Shown: positions 1 to 33,481 of the stretch, one piece after another
Layout: the number at the start of each line of letters is the position of its first letter
How positions within the stretch are numbered: the first letter of the stretch is position 1
Source of the DNA: an uncultured Candidatus Saccharibacteria bacterium
GTDB lineage: Bacteria > Patescibacteriota > Minisyncoccia > UBA6257 > CAYTHZ01
Reading direction: 5' to 3'
Assembly (NCBI GenBank): GCA_964437745.1
Contig: CAYTHZ010000001.1
Coordinates: 1 to 33,481 of the forward strand
DNA length: 33,481 bases
Position numbers and translations under genes: made by a program
The notes under the pieces: model-generated
Told to the model about the DNA's origin: nothing
The model's input: the letters and a program-made list of their open reading frames with translations, nothing else
The model's database searches: none

Positions 1-2
1 CA

Positions 3-434
3 GGTCACAGGCACCGTGTCGGCCAGCGGCGCGACGGCGACGCTCAACCAATCGGCGGGCAGAATCAGAAAATTGAAGGATTTTACAAGCTTTGTAAAAT
101 TCAAGGATTTACCGGCAATCAGGGCGTAATAATTCCTGCTACTAATGTTTCCGGCTTAATGCTTAACTCGGAAATAATTAAAGCGGTTAAAGATAAGAAA
201 TTTCATATTTATTCTGTGGAACGCATAGAAGAAGCGGCGGAGCTTTTAATGGGGCGGAAATGGGTAGATATATGCAAAGCTGTTTTTGAGAAGCTGGAAA
301 AATATTCTAAGGCTTACAAAAATGGCAACGGCAATAAAAGCGGAAAAAAATCAGAAGAAGACGAATCTTCCTGCAAAAAATGCGGAAAGTGCGGAAAATC
401 TTCAAAGATTTCCGTCAAGAAAAAGAAAAAATAA
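3..434 (+). CDS. Lon-like serine protease, C-terminal end (5'-partial at window edge)
   Basis: Frame 3 reads QPIGGQNQKIEGFYKLCKIQGFTGNQGVIIPATNVSGLMLNSEIIKAVKDKKFHIYSVERIEEAAELLMG, the conserved C-terminal block of Lon/Lon-like (S16) proteases. It ends in a Lys-rich tail containing CKKCGKCGK. The frame within the first ~45 nt is unclear. Confidence 0.7.
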   Translation, partial: GHRHRVGQRRDGDAQPIGGQNQKIEGFYKLCKIQGFTGNQGVIIPATNVSGLMLNSEIIKAVKDKKFHIYSVERIEEAAELLMGRKWVDICKAVFEKLEKYSKAYKNGNGNKSGKKSEEDESSCKKCGKCGKSSKISVKKKKK

Positions 435-445
435 TTTTAAAAATA

Positions 446-470
446 AAGACCCGAAATCGGGTCTTTTTGT
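446..470 (+). terminator. Rho-independent terminator after the Lon-like gene
   Basis: GACCC (448-452) pairs with GGGTC (459-463), followed by TTTTT. Confidence 0.6.
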
Positions 471-526
471 TTTATTAATATTGTTTACGGATTTTTTTTA
501 ACCTCTTTTTTTAGGCAAATAAGATT

Positions 527-949
527 TTATAATTTTTTTTGTTTCGGGTTTAAATTTTTCCATATTTGTATAGAAAGGCTGTCTATTGATTTTTCCCATG
601 CAAATATCATTAAAAAATGCAGGATTTCATGGATTAATATTCTGCCCATTTTATTTGGATTTAGCGATGCGTCTAAATAAATATCTGCCATAATTTTTTT
701 TAGGCAGAGTGACAATATTTTATCGGGATTTTGCATTTTTGCCGCAGGGTTCGGCTCTGAGCAGGTTTTATCGTAATCACCTTTAAGATAAAAAACAATG
801 AGGCCATCTAATTTTTGTTTTTTATCATTAGGGTTGCGAAGATCTTGTTTTTTTCTAATATGCCTGATGCGATTTTGTAAAATGAAAATTATTTCTTTGA
901 ATAAGGCATTGGTTAACCGCGGCCGAACGTTATTTCCGCCTGATTTCAT
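527..949 (-). CDS. Hypothetical protein with an HExxH motif (HEILH), possible small zinc metallopeptidase
   Basis: 140-aa ORF with ATG start and an AAGGAG Shine-Dalgarno 8 nt upstream on the minus strand. ILIHEILHF lies near the C-terminus. No family recognised. Confidence 0.5.
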   Translation of the reverse strand: MKSGGNNVRPRLTNALFKEIIFILQNRIRHIRKKQDLRNPNDKKQKLDGLIVFYLKGDYDKTCSEPNPAAKMQNPDKILSLCLKKIMADIYLDASLNPNKMGRILIHEILHFLMIFAWEKSIDSLSIQIWKNLNPKQKKL

Positions 950-1114
950 CGGCTAACTCCTTTTGTAAAAATTATTAATTTCAATATTATTGTGGCATAA
1001 AATTTATTTATTGGCAATGGCGTCGCGATTTTTGACAGCCGCGATTTTTTATTAAAATTTCTGGCGGGAATTAAATGAAATAGAATTTTTTTTGTTGCGT
1101 GGCGGAGGATTTAG

Positions 1115-1152
1115 AAAAAAATAAAAACCCTATTTTAAAAATTAAAATAGGG
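1115..1152 (-). terminator. Intrinsic terminator of the metalloprotease gene
   Basis: CCCTATTTT (1128-1136) pairs with AAAATAGGG (1144-1152). On the minus strand it is followed by a T-run (plus-strand A-run 1115-1127). It overlaps the stop codon. Confidence 0.6.
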
Positions 1153-1812
1153 CTTAACGAAATCATATTTATGAAAATTAGTGTATTTATTGAATATGAT
1201 TATCCTCCAATTTAATTCGTCCCATATTTGTTCTTTATTTTTATAGTCATCATAAGTATTCATAATTAGTCCGGCTTTATGATCGCGATGTACGGCGCCA
1301 AATATGTGTCCAAATTCGTGAATCAATGTTTGCGTAATATCAATTTCATTTTTGACGATAATATGCCGATGGAATACAATTCCGATAACGCTCGGCTCGG
1401 CCTCGATTATTCTATTTGTGAAAAGAACCGCTGTGTCGCAACGGCCATTTTTAATATCTTTGCGAAAATTTTTTATCATTGCGTATTGGGAATAATCTTT
1501 CCAGATTTCTTTTTCGCATGGAATTAATTTAATGCCAAAATTTTTTTCAAAGTTTTCCGAAGTGCCATATAATATTTTTTCGGAATTTTCTTCCCAGGAG
1601 TCCGCAAGCGGATTTAAGTATGACGGATCGGCGACAATTTTTACCAATACGATGCGATCGGATTTTTCAAAAGTTTTTTGAGGACCGAGCGCGTCTGAAA
1701 AATTTTTTTCAGCCATTAGCCAGCCGATTGCCAATAACAAGAATATAAGAATTAATGTTCCGACGACGTCTCTTTTGGTAAAGCGAAAACCGCTTCTTTG
1801 CTTGATTTTCAA
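1135..1812 (-). CDS. Membrane-anchored metzincin-like zinc metalloprotease
   Basis: HEFGHIFGAVH (HExxHxxGxxH) followed by LIMN (Met-turn-like). N-terminal TM helix (VVGTLILIFLLLAIGWLM). TTG start with AAGGAGGA 6 nt upstream. Confidence 0.65.
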   Translation of the reverse strand: MKIKQRSGFRFTKRDVVGTLILIFLLLAIGWLMAEKNFSDALGPQKTFEKSDRIVLVKIVADPSYLNPLADSWEENSEKILYGTSENFEKNFGIKLIPCEKEIWKDYSQYAMIKNFRKDIKNGRCDTAVLFTNRIIEAEPSVIGIVFHRHIIVKNEIDITQTLIHEFGHIFGAVHRDHKAGLIMNTYDDYKNKEQIWDELNWRIIIFNKYTNFHKYDFVKPYFNF

Positions 1813-1910
1813 TTTATTCCTCCTTTCTGTTTTGCGCGACGTTTGAAATTGTTAACGTTGATTTATTAATATCATAAAGTTGTTAAAAAGTCAAATTTCC
1901 GGTCGCCCCA

Positions 1911-1940
1911 AATAAAAATGCCGAGAATTTTCCCGGCATT
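1911..1940 (-). terminator. Intrinsic terminator downstream of the 1946..2284 ORF
   Basis: ATGCCG (1918-1923) pairs with CGGCAT (1934-1939). On the minus strand it is followed by TTTTTATTT. Confidence 0.5.
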
Positions 1941-1945
1941 TTAAT

Positions 1946-2284
1946 TTATTTTTCCTTCGCTTTCAGGCGAAGTTTAATCAGTAGTTTGTTTGCTTTTTTT
2001 GTCGTTTTATCAAGGGACGAAAGCATTTTTTTATAGAAAGCTACGGCTTCTTTTTCTGTTAATTCCCGGCTTTTTTCAATTTCCACAATTTTATTATTTA
2101 CGACTTCTTCATTTTGTTCGTGTTTGCTGATTATATCCAAGAGTTCGTTTTTTTCCGCCCCCCATTTTATAAGAATGCTTATTAACAACAATAAATGGTT
2201 GGTTTTAATTTCGTATTCTTTTTCTAGCTCTTCTAGTTCTGATATTTCTGATTTTTCTTTCATTTTTTTCTCCTTTTTATTCAA
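1946..2284 (-). CDS. Hypothetical coiled-coil protein
   Basis: 112-aa Lys/Glu-rich ORF with AAGGAG upstream. Its start overlaps the stop of the proline dehydrogenase gene by 8 nt. Confidence 0.5.
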   Translation of the reverse strand: MNKKEKKMKEKSEISELEELEKEYEIKTNHLLLLISILIKWGAEKNELLDIISKHEQNEEVVNNKIVEIEKSRELTEKEAVAFYKKMLSSLDKTTKKANKLLIKLRLKAKEK

Positions 2285-3149
2285 ACAATAGTATTATTTC
2301 GTCTTTTATGATTGATGGCAGTTTACTGAGTATGTATTTAAATCGGCGCATTCCGTAAGGAAGCCAATTGGTCCCGAATGGGACATAAACGGCGCAGGGC
2401 AGATTTTTTCGTCCCAGCCGGTAAGCCAGCCGCTTTTGGAATCCGTAAAGCAGTTGAATTTCGCATTTTTCCGATTCGCATTTGCTTATAAATTTTTTCA
2501 GCAAATCATAATCCAATGTGGCAATCGCTGGATTTGTTTTTTTTGAAATAAGCTGCCTGGCAATTTTAGTATATTGCGATATCACAAATTTTTCATAAAT
2601 TAACGCGGATTCGTCGTCTTTGTAAGCGCCTTTGCAAAGGCGGATTTTCACTCCGGCTTGGCTTAATTTTTTTATGTCTTTTGGCGTTCTTTTCAATCTC
2701 ATTTGAACCGCCTGTCTTAAATCTAATTCGGGAAGCAAATGTTTTAATGTCGCCGCGGCGTTGACAGTTGATTCAACGTCTTTGGAATGTTCTATGTCTA
2801 TTTCAACGGGAATATTGAATTTAATGGCAGCTTTTCCGATTATTAATAAATTGTTCAAATAAACCACAGGATCTATTTGTAGTCCGAGTTGGGAAGGTTT
2901 TATGGAAATCCGGGCTTGGAGTTTTTTATCCCAAATTGCTCTTATTAAAAGAATATAAAAATTTCTTGTTATTGCCGCTTGGCTGGTTGTTTTGATATCT
3001 TCGCCTAAAAAATTTAATATGGCGACGACGCCTTTTTTATTCAATTTTTCGGTAACATTAATTGCGTCTTCGGGTTCATTGCCGGCGATGAATCTTTTAG
3101 CAAATGGATAAATGATTTTATCTAAGACGGTTTTTATTCTGTTATTCAT
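2277..3149 (-). CDS. Proline dehydrogenase (monofunctional PRODH family)
   Basis: N-terminus FAKRFIAGNEPEDAINVTEKLNKKGVVAILNFLGED matches the characteristic PRODH opening (RFIAGET...LDLLGE). 290 aa. GGGAGG SD upstream. Confidence 0.8.
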   Translation of the reverse strand: MNNRIKTVLDKIIYPFAKRFIAGNEPEDAINVTEKLNKKGVVAILNFLGEDIKTTSQAAITRNFYILLIRAIWDKKLQARISIKPSQLGLQIDPVVYLNNLLIIGKAAIKFNIPVEIDIEHSKDVESTVNAAATLKHLLPELDLRQAVQMRLKRTPKDIKKLSQAGVKIRLCKGAYKDDESALIYEKFVISQYTKIARQLISKKTNPAIATLDYDLLKKFISKCESEKCEIQLLYGFQKRLAYRLGRKNLPCAVYVPFGTNWLPYGMRRFKYILSKLPSIIKDEIILLFE

Positions 3150-3260
3150 TTTACCTCCCGGTATTTTGGCATTAATTATATTGTTAAGTTGTTTTCATTT
3201 TTAATTTATATTATAAATTAAAAATTGGCAATAGCCAGTGCTTTTTTAACCGCGGGGACT

Positions 3261-3290
3261 AAAAAAAGCCGTATTGTTACGGCTTTTTGC
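3261..3290 (-). terminator. Bidirectional-looking hairpin terminator downstream of ald
   Basis: AGCCGTA (3267-3273) pairs with TACGGCT (3278-3284), flanked by an A-run and a T-run. Confidence 0.5.
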
Positions 3291-3402
3291 TATTATCATC
3301 TTTTTTGTCGTCTAATTCCAATTCGGCAAAAGTTATCTTTTCCCAAATTTTTTCTCACCAATCTGACAACTTTTTCAAATTTTTTTTGATTTTCATTTTT
3401 TA

Positions 3403-4530
3403 TCATTCTTGTTTTAAAACTTCGTCGATTGATTTATATTTCTCCGTTATTTTCAGATCTTTTGCCACTTGTTCGTAAGTAATAAATCCCTTAAACGCGT
3501 TAAATCCTTTTTTTAATCCCGGGTCGGATTGATTTTCCGCAATTTTTAAAAGATAGGGGAGTGTTTGGGATGTAAGGGCGAATGTAGACTGGCGCGCAGC
3601 TTGTCCGGGCATATTGGTGACGCAATAAAATATTACGCCATTGTCGGTATAATAAATGGGATCGCTATGAGTGGTTGGCCGCGATAATTCTGTGCACCCG
3701 CCTTGGTCAATGGCAATATCAATCACAACCGCGCCGGGTTTCATTTTGGCAATCATTTCTTTGGTGATAATTTTCGGGGCAGTCGCGCCTTTTATTAAAA
3801 CCGCGCCTATCAATAAATCCGCTTGCGGCACGTATTCAGCCAACGTGTCCGAATTGGATTCAATTATCTTTACGTTGGAAAATTGGGAAAAATGAGATTT
3901 CAAGAAATCAAATCTCTGATCTTTAATTTGCAGCAATATTATATTACTTCCCATACCGGCTGCGGTTTCAGCCGCTTTGGTCCCGACTACTCCGCCGCCG
4001 ACAATCACTACTGTCGCTGATTCAACTCCGGTAATCTTTCCTAAAGTCAGACCTCTGCCTTTATATCTTTTTTTTAGATAATGCGCTCCTTCTTCAATTC
4101 CGATTACCGCGGCAACTTCGGACATTGGAGCCAAAAGAGGCAATCCGCCTTTTTCGTCTTCAATTGTTTCATAGGCGATTGCCGTTACTTTATTTTCCAG
4201 AAGAACTTCGGTAAGTTTCGGATCAACGCCGCTTAAATGCAGGTAGGTAAATAATATTTTTTCTTTCAAATATTTTAAAAAATCTAATTCTTGCTTTACT
4301 GGTTCTTTAACTTTTACTATAATGTCCGCGGTTTTCCAAATTTCTTCTGCGCTGTCTATAATTTCCGCGCCGGCTTTAATAAAGTCTTCGTCTGAAATTC
4401 CCGAGCCTAAGCCGGCGTTTTTTTGGACTAAAACTTGATGAGATGCCGCTTTAAGCGCCAGGACGCCGTCAGGAACAATAGCCACCCTTTCTTCGTTGTC
4501 TTTAATTTCTTTTGGAATGCCAATAATCAT
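3403..4530 (-). CDS. ald: Alanine dehydrogenase
   Basis: MIIGIPKEIKDNEERVAIVPDGV start, Rossmann VVIVGGGVVGTKAAETAAGMG, 375 aa. AAGGAG SD upstream. Confidence 0.9.
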   Translation of the reverse strand: MIIGIPKEIKDNEERVAIVPDGVLALKAASHQVLVQKNAGLGSGISDEDFIKAGAEIIDSAEEIWKTADIIVKVKEPVKQELDFLKYLKEKILFTYLHLSGVDPKLTEVLLENKVTAIAYETIEDEKGGLPLLAPMSEVAAVIGIEEGAHYLKKRYKGRGLTLGKITGVESATVVIVGGGVVGTKAAETAAGMGSNIILLQIKDQRFDFLKSHFSQFSNVKIIESNSDTLAEYVPQADLLIGAVLIKGATAPKIITKEMIAKMKPGAVVIDIAIDQGGCTELSRPTTHSDPIYYTDNGVIFYCVTNMPGQAARQSTFALTSQTLPYLLKIAENQSDPGLKKGFNAFKGFITYEQVAKDLKITEKYKSIDEVLKQE

Positions 4531-4580
4531 AGTAATTTTTATCTCCTTGAAATTTATTTTTAAGTTAAATATTCATTAAT

Positions 4581-4608
4581 ATAATACCATAAATATTTTT
4601 TTTTGCAA
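4581..4608 (-). promoter_or_regulatory. Putative sigma70-type promoter for ald
   Basis: Minus strand reads TTGCAA, 16 nt, TATTAT, about 50 nt upstream of the ald start. Confidence 0.35.
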
Positions 4609-4623
4609 GAAACTATAACGCTA

Positions 4624-4661
4624 TGAGTTATGAGATTTGAGTTATGAGATTTGAGATGCAA
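4624..4661. repeat. Period-7/14 tandem repeat (TGAGTTATGAGATT x2.5)
   Basis: TGAGTTATGAGATT at 4624-4637 and 4638-4651, then TGAGATG. Confidence 0.85.
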
Positions 4662-4671
4662 GAATATTGTT

Positions 4672-5742
4672 TTATCCATGTTTAATCAGCATTATGTCGC
4701 CGTCTTGAACAATATAATCTTTGCCCTCTAATTGCGCGACTCCCTTGTCTTTGGCATTATTCCATGATCCGGTTTCAATGAATTTTTCCCAATTTATCAC
4801 TTCGGCTTTGATAAATTTTTCTTTAAAATCAGTATGAATTTTTTCGGCCGCATCCGGCGCTTTTAGTCCCTGTTTTATCGGCCAAGCGCGGATTTCATTT
4901 TCATTCATTGTGAAAAAAGTTATTAAGCCGAGAGATTGATAAGCGGTTTGAATCAAAACGTTCAAATCCCAATCTTGGGCGCCGAGAGACTCAATCAGTT
5001 CGCGATCGCTTTCGTCAAGTTCTGAAATTTCCAAAATCAATTTCAAATCAGCGATAAGATAATTATATTTTTTTTCGGAAAGTTTTTTTAAAAAATCTTG
5101 CGGGATATCTTTTTCGTCTCCGTTTAAAATATAAATAAACGGCTTTGCGGTTAAAAGAGAGAGCGAAGATAGCATTTTTATTTCATTTTCTTCCGGTTGA
5201 TATTCTGACATCGGCTTGCCTTCGGAGATTAATTTTTTAATTTTTTCTATCAACGCTATTTCTTTTTGCGCTTCTTTGCTTCGGCTTTTGAGCTGGCTTT
5301 GCAAAGAATCGGTTCTTTTGTCTAATGTTTCCATATCTTTCAGTATTAATTCCAATTTCACTATTTCAATGTCGCGCCAAGGATTCACGGCGGCCTCCGT
5401 ATGAATTATCTTTTCGTTTTTAAAACAGCGCGCTACCAGTAAAATAGCATCGGTTTCTCGGATTTGAGCTAAAAATTGGTTGCCGAGTCCTTCGCCTTTA
5501 TTGGCGCCTTTTATGAGTCCGGCAATATCAACAAATTTAATGACTGCGGGAATGATTTTTTTGGCGCCGGATTTTTCGGCTATTTTTTGCAATCTTTTGT
5601 CGGGCACTTCAACGACGCCCACATTGGGTTCAACGGTGGTAAAGGGGTAATTGGCGATATCAACCGGATTTTTGGTTAATATTTTAAATAATGTTGATTT
5701 CCCGACATTGGGCAAACCAACGATACCGATAGATAAAGACAT
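4672..5742 (-). CDS. ychF: Ribosome-binding ATPase YchF
   Basis: IGIVGLPNVGKSTLFKILT P-loop, FVDIAGLIKGA, C-terminal TGS-like GKDYIVQDGDIMLIKH. 356 aa. Confidence 0.92.
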   Translation of the reverse strand: MSLSIGIVGLPNVGKSTLFKILTKNPVDIANYPFTTVEPNVGVVEVPDKRLQKIAEKSGAKKIIPAVIKFVDIAGLIKGANKGEGLGNQFLAQIRETDAILLVARCFKNEKIIHTEAAVNPWRDIEIVKLELILKDMETLDKRTDSLQSQLKSRSKEAQKEIALIEKIKKLISEGKPMSEYQPEENEIKMLSSLSLLTAKPFIYILNGDEKDIPQDFLKKLSEKKYNYLIADLKLILEISELDESDRELIESLGAQDWDLNVLIQTAYQSLGLITFFTMNENEIRAWPIKQGLKAPDAAEKIHTDFKEKFIKAEVINWEKFIETGSWNNAKDKGVAQLEGKDYIVQDGDIMLIKHG

Positions 5743-5917
5743 GGATTTTTGTAATTATTGTTGCGGCTTGAGATGCAAAAAACGAATAATTGTTTAAAAG
5801 TCTTATTATGTTTTTATTGTAATCTAATTTAATAAATTTTTGAAGCCTTTGGGCGGATATATTTGCATTGCTGCGCTGTTGTGCATTAATCCCGTAATGC
5901 GGCGCTGCGCCGAGAAT

Positions 5918-5945
5918 TTGCGTTTACTCTATAAAATGCTATAAT
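5918..5945 (+). promoter_or_regulatory. Putative promoter (TTGCGT-16 nt-TATAAT)
   Basis: TTGCGT 5918-5923 and TATAAT 5940-5945. The ATG at 5955 is only 9 nt past the -10, implying a very short leader. Confidence 0.4.
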
Positions 5946-5954
5946 GTATTTATT

Positions 5955-6218
5955 ATGGTTGACGCTCTTATTTTTGCTCAAACATTTTTTTATTTCGCGG
6001 CATCATTAGCCATTATTATTTTCGGCGTTTTGTTTTTTATGATTGCTTATTATCTTCTTTCTATTGCCAAGCATTTAAATAAGCTTTCGGAAGATTTAGA
6101 CAAGGCGTCCGATGATGTGCGCCAAAGCATAGAAGATATTATAACGAGGCTTTCTGTGTTGCCGATATTCTCCTTCTTTTTCCAAAAAGAAGCCAATAAA
6201 AAAAAATATAAAAAATGA
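5955..6218 (+). CDS. Small membrane protein, hypothetical
   Basis: 87-aa ORF with one long hydrophobic segment (FFYFAASLAIIIFGVLFFMIAYYLL), sitting behind the promoter-like element. Confidence 0.45.
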   Translation: MVDALIFAQTFFYFAASLAIIIFGVLFFMIAYYLLSIAKHLNKLSEDLDKASDDVRQSIEDIITRLSVLPIFSFFFQKEANKKKYKK

Positions 6219-6333
6219 TGTAAATTATTCGCGATTATTAGTTTCATATTGGCGGCATTGGCGTTTTGTCTAAATTATTATAAGCGCGCCGACATGAAGC
6301 GAATAAACGCGAAAAATTTTAAACATTAATATT

Positions 6334-6780
6334 ATGAATAACAAAAAAACTGCGCCAGATATGGGCAAGCTTGTTGTTAAAAAAGCCGCGCAAGCCGCAA
6401 AATCGGCGAAAGGTTCGGATGCGGCAAAGGTTTTAAGCGGCGCTTTGGTTGGGGCGGCGTTGGCGACCGCAGCGACTTTGCTTTTAACTCCGCAGTCCGG
6501 AAAGAGATTGCGCCAAGATATCAAGCAGAAGTCTTCGGATTTTTACAAAAGCATTGCTCCGCGGCTTAAGCAAATCCAAAAATTGGGTGAAAAAGAATAT
6601 AAAATTTTTGTCCACAATGCCGCGCAATCTTACAGCAAAGCTAAAAAATTGTCTGATAAGGAAACAAAAGCGCTGGTTGCCGAAGCTCATAAAACTTGGC
6701 AATATGTGGCAAAAAATAATGTTTTAGCCAAAAAGCCCGTTGCCGCTAAAAAACCTGCCGCGAAAAAGAAAACAAAATAG
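6334..6780 (+). CDS. YtxH-domain protein with a Lys/Ala-rich tail
   Basis: GALVGAALATAATLLLTPQSGKRLRQDIKQK matches the YtxH signature (LLfAPksGketR). The C-terminus is AKKPVAAKKPAAKKKTK. Confidence 0.7.
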   Translation: MNNKKTAPDMGKLVVKKAAQAAKSAKGSDAAKVLSGALVGAALATAATLLLTPQSGKRLRQDIKQKSSDFYKSIAPRLKQIQKLGEKEYKIFVHNAAQSYSKAKKLSDKETKALVAEAHKTWQYVAKNNVLAKKPVAAKKPAAKKKTK

Positions 6781-6810
6781 ATTTTGTAATTTTTCTGTAT
6801 AAATTTAAAA

Positions 6811-6843
6811 AATCCGCTCCGCATTTTCGGGGCGGATTTTTTG
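6811..6843 (+). terminator. Intrinsic terminator of the ytxH-like gene
   Basis: 11-bp stem 6811-6821 / 6828-6838 (one G-U), 6-nt loop, followed by a T-run. Confidence 0.7.
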
Positions 6844-6995
6844 TTGCGGATTTCTTGACGATATCAATTTTTACGATTAAAAAATAATATTTTTAGGGTA
6901 AAGTTTCAAAAATACCATTAACGCTATTTCTGTTGTCAGTCCGTATTAATTTTTAATAGAAATCCGCGGGATGACATTCGCGCTTTGAGAATAAT

Positions 6996-7025
6996 AAAAG
7001 CCTCGATTTTGAATCGAGGCTTTTT
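6996..7025. terminator. Bidirectional intrinsic terminator (serves panB on the minus strand)
   Basis: GCCTCGATT (7000-7008) pairs with AATCGAGGC (7012-7020), flanked by AAAA and TTTTT. Confidence 0.7.
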
Positions 7026-7036
7026 AGAAAGTCAAT

Positions 7037-7987
7037 TTAATTTTTTGATGCCAATTTTTTTTCTATTGTTTGTTTTAAACAAATTTTTAGCTTTTCGTAT
7101 TCGCCTTCAACCATTTTATAGCAGTGCGTTTCTATGTCGGGAAACGCGCCCGTTTTCACTTCTTTGACATACAGCTGAAACGCCCAGCGAATGATGTTTG
7201 AAAGATCAAACCTGTCTTCGTTCGGTTTTATCTCTATTTTGGGATTTTTGAGCAATTCCGCTATGGCTTCGGCGCCGTATTTTTTGCAGAATTTCGGCGA
7301 GAAAACTGTGCCTCTGCCGAGCAAATCAATTTCTAAAAGCAATTGGCCGTCGCAATGCGGACCGGCGCCAATGCTGTAAACCGGAATTTTAAGCATTAGG
7401 GATATAATATTTGTCACTTCCGGCGGAACCGCTTCTACCAGCAAGGCAAATGCCCCCGCTTTTTCTACGGCGAGCGCGTCTTCTATTACTTTTATGGCGC
7501 TTTCGCAAGTTGCGCCCTGCACTTTAAATCCACCGAGCTGTCCGGAACTTTGTGGGGTAAGGCCAATGTGGCCCATTACGTTTATTCCGGCATTGACAAT
7601 CGCGCGAATGTATTCGGCAACTCGCACTCCGCCTTCAAGTTTGATGGCGTCAACGCCGGCTTCTTTATAAAACCTTACGGCGTTTTTAACTGCGTCGTCA
7701 ACGGAAAGCTGGTATGAACCGAAAGGCATATCGCCAACCAAGAAAGTGTTGGGCGCGCCGATTCTGTCCGCCTGCGCGTGTAAAATGGTCTGTTCCATTG
7801 TTACGGGCACGGTGCTGGGATACCCGTAAATTGACATTCCCACAGAGTCGCCGGCCAAAATCCAGTCAACTCCGGTTTCTTCGGCCCGCTGGGCTGTGTG
7901 CGCGTCGTAACAGACAATCGCCGCGGCTTTTTCTTTGCCTTTCATTTTTTGGAAATCAAGAACAGTTTTCTTTTTTTTATTTTCCAT
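7037..7987 (-). CDS. panB: 3-methyl-2-oxobutanoate hydroxymethyltransferase
   Basis: IVCYDAHTAQRAEETGVDWILAGDSVGMSIYGYPSTVPVTMEQTILHAQA...VGDMPFGSYQ matches the PanB core. It carries a ~45-aa C-terminal extension. AAGGAGGA SD upstream. Confidence 0.88.
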   Translation of the reverse strand: MENKKKKTVLDFQKMKGKEKAAAIVCYDAHTAQRAEETGVDWILAGDSVGMSIYGYPSTVPVTMEQTILHAQADRIGAPNTFLVGDMPFGSYQLSVDDAVKNAVRFYKEAGVDAIKLEGGVRVAEYIRAIVNAGINVMGHIGLTPQSSGQLGGFKVQGATCESAIKVIEDALAVEKAGAFALLVEAVPPEVTNIISLMLKIPVYSIGAGPHCDGQLLLEIDLLGRGTVFSPKFCKKYGAEAIAELLKNPKIEIKPNEDRFDLSNIIRWAFQLYVKEVKTGAFPDIETHCYKMVEGEYEKLKICLKQTIEKKLASKN

Positions 7988-8001
7988 TTTTTATTCCTCC
8001 T

Positions 8002-8931
8002 TTATTTTATAATTGTCGGAACTCTTAAATCTTTTGGTCCCCAGCCGGAAAGTTTTAACAGGGGATATTCCTTTTTTATTCTTTCAACTATTTCCGCGGC
8101 AGCGCGCACGTCTTTTCGTTTGTGTTCTGCCAAGTCTTTTTCTGTCCAAGTTTGGCAAAGATTATATACCCCGATTCCCGGCGTTCCTTTTTCAAATTTG
8201 AAATATGCGGGAGAGCATATTCTGGCTAGCTCGGGCGCTTCAGAAATCCTGTCGTATGGTTTGGCTATTAATTCAAAACGTCCGTTTGTATTCGGTCCCT
8301 CAAGAGCCAATTGCCAGAAAGTGATATGAATATCCATCGTGGCATTAATAGCCGCGCGGATTTTTGAAAGATTTTTAAGCGTTAATCCGTTGGCGGTATT
8401 AATAGTATCGGCGTTTTTATTTTCAGCGTCCACAAAGTCGTAAACATTCATATTATTAGCAAACGTGGAAACTTTAAATATTGTGTCCGTCGGAATAATC
8501 CGAGTCGTGCGCATTATGTGCAAGTAAGGAAGCAGGCTTTTGTTCCAAACCAGAAATCCTTTAAAACCCAAATCAGCGCATCGCTTTACTTCTTTCAGGT
8601 AGTCTTCAACGCTTTCGGAATCTTCCCAGTTTAACGCCGTGAAAATTTTATTTATGTCTTCAAAAACCGCGCCGCAAAGTTTGTGCGGGCAGATAATCAC
8701 CTCCACTTTATTTTCGCGGGCGATTTTTGCCAAATCTTTTAAATCTTTATTGTTCCAATAATATGAGCCTTTTACCGTTGAAATCGCGCGATGAATCGGA
8801 ATTCCGAGTTTTTTGGCTTCGTCAATTACCGCTTCCAAAATTCCCGGAGTTTCCATTCCTGAAACCTCAATCCGATAATGGCATCCGTCGGGAAATTTCT
8901 TTTCTGAATCGGGCAGTATATTTTTTTTCAT
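8002..8931 (-). CDS. Hypothetical protein (alternating beta/alpha pattern, possibly TIM-barrel-like), immediately upstream of panB
   Basis: 309-aa ORF with GGAGGAG SD. Its stop lies 14 nt before the panB start. No family recognised with confidence. Confidence 0.5.
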   Translation of the reverse strand: MKKNILPDSEKKFPDGCHYRIEVSGMETPGILEAVIDEAKKLGIPIHRAISTVKGSYYWNNKDLKDLAKIARENKVEVIICPHKLCGAVFEDINKIFTALNWEDSESVEDYLKEVKRCADLGFKGFLVWNKSLLPYLHIMRTTRIIPTDTIFKVSTFANNMNVYDFVDAENKNADTINTANGLTLKNLSKIRAAINATMDIHITFWQLALEGPNTNGRFELIAKPYDRISEAPELARICSPAYFKFEKGTPGIGVYNLCQTWTEKDLAEHKRKDVRAAAEIVERIKKEYPLLKLSGWGPKDLRVPTIIK

Positions 8932-9060
8932 TTCTCCTCCATTTTTTAAATTATTAAAGATTTTTAATCTAAATATGATATAACATATAATTAATAAAAA
9001 TACAATAGTTGCAATTCATAAAATTTGTTAATTTTTTTTAATGTTATTTTACAAGAGGTT

Positions 9061-10308
9061 TTATGGAGCTGTTGCGTATATGATTTCGCTTTTATTGTTG
9101 TTTTCGTTTGATTCCGATATTTTGCGCAAAGGATCGGCTATGACTTGCAGGCGGTAATTTCCCGGATATCTGGGAATCCATATGAATTGGCCGGCCTCTT
9201 TTGATTCTTTAGAATTAAGTCCACTGATTGATAAAGTCATTATATGTTGGTAGTTCGCGTATAGGGTTAAATCAATTACTCCGGAATAAGGACCTTCTCC
9301 TTGGTTAGAAATCATGATGTTTCCCATATATCCGCTTACCGCTGAAGCATATGTCATATGGAAATTAGAAAGAATAAAATCGGGCATAGGAATTTCAAAA
9401 TTAATATATATAGAATTATTGCCTTCATTGGCTTCGGTAATATTATTATTCGGGTCAAGAAAAATTCTTAATTGATGCTTTCCGGGCTGAAGATTGGTTA
9501 AATTATAATTGAATATGACGGGATTTTTCGCTTGGGAAAAGCCGGCTATCTCGCCGCCGTTTTTATTTATAATAAATTGATTGTCTATAAAAAGCGCGGC
9601 TTGAAAATTATCAACTCCGGCATTGCCCGCGTTTTGAGCGTATGCGGTGATTATTAGCGGCTGGTTTGGCTGGATTATTTTTGGTTCAATTATAACATCT
9701 TCATTTCTTAAAAATAAATCATAAGTTTTGTAAGTCCCGGATCCGCTGCTAAAAGATGAATATTTACAAGAGCCGTCGCTATATTTTGCCGACGAATCAT
9801 AATTTAAGGCATTCGGATCATTGCATCCTCCTTTGATAATTTCGTACTTACAAGAACCGTCGTTAAAATTAGCGTTGGGATTATAATTTGTTGCTTTAGT
9901 GTCTGTGCAGCCGCGAGTTGATTTATTTTGGCTTATTGGCGCTGGCGTCGGACTGGCAGGCGTTTTTATTGTTGAAGAATATTTACAACTGCCATCGTCT
10001 TTTCCAGCCCAAGCGTTATAATTAAGCGCTTTGCGGTCCGCGCATCCGTAAGTTATATAAGGTGTTGGTTTTGGGGGAGATAGCGGCTGATTGGCGGCAG
10101 GCTTTTGCTTTTGATTGGGCGCGCTGATATCGGATGTTGAGTTGGATAAAAAACCTAAAATCTGCGTAGATGTCGCGCTTGAATTTGGTTTTGTGCGGGG
10201 TCCGGAAAGCGAAATTGCTATGCCGAAAACAGCGGCTGTTAAAGCGATTAATAAGATAGCTATTCCCGCGTTTCCTTTGTGGTTTAATTGCGATAAGTGA
10301 AATTTCAT
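9061..10308 (-). CDS. Membrane-anchored/secreted protein with three Cys-repeat modules and CARDB-like domains
   Basis: N-terminal TM helix. Three copies of GCxDxxAxNYxxxAxxxDGSCKY. The C-terminal half has NAGNAGVDNF and EANEGNNS / ESNENNN motifs typical of CARDB domains. Confidence 0.65.
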   Translation of the reverse strand: MKFHLSQLNHKGNAGIAILLIALTAAVFGIAISLSGPRTKPNSSATSTQILGFLSNSTSDISAPNQKQKPAANQPLSPPKPTPYITYGCADRKALNYNAWAGKDDGSCKYSSTIKTPASPTPAPISQNKSTRGCTDTKATNYNPNANFNDGSCKYEIIKGGCNDPNALNYDSSAKYSDGSCKYSSFSSGSGTYKTYDLFLRNEDVIIEPKIIQPNQPLIITAYAQNAGNAGVDNFQAALFIDNQFIINKNGGEIAGFSQAKNPVIFNYNLTNLQPGKHQLRIFLDPNNNITEANEGNNSIYINFEIPMPDFILSNFHMTYASAVSGYMGNIMISNQGEGPYSGVIDLTLYANYQHIMTLSISGLNSKESKEAGQFIWIPRYPGNYRLQVIADPLRKISESNENNNKSEIIYATAP

Positions 10309-10535
10309 ATCGTTATTCTATCATTGATGATTGATAATAACAAGAATTTGCTAGCATAATTTGTCAATAAAAATATAAAAATATGAACGAAAATTCTCGC
10401 AAAATTTATATATAATATTGATTTTCTTTAAAAGCGGTGTTTTAATAATATTTTAGTATTAACAAATTAATATTTTATCAATAAAACTCATTTTGAATAT
10501 TGAATTTAACAAAAATATTAAAATTTAAATTTATT

Positions 10536-11915
10536 ATGGTTGATAAAGCTAAAGAAAAAAGAATAATGGATCAGAGGACGGGGGAACTGAAATCGCCGTT
10601 GTCATCCGGCCGTTCGGACAAGTACGCGGAAAATTACAAGCTGTGGCAAGCCTTGAGTTTTTGTCATAAAGAAGCTTTGGGGGACGGTTTAGATTATTTT
10701 GACGGCGCTAAAGATAAAATTAATACCGAAACAATTTTAGGCAAATCGGCTAAAAAGCCGTTGATATTGGAAAGGCCTTTGATTATAGCTGATATGTCTT
10801 TTGGCGCGCTGTCGGAAACAATAAAATTGGCTTTTGCCAAAGGCGCGACTGAAGCGGGGATTGCCGCTTCAACAGGAGAAGGAGGAATTCTTCCAGGCGA
10901 AAAAGAATCCGCGAGAAAATTAATTGTTCAGTATTCCACCGGACGCTTTGGCTGGCCGGAAAGATTGGAAAAATATAATTATTGGCTTCGTGAAGTTCAA
11001 CAACTTGACAAGCGCGGATGGGCGAATATAGACAAAACCGATTCAATATATAAAGAATTAACCGAGACATGCAAAGAATATGCCGGCGGCTGCGCCGCTT
11101 TGTGTTTTAAATTCGGACAAGGCGCGAAACCGGGACAGGGCGGTTTGCTTTGCGCGGACAAAGTGACCGAAAGAATTGCCGAAATCCGCAAGATTGAAAA
11201 AGGAAAAAACTGCCATTCGCCGGCAGGCCATTATGATATTAAGAGCTTTGAAGATTTGAAAGCGAAAATAGATTGGCTGAAAATTGTATCTGACGGCGCT
11301 CCAATAATCATAAAGTTCGGCGCGGGCCATATTGAAAGAGATATTTTACTGGCTATTAAAACGGGAGCGGATATCATTGAGCTTGACGGAGCCGAGGGCG
11401 GCACCGGCGCGTCTCCGGATATAGTACTAAACGAAGTGGGAATTCCCACTATTGCGGCGTTGGCAAGAGCTATAAAATTTTATGAAAAGCTTAAAGCGCG
11501 CGGCCGGGCAACTCCTGAATTGGTGATCGGCGGCGGCATAAAAACCGGAGCGGATATCGCCAAATGTTTGGCTCTTGGCGCCGACGCCGTAATGATTGGT
11601 ATGGGTTTTATGGTTGCCGCCGGCTGCGTGGAATGCGGACTTTGCTATGCCGGAAAATGTCCGAAAGGCATTGCAACGCAGGACGCGGAGCTGGAGAAAA
11701 AATTAGTCCTTGATGAAGCGGCGAAAAAAGTTGCTAATTATGCCATTGGCCTTATAGAGGACGTAAAAATATTAACTGCCGTGGTGGGTAAAAATGCTCT
11801 TCATAAGCTTGGCAAGGAAGATATGGTTTGCGAGCCATCTATTTTAGGAAGGGTGGTTTCAAAGATAACCGGCATTAAGATGTGCAACGAGTCGGAAGAG
11901 ATAGAGATTAATTAA
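10536..11915 (+). CDS. FMN-binding glutamate-synthase-family protein (GltB domain-2 type)
   Basis: PLIIADMSFGALSETIKLAFAKGATEAGIAASTGEGGILPGE, GQGAKPGQGG, ELDGAEGGTGASP and a CxxCxxC...CP cluster. Start uncertain: TTG 10500, ATG 10536 or ATG 10566. Confidence 0.85.
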   Translation: MVDKAKEKRIMDQRTGELKSPLSSGRSDKYAENYKLWQALSFCHKEALGDGLDYFDGAKDKINTETILGKSAKKPLILERPLIIADMSFGALSETIKLAFAKGATEAGIAASTGEGGILPGEKESARKLIVQYSTGRFGWPERLEKYNYWLREVQQLDKRGWANIDKTDSIYKELTETCKEYAGGCAALCFKFGQGAKPGQGGLLCADKVTERIAEIRKIEKGKNCHSPAGHYDIKSFEDLKAKIDWLKIVSDGAPIIIKFGAGHIERDILLAIKTGADIIELDGAEGGTGASPDIVLNEVGIPTIAALARAIKFYEKLKARGRATPELVIGGGIKTGADIAKCLALGADAVMIGMGFMVAAGCVECGLCYAGKCPKGIATQDAELEKKLVLDEAAKKVANYAIGLIEDVKILTAVVGKNALHKLGKEDMVCEPSILGRVVSKITGIKMCNESEEIEIN

Positions 11916-11987
11916 CTAATAATTATTTAAAAAAAGAGGTATTACAAAACACCCCTTTTTTTTAAATCAATAAGATTAAATTTTTTA

Positions 11988-12176
11988 TTATTTTTCAATC
12001 AATTTTTCTAATTCTTTTTCTAATTCTTCAACGGCTTTTTTCCCCGCCTGTTCGGTTAATATCTTATGCCTTCTTAGCGTTTCTTGGTGCGCTTTCATTT
12101 CTTCTTCGCTTAAGGTAATTTTTCCGCCTTTGCCGGTTTTTATTTCGTATTTTTTAGGAATAATTTTCTCTGCCAT
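11988..12176 (-). CDS. Small Lys/Glu-rich hypothetical protein
   Basis: 62-aa ORF downstream of murD on the same strand. No SD and no recognised family. Confidence 0.35.
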   Translation of the reverse strand: MAEKIIPKKYEIKTGKGGKITLSEEEMKAHQETLRRHKILTEQAGKKAVEELEKELEKLIEK

Positions 12177-12208
12177 AATTTAACTTTAAACTTTACAAGC
12201 TTATATTA

Positions 12209-13609
12209 TCACAAATTCCTTTTAAAAGCCAGCCCTCGTTCTTCATAATTTTTAAATTGGTCAAAGCTTGCCGACGCGGGCGAAAACAGAACAATGTCGC
12301 CCTTTTCAGCTTGTTTTTTCGCCATTTTTACCGCTTGTTTTATATTAAAAACAAAAACAATGTCAGGATAAATGTTTTTGAATTGCCGACGCCATAAGGC
12401 GCAATCGCGCAAATTCAATGCTATCTCGCGCTTATTTTCTCCGAATAAAATTATTTTTTTTACAGATGATTTTGTGATTGTTTTGCCAAGATTTTCAAAA
12501 TTAACACCTTTGCTTTGGCCTCCGGTTATTAAAATTATCGGCGCTTGAAAACTTTTAATCGCGGCAATGGTGGCGTCCGGATTGGTAGCCGCGGAATCGT
12601 TATAATATTTTACGCCATTTATATTTTTTACGAATTCCAATCGATGCGGCTGGCCATTAAAATCGTTAACAACTTTTTGGATATTTCTGTTGGAAATTTT
12701 TAAAATTTTGGCGGCAAGGGAAGCGGCAATCATATTTTCCAAATTGTGCTTTCCGGGAATTTTAATTTTAGAAAAATCAATATTTTTCATCATCTCATAT
12801 ATTGAGCGATTGTTTGATGCAGGAGATATTATAGAATCGCCGTTAAATATTATTTTTTGAGACCCCCCGATTTTTTTCAGAATGTTGATTTTTTTATTGT
12901 CTTTATGGATTATCGCAATATCGCCCGGTTTTTGCCAGCGCAAAATATTGGTTTTCGCCTCAAAATATTTTTTTAAATTTTTATGATAATCAAGGTGGTC
13001 TGCTGTTATTTTTAAAACAATCGCAATGTGCGGAGATTTTTTTAAATTCTGCAGCTGAAAACTGGAAAGCTCCATTACTACCCATGATATTGATTCGCGC
13101 GCGGGATTTAAACGCGGATTAATGCAAAAGGTATTTTTATCAACTGTTATTAATTTCGGCAGTATTTCTATGGCCGGCTTGCCAATATTGCCCACTAAAA
13201 ATACTTTTTTCCGGCCGGTTTTCAGCATATTGTATAAAATAGTAGCAACAGTTCCTTTTCCCTTGGTGCCAGTAATCCCGATAATTTTAACGGGGCATAA
13301 ATTAAAAAACAGTTCTGTTGCCGAGCTGATTTTTACGCCGTTTTTTGCGGCATTTTTTATTTCTTTAATATGCGGCAAAACGCCCGGGCTTAAATATATG
13401 ATGTTAAAATCTTTGATATTTTTTAGATAATTTTTTCCTAATCGGAATTGATATTTTGGATATTGCCGGGTATTAATGGCGGGTTCTTGGTCGCAAATAG
13501 TAATGTTTTTACAACCGAGTGTTTTGTATAAAAAATTAGCGAGAGATTTTCCTTCTCTGCCGAATCCTATAATGCCAATATTGCCAATTTTTTTGTAAAT
13601 TTTGAGCAT
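12209..13609 (-). CDS. murD: UDP-N-acetylmuramoylalanine--D-glutamate ligase
   Basis: IGIIGFGREGKS Rossmann start, GITGTKGKGT P-loop, DSAATNP. Start set at MLKIYKK (13609), because the longer ORF to 13726 overlaps arfB. Confidence 0.88.
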   Translation of the reverse strand: MLKIYKKIGNIGIIGFGREGKSLANFLYKTLGCKNITICDQEPAINTRQYPKYQFRLGKNYLKNIKDFNIIYLSPGVLPHIKEIKNAAKNGVKISSATELFFNLCPVKIIGITGTKGKGTVATILYNMLKTGRKKVFLVGNIGKPAIEILPKLITVDKNTFCINPRLNPARESISWVVMELSSFQLQNLKKSPHIAIVLKITADHLDYHKNLKKYFEAKTNILRWQKPGDIAIIHKDNKKINILKKIGGSQKIIFNGDSIISPASNNRSIYEMMKNIDFSKIKIPGKHNLENMIAASLAAKILKISNRNIQKVVNDFNGQPHRLEFVKNINGVKYYNDSAATNPDATIAAIKSFQAPIILITGGQSKGVNFENLGKTITKSSVKKIILFGENKREIALNLRDCALWRRQFKNIYPDIVFVFNIKQAVKMAKKQAEKGDIVLFSPASASFDQFKNYEERGLAFKRNL

Positions 13610-13622
13610 AGCGTGGAAGTAA

Positions 13623-14081
13623 TTAATAATTCCGCCAATTTTTATTCCTTTCTTTTTTCTTTCCTCCTTGTTTCTTTTTTTCTTCAATCCGCCGTTCTTG
13701 GCTGGATTGAGTCGGCTTTGTTTCAATTCTTTCTTTTTGCGGAATCAAAGCCGATTGTACCAGATTATTAAGCCGCATTATGGCGATTTCTTTGTTTTGG
13801 AGTTGAAAACGTTCGTCTTGCGCTTCAATTATTAAATCTCCCTCTTTGTTAATGCGGTTCTTTAGCAAAAATTTAATTTTTTCTTTTTCTTCAGGAGTAA
13901 ATGCCTGCGATTTATCAATATTCCATCGCAACTGTGCTTTGGTTGCCAGCTTGTTTACGTTTTGCCCTCCTTTTCCGGACGACCTAATAAAAGAAATTTC
14001 CAATTCATTTTCCGGAATTAAATTTTCCGTTTTTTCTTTTAACGGGTCCTGTTTTTCAATTTTATATTCAAAGTTTTTCAT
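13623..14081 (-). CDS. arfB: Alternative ribosome-rescue factor / peptidyl-tRNA hydrolase ArfB
   Basis: SSGKGGQNVNKLATKAQLRW (GGQ motif) and a basic C-terminal tail. 152 aa. Confidence 0.85.
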   Translation of the reverse strand: MKNFEYKIEKQDPLKEKTENLIPENELEISFIRSSGKGGQNVNKLATKAQLRWNIDKSQAFTPEEKEKIKFLLKNRINKEGDLIIEAQDERFQLQNKEIAIMRLNNLVQSALIPQKERIETKPTQSSQERRIEEKKKQGGKKKERNKNWRNY

Positions 14082-14090
14082 AAAATTTAA

Positions 14091-15260
14091 TCAAGTTTTG
14101 ATAATTACCAGCGGCACGAGCATTTCTTGGCTTGAAAGTCCGCTATGATTGCTTATGTGTTTGCGTTTTTTTTCATTTATCAGCAAATCTTTAAATTTAT
14201 AATCATCTTTCATTATTAAAGTATAATCGCCGACGCGATGCGCCAGTTTTTCGTTCGGCTTGAATAAACCAAAGTAATGCTTTTTGATTAATTCTTCGCT
14301 TTTATATAATTTACAACAATGTTTGAGTTTTGTTTTAACGTAATTCTCAAAAAATTCGGCTTTACTATGGTAAACATAACAATAAATCGTCCGCGAATCT
14401 CCGCATAATGGAAGCGACAAGCAGCCTTTTAATTTAGGATGATTTTCCAGCCGGATGATTTTATTTTTTGGCACGTCAATCATCCCATGGTCGCCGGTAA
14501 TAATAATTATTGTTTGCGCGTTTTTTATTTCTTTGACAAGATTTTTTAATTTTTTATCCAAAAGCTTTAAATGTTTTACGGCTTTTTTGCTGTTGATTCC
14601 GTGTTTGTGGCCAATATAATCCGGATTCATCCAGTAGGCATAGATATATTTTTTCTTTCCGGAAGATTTAACGGCTTTTTTGATTTGTTTAAAAAATCCA
14701 TTAACATTGCGATAAACAAGCGATTTAGATTTACCGGTTTTGGCTTTGATAGAATCTTTCCGAAAAGAATCGGGATAAATATTAAAAGCGGGAACTTTTA
14801 ATTTATCAAAAAAGCTTTTGGCGCCGATTAATTTTTCGGATTTAATTCCCCACTTGCTAAATGGGATTCCTTTGCCGAGCGGTTCAAATCTTGGCGTTGA
14901 CGGTAAAATCATAGACACCGCGCCCACCTCTTTTAAATTCATATACCAGCCTGTAAATCCGCTCTGTTGGGCGGGCAATCCTGTTAAAAATGTTGTTTCA
15001 GCAGCCGCTGTTGTTGTCGGAAAAACCGATGTTATTTTTCCTTTTAAATTTTCTTTTAAAAAAGTATTTTCGCCGTATTTTAAAAGCCATTCGTAGCCGA
15101 ACCCGTCAAAAATGATCAAAACAATATTGCGACTGTTTTTTAAATTTTCGGGTGGCAGAATAGAGAGGGAATTATAGGGATGTTTTGCGCCAAAAGAACG
15201 GGCTATCGAGCTCATTAAATTTACAATGCCGCTGTTTTTATAGTTAGGGAGAATTTCCAT
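14091..15260 (-). CDS. Alkaline-phosphatase-superfamily protein (type I phosphodiesterase / nucleotide pyrophosphatase-like)
   Basis: IVLIIFDGFGYEWL, VFPTTTAAAETTFLTGLPAQQSGFTGW and ITGDHGM metal-site motifs. Confidence 0.75.
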   Translation of the reverse strand: MEILPNYKNSGIVNLMSSIARSFGAKHPYNSLSILPPENLKNSRNIVLIIFDGFGYEWLLKYGENTFLKENLKGKITSVFPTTTAAAETTFLTGLPAQQSGFTGWYMNLKEVGAVSMILPSTPRFEPLGKGIPFSKWGIKSEKLIGAKSFFDKLKVPAFNIYPDSFRKDSIKAKTGKSKSLVYRNVNGFFKQIKKAVKSSGKKKYIYAYWMNPDYIGHKHGINSKKAVKHLKLLDKKLKNLVKEIKNAQTIIIITGDHGMIDVPKNKIIRLENHPKLKGCLSLPLCGDSRTIYCYVYHSKAEFFENYVKTKLKHCCKLYKSEELIKKHYFGLFKPNEKLAHRVGDYTLIMKDDYKFKDLLINEKKRKHISNHSGLSSQEMLVPLVIIKT

Positions 15261-15262
15261 AA

Positions 15263-16042
15263 TTATTGTAATTTTTCAGCCTCTGTTGTCGGCTCGGCTT
15301 TAGAAGTAAAATTGGAATAAATTTCACCCACTTCGTTTTGTTCGTCAAGCGCTTCAAAAAGTTTTTCTATCTTATTTTTAATTTCCGGGTCGGATATTTC
15401 AATTTCATTTTTAGGAATTAAATCGACGGAGGCGGATTCAATAGGAATATTTTTTTCTTCAAGCGATTTTTTAACTTCCATTAATTTTTCCGGTTTGGTA
15501 AAAATTTCCAAATATTTTTCGTCGCCTTGGACGGCCCATTTAAAATCTTCCGCTCCGGCGTCAATTGACGCCATTTCCAATTCATCTTTGCTAAGCGCCA
15601 AACGCTTTACGCTAAACGCTATAACAATAATTCCTCGTTCTTTAAACATCCATTTAACGCTTCCTATTTCCGCAAGTTTCCCATCATTGATGTTAAGGAT
15701 ATGTTTTATTTCTGCCACTGTCCGGTTTTTGTTATCAGTAATGGCTTTTATTATTATAGCGATTCCTGCCGGTCCGTAAGCTTCGTATATAACTTCTTCA
15801 AGCTGACTGTCCCCAATTTCTCCCGAACCTTTCTTAATCGCTCGCTCAATGGCGTCGTTGGACATATTGAAGGAGCGCGCTTTTTCAATCATCATTCTTA
15901 AAGTCGGATTATCTTGAGGGTCGGCGCCTTTTTTGGCGGCAGCGGAAATAGCCACTGCCATTTTTCCGAAAATTTTGCTTTTCTTGGCGTCGGTTATCGC
16001 TTTTTTGTGTTTAATTTGCGCCCATTTTGAATGCCCGGACAT
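15263..16042 (-). CDS. yebC: YebC/PmpR-family transcriptional regulator
   Basis: MSGHSKWAQIKHKKAITDAKKSKIFGK start at the internal ATG 16042. The upstream part of the ORF overlaps the HAD gene and is not YebC-like. Confidence 0.9.
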   Translation of the reverse strand: MSGHSKWAQIKHKKAITDAKKSKIFGKMAVAISAAAKKGADPQDNPTLRMMIEKARSFNMSNDAIERAIKKGSGEIGDSQLEEVIYEAYGPAGIAIIIKAITDNKNRTVAEIKHILNINDGKLAEIGSVKWMFKERGIIVIAFSVKRLALSKDELEMASIDAGAEDFKWAVQGDEKYLEIFTKPEKLMEVKKSLEEKNIPIESASVDLIPKNEIEISDPEIKNKIEKLFEALDEQNEVGEIYSNFTSKAEPTTEAEKLQ

Positions 16043-16125
16043 ATTTTGGAATATAGAATTTAGTATTTTCCGCCAGCGGCGGATTCGCCCTTCGGCGGAA
16101 GAATTTAGAGTGATTACTATATTTT

Positions 16126-16728
16126 CTATATTTTTATTTTTAATTTCCTCATTTCTTTTTTTAATTGCGCCGGGTTTTGGAATTGAATTGTTTGAAATCC
16201 TAATTTTCGGGCGGATTCTATGTTTCGCAATTGGTCGTCTATAAACAGGCATTCTTGGGCTTTTAGATTAAGTCGTTTCAGCATTAATTTGAAAATTTTC
16301 GGGTCCGGCTTGGCAAGACCGATGTCATAAGACCATAAAATGGAATCAAACAATCCGTCTATTTCATAATGTTTTTTGCAGTAATCAATCCATTCTTTGG
16401 CATGATTGGAAATGACTCCCAAAATATATTTGCCGCGCAGTTTTTTGACTATTTTTTGAGTGCCTCCTATTAAAACAAATTGGTTCCGTAAAGATTTTTT
16501 TATTATTTTTTTGAACTTCAAAGAGATTTTTAACGCCTTAACAATATTATCAAGATATTGATTTTCGCTTATTTCCCCAAGTTTGAATTGCGCCCAATTA
16601 TTCTGGTGCATCGCTATTTCAATTTCTTTGGGTGTCCGTTTTAGGATTTTTGAGAGGGGGAATTGCGCCCACTTTACGCCCTTAATGTAAACTTCCCCGA
16701 TGTCGAATATGACAGCTTTTATCGCCAT
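16126..16728 (-). CDS. HAD-superfamily hydrolase (subfamily IA-like)
   Basis: AVIFDIGEVY motif I, ISNH motif II, LFIDDQLRNIESARKLG motif IV. Confidence 0.8.
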   Translation of the reverse strand: MAIKAVIFDIGEVYIKGVKWAQFPLSKILKRTPKEIEIAMHQNNWAQFKLGEISENQYLDNIVKALKISLKFKKIIKKSLRNQFVLIGGTQKIVKKLRGKYILGVISNHAKEWIDYCKKHYEIDGLFDSILWSYDIGLAKPDPKIFKLMLKRLNLKAQECLFIDDQLRNIESARKLGFQTIQFQNPAQLKKEMRKLKIKI

Positions 16729-16849
16729 AAATTTCTATTAGATAAATTATTTTTACGCTTTTTATCTTATCAGATTTTTAAGGGAATTTCAATTTTAATT
16801 TTAACCAAAACGTCTGTCGAAGTTTTGTGGGGCATCTTATGGCGATTAA

Positions 16850-16897
16850 AGAAAATAAAAAATTAAAGCGCTCCTTTTTCGGGAGCGCTGTTTTTTT
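16850..16897. terminator. Bidirectional hairpin terminator
   Basis: AGCGCTCC (16867-16874) pairs with GGAGCGCT (16882-16889), with T-runs on both strands. It overlaps the stop of the small Cys-rich frame. Confidence 0.6.
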
Positions 16898-17059
16898 GCG
16901 CGCAGGCGCGGTTGCTGACTTCTTGGTATTCAAAATATTCGTATTGGCATTTTGAACAACGCCAATGAATGCCGCAGGCGTTGTATTCGTCATAACACGC
17001 TATAAAATTTTTGCATTTCTTTGCAAAACTTCGTCTTTCTTTTTTGTTTTCTTTTTCAT
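16863..17059 (-). CDS. Candidate small Cys-rich protein needing a -1 frameshift (0-frame 19-aa peptide 17000..17059; -1 frame to 16863)
   Basis: AGGGGG SD 10 nt before ATG 17059. The 0 frame gives MKKKTKKKDEVLQRNAKIL*. The -1 frame (ERRSFAKKCKNFIACYDEYNACGIHWRCSKCQYEYFEYQEVSNRAC...) has no start codon of its own and ends in the terminator. Confidence 0.3.
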
Positions 17060-17260
17060 TGAATGAATGCCCCCTAATTTTTAAAGATTTTTTGGCGTTT
17101 TTTGATTTAACATAATAATTATAATGTTGTCAAGGTTTGTGAGGAGGCGAGAAATAGAGTAAAATAAAAAATATAATCTACTAATTGCAACGAATTTTAT
17201 TATGAATAATAACTAATTTGTCGGCATTCGTTTTATGTTCGTTGACATTAGCGCGCTATA

Positions 17261-18292
17261 ATGAGAATTGCTATTAATGGTTTTGGCCGCATTGGCCGCG
17301 GATTTTTCAGGACGGCTTTTGGGCAACCGGATGTTGAAATTGCGGCAATAAACGATTTGGGAGATATTGAAAATTTGGCTTATCTTTTGAAATACGATTC
17401 GGTTTACGGCAAATGCGGCTATGAAGTAAAAGCGGATAAAAATAATAATGCGTTGATTGTCGGCGGTAAGGAAATTAAATTTATTCAGGAAAAAGAATTG
17501 CTAAAATTGCCGTGGAAAGATTTAAACATTGATGTTGTGGTAGAATCAACTGGAGCTTTTGATACGATTGATAAAGTGGCTTTGCATCTGGATGCCGGAT
17601 CCAAAAGAGTGGTGCTTTCTGCTCCTTTTAAAAAAGCGAAAATGGATGGCGTAAAAATTGAAGGAGTAACGGCTTTGCCGGGAATTAACGATGATGATTT
17701 GGCGAAGTCCGCAGCGTCATCCAATGGGTCATGCACTACTAATGCGGTCGCGCCGGTGGCTTATATTCTTTCGCAAAATCCGGGAATTAAAAAAGCCTTG
17801 TTAAATACTACTCATGCTTATACCGCCACCCAAAGAATAGTTGATGGTCCGGACGCGAAGGATTGGCGCAGGGGCAGAGCCGGAGCTGTTAGTCTAATTC
17901 CTTCCACTACAGGAGCCGCTATTTCGGTTGCCGAGGTGGTTCCGGCGCTTAAGGGATTGTTTGACGGATTAAGCATTAGAACTCCTTTGCCGATTGTTTC
18001 TTTGGCTGATATTACTTTTATAAGCGCGCGGCCGACGACTAAAGAAGAAATTAATGATATTTTACTGAAAGCGTCGCAGAATCCGCGCTGGCAGGGAATT
18101 TTGAAAGTTAGCGACGAAGAATTGGTGTCTAGCGATTTAAAGGCAGATCCTTATCCTTCTGTTGTTGATTCTAAATTTACCAAAGTGGTAGATGGAGATT
18201 TGGTAAAAGTTTTAGTATGGTATGATAATGAATGGGGTTATAATCAAAGCTTGCTTTATCATATAAAAAAAGCGGCAAGTTATATAAAGTGA
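17261..18292 (+). CDS. gap: Type I glyceraldehyde-3-phosphate dehydrogenase
   Basis: MRIAINGFGRIGR, catalytic SCTTN, WYDNEWGY. Confidence 0.93.
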   Translation: MRIAINGFGRIGRGFFRTAFGQPDVEIAAINDLGDIENLAYLLKYDSVYGKCGYEVKADKNNNALIVGGKEIKFIQEKELLKLPWKDLNIDVVVESTGAFDTIDKVALHLDAGSKRVVLSAPFKKAKMDGVKIEGVTALPGINDDDLAKSAASSNGSCTTNAVAPVAYILSQNPGIKKALLNTTHAYTATQRIVDGPDAKDWRRGRAGAVSLIPSTTGAAISVAEVVPALKGLFDGLSIRTPLPIVSLADITFISARPTTKEEINDILLKASQNPRWQGILKVSDEELVSSDLKADPYPSVVDSKFTKVVDGDLVKVLVWYDNEWGYNQSLLYHIKKAASYIK

Positions 18293-18421
18293 ACAATATC
18301 AATTTTCGTGTTGATTTAGTTGGATATTTGGCGTGGTTTCGTGTATAAATTTTTCCAAAACACGAATAAGCGCAAATATGAAACGAATAATCATGAAAAA
18401 ATATTAGTCATCAATTGAGGC

Positions 18422-19069
18422 ATGCAAATTAATCGCAAAACCATTATTATTTCGGGAATTATAATTATAGCAATCATTGTTGCTTTGATTTTTTTATTTC
18501 CTAAAAAGAAAAACAATGATTTGTTCGACATTTCTTCTCCGGTTTTACCAACGCCGGGTGAACAACAAAATGGCGCAGTTGTGCCAACTCCTTTTCCACC
18601 CGAAGAAATAGACACTAAAACGCCGCCGTCTTTGATTGCGGAGAAAATAGAATATGAAACTAATAAGCGCGACTCCGACAGGATTTCTAAAATATCGTTG
18701 ATGGCGGGAGTTTTAATGAGCTATGTTGGCGAAGCGGGAGATCCAAAATCTTATCCGCCTTATCCTACTGCCTTAAAGTGGGTAAATCTCAGCGATAAAA
18801 CCAGCGCCGTTTATAAAAAGCTGAAAAGTATTGCCGAAGTGTCTAGTGTGGGAATGCCGAATGTGTTTGACGTGATTGATCCATTGCATCCGAATTATTA
18901 TTACGGTTATCGTTCGTTAGGCGGGAAAACCTGCGAGTTAAGCATTCGTCTGGAAGCGCAAGGCGAATTGTATAAAGGATTATGCGATCCGTCCATAAAA
19001 GAAATATGCGTTTATATTCATAATGTGGAAAGGCCGGTTGACGATTTGCCTAATGCGCCGTCAACATAG
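18422..19069 (+). CDS. Hypothetical membrane-anchored extracytoplasmic protein
   Basis: 215-aa ORF with an N-terminal TM helix (IIISGIIIIAIIVALIFLF) and a Pro-rich linker. No family recognised. Confidence 0.5.
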   Translation: MQINRKTIIISGIIIIAIIVALIFLFPKKKNNDLFDISSPVLPTPGEQQNGAVVPTPFPPEEIDTKTPPSLIAEKIEYETNKRDSDRISKISLMAGVLMSYVGEAGDPKSYPPYPTALKWVNLSDKTSAVYKKLKSIAEVSSVGMPNVFDVIDPLHPNYYYGYRSLGGKTCELSIRLEAQGELYKGLCDPSIKEICVYIHNVERPVDDLPNAPST

Positions 19070-19118
19070 CATATAAGCAACGACTAACCACTGACTACTG
19101 ACAACAATATTTAATTTT

Positions 19119-19150
19119 GTTGTAAGTTGTAAGTTGTAAGTTGTAAGTTA
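19119..19150. repeat. Heptamer tandem repeat (GTTGTAA x4.5) ending 2 nt before a start codon
   Basis: GTTGTAA at 19119, 19126, 19133 and 19140, then GTTA. The TTG start is at 19153. Confidence 0.9.
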
Positions 19151-19152
19151 AA

Positions 19153-20109
19153 TTGAAAATATTTATTACTCGTCAGATTCCCGATGTGGGTATCAAAATG
19201 CTTCAGGATAAGGGATTCCAGGTGGATGTTGGTCCGGAAGAGCCGCCGCCAAGAGAATATTTGCTGGAAAAGATAAAAGGCGCAGATGCCGTTCTTTCCA
19301 TTTTAACTGAAAAGATTAATGCCGAGGCAATGGATGCTGCCGGTCCGCAGTTAAAAGTCGTGGCAAATTACGCGGTGGGATTTGACAATATTAATGTTGA
19401 GGAGGCGAAAAAAAGAGGGATACAAATTACTAATACGCCCGGAGTTTTGACCGAGGCGGTGGCAGAGCATACTATCGCTATTTTGTTTGCGGTTGCCGAA
19501 AGAATAGTGGAGGCGGATGAATATGTTAGAAGAGGAAAATTTAAATCTTGGGGTCCGAAACTCTTATTGGGAATTGACATAAGGGCAAAAACTTTGGGAA
19601 TAGTGGGGTTGGGAAGAATCGGTTGCGAGGTTGCCAAAAGAATGCGCGACGGCTTTGAGTTAAAAGTAATTTACTACGATATAAAAAGAAACGAGGAGCT
19701 GGAAAAACAATATAATATTGAATATCGGTCTTTTGACGACTTGCTTAAAGAGTCGGATTTTGTAAGCATTCATGTGCCGCTTTTGGATTCCACTCGCCAT
19801 ATGATAAACGCGGAGAAATTGAAATTAATGAAAAAAAGCGCGGTTTTGATAAATACCAGCCGCGGCCCGGTTATAGACGAATCAGCTTTGGTTTATGCTT
19901 TAAAAAGCGGCCAAATTTTTGGAGCAGGTCTGGATGTTTTTGAATTTGAGCCGCAGTTAACGCAGGGGCTTATTGAATTGGATAATGTTGTCTTAACTCC
20001 TCATATTGCTTCGGCTACTTTAGAAACCAGAAATAAAATGGCGGAAATGGCGGCTCAAAATATCATAGAAGTTTTGGAGGGCAGAAAGCCGATAAATCCG
20101 GTTTATTAA
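19153..20109 (+). CDS. D-isomer-specific 2-hydroxyacid dehydrogenase (glyoxylate/hydroxypyruvate reductase-like)
   Basis: GIVGLGRIGCEVAKR NAD site, INTSRGPVIDE, LTPHIASAT. TTG start. Confidence 0.88.
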   Translation: MKIFITRQIPDVGIKMLQDKGFQVDVGPEEPPPREYLLEKIKGADAVLSILTEKINAEAMDAAGPQLKVVANYAVGFDNINVEEAKKRGIQITNTPGVLTEAVAEHTIAILFAVAERIVEADEYVRRGKFKSWGPKLLLGIDIRAKTLGIVGLGRIGCEVAKRMRDGFELKVIYYDIKRNEELEKQYNIEYRSFDDLLKESDFVSIHVPLLDSTRHMINAEKLKLMKKSAVLINTSRGPVIDESALVYALKSGQIFGAGLDVFEFEPQLTQGLIELDNVVLTPHIASATLETRNKMAEMAAQNIIEVLEGRKPINPVY

Positions 20110-20166
20110 ATTTACGAAGCAATAATTAAGCGATCTTTCCTGCCTACCTTGACTTCACCGATGAGC

Positions 20167-20349
20167 GCGCCCATAGCTCAGCGGCAGAGCAGTCGTCTTT
20201 ACCCGCCTGCCAAAAGCCGCACCTGTAGCTCAGTGGCAGAGCAAGCGTCTTATAAGCGCTGGGTCGTAGGTTCGATCCCTACCAGGTGCACTTAAAGACG
20301 GCGGGCAGGTAAGCGACACGGGTCCTTGGTTCGAATCCAAGTGGGCGCA
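20167..20349 (+). tRNA. Interrupted tRNA gene: canonical acceptor, D and T arms, but the anticodon loop is replaced by a long helix carrying tRNA-Ile
   Basis: GCGCCCA (20167-73) pairs with TGGGCGC (20342-48), discriminator A. D arm GCTC-AGCGGCA-GAGC. T arm CTTGG-TTCGAAT-CCAAG. Anticodon stem GTCGT (20192-96) / GCGAC (20313-17). Then 20199-20211 pairs with 20300-20312 in 12 of 13 positions. Confidence 0.55.
20219..20290 (+). tRNA. tRNA-Ile (anticodon TAT)
   Basis: 72-nt cloverleaf: GCACCTG/CAGGTGC acceptor, GCTC-AGTGGCA-GAGC, AGCGT-CTTATAA-GCGCT, GGGTC, GTAGG-TTCGATC-CCTAC, discriminator A. CCA is not encoded. Confidence 0.9.
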
Positions 20350-20597
20350 GTTAAGGCGAAATAGACGCGGGTAAGCGCTGGGTTTTATCGGAGGCGGATA
20401 AACTCCGGTTCAATCCTTACCAGGCCTACCAGGCGCGCTTAAAATCAAGGGGTAGGTAAGTCGCTGTCCCTGGTTTAAATCTGGGCGCGTTCAAATTCAA
20501 TGTGAAGTTAGGCGCGGATAAACGTTGAGTTTTGCCGGGGGCGAACAAACCTTGGTTTAATTTATATTGAGCGCGCCAAACTTACGCTTAGCTTATA
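20350..20597 (+). pseudogene. Two decayed tandem copies of (tRNA-Ile 3' part + outer-tRNA 3' part)
   Basis: 20372-20383 is identical to 20253-20264 (TAAGCGCTGGGT). 20407-20424 matches 20269-20286 at 16/18. 20438-20489 matches 20291-20349 at about 70% by eye. 20490-20577 aligns to 20350-20438. Confidence 0.6.
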
Positions 20598-20625
20598 AGA
20601 ATTCTGATTTAATCAGAATTTTCTA
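20598..20625 (+). terminator. AT-rich hairpin terminator after the tRNA locus
   Basis: AATTCTGAT (20600-08) pairs with ATCAGAATT (20612-20), followed by TTCT. It ends at the next ATG. Confidence 0.45.
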
Positions 20626-21168
20626 ATGATTAAAAAAATTAATTTAAATTTTATAAAAGAATCTAAATACGGAGGCGTTTTTATAACGTTGTTGAAAAAT
20701 TTAACAACTTTGTCTTTATTGTTGGCAGCTTTGTATATGGTAAGCCAAAATATGGAAAAACGAGCGAATGCGATAGTTGCTGACAAACAAAAAATAGCAG
20801 AAAACACCCATCAATTAAACAGGTATTCATTTTTAGCGTCGCAGGAAAAAAATTTTTCTGGTCAAATTCAGGCAATTGATCGTTTGCTGCCCAAAGGAGA
20901 GGATTTATTGCTGGTAAGAAGCGGAATAGTTTCACAAGCCGATCGTCTCGGGCTATTGTTGAATATTAATTTTGGCAGCAAAGAATTTTTAGGGAACGGC
21001 CTTTCGGCCATAAAAATCAATTTAAATTCAAAAGCCCAATCCGTCTTTCAGATATATTCTTTTTTAGACGGGCTTCAAAAACAACCGTTTTATTTAAGCA
21101 TAGATTCTTTTAATTTAGAAAAAACCGATTTTTTCGGAACGGGTAAAATATTCATTCAGCCGGAATAA
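20626..21168 (+). CDS. Hypothetical single-pass membrane protein (PilO-like architecture, unconfirmed)
   Basis: 180 aa, one N-terminal TM helix, then a coiled-coil and a small domain. Confidence 0.45.
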   Translation: MIKKINLNFIKESKYGGVFITLLKNLTTLSLLLAALYMVSQNMEKRANAIVADKQKIAENTHQLNRYSFLASQEKNFSGQIQAIDRLLPKGEDLLLVRSGIVSQADRLGLLLNINFGSKEFLGNGLSAIKINLNSKAQSVFQIYSFLDGLQKQPFYLSIDSFNLEKTDFFGTGKIFIQPE

Positions 21169-21175
21169 TGGATTT

Positions 21176-21403
21176 ATGGCATTTTTAACTTCAAGATTAA
21201 AATTTAAAATCGCTCATGGAGGTGTGGCCGTTATTATTTTCGCATTGCTGGTTTTATTTATATCAAACAGGCTGGCTTTTTTAATATCCGTTTTAGATGA
21301 TGTTTTTTCCCCGCATCCCCCCATAATGGAAAAGATAGAAATTGATCAAGAAAGTTTAAAAAAATTAGAGGATAAAATTTTGATTGTTCCAATGTCGCGA
21401 TAA
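21176..21403 (+). CDS. Small membrane protein, hypothetical
   Basis: 75-aa ORF with a TM helix (GGVAVIIFALLVLFI), tightly spaced between neighbouring genes. Confidence 0.4.
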   Translation: MAFLTSRLKFKIAHGGVAVIIFALLVLFISNRLAFLISVLDDVFSPHPPIMEKIEIDQESLKKLEDKILIVPMSR

Positions 21404-21405
21404 TT

Positions 21406-21780
21406 ATGTTAATTTCAAAAATTATCCAAAAATTATTTTTTTTGTTGATTTTAGCAGCCTTTTCTTTTTTTGGATTTTTTTTGATTAAAAAGGGCGGCGC
21501 GGCGCATAATAAATACGAAGAATTAAAAGAATTAAAAAATAAAATTTTTTCGCTGGAAAAAGAAAATAGCCGCCTTCGCGCGGAAATAAAATTTTTTAAT
21601 AATCCCGATAATTTGGAAAAAGAAGCGCGCTCGGTTTTAAATTATAAAAGCCCCGGAGAAAAAATGGCCGTAATTGTAAACGATAAAAACATTAATCAGC
21701 CCGATGGCGGCCAAAATGCGCTATTGTCCGAATATAAATTTACGGATAAGCTTAAAAAATGGTTAAATGCTATATTTTAA
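21406..21780 (+). CDS. Septum-formation initiator (FtsB/DivIC-family) protein
   Basis: TM helix followed by LKELKNKIFSLEKENSRLRAEIKFFNNPDNLEKEARSVLNYKSPGEKM, the FtsB/DivIC leucine-zipper and conserved tail pattern. Confidence 0.65.
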   Translation: MLISKIIQKLFFLLILAAFSFFGFFLIKKGGAAHNKYEELKELKNKIFSLEKENSRLRAEIKFFNNPDNLEKEARSVLNYKSPGEKMAVIVNDKNINQPDGGQNALLSEYKFTDKLKKWLNAIF

Positions 21781-21790
21781 AAACTGAAAA

Positions 21791-21807
21791 CTAATAACTA
21801 ATAACTA
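21791..21807. repeat. Heptamer repeat CTAATAA x2.4 just upstream of the hydrogenase beta gene
   Basis: CTAATAA at 21791 and 21798, then CTA. The ATG is at 21811. Confidence 0.8.
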
Positions 21808-21810
21808 TTT

Positions 21811-22896
21811 ATGGTTTATTGCATACAAAAAAATAAAATTCCGGCTCTTATTAATTATTTGCGCTCAAAATATGAAGTTTTTGCGCCTCAAAATAAAGAG
21901 ACGGATATTGTTTTTGATAAAATAACCGATTCTTCGGATATTGTTTATCAATACGAGATCACTATTTTGCCGGCAAAAAAATACTTTTTACCGGAAGAAG
22001 AAAATTTATTTACGATTGAAAACTCGGCAAAAAATAAAAAAATTTCCGCGGGAGAAAAAATTAAGCCGTTTGTTCTTTTCGGGCTGTCTTTGAAAGATTT
22101 GGAAGCCATTGCTTATTTAGATGAAATAATGAATTTTAAATTTAAGGATGATTTTTATTTCAACAGGCGCAAAAAATCGATTTTAATAGCCATAACGGAA
22201 CGTCCTGTTTGCAGCCCATTTTCGGGCGCTTGCGCGCCCTTTGGCGGATTTGCCACTCCTTCATTCGGTGATTTAATTTTGGAAAAAATAGGAAAAGATT
22301 TGTATGCTGCCACTGCTTTTAGCCAAGCCGGCAAGAATTTATTGAAAAACCGATGTTTTAAACGTCAAAATATTGCTAAGATTTTGTCAAAAAATACCCA
22401 TTTGATTTCCGAAGGAGAATTGGGGAAAGAAAAGCCTAATGCCGACGGCTATTTGGTTTTGGCCGATTTGATAAAAGACAGCGAACTTTTGGCAAGGTCC
22501 GTGGAGTGGTCCTGGAAAGGCTATCCGGCTATTTGGGATGAGTTGGGCAGGCAATGTCTGGGTTGCGGAAATTGCGTTTATGTTTGCCCATTATGCTATT
22601 GTTTTGATATTGAAGATAAAATAATAAATCAAGAAAAGTGCGTTCGCTGCCGCAAGTGGGACGCTTGCGTTTTGCCGGATTTTAATTTGTTGGCCGGCGG
22701 CCACAGTTTTCATCCGACTATCAAAGAAAGGTATTATAATTGGTTTTACCATAAATTTGTTAGAGGCTACAATGAATTTGGAAGATCTTTGTGCGTTGCC
22801 TGCCATCGCTGTCAAAAGTTTTGTCCGGCGGGAATAGACATAGAAAAAGTGTTGAATAAGATCGTTAAAGAATATAAAAAAAATTCTAAATTTTAA
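21811..22896 (+). CDS. hydB: [NiFe] hydrogenase group-3b-type beta subunit (4Fe-4S, HydB-like)
   Basis: CLGCGNCVYVCPLCYCFD and CVACHRCQKFCPAGI cluster motifs. Position is first in a beta-gamma-delta-alpha order. Confidence 0.8.
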   Translation: MVYCIQKNKIPALINYLRSKYEVFAPQNKETDIVFDKITDSSDIVYQYEITILPAKKYFLPEEENLFTIENSAKNKKISAGEKIKPFVLFGLSLKDLEAIAYLDEIMNFKFKDDFYFNRRKKSILIAITERPVCSPFSGACAPFGGFATPSFGDLILEKIGKDLYAATAFSQAGKNLLKNRCFKRQNIAKILSKNTHLISEGELGKEKPNADGYLVLADLIKDSELLARSVEWSWKGYPAIWDELGRQCLGCGNCVYVCPLCYCFDIEDKIINQEKCVRCRKWDACVLPDFNLLAGGHSFHPTIKERYYNWFYHKFVRGYNEFGRSLCVACHRCQKFCPAGIDIEKVLNKIVKEYKKNSKF

Positions 22897-22922
22897 ATTC
22901 CATATTCTAAATTTTAAAAACT

Positions 22923-23741
22923 ATGAATTTATATCTGCCGGTTTCGGCAAAAATTTTAAAAATAGAGGATTTATCAAATTCGGTAAAGCTTTTTCGCTTG
23001 GCGCCGAAATGGAAATTAAAGAAAAATAAGCAAGGGATATATTTTACGCCCGCGCAATTTGTGGTTGCCGGAATGTGGGGAATAGGCGAAGCGCCGTTCG
23101 GCGTCGCCTCCTCTCCTTATGAAGGAAAATATATAGAGATTGCAGTGCGGAAAGTTGGTAATTTTACAACCGCTTTGCATAATTTAAAAGAAGGCGATGA
23201 AATTACAATTAGGGGCCCTTATGGCAACGGCTATCCTTTGGATTTTTTTGAAAAGAAAGACGTTATAATGCTTACCGGCGGCTGCGGCATTCCGCCGATT
23301 TCTTCGCTGGCGGAATATATCATTGGGAAACGAGAAAGATTCAACCGGGTTTATTTAATGCACGGCGCTAAAACTCCTCAAGATTTATTGATGCGCGACA
23401 GATATTCTCGCTGGAAAAAATATATTGAAATGCTTTTAACGGTTGATGTTTCGGATAAAACTTGGCATGGCCATGTTGGCTTGATTACAGAATTAACCAA
23501 ATATATCAAAATTGATTCTCAAAATTGCGCCGTGGCAATGTGCGGTCCGGGGCCAATGACTAAGGCAATAGAAAATATTTTAAATCCTTTGGGAATCGCT
23601 GATCGCAGAATTTATGTTTCCGATGAGCGCCGGATGAAATGCGGCATAGGAAAATGCCAACATTGCGTTTGCGGAAAAAAATATGTCTGTTTGGACGGCC
23701 CGGTGTTTAATTTGGACGAAATAGACACAAATTGGGATTAA
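22923..23741 (+). CDS. hydG: Hydrogenase gamma subunit (FAD/NAD(P)-binding with C-terminal 2Fe-2S, HydG-like)
   Basis: Ferredoxin-reductase-type fold (FRL...GEAPFGVAS, GGCGIPP) and CGIGKCQHCVCGKKYVCLDGPVF. Confidence 0.85.
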   Translation: MNLYLPVSAKILKIEDLSNSVKLFRLAPKWKLKKNKQGIYFTPAQFVVAGMWGIGEAPFGVASSPYEGKYIEIAVRKVGNFTTALHNLKEGDEITIRGPYGNGYPLDFFEKKDVIMLTGGCGIPPISSLAEYIIGKRERFNRVYLMHGAKTPQDLLMRDRYSRWKKYIEMLLTVDVSDKTWHGHVGLITELTKYIKIDSQNCAVAMCGPGPMTKAIENILNPLGIADRRIYVSDERRMKCGIGKCQHCVCGKKYVCLDGPVFNLDEIDTNWD

Positions 23742-23749
23742 ATATTTGG

Positions 23750-23788
23750 TCTGCGAGCGTAAGCCGTTTACGGCGCAGCGCGAGCAGA
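23750..23788 (+). promoter_or_regulatory. GC-rich imperfect hairpin between hydG and hydD
   Basis: TCTGC/GCAGA (5 bp), GCGT/GCGC (4 bp with a G-U), GCCG/CGGC (4 bp) and a TTTA loop. No following T-run. Confidence 0.35.
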
Positions 23789-23810
23789 TATAAAATTAAA
23801 CAAATTTAAA

Positions 23811-24620
23811 ATGAAAAACAAAAATATTAAAAAAATAATAAAGAAGAAGAAATTAGCGATTTTTGATTTTACCGATTGCGAAGGATGCCAGATTGAATTA
23901 ATCAGTTTGGGAAAGCAATTGTTGAATTTGTTGCCGTATATTGAGATTGTAAATTGGCGATTGGGACAAGACAGGAAAGACGATGGGCCGTATGATGTTG
24001 CTTTGGTTGAGGGATGCCCCATTCAGCAGGAAGAAATTGATTGGCTTAAAGATATCCGCGAAAAATCAAAAGTTTTAATATCTTTGGGAACCTGCGCCAC
24101 CACCGGCGGCGTGCCGGCGATTATGGACAAAGAAAAGCGCGCTTATTGGTACAAGAAAATTTACGGCGAAAAATACAAGCCGCGGGGCATAGACGCTACG
24201 CCTTTATCAGCCCATGTTAAAATTGATGTCTTGATTTGCGGCTGTCCGATAAATGGAGCGGAAACGGCGCATATTTTAATGGATTTATTAAACGGCAAGG
24301 CGTGGCGCGGCAGGGGATATTCTGTTTGTTTTGAATGCAAAAAGGCGCAAAATCCCTGCCTTTTGGTGAATAAAGAGCCGTGTTTAGGGCCAATAACCCA
24401 GGGCGGCTGCGGAGCGATTTGCATAAGCGGCGATTCTTCGTGTTACGGCTGTTTCGGGATCCGCAAAGACGCCAATATAGATGAAATGATAAATATTTTG
24501 AAAGAATTTTGCGATGATGAGCAGATAGAACAATATTTTTCAATGTTTTTAAAAAGAACCGAGGCGTATCAAAAGGCGATTCTGAAAGTAAAAAAATCCG
24601 AAAAAAAGAAAATATCTTAA
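23811..24620 (+). CDS. hydD: [NiFe] hydrogenase small (delta) subunit, HydD-like
   Basis: FDFTDCEGCQIE, GTCATTGGVPA, and C-terminal Cys clusters (CGCPI, CFECK, GGCGAICISGDSSCYGC). Confidence 0.85.
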   Translation: MKNKNIKKIIKKKKLAIFDFTDCEGCQIELISLGKQLLNLLPYIEIVNWRLGQDRKDDGPYDVALVEGCPIQQEEIDWLKDIREKSKVLISLGTCATTGGVPAIMDKEKRAYWYKKIYGEKYKPRGIDATPLSAHVKIDVLICGCPINGAETAHILMDLLNGKAWRGRGYSVCFECKKAQNPCLLVNKEPCLGPITQGGCGAICISGDSSCYGCFGIRKDANIDEMINILKEFCDDEQIEQYFSMFLKRTEAYQKAILKVKKSEKKKIS

Positions 24621-24634
24621 AAAATTTGTTTTTT

Positions 24635-24663
24635 TTGACAAATTATTCTTTTTAGAATATCAT
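24635..24663 (+). promoter_or_regulatory. Promoter of the hicBA cassette (TTGACA-17 nt-TATCAT)
   Basis: TTGACA 24635-40 and TATCAT 24658-63. The hicB ATG at 24670 is 7 nt past the -10, which would make the mRNA leaderless or nearly so. Confidence 0.5.
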
Positions 24664-24669
24664 TTTATT

Positions 24670-24888
24670 ATGGTTTATAAATTTACTACGATTATTAATA
24701 AAGAACTTAAATGGTATGTGGTTCGTTGTGTGGAATTGGGGGTAATAAGCCAGGGGAAAACCATTGAAGAAGCGCAAAAAAATCTTAAAGAGGCGGTTGA
24801 GCTTTATTTGGAAGATGAACCAAAAATAAAAAAATATTTTTCTAAAACGTCGCCATTGATTACTGCCTTTGAATTGAATCATGCTTAA
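24670..24888 (+). CDS. hicB: HicB-family antitoxin
   Basis: KWYVVRCVELGVISQGKTIEEAQKNLKEAVELYLED is the HicB/UPF0150 N-terminal domain pattern. It overlaps hicA by 8 nt. Confidence 0.8.
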   Translation: MVYKFTTIINKELKWYVVRCVELGVISQGKTIEEAQKNLKEAVELYLEDEPKIKKYFSKTSPLITAFELNHA

Positions 24889-25109
24889 GGTTTTTTCCGG
24901 AAGGCAAGTTATTAAAATTTTATGCCGCGAATTCGGCTTTTATTTTGTGTCGCAAAGAGGCAGCCATGTTAAAATAAGAAAGAAAATCGGCGGCCGCGAA
25001 ATTAATACCATAATTCATTCCTATTCATAAAGAATTGGCCAGAGGCGCTTTGCGGGGAATTTTAGAATTAGCCGAGATAGACGAGAAAGTATTTTTAGAG
25101 AAAGTCTGA
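24881..25109 (+). pseudogene. hicA: HicA-family mRNA-interferase toxin with a +1 frame break
   Basis: Frame a: MLKVFSGRQVIKILCREFGFYFVSQRGSHVKIRKKIGGREINTII, then stop at 25028. Frame b from about 25017: IPIHKELARGALRGILELAEIDEKVFLEKV*. Together they form a full-length HicA. Confidence 0.75.
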
Positions 25110-25115
25110 AGTGTT

Positions 25116-25777
25116 ATGTCGCAACCAAACAATTCTAAGGAAAATTTTTTTGAGAAAGCGGTCAAGAATAGTATTTCTTTTTTGGAAAAACAAGCAAGAT
25201 CGCTGCTTACTTTTAGCATATTGGATTTATTTTCGGCAGCCGCAGTTTTTTTGTTGCTTCTTGTTGCCAATTTAGATTTTAGGAGAATATTTGCTGGAGA
25301 TGCGATAATGGCGGTTTTAGTCGCTATTGGTTTCGGTGGAGGAATTTTTTGGTCAATATTTTATTTTTTAAAAATGGAGACGATATCAGTCCAAAGGAAA
25401 AAAATGATGATAGTCTTTGCTGCATCTTTTATGGACTTGCATCTTTTATGGCGGGTGACGCGTTGTTAGAAAATAAATCTATGAATGGCATATTATGGAT
25501 TTTTCCCGCCATTAACATGGTTTATGGTTTGTTTTTATTATCGTGCGTGAAAAGCGATAGCAGGTTTTTAAATAAATTTTCTTCAATACCCGAAGAGCCT
25601 ATAACAATAAAGCAAAAAGCGGCTAATATTATAATTCTGGTGGCGATATTTTTTTACCATCAATTTGTTTTAAGATTAGACTGGGCTCTTACTGCTTCAA
25701 TTTCTTTGGGTTACGCGGCAATGTTTAATAAATTAATAACTAGAACGCTGAAAAAACCCGCGCGTATGGAAAGTTGA
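25116..25777 (+). pseudogene. Multi-pass membrane protein with its frame broken at a T/A homopolymer (frameshifted, or -1 recoding)
   Basis: ORF 25116..25469 supplies the N-terminal TM helices and ORF 25349..25777 (-1 frame) supplies the C-terminal ones. They join cleanly at TAT TTT TTA AAA. Confidence 0.5.
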
Positions 25778-25917
25778 AAATTTTGTGAGCAATCGGGATA
25801 TCGGTTTCTTGATAAACTTTTATTTTAAAATGTTAAAAAAATAGATACTAGCAATAAATGATTGGCGATAAAAATTTAATTTTTCGTTGTATATCTTAAA
25901 ATTGTTTAGTTAATAAT

Positions 25918-27189
25918 TTGCATCGCGAACTTGTTACAAAAATTGAAGGCCATGCGGACCTTCATATAGATTGGGAAGGGAATAATGTTGTTGTGGAAGT
26001 CGTTGAGTCCGAACGGCTTTTTGAGGGCATGCTTGTCGGCAGGCCGGTAGAGGAATTGGCGTGGATTACGCCGCGGATTTGCGGAATTTGTTCCACTTCC
26101 CATACTTTGGCTTCGCTTTGCGCCATTGAAAAAACCTTAGGATTGGATTTAAAACCGGAAACGATTTTAATGAGAAAATTAATGTTAAATAGCCAGATTA
26201 TCCAAAGCCATCCCGTGCATCTTTATTATTTGGTTTTGCCGGATTATTTAGGGCTGGATTCGGGATTGGATTTAAAAGCGAAATATCCTAAATATTTTGA
26301 TATTGTAAGCGAAATTAAAGAGGTGTATGATGATTTAACTCATACCATTGGCGGCCGCAGGCTGTTGCCGACTACCACAAAAATTGATTCTCCCGCTAAT
26401 TTGCCGCCGATTAAAAAACTGGAAGATTTAAAAAAGCGGATGGTAAAATCTATTCCCCTTATTGAAAAGACGATAAATATATTCGGCGCGCTTGATTATC
26501 CGAAATTAGATTTTGAAATGTTTTACGCTTCTCAAATAAATGGCAGCGAATATTGCGTTTATGGCGGCAAATATATTAAAGCAGTTGATAAAAAAAGAAT
26601 GGCGGTTTATGGCAATAAATCGGCCATAGCTGATTATCGCGATATTATTGAAGAAAAAGCGAAAGATGTCCCGGCAAAATACGGTTATGTCTCAGGCAAG
26701 CCGGCAATGGTTGGCGCCTTGGCAAGGCTGGCGGTTCAGGGGCAATTTATTAAAGATAAAGAAGTTTTGCGGCATTTAAAAAAATATCCGTTGAATTTTG
26801 AAAGTCCGTTTTATAATAATTCCGCGCAAGCCATAGAAATGCTTTTATTGGCTAATGAGTCTGTTTTTATTTTAGATAAATTAATAAAAATGACGGCGTC
26901 TAATAAAAAATTTCAATCTAAAATATCATCGCAGGAAATAAAAAGAAGGGGATTGGGAGCGGTGGAAGCTCCTCGCGGAGGATTATATCACGAAATTGTT
27001 GTTGATGAAAAAGGTATAATTGAAGAAGTGAATATTATAACTCCCACAGTTCAAAATTTAAGCTCTTTGGAAACAACGGCGCAGTCGTTGATTAAACAAA
27101 CAACTTCTTTATCAAAAAATAAAAGAAAGCATCTTTTGGAAATGCTTATCAGGAGCTATGATCCGTGCTTGACTTGCGCGGTACATTAG
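25918..27189 (+). CDS. hydA: [NiFe] hydrogenase large (alpha) subunit, HydA-like
   Basis: N-terminal RICGICSTSH and C-terminal DPCLTCAVH Ni-Fe ligand motifs. TTG start. The protein ends exactly at the His. Confidence 0.9.
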   Translation: MHRELVTKIEGHADLHIDWEGNNVVVEVVESERLFEGMLVGRPVEELAWITPRICGICSTSHTLASLCAIEKTLGLDLKPETILMRKLMLNSQIIQSHPVHLYYLVLPDYLGLDSGLDLKAKYPKYFDIVSEIKEVYDDLTHTIGGRRLLPTTTKIDSPANLPPIKKLEDLKKRMVKSIPLIEKTINIFGALDYPKLDFEMFYASQINGSEYCVYGGKYIKAVDKKRMAVYGNKSAIADYRDIIEEKAKDVPAKYGYVSGKPAMVGALARLAVQGQFIKDKEVLRHLKKYPLNFESPFYNNSAQAIEMLLLANESVFILDKLIKMTASNKKFQSKISSQEIKRRGLGAVEAPRGGLYHEIVVDEKGIIEEVNIITPTVQNLSSLETTAQSLIKQTTSLSKNKRKHLLEMLIRSYDPCLTCAVH

Positions 27190-27242
27190 GCCCGTTGCCT
27201 TGCGGGCGCGGCGGGATAAATTAAAAAAAATTGCGTAAAAAT

Positions 27243-27593
27243 ATGCTTTTAGCGGTTAAAAAATTTATCACAAAAAATATTTTTTGGTTGTTATCGGCCG
27301 CTTCGCTTATAATAATCGTAGGATATTTCTTTTTGGTTTATTTTTATTTTGGCAATTTTCCTCCGCCAATAGCGGTGTATATGCAGCAGCCGATGGGAGA
27401 AAAATTGCTGGGCGAGATAGGCGATCTTTATAAGTACGGCATTTTGGGATTGGTTATTTTTTGCGTCAATTTTGGATTAGGATATTTTTTAAGAAACAGG
27501 ATTAATAACGTATCAATCCTTTTAGCGTTTTTTAATTTGATAATACAAATTTTATTGTTTATAATTTTAATGCAGATATATTCAATTAATTAG
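27243..27593 (+). CDS. Hypothetical integral membrane protein
   Basis: About 116 aa with 3-4 hydrophobic helices. Alternative TTG start at 27231. Confidence 0.5.
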   Translation: MLLAVKKFITKNIFWLLSAASLIIIVGYFFLVYFYFGNFPPPIAVYMQQPMGEKLLGEIGDLYKYGILGLVIFCVNFGLGYFLRNRINNVSILLAFFNLIIQILLFIILMQIYSIN

Positions 27594-27597
27594 AAGC

Positions 27598-27664
27598 TAG
27601 AAAATAGAAAGTAGAATTTTAAAAATAAGATTCTATTTTCTAAATTCTAGATTCTAAATTCTAA
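27598..27664 (+). repeat. 12-bp inverted repeat followed by three ATTCTA(A/G) heptamers upstream of rplU
   Basis: TAGAAAATAGAA (27598-609) pairs with TTCTATTTTCTA (27631-42). ATTCTAG, ATTCTAA, ATTCTAA occupy 27644-27664. The ATG is at 27672. Confidence 0.85.
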
Positions 27665-27671
27665 TTTTATT

Positions 27672-28001
27672 ATGTTGGCAGTCATTAAAACCGGCGGCAA
27701 ACAATATATTGTTTCGCCCAACCAAATATTTAAAGTTGAAAAAATAATCGGGAAAATGGGCGATAAAATATTTTTAAAGGATGTTTTGCTTTTTTCCGAT
27801 GGAAAACAAATTGAAATAGGCAAGCCTCTTTTGGCGGGATATGCGGCTGAGGCGGAAATTTTAAAACAAGGAAGAGAGAGGAAAAAAATAGTATTTCGCT
27901 ACCATTCTAAAACGCGATATAGAAAAACGAAAGGGCACAGGCAGGAATACACTCAATTGAAAATTTTAAACATTAGACCTGTTGAAAAACGCCATGGGTA
28001 A
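27672..28001 (+). CDS. rplU: 50S ribosomal protein L21
   Basis: MLAVIKTGGKQYIVSPNQIFKVEKI...KIVFRYHSKTRYRKTKGHRQEYTQLKI. Confidence 0.93.
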   Translation: MLAVIKTGGKQYIVSPNQIFKVEKIIGKMGDKIFLKDVLLFSDGKQIEIGKPLLAGYAAEAEILKQGRERKKIVFRYHSKTRYRKTKGHRQEYTQLKILNIRPVEKRHG

Positions 28002-28494
28002 GCGCCCCAACCATCTTTTTAAAAAAGCGGCAATGGCAATATTGCTGCTTTTGTTTTTTTTAATAATTTTTGCGTCCCCAAGCGATGCTCAAAATATCAA
28101 CAATGCGAAATTAATATTAAAAAAAATAGAAGAAATCCAAAGGCAAATAGATTTATTATGGCAGAGCTATTTTAAAATGGTGGCGGAAATGCCAATTATA
28201 CAAGAAATCCAAGATAAGTTTAAAAGTGATTTAAAGTTCGGCGATGAGGGGGCGGAAGTTGTTGCGCTTCAAGAGTTGCTGTCTGATTCCGAAATAATCG
28301 GTTCAAATATTTACCCGGAAAAATTAAAAACCGGATATTTTGGAAGATTAACTGATGCGGCGGTCCGGAGATTCCAAAAAAGCCGCGGCATTGATGAAAG
28401 CGGCGTTTTAGATGGACCAACTCGTAAAATTTTAAACGATTTATATTTTATGAAAACGGAGCGAGATTGGATGAAAAATCAAAAATCATTTTGA
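27994..28494 (+). CDS. Exported protein with a peptidoglycan-binding (PG_binding_1) domain
   Basis: Signal/TM segment AAMAILLLLFFLIIFASPSDAQ. GDEGAEVVALQELL...GYFGRLTDAAVRRFQKSRGIDESGVLDGPTRKIL. The ATG overlaps the rplU stop by 8 nt (alternative TTG at 27982). Confidence 0.7.
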   Translation: MGKRPNHLFKKAAMAILLLLFFLIIFASPSDAQNINNAKLILKKIEEIQRQIDLLWQSYFKMVAEMPIIQEIQDKFKSDLKFGDEGAEVVALQELLSDSEIIGSNIYPEKLKTGYFGRLTDAAVRRFQKSRGIDESGVLDGPTRKILNDLYFMKTERDWMKNQKSF

Positions 28495-28596
28495 AACATT
28501 TTTCTATAAATTTTTTATTTTTCCCGTTTTTGTTATTTGCGTAATATGTTTTCGTTATAAATAGGTTTTAACTTTTTAATTTAAGGTTTAGAAAAT

Positions 28597-28636
28597 TTAC
28601 TCGCTTATTGAGACGATCGTTAACATAAGCGAGTAA
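28597..28636. other. 12-bp perfect hairpin with a palindromic loop
   Basis: TTACTCGCTTAT (28597-608) pairs with ATAAGCGAGTAA (28625-36). The loop contains ACGATCGT. Confidence 0.6.
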
Positions 28637-28649
28637 TGGATTGAAACAA

Positions 28650-28678
28650 AAAACCTCGCGCAAAGCGAGGCTTTTTTT
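28650..28678. terminator. Bidirectional intrinsic terminator between convergent genes
   Basis: CCTCGC (28654-59) pairs with GCGAGG (28665-70), flanked by an A-run and a T-run. Confidence 0.65.
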
Positions 28679-28731
28679 ACAACCAGTTTATTTTTTTGAA
28701 TAATAATATATTAACATATTTTAATTAAATA

Positions 28732-29811
28732 TTAATCTTCTTTTGGCTTATCTAATAGTTCCGGTTCAATATTCATTGTTTCGCCGGTGATTTTGACCAC
28801 ATCTTTGTCAATTTTTCCGAATTCTTTATAGGCGCTGTTGTAAGCGCTTACGGTGGTTCCAAGATTTTTTCCCATTTTTTGCATATAGTCGTCAAAATTT
28901 AATAAATGTTTCCTGAGATTTTCCACTTGCTTGATAATTTCTTTTGTTTGTTCTGATATTTTTTGATTTTTTAATCCCTGAAGCACCGTTTGCAAGTACG
29001 CTAAAAATGAAGTGGGGGATACCACGATTACTCTTTTTTTTCCGGCATAATTTATTAAATTATTTGTGTCATCGGCTGTGGCGCCAACTTTATTTATTAA
29101 CAAGTCGTAATAAACTGCTTCGGACGGTATAAACATAAAAGCAAAGTCCATGGTATTTTCTTCGGGTTTTACATATTTTGATGTTTCGTCAATCCTGGTT
29201 TTTAAATCGGATATAACCGCAGCTTCATACTTTTTCTTTTCCGTGGGTTCTTTTGCTTCCAAAATTCTGTTATAATTTTCCAAACTGAATTTTGAATCAA
29301 TTGGGATAATTCTTTTATCCACAAAAACCGCGGCATCTACGATAATTCCGTCGGAAAAGGCGTATTGCATTTGGTAGGTTCCCGGGGGAAGAACGTTTTT
29401 CAAAACGGTTTCCAAATAATATTCTCCTAATATGCCTCTTTGTTTGGGATTTTTCAAAATATCCTGAAGGTTTTTTAATTGATCGGCGAAATTAACCACT
29501 TGTTTATTAGTTTCGTCTAGTTTTGTTAATCGTTCTGCAAGCTCCCTGTTATTTTTATTGACGTTTTCGATGATTTTGGCATACTCGCTGAATTGGTTTT
29601 GCAGCGTTTTGTTTGATTCGCCCATTCCGGAATGCACGGCGCGGCCTATTTCATTTATTTGATTTTGCAAAAAAGATAAGGCGGTTTTTTCGTTTTCTTT
29701 TTCGTTTTGTCGCTCAATCGCTTGGCGGGAAAGATATCTGCGGAATAGTAAAAATATGGCGGCAAAGCCGATAATAATGGCAATTAAAATAATGATCAAT
29801 GATGTTTCCAT
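28732..29811 (-). CDS. rmuC: DNA recombination protein RmuC
   Basis: N-terminal TM helix, long coiled coil, then a conserved nuclease-like core (GEYYLETVLKNVLPPG...VDAAVFVDKRIIPIDSKFSLENY...FMFIPSEAVYY). Confidence 0.88.
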   Translation of the reverse strand: METSLIIILIAIIIGFAAIFLLFRRYLSRQAIERQNEKENEKTALSFLQNQINEIGRAVHSGMGESNKTLQNQFSEYAKIIENVNKNNRELAERLTKLDETNKQVVNFADQLKNLQDILKNPKQRGILGEYYLETVLKNVLPPGTYQMQYAFSDGIIVDAAVFVDKRIIPIDSKFSLENYNRILEAKEPTEKKKYEAAVISDLKTRIDETSKYVKPEENTMDFAFMFIPSEAVYYDLLINKVGATADDTNNLINYAGKKRVIVVSPTSFLAYLQTVLQGLKNQKISEQTKEIIKQVENLRKHLLNFDDYMQKMGKNLGTTVSAYNSAYKEFGKIDKDVVKITGETMNIEPELLDKPKED

Positions 29812-29898
29812 AGTAATTCACGAATAGCGACGAATTTGGTTGACGAATGCCGACGAATTCGTTGTTGTTCGTTTTAGATTTATTGCTATTGGCGGAAT

Positions 29899-31092
29899 CT
29901 ATGACAACTCTTTTTTTAGCTCTTCCAGCAATTCTTTGGCTTTTTTAGAGAGCTTGGTCGGAGTTTTTATTTCTATTTCTATTAAAAGATTTCCTCTGCC
30001 AAAAGAACTGAATTTTGGCATTCCTTTGCTTTTAATTCTTAAAATAGATCCGGAAGAAATGCCGGCGGGAATTTCTATCTCAGCTGTTTTTCCTTCTATC
30101 AGCGGAATTTCTATTTTATCGCCCAGTCCGGCTTGAGCGATGTTGATTGTTTTTTTCAGGCATAAATCATCTCCGTCTCTTTTAAAAATGTGATGGGGTT
30201 TTATTAAAATTACGATAAAAAGATCTCCGGCTTTGGCGTTTTTTTCTCCGGCATTGCCGGCGCCGATTATTTTAATTATTTGTTCGTTTTTGATGCCGGG
30301 TTTTATGTCAATATCAAGGCGTTTTTCTTTATTGATTAATCCTTTGCCGCGGCATAAAGCGCAGGGGTTTTTGGCGATTTTCCCGCCGCCTTGGCATTTG
30401 CGGCATTCCACAATATTAGAAAAAGCGCCGAAAAACGTAGCTTTTGTTTCTTTAATTTTTCCTTTGCCGCCGCATTCAGAGCAGGTGATTATGTCGGATT
30501 TATTTTTGGCTCCCGCGCCGCCGCATTCTTCGCAATACCAGCGTGCCTGGGCAAACGACAAATATCCGCGACAACGCCCGCCTCGGCCTGCTTGGCCGCC
30601 GCCGCATTCTTCGCAAATACTTTGCGCATCGTAGAAAATAGTTTCTTTTTTTCCGAAAAACGCCTCTTCAAGCATAATGTTGATTTTTGCGGTTATATCC
30701 GAGCCGCGTTTTTGACTCGGCCTTTCTCTTGTAAATCCAAATCCGCTAAAAATATTTTCAAATAAATCTTCCGTTCCGCCGAAATCTTCAAAACCGAAAG
30801 AAGAAAAACCTTTTCTTAAATCCTCTTCTGTAAATGTTCGGCTTCTGCTTTGGGAAAAAGGGCTGCCAAATCCTCCCGCGCCGTCAAATGTTTGGCCGAA
30901 TCTGTCGTATTGTTCGCGCTTTTGCTTGTTGGAAAGAATTTGGTATGCTTCGTTTATCTTTTTGAACTTTTCTTCGTTTCCGCCAGGTCTGTCGGGATGA
31001 TAAAGATGGGCCATTTTACGATAGGCTTTTTTAATTTCTTCTTCGGAAGCGTTTTTGTCAATTCCCAGAGTTTTATAGTAATTGTTTTCCAT
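29899..31092 (-). CDS. dnaJ: Molecular chaperone DnaJ
   Basis: J domain [31 protein letters not shown], a G/F region and CxxCxGxG zinc-finger repeats. Confidence 0.92.
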
Positions 31093-31249
31093 GATTTTGT
31101 AAGACCTTTTGTGAAATATTGGGTGATTTAATCTGCGTTCGCCCGGAAATGAAAACCTTGTTTTTAATATAATCCACGAATGGCAGCGAATTCTAAAACA
31201 AATGACAACGAAACAGGGGCGAAAAAACCGCGAAAATTATATAGAGGTT

Positions 31250-32332
31250 TTATAATTCTACTTTTTCTTTCAAAGTGTTCGCGCTTGTTATTTTTAGAAA
31301 TCCATTGGCAATAAGCAATTCATAAATCAAAAATCCCGTTATAAGAGCGATCCACCCCAAAACAATACTGACGCTTTTAGCGGTCAATGCGATAATTGCG
31401 ATGATGGCAACTAATATGTAATTTTGCGTCTTCAAAGAAGCTTTGCGGTATTGTGAAAGCGCCATTGTATAGGTAAATTCATTTAATTTTTCTTGCCCCG
31501 ATATTTTAATGCCCAGCTTTGAAGAAAGTCCTTCTTTGTATTGTTCAGCAATTGATTGATTGTTTATGGTTGCTAACATTTTGTTTATATTTTCTCCTAC
31601 AAAAGCATATTCCGGAACAACGCCTAAATCGGAGAGTTGCTTGAGATAAGTTTCTGTTTTCGGTTTTTGTCCGGATAATTGCTGTTCGGCTTGTTTTTGG
31701 ATAAATTCATCTACCGTCATATTCCAGTTAAAATTAGGAATAAAATATTTAACTGCCGGAGTAGCCGATTGAAGTATTTTATTAAAACTGTTTTCATTAA
31801 TCAATAATCCCAGTTTAAATTGAGGAGAAAAATATAAAAGCGCGGCGATTACAAAGGTTAAAGACCAGAAAAAAAATTTAAGCCCGCAGCTTCCTATCTT
31901 CCACCATTTTATTTTTATAATATTTGCCGCCTCATTTTTTATTTTGCGGCTTCCCCACAGCCAAAGCGCGGCTGATATGAAAAAACACGCGATAAATATC
32001 CAAATATTTTTTAAAACGCTTCCCCAATTTAAAAATAACGGAAAATATAATAAAACCGTTCCGATTATGGAATATAAAATTAAAAATCTATAAGAACCGA
32101 CAGCCAGCGAAGTTATATTGAAAATAATGGCGGAAATTAATATTGCTGCTAAAAAAAATGGATAGGCGCTGAAATTTTTTTCGTATATAATTTGCCAAAA
32201 GTAATAGCCGATTACAAAGCTCGCGATGGAGGCGATTAAAAAAATGACCGTTTTTTTTAAAAATATTTCGGATATTTTTTTTTGATGAGCTTGAAAAGTG
32301 GAGATCTCCATGTATGAAAGACTACGGACCAT
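31250..32332 (-). CDS. Hypothetical polytopic membrane protein between dnaK and dnaJ
   Basis: 360 aa with about 6 N-terminal TM helices, a soluble segment and a C-terminal TM pair. No family recognised. Confidence 0.55.
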   Translation of the reverse strand: MVRSLSYMEISTFQAHQKKISEIFLKKTVIFLIASIASFVIGYYFWQIIYEKNFSAYPFFLAAILISAIIFNITSLAVGSYRFLILYSIIGTVLLYFPLFLNWGSVLKNIWIFIACFFISAALWLWGSRKIKNEAANIIKIKWWKIGSCGLKFFFWSLTFVIAALLYFSPQFKLGLLINENSFNKILQSATPAVKYFIPNFNWNMTVDEFIQKQAEQQLSGQKPKTETYLKQLSDLGVVPEYAFVGENINKMLATINNQSIAEQYKEGLSSKLGIKISGQEKLNEFTYTMALSQYRKASLKTQNYILVAIIAIIALTAKSVSIVLGWIALITGFLIYELLIANGFLKITSANTLKEKVEL

Positions 32333-32409
32333 CGTCTACTGACTATAATAATGATTCAAGACTCATAATAATCTGTAGTCGGCGGTCTGTTGGCTGTGGG
32401 CTGATTTTA

Positions 32410-33481
32410 TTATTCCTTTTCTTTATATTTTACATCTTCCGGGCCTTTATTGTCTACTTTTTCTTCATTTTGTTCGGAGGATTCAGGTTGTTTTTTATAG
32501 AGAGATTCGCCGATTTTTTGGATAGCTCGGGAAAGATTTTCTGCCGCTGTTTTAATGTCTGCGGAATTATCGCCTTCCTTTGCTTTTTTTAATTCGTTTA
32601 TTTTTTCCTCTATTTCTTGTTTTATTTCTTCGGAAATTTTTCCTTCGGCGTCTTTAAGGCTTTTTTCGGAAACATAAACAAGGTTGTCTGCCATATTTTT
32701 GGCTTCTACCGTTTCTTTTTTCTTTTGGTCTTCCGCGGCGAACTGTTCGGCGTCGGATTTCATTTTTTCTATTTGCTCTTTTGAGAGTCCGGTAGAAGCT
32801 TCAATTCGGACTGATTGCGTTTTGCCGGTAGCTTTGTCTTTGGCTTTAACGTTTAAAATTCCGTTGGCGTCAATATCAAATGTTACTTCAACTTGCGGCA
32901 TGCCTCTTGGCGCCGGCGGGATGCCGTCTAAAATAAATCTCGCCAAGGTCTTGTTGTCCGCCGCCATATTTCTTTCGCCTTGGACAACATGAATTTCAAC
33001 CGATGGCTGATTATCCGAAGCAGTTGAAAAAATCTGGGTTTTTGACGTCGGGACCGTGGTGTTTTTGGCTATCATCGGAGTCGCTATTCCTCCTAAAGTT
33101 TCAATGCCTAAGCTCAAAGGCGTCACATCTAAAAGCAAAACGTCTTTTACTTCGCCCTGTAATATTCCTCCTTGGATTGCCGCGCCCAATGACACCACTT
33201 CATCCGGATTTATGTCGCGATGCGGCTCTCTGTTGAAAAGATCTTTTACCTTTTGCTGGATTTTCGGCATTCTGGTTTGTCCGCCCACCATTATAACTTC
33301 ATCTATGTCTTGAATTTGAAAATTGCATTCTTTGACGGTTTGTTTTACCAATTCAACGGAGCGGTCAATATAATCCATAACCAGTTCTTCCAGTTTGGCT
33401 CTGGTTAATTTTAAAAGAAAATGTTTTGGTCCATGGGCGTCGGATGTGATAAAAGGCAAGTTTACCTCCGTTTCCATGGCG
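32410..33481 (-). CDS. dnaK: Molecular chaperone DnaK (C-terminal ~357 aa; 5' end lies outside the window)
   Basis: [87 protein letters not shown]. The frame stays open to the window end. Confidence 0.95.

Follow-up and report, generated by a model that had tools for sequence, protein, structure and literature searches.

What does a complete tRNA gene do inside the anticodon loop of another tRNA gene, and which of the two is the working gene? This question is raised by positions 20167-20349 of the window, the whole stretch of 33,481 nucleotides analysed here, which belongs to a Parcubacteria/Portnoybacteria-like bacterial genome. A preliminary description of the sequence had reported the nesting, and it was confirmed by ARAGORN and Rfam, by in-silico excision, by folding and by orthology. 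The inner gene, T2 (20219-20290), is a complete tRNA-Ile(UAU) gene. It lies within the anticodon loop of the outer gene, T1, and the parts of the locus are as follows.

20167..20201, + strand: 5' part of T1 (acceptor strand, D arm, 5' anticodon-stem strand and loop bases CTTTA), from fold, excision and orthology
20202..20218, + strand: left end of the element, CCCGCCTGCC + AAAAGCC, agreeing fully with the family consensus CCCGCCTGCC-a..gCc
20219..20290, + strand: T2, the cargo, a complete tRNA-Ile(UAU) and presumed working gene, from ARAGORN and Rfam RF00005 (70.1 bits)
20291..20309, + strand: spacer CTTAAAGAC and right end of the element GGCGGGCAGG, the right end being an exact family match
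20310..20349, + strand: 3' part of T1 (loop bases TAA, 3' anticodon-stem strand, 7-nt variable region, T arm, acceptor strand and discriminator), from sequence, fold and excision

Of the two genes, ARAGORN and Rfam detect just the inner tRNA-Ile(UAU) (20219-20290/91). The outer gene was not called in the intron-aware modes of ARAGORN (introns of 0-200 or 0-3000 nt), and relaxed ARAGORN thresholds gave spurious calls. Outer tRNAs were instead sought by in-silico excision. Every version of the deletion of the middle yielded an ARAGORN tRNA starting at 20167; thus, the outer halves are real. Folded at minimum free energy (-80.3 kcal/mol; z = -3.2; 0/200 shuffles equally stable), 20160-20355 adopts precisely the nested double cloverleaf: the outer acceptor is followed by the D arm, anticodon stem and rod, then by the inner cloverleaf, and last by the outer T arm.

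Three helices are present as had been described: the 5-bp anticodon stem of T1 (20192-96 / 20313-17), the helix of 13 positions formed by 20199-211 and 20300-312, which contains one C.A and one G.U, and the alternative helix of 10 bp. The extent assigned to the rod and insert had to be revised, because the three innermost pairs of the rod (TTA/TAA) are anticodon-loop bases of T1. The non-coding element is 20202-20309, and its right end pairs with 20202-11 with the C.A and G.U typical of the family. It splits T1 after anticodon position 35 (between 35 and 36), and the T1 halves are collinear and 108 bp apart. T1 had been called otherwise canonical. It is not fully so: all of its stems remain intact, but exact excision of the element gives a loop of 8 nt (CTTTA + TAA) with one extra T, and the 7-nt variable region is 2 nt longer than in the orthologues. 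T2 and T1 match at 54 of 74 positions. A promoter and terminator scan near the locus gave nothing exceeding chance.

Since the source is a metagenome-assembled contig, the nest might be a chimeric join of two tRNA-Ile loci. However, its junctions fall exactly at conserved family ends, and a search for the same nesting elsewhere found the architecture again in well over 100 independent uncultured-bacterial assemblies, sometimes with at least three levels. The probability of an assembly artefact is very low.

For the identity of T1, Lys, Thr or a suppressor had been proposed. These assignments do not hold. In two relatives, L001 and L002, a single uninterrupted tRNA-Ile(UAU) occupies the syntenic place (L001 5007-5080 and L002 1060-1133), and it resembles T1, not T2. 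The neighbouring genes are the same, and the flanking dehydrogenase is 84% (L001) and 81% (L002) identical. T1 and the L001 tRNA are identical at 25/25 positions of the 5' end, and T1 and the L002 tRNA are 88% identical across 74 nt. Since the outer sequence matches these syntenic genes, the T1 halves are not a product of chance; judged by sequence, T1 is the orthologue of tRNA-Ile(UAU), with the same identity as T2. Both sites are empty of the element, which is thus present or absent between relatives. In more distant relatives (dehydrogenase ~70% identical), synteny is lost and no tRNA lies downstream, and these were uninformative. L001, which has no nest, carries a T4 Rnl1-like ligase gene near the tRNA.

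The rod had been interpreted as a splicing or processing helix of this RNA. Its strands are instead the two ends of an element of ~100 bp that belongs to a widespread family. These ends are terminal inverted repeats, CCCGCCTGCC(AAAGCC)...(GGCAWT)GGCGGGCAGG, and their pairing is imperfect at the identical two positions (C.A and G.U) in all members. At least 120 metagenome loci possess CCCGCCTGCC-N(78-108)-GGCGGGCAGG. Relative to the tRNA, the ends of the metagenome matches listed point one way in 7 units and the other way in 19, and the cargo is always co-oriented with the host. Both end orientations are expected of a DNA element and not of an RNA splicing signal.

About 50 of the matches listed are units without a cargo. 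Their ends are 79-85 nt apart, a sharply conserved distance, their interiors are unrelated, and conservation reaches a few bases inward from either end. Cargo-less copies stand at unrelated sites, including transposase genes and hairpin loops, and the family is mostly outside tRNA genes. In IS91-like transposase genes that have diverged, elements sit at one and the same codon, and the flanking reading frame is conserved. Since these ~50 units share the same ends at unrelated sites, the ends seem to be mobile on their own. No tRNA signal was detected in the cargo-less interiors even at E<=5, and the idea that they are decayed tRNAs was rejected on this result. Their similarity to their own target is not above that of shuffled controls, unlike that of cargo-bearing units.

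MITEs, Rickettsia palindromic elements and REPINs are short inverted-repeat or palindromic elements that insert into genes. The present family is like them in being short and non-coding, in its terminal inverted repeats, conserved ends and variable interior, and in its many unrelated sites, some of them in coding genes; the member in the window is 108 bp long, and L001 and L002 provide empty sites. In contrast to MITE-like elements, no target-site duplication was found. After exact excision the tRNA is whole again, and in 26 cases it has a 7-nt loop; a target duplication or a TA-type target was rejected because the junctions are incompatible with it. A second difference is that a subset carries a tRNA and, among the matches listed, is confined to tRNA genes of the same identity. 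No description of same-identity tRNA cargo was found for any family of the MITE, RPE or REPIN type.

We know of no cognate transposase for the family. The 33-kb window contains no transposase or integrase, and the adjoining genes are housekeeping genes. In ~1.7 Mb of fetched loci, no convincing end pair spanned a coding size of 0.3-4 kb; the three end pairs at this distance are in GC-rich contigs and are without extended ends. A scan of 2.9 million viral contigs gave only 4 double-D-arm matches, none with family ends, and a phage origin was rejected on this result. The consensus sequences of integron attC, dif/Xer and IS200/605 hairpin-end models presumably do not fit the family ends.

The metagenome matches listed, which come from an unbiased scan, contain 26 units with a tRNA, and these sit in tRNA genes or their remnants. 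Exact excision restores the outer tRNA in 16/26, in 15 of these 16 with the anticodon and strand of the cargo. The other 10 are flanked by outer-tRNA halves or decayed remnants, as judged by eye and not systematically. Among the cargo-less matches listed, excision restored a tRNA in 0/96. Of 16 loci in named genomes, 15 give back an outer tRNA: its anticodon equals that of the cargo in 11, the amino acid is shared in 2, and the other 2, one being that of the window, have an extra T in the loop. Taken together, the two sets contain 31 outer tRNAs restored by exact in-silico excision; the anticodon is that of the cargo in 26, the amino acid is the same in 2, and the loop is damaged or re-interrupted in 3. 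Nest-bearing complete genomes include CP066689.1 and OY969116.1. The D loop and the T loop also receive insertions, in addition to the anticodon loop. In Arg(CCU) the break consistently lies close to the 3' end of the D arm, following position 21 or 23; in the Thr, Ile, Met, Gly and Pro tRNAs it follows position 35.

Are the outer genes still expressed, by splicing? A search for paired D arms gave 97 nests, 52 of which retain a recognisable outer tRNA. In only 23 of these 52 can excision give a 7-nt loop that shows the same anticodon, and 45/97 have no outer 3' half within 200 nt. Outer genes were thus found at every stage of decay.

These numbers bear on a protein-dependent tRNA intron, in which the conserved helix of the element ends would be recognised by an endonuclease and cut at both feet, and an RtcB or Rnl ligase would rejoin the ends of T1, so that one transcript yields both T1 and T2. 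In agreement with such an intron, exact excision gives a perfect tRNA with a 7-nt loop at many loci, the terminal helix retains the specific C.A and G.U positions, the reading frame is conserved around the elements in the IS91-like transposase genes, and the ligase gene of L001 is close to the tRNA. However, spliced cargo-less copies would be harmless in tRNA genes, and none of the 96 listed is there. The cargo units stand in cognate tRNA genes or remnants, and a strict same-anticodon rule would not be needed if they were spliced out. Furthermore, the asymmetric ends occur in both orientations, the outer genes decay, excision in the window leaves an 8-nt loop, and the ligase-bearing L001 is without a nest. 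We regard a spliced intron as improbable.

Known introns point in the same direction. Group I introns occur in anticodon loops of bacterial tRNAs (bioRxiv 10.1101/2020.01.27.920355), and the present element is like them an intervening sequence at this place. Group I introns, however, are self-splicing and have a conserved catalytic core of ~200 nt or more, whereas the present insert measures 108 nt, 72 of them tRNA. Rfam gave no match besides tRNA on the locus, either at the gathering threshold or at E<=10, and no group I core (P3-P9) was found. The preliminary description was thus correct in setting aside a group I intron.

The archaeal tRNA-Trp intron hosts a box C/D RNA, and bulge-helix-bulge introns are removed by the splicing endonuclease. 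The box C/D case resembles the present one in that a functional RNA gene lies within a tRNA gene at or near the anticodon. Archaeal introns, the types of which have been surveyed (PMC4090602), are spliced to give a functional tRNA, whereas the present locus is bacterial and the evidence points to no splicing. The absence of a canonical bulge-helix-bulge had also been recognised correctly. Such an intron would have two 3-nt bulges on opposite strands, a 4-bp helix between them and a splice site in each bulge, whereas here the two junctions face each other in an internal loop (5 nt x 3 nt) at the base of the 10-bp helix formed by the element ends.

A split tRNA or processing scaffold had been considered as well. 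RNase P and RNase Z would free T2, and the paired T1 halves would act as a two-piece RNA. The fold does join the halves via the acceptor stem, the anticodon stem and the rod. However, in the folded model the ~18-bp rod takes the place of the anticodon, and the two-piece product is predicted to be unable to decode; L001 and L002 manage with a plain gene, and the outer halves are decayed or deleted at many loci. In split and permuted tRNAs the halves are apart or permuted and are joined in trans, whereas here they are collinear and the modelled two-piece product would have no anticodon loop. A functional split tRNA is very improbable. The absence of cargo-less units from tRNA genes, together with the decay of the outer genes, argues against both splicing and a functional split tRNA, and neither proposal of the preliminary description was upheld.

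The sequence around the nest contains further tRNA pieces.

20130..20138, + strand: relic of an older tRNA-Ile shell ('shell 0'), 5' anticodon-stem strand GCGAT and loop start CTTT, from alignment with T1 and L001
20139..20166, + strand: decayed left end of an older element (CCTGCCTACC, 20139-48) and the spacer preceding T1, a 1-mismatch match to CCYGCCYGCC
20367..20428, + strand: relic 3' half of a T2-like tRNA, GCGGG / TAA GCGCT GGGT...GGTTCAATCC TTACCAGG, by direct reading; tandem unit A
20449..20489, + strand: decayed right end (GGGGTAGG) and 3' half of shell 0, TAA GTCGC ... CCTGG TTTAAAT CTGGG CGCG, pairing with 20130-48
20511..20577, + strand: further decayed relic, GGCGCGGA / TAA ACGTT ... 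GAGCGCGCC, homologous to 20367-20428

The segment 20130..20138 aligns with the anticodon stem, loop and left-end region of T1 and with the sequence 5' of the L001 tRNA, and its GCGAT pairs with GTCGC at 20460-64. The older left end CCTGCCTACC is complementary to GGGGTAGG at 20449-56 and aligns with the newer left end and with L001. The relic at 20367..20428 follows a decayed right end and contains an additional insert; its first 12 bases (TAAGCGCTGGGT) equal T2 20253-20264, and its T-loop and acceptor part are T2-like. Unit A (20291-20441) and unit B (20442-20585) form a degenerate tandem pair. T1 itself was probably once carried by an older element within an earlier tRNA-Ile gene, the shell relics being common to L001. 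The further relic 3' halves downstream suggest that this locus went through repeated rounds.

Other loci are layered in a similar manner. L055 contains three different Thr(UGU) genes nested in one another, and nests can be reciprocal: the tRNA that is the host in L026 is the cargo in L083, and vice versa. Most cargos differ from the host by compensated stem changes; therefore, most appear to be foreign functional tRNAs. In L221, L254, L233 and L196 the cargo is identical or nearly identical to the host (alignment scores 124-143 of ~144), and in L164 it is close, with several differences (score 103). The outer copy itself is flanked by family ends in L196 and, on the 3' side, in L254. It seems that one copy of the element inserted into another copy. 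L196 has at least 6 copies of the 5' unit, and left units far outnumber right units. This imbalance indicates that tandem duplication also shapes nest loci.

Such observations raise the alternative that nothing transposes. Local duplication or unequal crossing-over, combined with uptake of foreign DNA and homologous recombination, would replace the resident gene by a foreign cassette and leave a shell, with the outer halves as homology arms. The cargo units listed occur solely in cognate tRNA genes, co-oriented and at a position typical for each tRNA type, in keeping with such exchange; the foreign, functional nature of most cargos, the unequal units of L196, the tandem relic pair in the window and the reciprocal nests fit it as well. 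However, recombination explains neither the origin of each nest type nor the ~50 cargo-less units at unrelated sites such as transposase genes and hairpin loops, and it offers no obvious drive for spread. We consider it rather unlikely.

The reading that we favour, and hold to be probable, is an insertion of selfish DNA that is tolerated for its spare tRNA, T2 being the working gene and T1 a relic. The promoter of the host gene would transcribe the whole nest. RNase P and 3' processing with CCA addition would free T2, which would decode AUA, and the T1 halves, held by the paired element ends, would be junk and be degraded. An insertion into a single-copy essential tRNA gene would be survivable only through a cargo of the same identity, and the interrupted gene would then decay. 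A disrupted pseudogene, the fallback of the preliminary description, comes closest to this evidence, but misses that the disrupting element brought the replacement.

Several observations speak against an inserted selfish element. T1 has kept all of its stems, and the surplus of left units in L196 points to tandem duplication as well. No transposase, autonomous copy or target-site duplication was found in the window, the fetched loci and the junctions, respectively; therefore, transposition is only a putative mode of movement. In addition, among the matches listed, units with a cargo are never outside cognate tRNA genes (26/26 vs 0/96), a pattern that random transposition followed by selection does not easily predict. 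It hints at targeting directed by the cargo or, alternatively, at homologous recombination as the means of spread, the outer halves serving as homology arms. We put forward only tentatively, as a possibility, that the CCCGCCTGCC...GGCGGGCAGG elements represent selfish DNA of a kind not described before, which would invade essential single-copy tRNA genes thanks to the spare that it brings. The cargo, more than a passenger kept by selection, would direct the unit to its cognate tRNA gene by homology or structure, making CPR tRNA genes horizontally exchangeable cassettes that are replaced in successive nested waves.

Mobile DNA in tRNA genes has a precedent in integrative elements with P4-like and pNOB8-like integrases, for which a tRNA disruption model was described in Caldiarchaeum (PMC3293823). 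In both cases mobile DNA inside a tRNA gene supplies tRNA sequence, decoding is kept, and displaced tRNA fragments remain as relics that may accumulate. Those elements, however, are kilobases long, encode an integrase and recombine at att sites to give a hybrid tRNA (host 5' part and element 3' part), whereas the present ones are ~110 bp long, have no gene or att repeat, and carry a whole tRNA with both host halves outside. Neither an adjoining integrase nor att repeats of a tRNA 3' segment were found, and the cargo is a complete tRNA. The relic 3' halves downstream resemble att scars, but a right end of the element precedes each. As the preliminary description had supposed, no bacterial tRNA-within-tRNA has been reported in the literature searched, which covered nested, interrupted and intron-bearing tRNAs in CPR/Patescibacteria and the end motifs.

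For annotation, the outer halves are to be treated as pseudogenes and not as intron-containing tRNAs. Nests account for a class of otherwise puzzling tRNA fragments in CPR genomes and for their "double D-arm" loci, which tRNA finders miss or miscall. If the favoured reading is correct, essential single-copy tRNA genes would be open to mobile DNA that brings its own copy, and an element of ~110 bp without any gene would be a minimal answer to the problem that integrase elements solve with kilobases. If the cargo guides insertion, this would be a new targeting principle. The nests would also imply that lineages with tiny genomes often have their tRNA genes replaced by horizontal transfer, with a layered fossil record left behind.

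The preliminary description had placed a tRNA-Ile(UAU) gene in the anticodon loop of a second tRNA gene. ARAGORN and Rfam detected a single tRNA in the 33-kb window, tRNA-Ile(UAU) at 20219-20290 (70.1 bits). When the middle of the locus was deleted in silico, every version gave an ARAGORN tRNA starting at 20167. At minimum free energy, 20160-20355 folds as a nested double cloverleaf, in the order outer acceptor stem, D arm, anticodon stem, rod of paired element ends, inner cloverleaf and outer T arm (-80.3 kcal/mol, z = -3.2; none of 200 shuffles was as stable). The nesting is real, in its outer halves as well as its inner tRNA.

20167-20201 and 20310-20349, forward strand: halves of the outer, interrupted tRNA-Ile(UAU) (T1)
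20202-20309, forward strand: inserted DNA with the family ends (the element, or unit)
20219-20290, forward strand: inner tRNA-Ile(UAU) (T2), the cargo of the element

Genes in the window include GAPDH, D-glycerate dehydrogenase, DivIC, YebC, a NiFe hydrogenase set and DnaK/DnaJ; the neighbouring genes and the names on the closest homologues point to a Parcubacteria/Portnoybacteria-like CPR affinity. No integrase, transposase or RNA ligase was found in the window by a Pfam scan of 30 of the 61 ORFs of at least 80 aa.

The gene order of the window is kept in two syntenic relatives, L001 and L002 (dehydrogenase 84% and 81% identical, respectively). In each, the dehydrogenase and the gene after it are separated by one uninterrupted tRNA-Ile(UAU). 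The first 25 nt of T1 are identical to L001, and T1 matches L002 at 88% over 74 nt. Only 54 of 74 positions agree between T2 and T1, and the differing stems of T2 are internally compensated. Since the single tRNA of L001 and L002 carries the T1-type sequence, T1 is, as judged from these alignments, the resident tRNA-Ile(UAU), interrupted within its own anticodon by DNA with a second tRNA-Ile(UAU), and T2 is foreign-looking. The proposal of a Lys, Thr or suppressor tRNA as the outer gene was not borne out by the L001 and L002 sequences; T1 is a tRNA-Ile(UAU) that was disrupted recently. When the element is excised exactly, an 8-nt loop remains (CTTTA+TAA), which ARAGORN calls as a 4-base anticodon 'ttat', and the variable region of T1 exceeds those of L001 and L002 by 2 nt.

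The alternative 10-bp helix noted previously (20192-20201 / 20293-20302, GTCGTCTTTA / TAAAGACGGC) exists; the spacer 3' of T2 is complementary to the anticodon stem and loop start of T1. Because such complementarity is absent in the other nests inspected by eye (e.g., L254), this helix may be chance or a relic.

L001, which is without the newest insertion, encodes a T4 Rnl1-type RNA ligase (PF09511) at 80-1222, ~4 kb upstream of its tRNA-Ile, and no counterpart was found in the window among the same 30 of 61 ORFs. Its proximity is probably a coincidence, though it bears on any tRNA-repair idea. In L123, a more distant Parcubacteria relative, an RNase HII with an intein follows the dehydrogenase (3464-5179); the LAGLIDADG signals are weak.

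One genome per species was scanned for two D arms 18-48 nt apart, a spacing impossible in ordinary tandem tRNA genes. At least 119 double-D-arm loci were found, and the majority of the matches listed carry CPR/Patescibacteria lineage names (Saccharibacteria, Levy-, Roizman-, Berkel-, Giovannoni-, Wolfe-, Gottesman-, Woykebacteria and others). A perfect 7-bp inner acceptor stem is present in the window and in 38 of the listed loci, and in all of these the perfect partner of the outer acceptor strand lies ~40-85 nt past the inner 3' end. The insert ends CCCGCCTGCC...GGCGGGCAGG recur in the window, L026, L029, L064 and L122, and their opposite-strand reading, CCTGCCCGCC...GGCAGGCGGG, in L014, L023, L083, L101 and L119. 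When paired, CCCGCCTGCC and GGCGGGCAGG have C.A and G.U at fixed positions. The left end in the window, CCCGCCTGCCAAAAGCC, is consistent with the extended family consensus. Further end families include CCCCGTTAGA...TCTAACGGGG and GTTTGCC...GGCAAAAAC.

L011, L020, L025, L046, L048, L075, L103, L108, L117: nests with the second arm family, (TTCA)CCCCGTTAGA...TCTAACGGGG(CAGG)

The second arm family shares its final bases, GGGCAGG, with the main family. Many of its junctions are imprecise, with extra TT or 4 nt of another anticodon loop, and several of its outer genes are without the 3' strand of the anticodon stem. CCCGTTAGA also adjoins main-family elements, in L180, L188 and L198.

A tRNA 5' half before a complete tRNA-Thr(CGU) was observed in L040, L042, L043, L071, L073, L076 and L091 (Chloroflexota where named), in L007, L018, L060 and L066 (Ignavibacteria/Bacteroidota) and in L097. 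These 5' halves, with the acceptor GCCGACA or GCTGAAG, lie 26-41 nt upstream of the tRNA-Thr(CGU). In most of these non-CPR nests the outer tRNA was not rebuilt by excision, and CPR-type ends were found near none of them. Nests without inverted-repeat arms were found in three related viral contigs.

L133 1666-1900: phage nest
L134 8094-8330: phage nest
L135 1280-1520: phage nest

Here a complete inner tRNA (acceptor TCGCCCA/TGGGCGA, odd anticodon loop CAGTGAG or CAGTTAAG) lies directly in the anticodon loop of the outer one (acceptor CTGGAAG/CTTCCAG, stem CGCGC/GCGCG), whose loop remnants ATT...CCAACG are Trp CCA-like. This may be a different way of nesting.

Metagenomes were scanned with the pattern CCCGCCTGCC-N(78-108)-GGCGGGCAGG, and at least 120 loci matched. 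Among the matches listed, 26 units contain a tRNA. Exact excision, from the first C of the left end through the last G of the right end, left an ARAGORN tRNA spanning the junction in 16 of the 26. The restored tRNA had the anticodon and strand of the cargo in 15 of these 16 (Pro UGG/CGG, Trp, Arg UCG/CCU, Thr CGU/UGU, Gly CCC/UCC, Gln, Leu and Cys); in the sixteenth, a small second insertion confounds the call. The remaining 10 units have outer-tRNA halves or decayed remnants where the flanks were viewed by eye, non-systematically. Excision restored no tRNA in the 96 cargo-less matches listed. The named-genome set has 16 loci with a tRNA between ends of at most one mismatch each, and excision gave back an outer tRNA in 15. 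Its anticodon is that of the cargo in 11; in two the amino acid agrees but the wobble base differs (L014, L080), and two have extra T residues in the loop (L110, window). In total, 31 outer tRNAs were restored (identical anticodon, 26; same amino acid, 2; damaged or re-interrupted loop, 3), and, loop-damaged calls aside, none has another amino-acid identity.

Most insertions into the anticodon loop fall at 35|36 (Val, 37|38); others lie near the 3' end of the D loop or within the T loop. The position is characteristic of the tRNA type, and no target duplication was found at the insertions in tRNA genes. Relative to the tRNA, the asymmetric ends were found in either orientation (7 against 19), and the co-orientation of cargo and host is invariable.

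An inner tRNA that closes is present in 97 double-D-arm loci, and excision gave a recognisable outer tRNA in 52 of them. A single excision can return a 7-nt loop with the anticodon of the cargo in only 23 of these 52; in 29 it cannot. The outer 3' half is absent within 200 nt in 45 of the 97. In L020 and L025 the anticodon stem of the outer gene is missing its 3' strand, and the outer genes of L070, L172 and L182 carry further insertions. The outer genes appear dispensable. The insertion at L070 5460-5510 is a ~40-nt hairpin (TCATGTCATCCGACATGACGCCCCGTCGAATGACGGGGCGA) in the T loop of the outer tRNA-Val.

An intron or a split tRNA had also been suggested, and both are unlikely. Against RNA-level splicing that restores the outer tRNA, the cargo-less elements among the matches listed are absent from tRNA genes, the ends are found in both orientations and the outer genes decay. 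Moreover, the strict same-identity rule would be needless if the host were restored. A group I intron had been doubted, and the Rfam search indeed found no catalytic core. The predicted fold likewise upholds the absence of a canonical bulge-helix-bulge motif; an intron of this type was rejected because the geometry is wrong. The simplest account of the nests is DNA-level insertion, not an RNA-level intron.

About 50 distinct cargo-less units were found among the metagenome matches listed, with sharply conserved ends 79-85 nt apart (mode 82). Conservation extends past the 10-mers (CCCGCCTGCC-a..gCc and gg.a.t-GGCGGGCAGG), in 33 of 50 units a T follows the right end, and the rest of the interior is unrelated between units. 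They were found in AT-rich intergenic DNA, in the loops of other hairpins and in IS91-like transposase genes, into which they bring stop codons. Rfam has no family covering them, their interiors gave no weak tRNA signal, and ~1.7 Mb of loci contained no convincing long copy with a coding region between the family ends.

L137 174-275: 102-bp cargo-less element, IS91-like transposase, zinc-finger region
L155 2546-2647: 102-bp cargo-less element, same region
L195 1084-1185: 102-bp cargo-less element, same region
L025 1770-1815: short cargo-less version of the main ends (CCCGCCTGCGCCAAGGCTTCGGCGGGCAGG)
L025 ~1893-1925: second small GC-rich palindrome

The three 102-bp elements occupy the identical codon (CPSC-CA|T-QKR), each with an in-frame stop, and their interiors are equal in length and unrelated in sequence. 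The transposase genes differ by ~25% in DNA with the protein sequence kept. These could be independent hits on a preferred site, or an old insertion in a still-working gene. Both L025 palindromes are in frame within a cysteine-desulfurase-like reading frame (family judged by eye), with the read-through peptides ...ARLRQGFGGQV... and ...ARGGSAFGGEK..., like the palindromic elements translated within Rickettsia genes.

Some nests are layered. The cargo is identical or nearly identical to the host in L221, L254, L233 and L196, and close with several differences in L164. The same ends also border the outer copy of L196, and that of L254 on its 3' side; in these two, the element appears from its sequence to have landed in a copy of itself.

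L055 5790-6090: three-level nest of three different tRNA-Thr(UGU), acceptors GCCCTTC, GCCGCCT and GCCGACG
L196 2371-2980: deep tRNA-Arg array, at least six tandem units (5' part, left end, spacer)

Each tRNA of L055 is closed by its own perfectly matching 3' acceptor strand. The arms belong to another family, GTTTGCCTGAAGCAAATTTTT ... GGCAAAAAC, and two left arms are identical despite their differing tRNAs. In L196, the last five 5' units have an exact 70-nt period, the outer 5' parts have a small extra palindrome in the D loop, and only two units of spacer, right end and 3' part are present; because left and right units are unequal, duplication or deletion also acts on nest loci. L026 and L083 are reciprocal nests of the same two CAU tRNAs.

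The window also holds older layers. Upstream of T1, 20130-20148 (GCGAT CTTT CCTGCCTACC) aligns with the anticodon stem, loop and left end of T1, and also with the sequence upstream of the tRNA in L001 (GAGC AGCGAT TTTA TCCGTCTG CAAAACTT). Its GCGAT pairs with GTCGC of a downstream relic, GGGGTAGG|TAA GTCGC...CTGGG CGCG (20449-20489). Since these relics align and pair, and the upstream one is common to L001, T1 is read as former cargo: an older element would have carried it within an older tRNA-Ile, at a time before the lineages of the window and L001 diverged. More relic 3' halves lie downstream of T1, each after a decayed right end and TAA; that at 20367-20428 is T2-like, and together they make two degenerate ~150-nt tandem units.

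It is fairly probable that T1 is a relic and T2 its replacement. A small non-coding element with inverted-repeat ends would enter the loop-coding part of an essential tRNA gene, and the insertion would be tolerated only because the cargo is a tRNA of the same identity and orientation. Transcription of the cargo would be driven by the host promoter, and RNase P together with 3' processing would mature the transcript. The gene so interrupted would then decay, and the cycle may repeat on the new working copy, giving Russian-doll loci. Our confidence in any particular mechanism of movement is low. Cargo-bearing units were found only in cognate tRNA genes, whereas their cargo-less relatives insert widely. 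Candidate explanations are local self-insertion with selection, targeting guided by the cargo, and spread of nested alleles through uptake of DNA and homologous recombination, in which the outer halves would serve as homology arms. Because many cargos are foreign functional tRNAs and insertion positions are type-specific, the evidence favours some part for homology in the placement of these units.

An integrase-type island was rejected, as the window has no integrase and the cargo is a complete tRNA. MITEs and palindromic elements behave similarly, but here there is no target duplication or known transposase. The closest concept is an integrative element that repairs the tRNA gene it enters (archaeal model, PMC3293823), here reduced to ~110 bp plus a whole tRNA. 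In agreement with the preliminary description, the literature searched on nested, interrupted or intron-bearing tRNA genes in CPR/Patescibacteria and on the end motifs, with most subscription journals outside its coverage, contained no description of a bacterial tRNA within a tRNA. The nesting of tRNAs in tRNAs by a family of tiny, spare-carrying elements is a widespread and apparently undescribed phenomenon.

Follow-up and report, generated by a model that had tools for sequence, protein, structure and literature searches.

The tRNA-Ile(UAU) gene of an uncultured Candidatus Saccharibacteria bacterium is followed by a series of fragments that resemble the 3' parts of tRNA genes, which raises the question of how such a series was generated and whether its members retain any role. 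The stretch analyzed here (the window) comprises 33,481 nucleotides, positions 1 to 33,481 of contig CAYTHZ010000001.1 (assembly GCA_964437745.1), and all the features located in it below lie on the forward strand. An earlier examination of the letters alone (the sequence-only reading) described positions 20350-20597 as decayed tandem copies of a fused unit, duplicated after one tRNA gene had become nested within another. The interpretation preferred here, to which we assign a probability of roughly 0.55, is that the segment 20350-20577 is a layered record of at least three insertional replacements of the tRNA-Ile(UAU) gene, consisting of non-functional scars.

Genomic Context of the tRNA-Ile Locus

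The source genome (0.82 Mb in 93 contigs, 37.7% G+C) encodes bacterial markers such as DivIC. The tRNA locus is bounded by the stop codon of a D-2-hydroxyacid dehydrogenase gene (20109), whose nearest relatives are found in Patescibacteria/Parcubacteria MAGs, and by the next ORF (20626). Both ARAGORN and Rfam call a single gene at the locus, the tRNA-Ile(UAU) at 20219-20290 (RF00005, 70.1 bits), which is the sole functional-looking copy, and neither of them matches any of the remnants described below. The ORF listing holds no ORF of 50 aa or more inside 20110-20612, in agreement with the earlier statement that no integrase or cargo separates the copies. Further downstream, an AT-rich 10-bp hairpin followed by TTTC (20600-20620, inverted repeat I8) may terminate the transcription unit of the tRNA as a whole; it is not called by a consensus terminator scan. 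The segment 20350-20577 is probably transcribed within the tRNA trailer, up to this hairpin.

A tRNA-Ile Gene Inside Another tRNA-Ile Gene

A second tRNA-Ile-like gene is split around the intact one, with one half on each side. The 5' half of this outer, resident gene (20167-20199) ends in the CTT of the anticodon loop, and its 3' half (20310-20349) starts at T36. When both halves are joined by script, they form a perfect cloverleaf, with an acceptor stem paired in 7/7 positions, an anticodon stem paired in 5/5, a fully paired D stem, and an intact T arm. The anticodon loop of the joined molecule is one base short or one base long, so that the exact break yielded no clean target-site rule. Both halves have close counterparts in other genomes: the first 25 nt of the 5' half are those of the tRNA of a relative (L020, see below), and the 3' half is approximately 97% identical to the tRNA-Ile(UAU) of another genome (G003). 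The inner and outer tRNAs differ in three compensatory acceptor pairs, as well as in other stem changes, indicating that the inner tRNA had an independent functional history.

The inner gene is enclosed by a stalk. Its leader contains the sequence CCCGCCTGCC (20202-20211) and its trailer the sequence GGCGGGCAGG (20300-20309), which pairs with 20198-20211 in a 13-bp stalk. These two sequences are the left and right arms of a 20-nt near-palindrome, which is found uninterrupted in other genomes of the phylum.

Decayed Remnants Downstream of the Outer Gene

For the comparison of the remnants, the region was divided into units, each opening with the TAAG that corresponds to T36 to G39 of the anticodon loop. 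With their trailers included, these units are u1 (20253-20309, from the intact gene), u2 (20310-20371, from the outer gene), u3 (20372-20456), u4 (20457-20518), and u5 (20519-20594). At the four junctions between them (20310, 20372, 20457, and 20519), a trailer end directly precedes T36, and these ends (…CAGG, …CGGG, …TAGG, and …CGGA) all show the GG(G/A) that resembles the right palindrome arm. The fact that all units share the T36 junction argues for a site-specific process rather than for arbitrary duplication end points.

That the downstream copies are real is supported by Smith-Waterman alignments, in which 20245-20349 matches 20350-20489 with a score of 42 (z = 10), and 20350-20489 matches 20490-20600 with a score of 36 (z = 8.6). 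None of 1000 dinucleotide shuffles was as good in either case, so that the self-similarity of the region is far above the shuffled background. The second of these alignments includes an ungapped block of 53 nt (20361-20413 versus 20508-20560), and the first and third copies, directly aligned, show no significant similarity. Unit-by-unit alignment revealed significant similarity only for the pairs u1-u2, u1-u3 (z = 8.3), u2-u4 (z = 5.6), and u3-u5 (z = 5.8), which corresponds to a periodicity of two units; in this run, the boundary between u1 and u2 was one base off the corrected coordinates, with a negligible effect. The G+C content drops outward from the intact gene (0.58, 0.55, 0.51, 0.46, and 0.25, with a genome value of 0.377), u5 being the unit with the lowest value. 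Copies are separated by 19-29 nt.

All the sequence details previously read from the letters could be located, with small shifts in coordinates. The second copy does not start at 20350, since 20350-20371 still belongs to the outer 3' half as its trailer, which ends in a shortened right-arm-like sequence, GACGCGGG, and contains GCGGGTAA, complementary to TTACCCGC in the leader of the inner gene. The copy begins instead at 20372 with u3, a decayed 3' half of the inner type (20372-20437, trailer excluded). This unit opens with TAAGCGCTGGGT (20372-20383), identical in 12/12 positions to 20253-20264, followed by a 23-nt insertion holding a CGGAG/CTCCG hairpin (20384-20406), and by GGTTCAATCCTTACCAGG (20407-20424), which is identical to 20269-20286 in 16 of 18 positions. 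It then shows a doubled C(C/T)TACCAGG motif (CCTACCAGG, 20416-33), with the second one at 20425-20433. The trailer of u3, CTTAAAATCAAGGGGTAGG (20438-20456), is discussed in the next section.

The unit resembling the outer 3' half that had been proposed for the second copy is found at 20457-20489 (u4). It holds the acceptor strand TGGGCGC and has lost the 3' strand of the T stem by deletion. Its trailer (20490-20518), ending in GGCGCGGA, is homologous to that of u2, with which it aligns inside the 53-nt block. The last unit, u5 (20519-20577, trailer excluded), is the most decayed 3' half, and carries at 20531-20549 a hairpin insertion of the same kind as that of u3. The third copy does align with the second one, as reported, and extends over 20490-20577 rather than up to approximately 20597. 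Similarly, the GGCGC(G/A) ending attributed to each unit is present as GGCGCG at 20432-37 and 20484-89, and the third end reads GAGCGCGCC (20569-77), which is acceptor-like. None of the units u3 to u5 can form a T arm.

Stalks and Cognate Shells

Upstream of the outer gene, a faint copy of the 5' junction had been suggested at 20134-48. As a sequence copy, it is not significant (z = 1.2); as the pairing partner of 20437-20467, however, the segment reaches significance. Positions 20129-20137 (AGCGA followed by TCTT) would be the tip that remains from the 5' half of an earlier tRNA-Ile copy, where AGCGA (20129-33) represents the anticodon-stem strand and forms 5/5 Watson-Crick pairs with the TCGCT of u4 (20461-65). 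It is followed by a leader arm, TCCTGCCTACCTTGA (20138-20152), which resembles a decayed left palindrome arm and is complementary to 20441-20460 (p about 0.02); by complementarity and duplex energy, the trailer of u3 is its cognate stalk arm.

This pairing is specific. In RNAduplex predictions, 20125-20156 and 20437-20467 form a duplex of -27.3 kcal/mol, a value that none of 500 shuffles reached, versus -18.4 to -21.7 kcal/mol with the other three junctions (-18.4 with the inner one). Likewise, the inner 5' junction (20188-218) yields -28.7 kcal/mol with its cognate 20291-320 (p = 0.002), versus -15.3 to -23.8 kcal/mol with non-cognate junctions (-19.3 with that of the second copy). Moreover, the outer gene has GTCGT/GCGAC as its anticodon-stem strands, and the older shell has AGCGA/TCGCT, so that three pairs have changed on both sides, and one compensatory pair is also observed in the stalk. 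Since 20125-20156 pairs specifically with 20437-20467, compensatory changes included, the second copy is interpreted as containing the 3' half of an older concentric shell, namely u4, whose 5' tip would survive upstream. The stalk formed by 20138-52 and 20438-56 encloses everything inside it, which, judging from the predicted duplexes, is the geometry of repeated nesting.

Concentric 5'/3' pairs are thus present for two shells, and u3 and u5 have no 5' partner. As the 3' junctions outnumber the 5' junctions by four to two, deletions have to be assumed.

Repeated Nesting Versus Tandem Duplication

The best-surviving competitor of repeated replacement is a model in which nesting occurred once, and a composite segment of about 119-147 nt (the inner tRNA end and the outer 3' half, each with its trailer) then underwent one or two tandem duplications, through slippage or unequal recombination, followed by decay of the copies. 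This model is considered rather unlikely, yet it accounts for several features of the array. The two-unit periodicity, with its strict alternation of inner-like and outer-like units, is more economically explained by the duplication of a block, and 20245-20349 is colinear with 20350-20489. The blocks 20278-20313/20425-20460 and 20361-20413/20508-20560 share the same offset of 147 nt, with internal indels that cancel each other; the doubled CCTACCAGG resembles a duplication seam; and the hairpins of u3 and u5 are alike and coincide in their 53-nt ungapped alignment. The scarcity of 5' remnants compared to 3' remnants also fits this model.

However, copies of equal age should have decayed equally, whereas u2 and the outer 5' half are intact and u4 lacks a T-stem strand, and u3 is altered by the 23-nt insertion and the 9-nt doubling. 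The end point of the duplication would also have to fall at T36 by chance, and Tandem Repeats Finder reported nothing for the repeat region downstream of the tRNA-Ile. Finally, the pairing of the upstream remnant with the junction of the second copy, including its compensatory changes, is predicted by concentric shells of a repeatedly invaded gene and not by a duplication restricted to the 3' side. Of the original proposal of a tandem duplication of the fused unit, the decayed relatives and their two-unit periodicity are retained, and a plain 3'-only duplication after nesting is not. The T36 junctions, the pristine state of the outer tRNA compared to the broken u4, and the upstream pairing also oppose the idea that the nesting predates the duplications.

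A local duplication with the 147-nt offset may nonetheless have contributed to the similarity between 20361-20413 and 20508-20560. The likeness of u3 and u5 would reflect either one local duplication added to the nesting, or the alternation of two lineages with repeated gain of the hairpin. A gain of hairpins by displaced halves is favored by the presence of palindromes in other loops of displaced halves at a second locus of the genome (C2) and in two other genomes (L169 and L174).

Nested tRNA Genes at Other Loci

Repeated replacement is also supported by the rest of the genome. For each of the 38 tRNAs called by ARAGORN, the surrounding sequence up to a distance of 500 nt was scanned for repeats of either half of that tRNA, and at least seven tRNA genes turned out to be nested in the same manner. 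In addition to tRNA-Ile, intact genes enclosed by the two parts of an older gene for the same isoacceptor were found for Cys(GCA) (C2), Thr(UGU) (C9), Leu(UAG) (C37), Gln(CUG) (C38), Thr(GGU) (C39), and Val(CAC) (C72). Partial remnants, located at C31 and C46, accompany Pro(GGG) and Gly(UCC). The breaks lie in the anticodon loop or in the D arm, and extra copies in a more decayed state are present at C9 and C37.

Leader-trailer complementarity is significant (p ≤ 0.02) at five nested tRNAs and not significant for the stalks of C38 and C39. Among the un-nested tRNAs, it is detected only for Met and, weakly, for Phe. This concentration at nested genes indicates that the stalk belongs to the inserted unit, instead of being a general feature of the tRNA genes of this genome. 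The tRNA-Ile locus fits the interpretation of insertional replacement, since an entire tRNA is placed between loop-split older halves of its own isoacceptor, as at the six further loci, and since the arms around the inner tRNA-Ile recur elsewhere as an uninterrupted palindrome.

The Palindrome and the Mini GIY-YIG Genes

A sample of 301 genomes from across the phylum (Patescibacteria) contained 13 sites that match the uninterrupted 20-mer with a maximum of one mismatch, distributed over 10 genomes, and a reversed-control 20-mer yielded no match in the same sample. Some of its contexts are informative. In genome G328, the two arms abut in an empty palindrome followed by the same TAAGCG as in the source genome, and its neighbor is a nested tRNA-Val that has a perfect terminal inverted repeat of 18 bp; this genome came from a junction-pattern search of 400 genomes with two mismatches allowed, the results of which were otherwise mostly noise. 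L169 has an orphan tRNA-Leu 5' half whose D stem is interrupted by the 20-mer, and this half is followed by a GIY-YIG ORF and by an intact tRNA-Leu. In L174, an orphan tRNA-Pro piece contains the 20-mer in its T loop.

In the source genome, the same arms bound the Cys, Leu, and Thr(GGU) cassettes in the opposite orientation. The Thr(UGU) and Val cassettes exhibit ends of the CCCGTTAGA/TCTAACGGG type instead, and share them with one of the mini GIY-YIG genes (C70) and with 11 further cassettes, which are 92-193 nt long. In total, this genome contains four intact mini GIY-YIG genes, each with terminal inverted repeats; mini GIY-YIG proteins are encoded at C70:546-752, C38:4055-4252, and C18:181-390. 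No single-domain GIY-YIG gene flanked by a hairpin repeat is present at the tRNA-Ile locus; those elsewhere in the source genome are flanked by other inverted repeats, and it is the one in L169 that is associated with the palindrome described here.

Two further motifs were considered. The sequence GGCGGATAA is not by itself taken as evidence of a mobile palindrome: it is over-represented genome-wide (43 copies), but many of its flanks suggest coding sequence and few copies have palindromic partners. The motif CGGGGCAGGGAGC, common to the remnant at C9 and to a remnant in L020, has no further copy in the source genome.

Comparison with Relatives

L020 (GCA_964605615.1) is the only genome found with both flanking genes, its downstream protein being 45% identical and the single homologue detected for that protein; none of 122 loci encoding the upstream dehydrogenase carries a tRNA. 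The sequence-only reading had suggested comparing related genomes for an integrative element inserted at this tRNA; the syntenic site of L020 holds one uninterrupted tRNA-Ile(UAU). The first 25 nt and the acceptor stem of this tRNA are identical to those of the outer halves. The presence of nesting therefore differs at the same chromosomal site, in the one relative compared. In four genomes of the same order, tRNA-Ile(UAU) is a plain single gene, and neither these genomes nor the flanking-gene searches provided a close relative with fewer or more shells.

The segment 20350-20625 has no homologue in L020 (z = -0.5) or in 40 genomes of the order. A resemblance by eye between the array and the downstream region of L020 was discarded on the basis of that same value.

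Functional RNA, Integrase Scars, and Assembly

The fragments, or the split outer tRNA, could alternatively be functional RNA, acting as a structured trailer, as decoy or regulatory pieces, or as an outer tRNA matured after the removal of the inner one by RNases P and Z. In favor of this, the outer halves are remarkably well preserved, the region has a high G+C content for this genome, and its fold is more stable than that of shuffled sequences, to a modest extent (20350-20600, z = -2.8; nested part, z = -3.2). This explanation is nevertheless regarded as improbable. Units u3 to u5 lack T arms and match no RNA family, and the downstream sequence has no homologue in L020, so that the conservation expected of independent RNAs is not observed; the G+C gradient is the one predicted by decay. 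As for the outer tRNA, joining its halves does not produce a 7-nt anticodon loop, and no evidence for such joining was found. An archaeal-type intron or split tRNA was rejected, as the splicing endonuclease EndA (PF01974) is absent from this genome, in which bacterial genes are present, and was detected in four archaeal controls. From the sequence features described, no function is indicated for the remnants at 20350-20577.

Even less probable is a serial integration and loss of integrase-dependent elements (phages, ICEs, or islands) at a tRNA attB, each leaving an attR 3' part. The att sites in tRNA genes include an anticodon-loop class, which the stacked 3' parts starting in the anticodon loop resemble, and a relative (G010) holds an orphan tRNA 3' end after an ORF. 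Nevertheless, there is no integrase, cargo, or ORF between the copies, and the flanks are inverted repeats instead of direct ones. In addition, the working tRNA has its own 5' half and is flanked by both older halves, rather than being a fusion of a resident 5' part with the 3' part of an element.

Chance similarity or an artefact in the assembly of a strain-mixed metagenome bin is scarcely credible, in spite of the 93 contigs of this MAG and the many tRNA genes at contig ends, given that none of 1000 shuffles reached the observed scores, that the repeats share at most 12 identical bases, far below the k-mer sizes of assemblers, and that the same architecture appears at other loci and in other genomes.

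A Model of Insertional Replacement

The layered record of replacements preferred here can be translated into the following mechanism. A cassette of approximately 110 nt without protein genes, in which the arms of the conserved 20-nt near-palindrome flank an entire tRNA of identical specificity, would overwrite the resident tRNA gene by landing in one of its loops, in this case between positions 35 and 36 of the anticodon loop. The new copy would take over, and the halves of the old gene would be pushed outward and then decay. Repeated insertion is expected to build concentric shells with the intact inner gene at the center. The next shell would be the pristine outer gene (20167-99/20310-49), and an older one would survive as a 5' tip (20129-37), a stalk (20138-52/20438-56), and a 3' half (20457-89). 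Units u3 and u5 may represent further 3' remnants, whose 5' partners were presumably deleted between repeated leaders or lost against the upstream gene.

A nuclease directed at hairpins or loops, and encoded at some other place in the genome, might drive the insertion, a mini GIY-YIG protein similar to Ssn being the candidate. As tRNA genes appear to be single-copy, only insertions of the same tRNA would survive selection.

A more elaborate and doubtful version of this scheme can be formulated, in which tRNA minigenes at the dyad of the phylum-wide 20-nt palindrome are homing cassettes mobilized in trans by mini GIY-YIG (Ssn-like) nucleases. Two tRNA-Ile lineages with compensatory stem differences would then invade alternately, each being immune to its own nuclease, and the units within 20253-20577 would correspond to four or five successive invasions.

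If repeated replacement is correct, essential single-copy tRNA genes of ultra-small bacteria would undergo turnover through tiny selfish cassettes, each of which eliminates its target and takes its place in a single step. This would explain the orphan tRNA halves and the odd divergence of stems in such genomes, and would tie the conserved palindrome and the mini GIY-YIG nucleases (probable relatives of Ssn) to a concrete genomic outcome. The tRNA-Ile locus is valuable in this regard, as it appears to keep several generations in order, and the pairing of its shells reveals which 5' and 3' pieces belong together. For annotation purposes, tRNA fragments of this kind should in that case not be taken here for integrase att sites.

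Comparison with Known Systems

The literature search yielded no description of nested bacterial tRNA genes or of tRNA-linked GIY-YIG palindrome cassettes. Several known systems, however, share part of these features. The partial tRNAs at the attL/attR sites of phages, ICEs, and islands are alike in their tRNA target, anticodon-loop breaks, stacked 3' parts, and preservation of tRNA function. Unlike them, the locus described here holds no integrase or cargo, a whole tRNA has been inserted, both old halves remain in a nested arrangement, and the flanks are the inverted-repeat arms of a palindrome.

Selfish insertions in or beside tRNA genes are also exemplified by free-standing homing endonuclease genes in tRNA clusters, such as SegB from phage T4, and by group I introns, which home into the anticodon loops of bacterial tRNA genes and have a conserved fold (Rfam RF00028) of about 200 nt or more. 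They resemble the nested genes in that tRNA function is kept and in the anticodon-loop site. However, the insert has neither an intron fold nor a nuclease gene, and it provides a replacement gene instead of being spliced; a group I intron was specifically rejected, as neither RF00028 nor, apart from the tRNA model RF00005, any other Rfam model matched, either at the gathering score or at E ≤ 10. The split, permuted, and intron-containing tRNAs of Archaea, processed through BHB motifs by EndA, are similar in having halves separated at the anticodon loop and a helix that joins the flanks. The present case, by contrast, concerns a bacterium without EndA, and what separates the halves is another full tRNA.

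The closest published system appears to be the Ssn family, single-domain GIY-YIG ssDNA nucleases with flanking hairpin repeats (NTS/SRM), where the SRM has a length of 20-50 nt (Chenal et al. 2025, PMC11893778). By analogy, the small GIY-YIG genes reported here are flanked by inverted repeats of 16-19 nt, somewhat shorter than the SRM, there are many cognate palindromes scattered in the genome, and a palindrome of defined orientation is conserved across taxa. Neither tRNA genes nor nested genes are mentioned in the Ssn study (Chenal et al. 2025, PMC11893778), and the difference lies precisely there, since the palindrome arms of the tRNA-Ile locus bracket a tRNA gene inside another tRNA gene.

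Finally, REP/REPIN sequences and MITEs are comparable as short non-coding units in multiple copies, palindromic or bounded by terminal inverted repeats, and presumably mobilized in trans. Compared to them, the units described here carry a complete tRNA as their cargo and have a tRNA of the same kind as their target, and their repeated insertions would build concentric shells.

Repeats in the tRNA-Ile remnant array and elsewhere in the genome

This genome is strongly enriched in the motif (A)CGCGGAT(A/T)A, with 264 copies of CGCGGAT genome-wide versus 38 expected. The motif forms arrays in intergenic DNA with a spacing of approximately 11 nt, such as those at C43:6142-6179, C43:6789-6826, C26:2281-2334, and C46:5523-5560 (C numbers denote contigs of the same genome), and may represent a protein-binding repeat. 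Three weak instances lie within the array of decayed tRNA-Ile remnants (window 20364-75, 20391-403, and 20509-23). REP-like doublets are also found genome-wide, as TCCGCC-N3-4-GGCGGA hairpins flanked by AATTT/AGAATTT (for example, window 16070-16110, C9:2414-2445, and C26:2760-2790). The 23-nt insertion (20384-20406) in the decayed 3' half u3 resembles a truncated member of these doublets, with a CGGAGGCGGA core.

Other palindromic sequences include the near-palindrome TTCCGCCAATGGCGGA, located in the D loop of the orphan 5' half of an outer tRNA-Cys (C2:20917-21000, minus strand), of which a perfect 16-nt version, TCCGCCAATTGGCGGA, occurs at C84:1505. Distant from all tRNA genes, a long hairpin, GCGCCTACCTGCC/GGCAGGCAGGTAAGCGCGC (C19:10575-10625), resembles an empty stalk (the paired arms that flank an inner tRNA) plus a strand of the tRNA-Ile anticodon stem.

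Small cassettes and GIY-YIG genes

A genome-wide family of small cassettes shares the ends CCCGTTAGA ... TCTAACGGG, with 12 clean pairs of 92-282 nt (for example, C70:488-769, C29:2534-2627, and C16:877-982). These ends recur on either side of the nested tRNA-Val of C72, an intact gene lying between both halves of an older copy of the same isoacceptor, and a variant form of them flanks the nested tRNA-Thr of C9. One cassette carries a GIY-YIG gene.

A GIY-YIG gene of 94 aa is also present outside the window (C38:3859-4400), inserted exactly at CTTTGAC, the programmed-frameshift site of the release-factor-2 gene. Its ends read TTTGAC|CCCGCCCTTGAGA ... TCTCAAGGGCGGGG|TTTGAC, and the insertion is accompanied by a 58-nt duplication of the 5' end of the release-factor-2 gene; 120 nt separate the GIY-YIG gene from the preceding tRNA-Thr(CGU).

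tRNA remnants in related loci and assembly breaks

At L020, the locus of a syntenic relative with an uninterrupted tRNA-Ile(UAU), a T4 Rnl1-type RNA ligase gene (PF09511; L020:886-2028) without counterpart in the window is found a few genes upstream of the tRNA. The sequence (A)CT(G/A)CGGGGCAGGGAGCA replaces the normal D arm in decayed 5'-half remnants of different tRNAs from two genomes (L020:5764-5790 and C9:19880-19905); beyond the C9 remnant, no further copy was found in the source genome. In another relative, at locus L021 (G010:C2:65900-66100), the 3' end of a tRNA (T arm, acceptor strand, and CCA) is orphaned immediately 3' of an ORF, together with a terminator and without a 5' half nearby.

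A 10-N scaffold gap adjoins the nested tRNA-Thr(GGU) at C39:3172-3260, and contig ends hold several tRNA genes, which suggests that such tRNA loci break assemblies.
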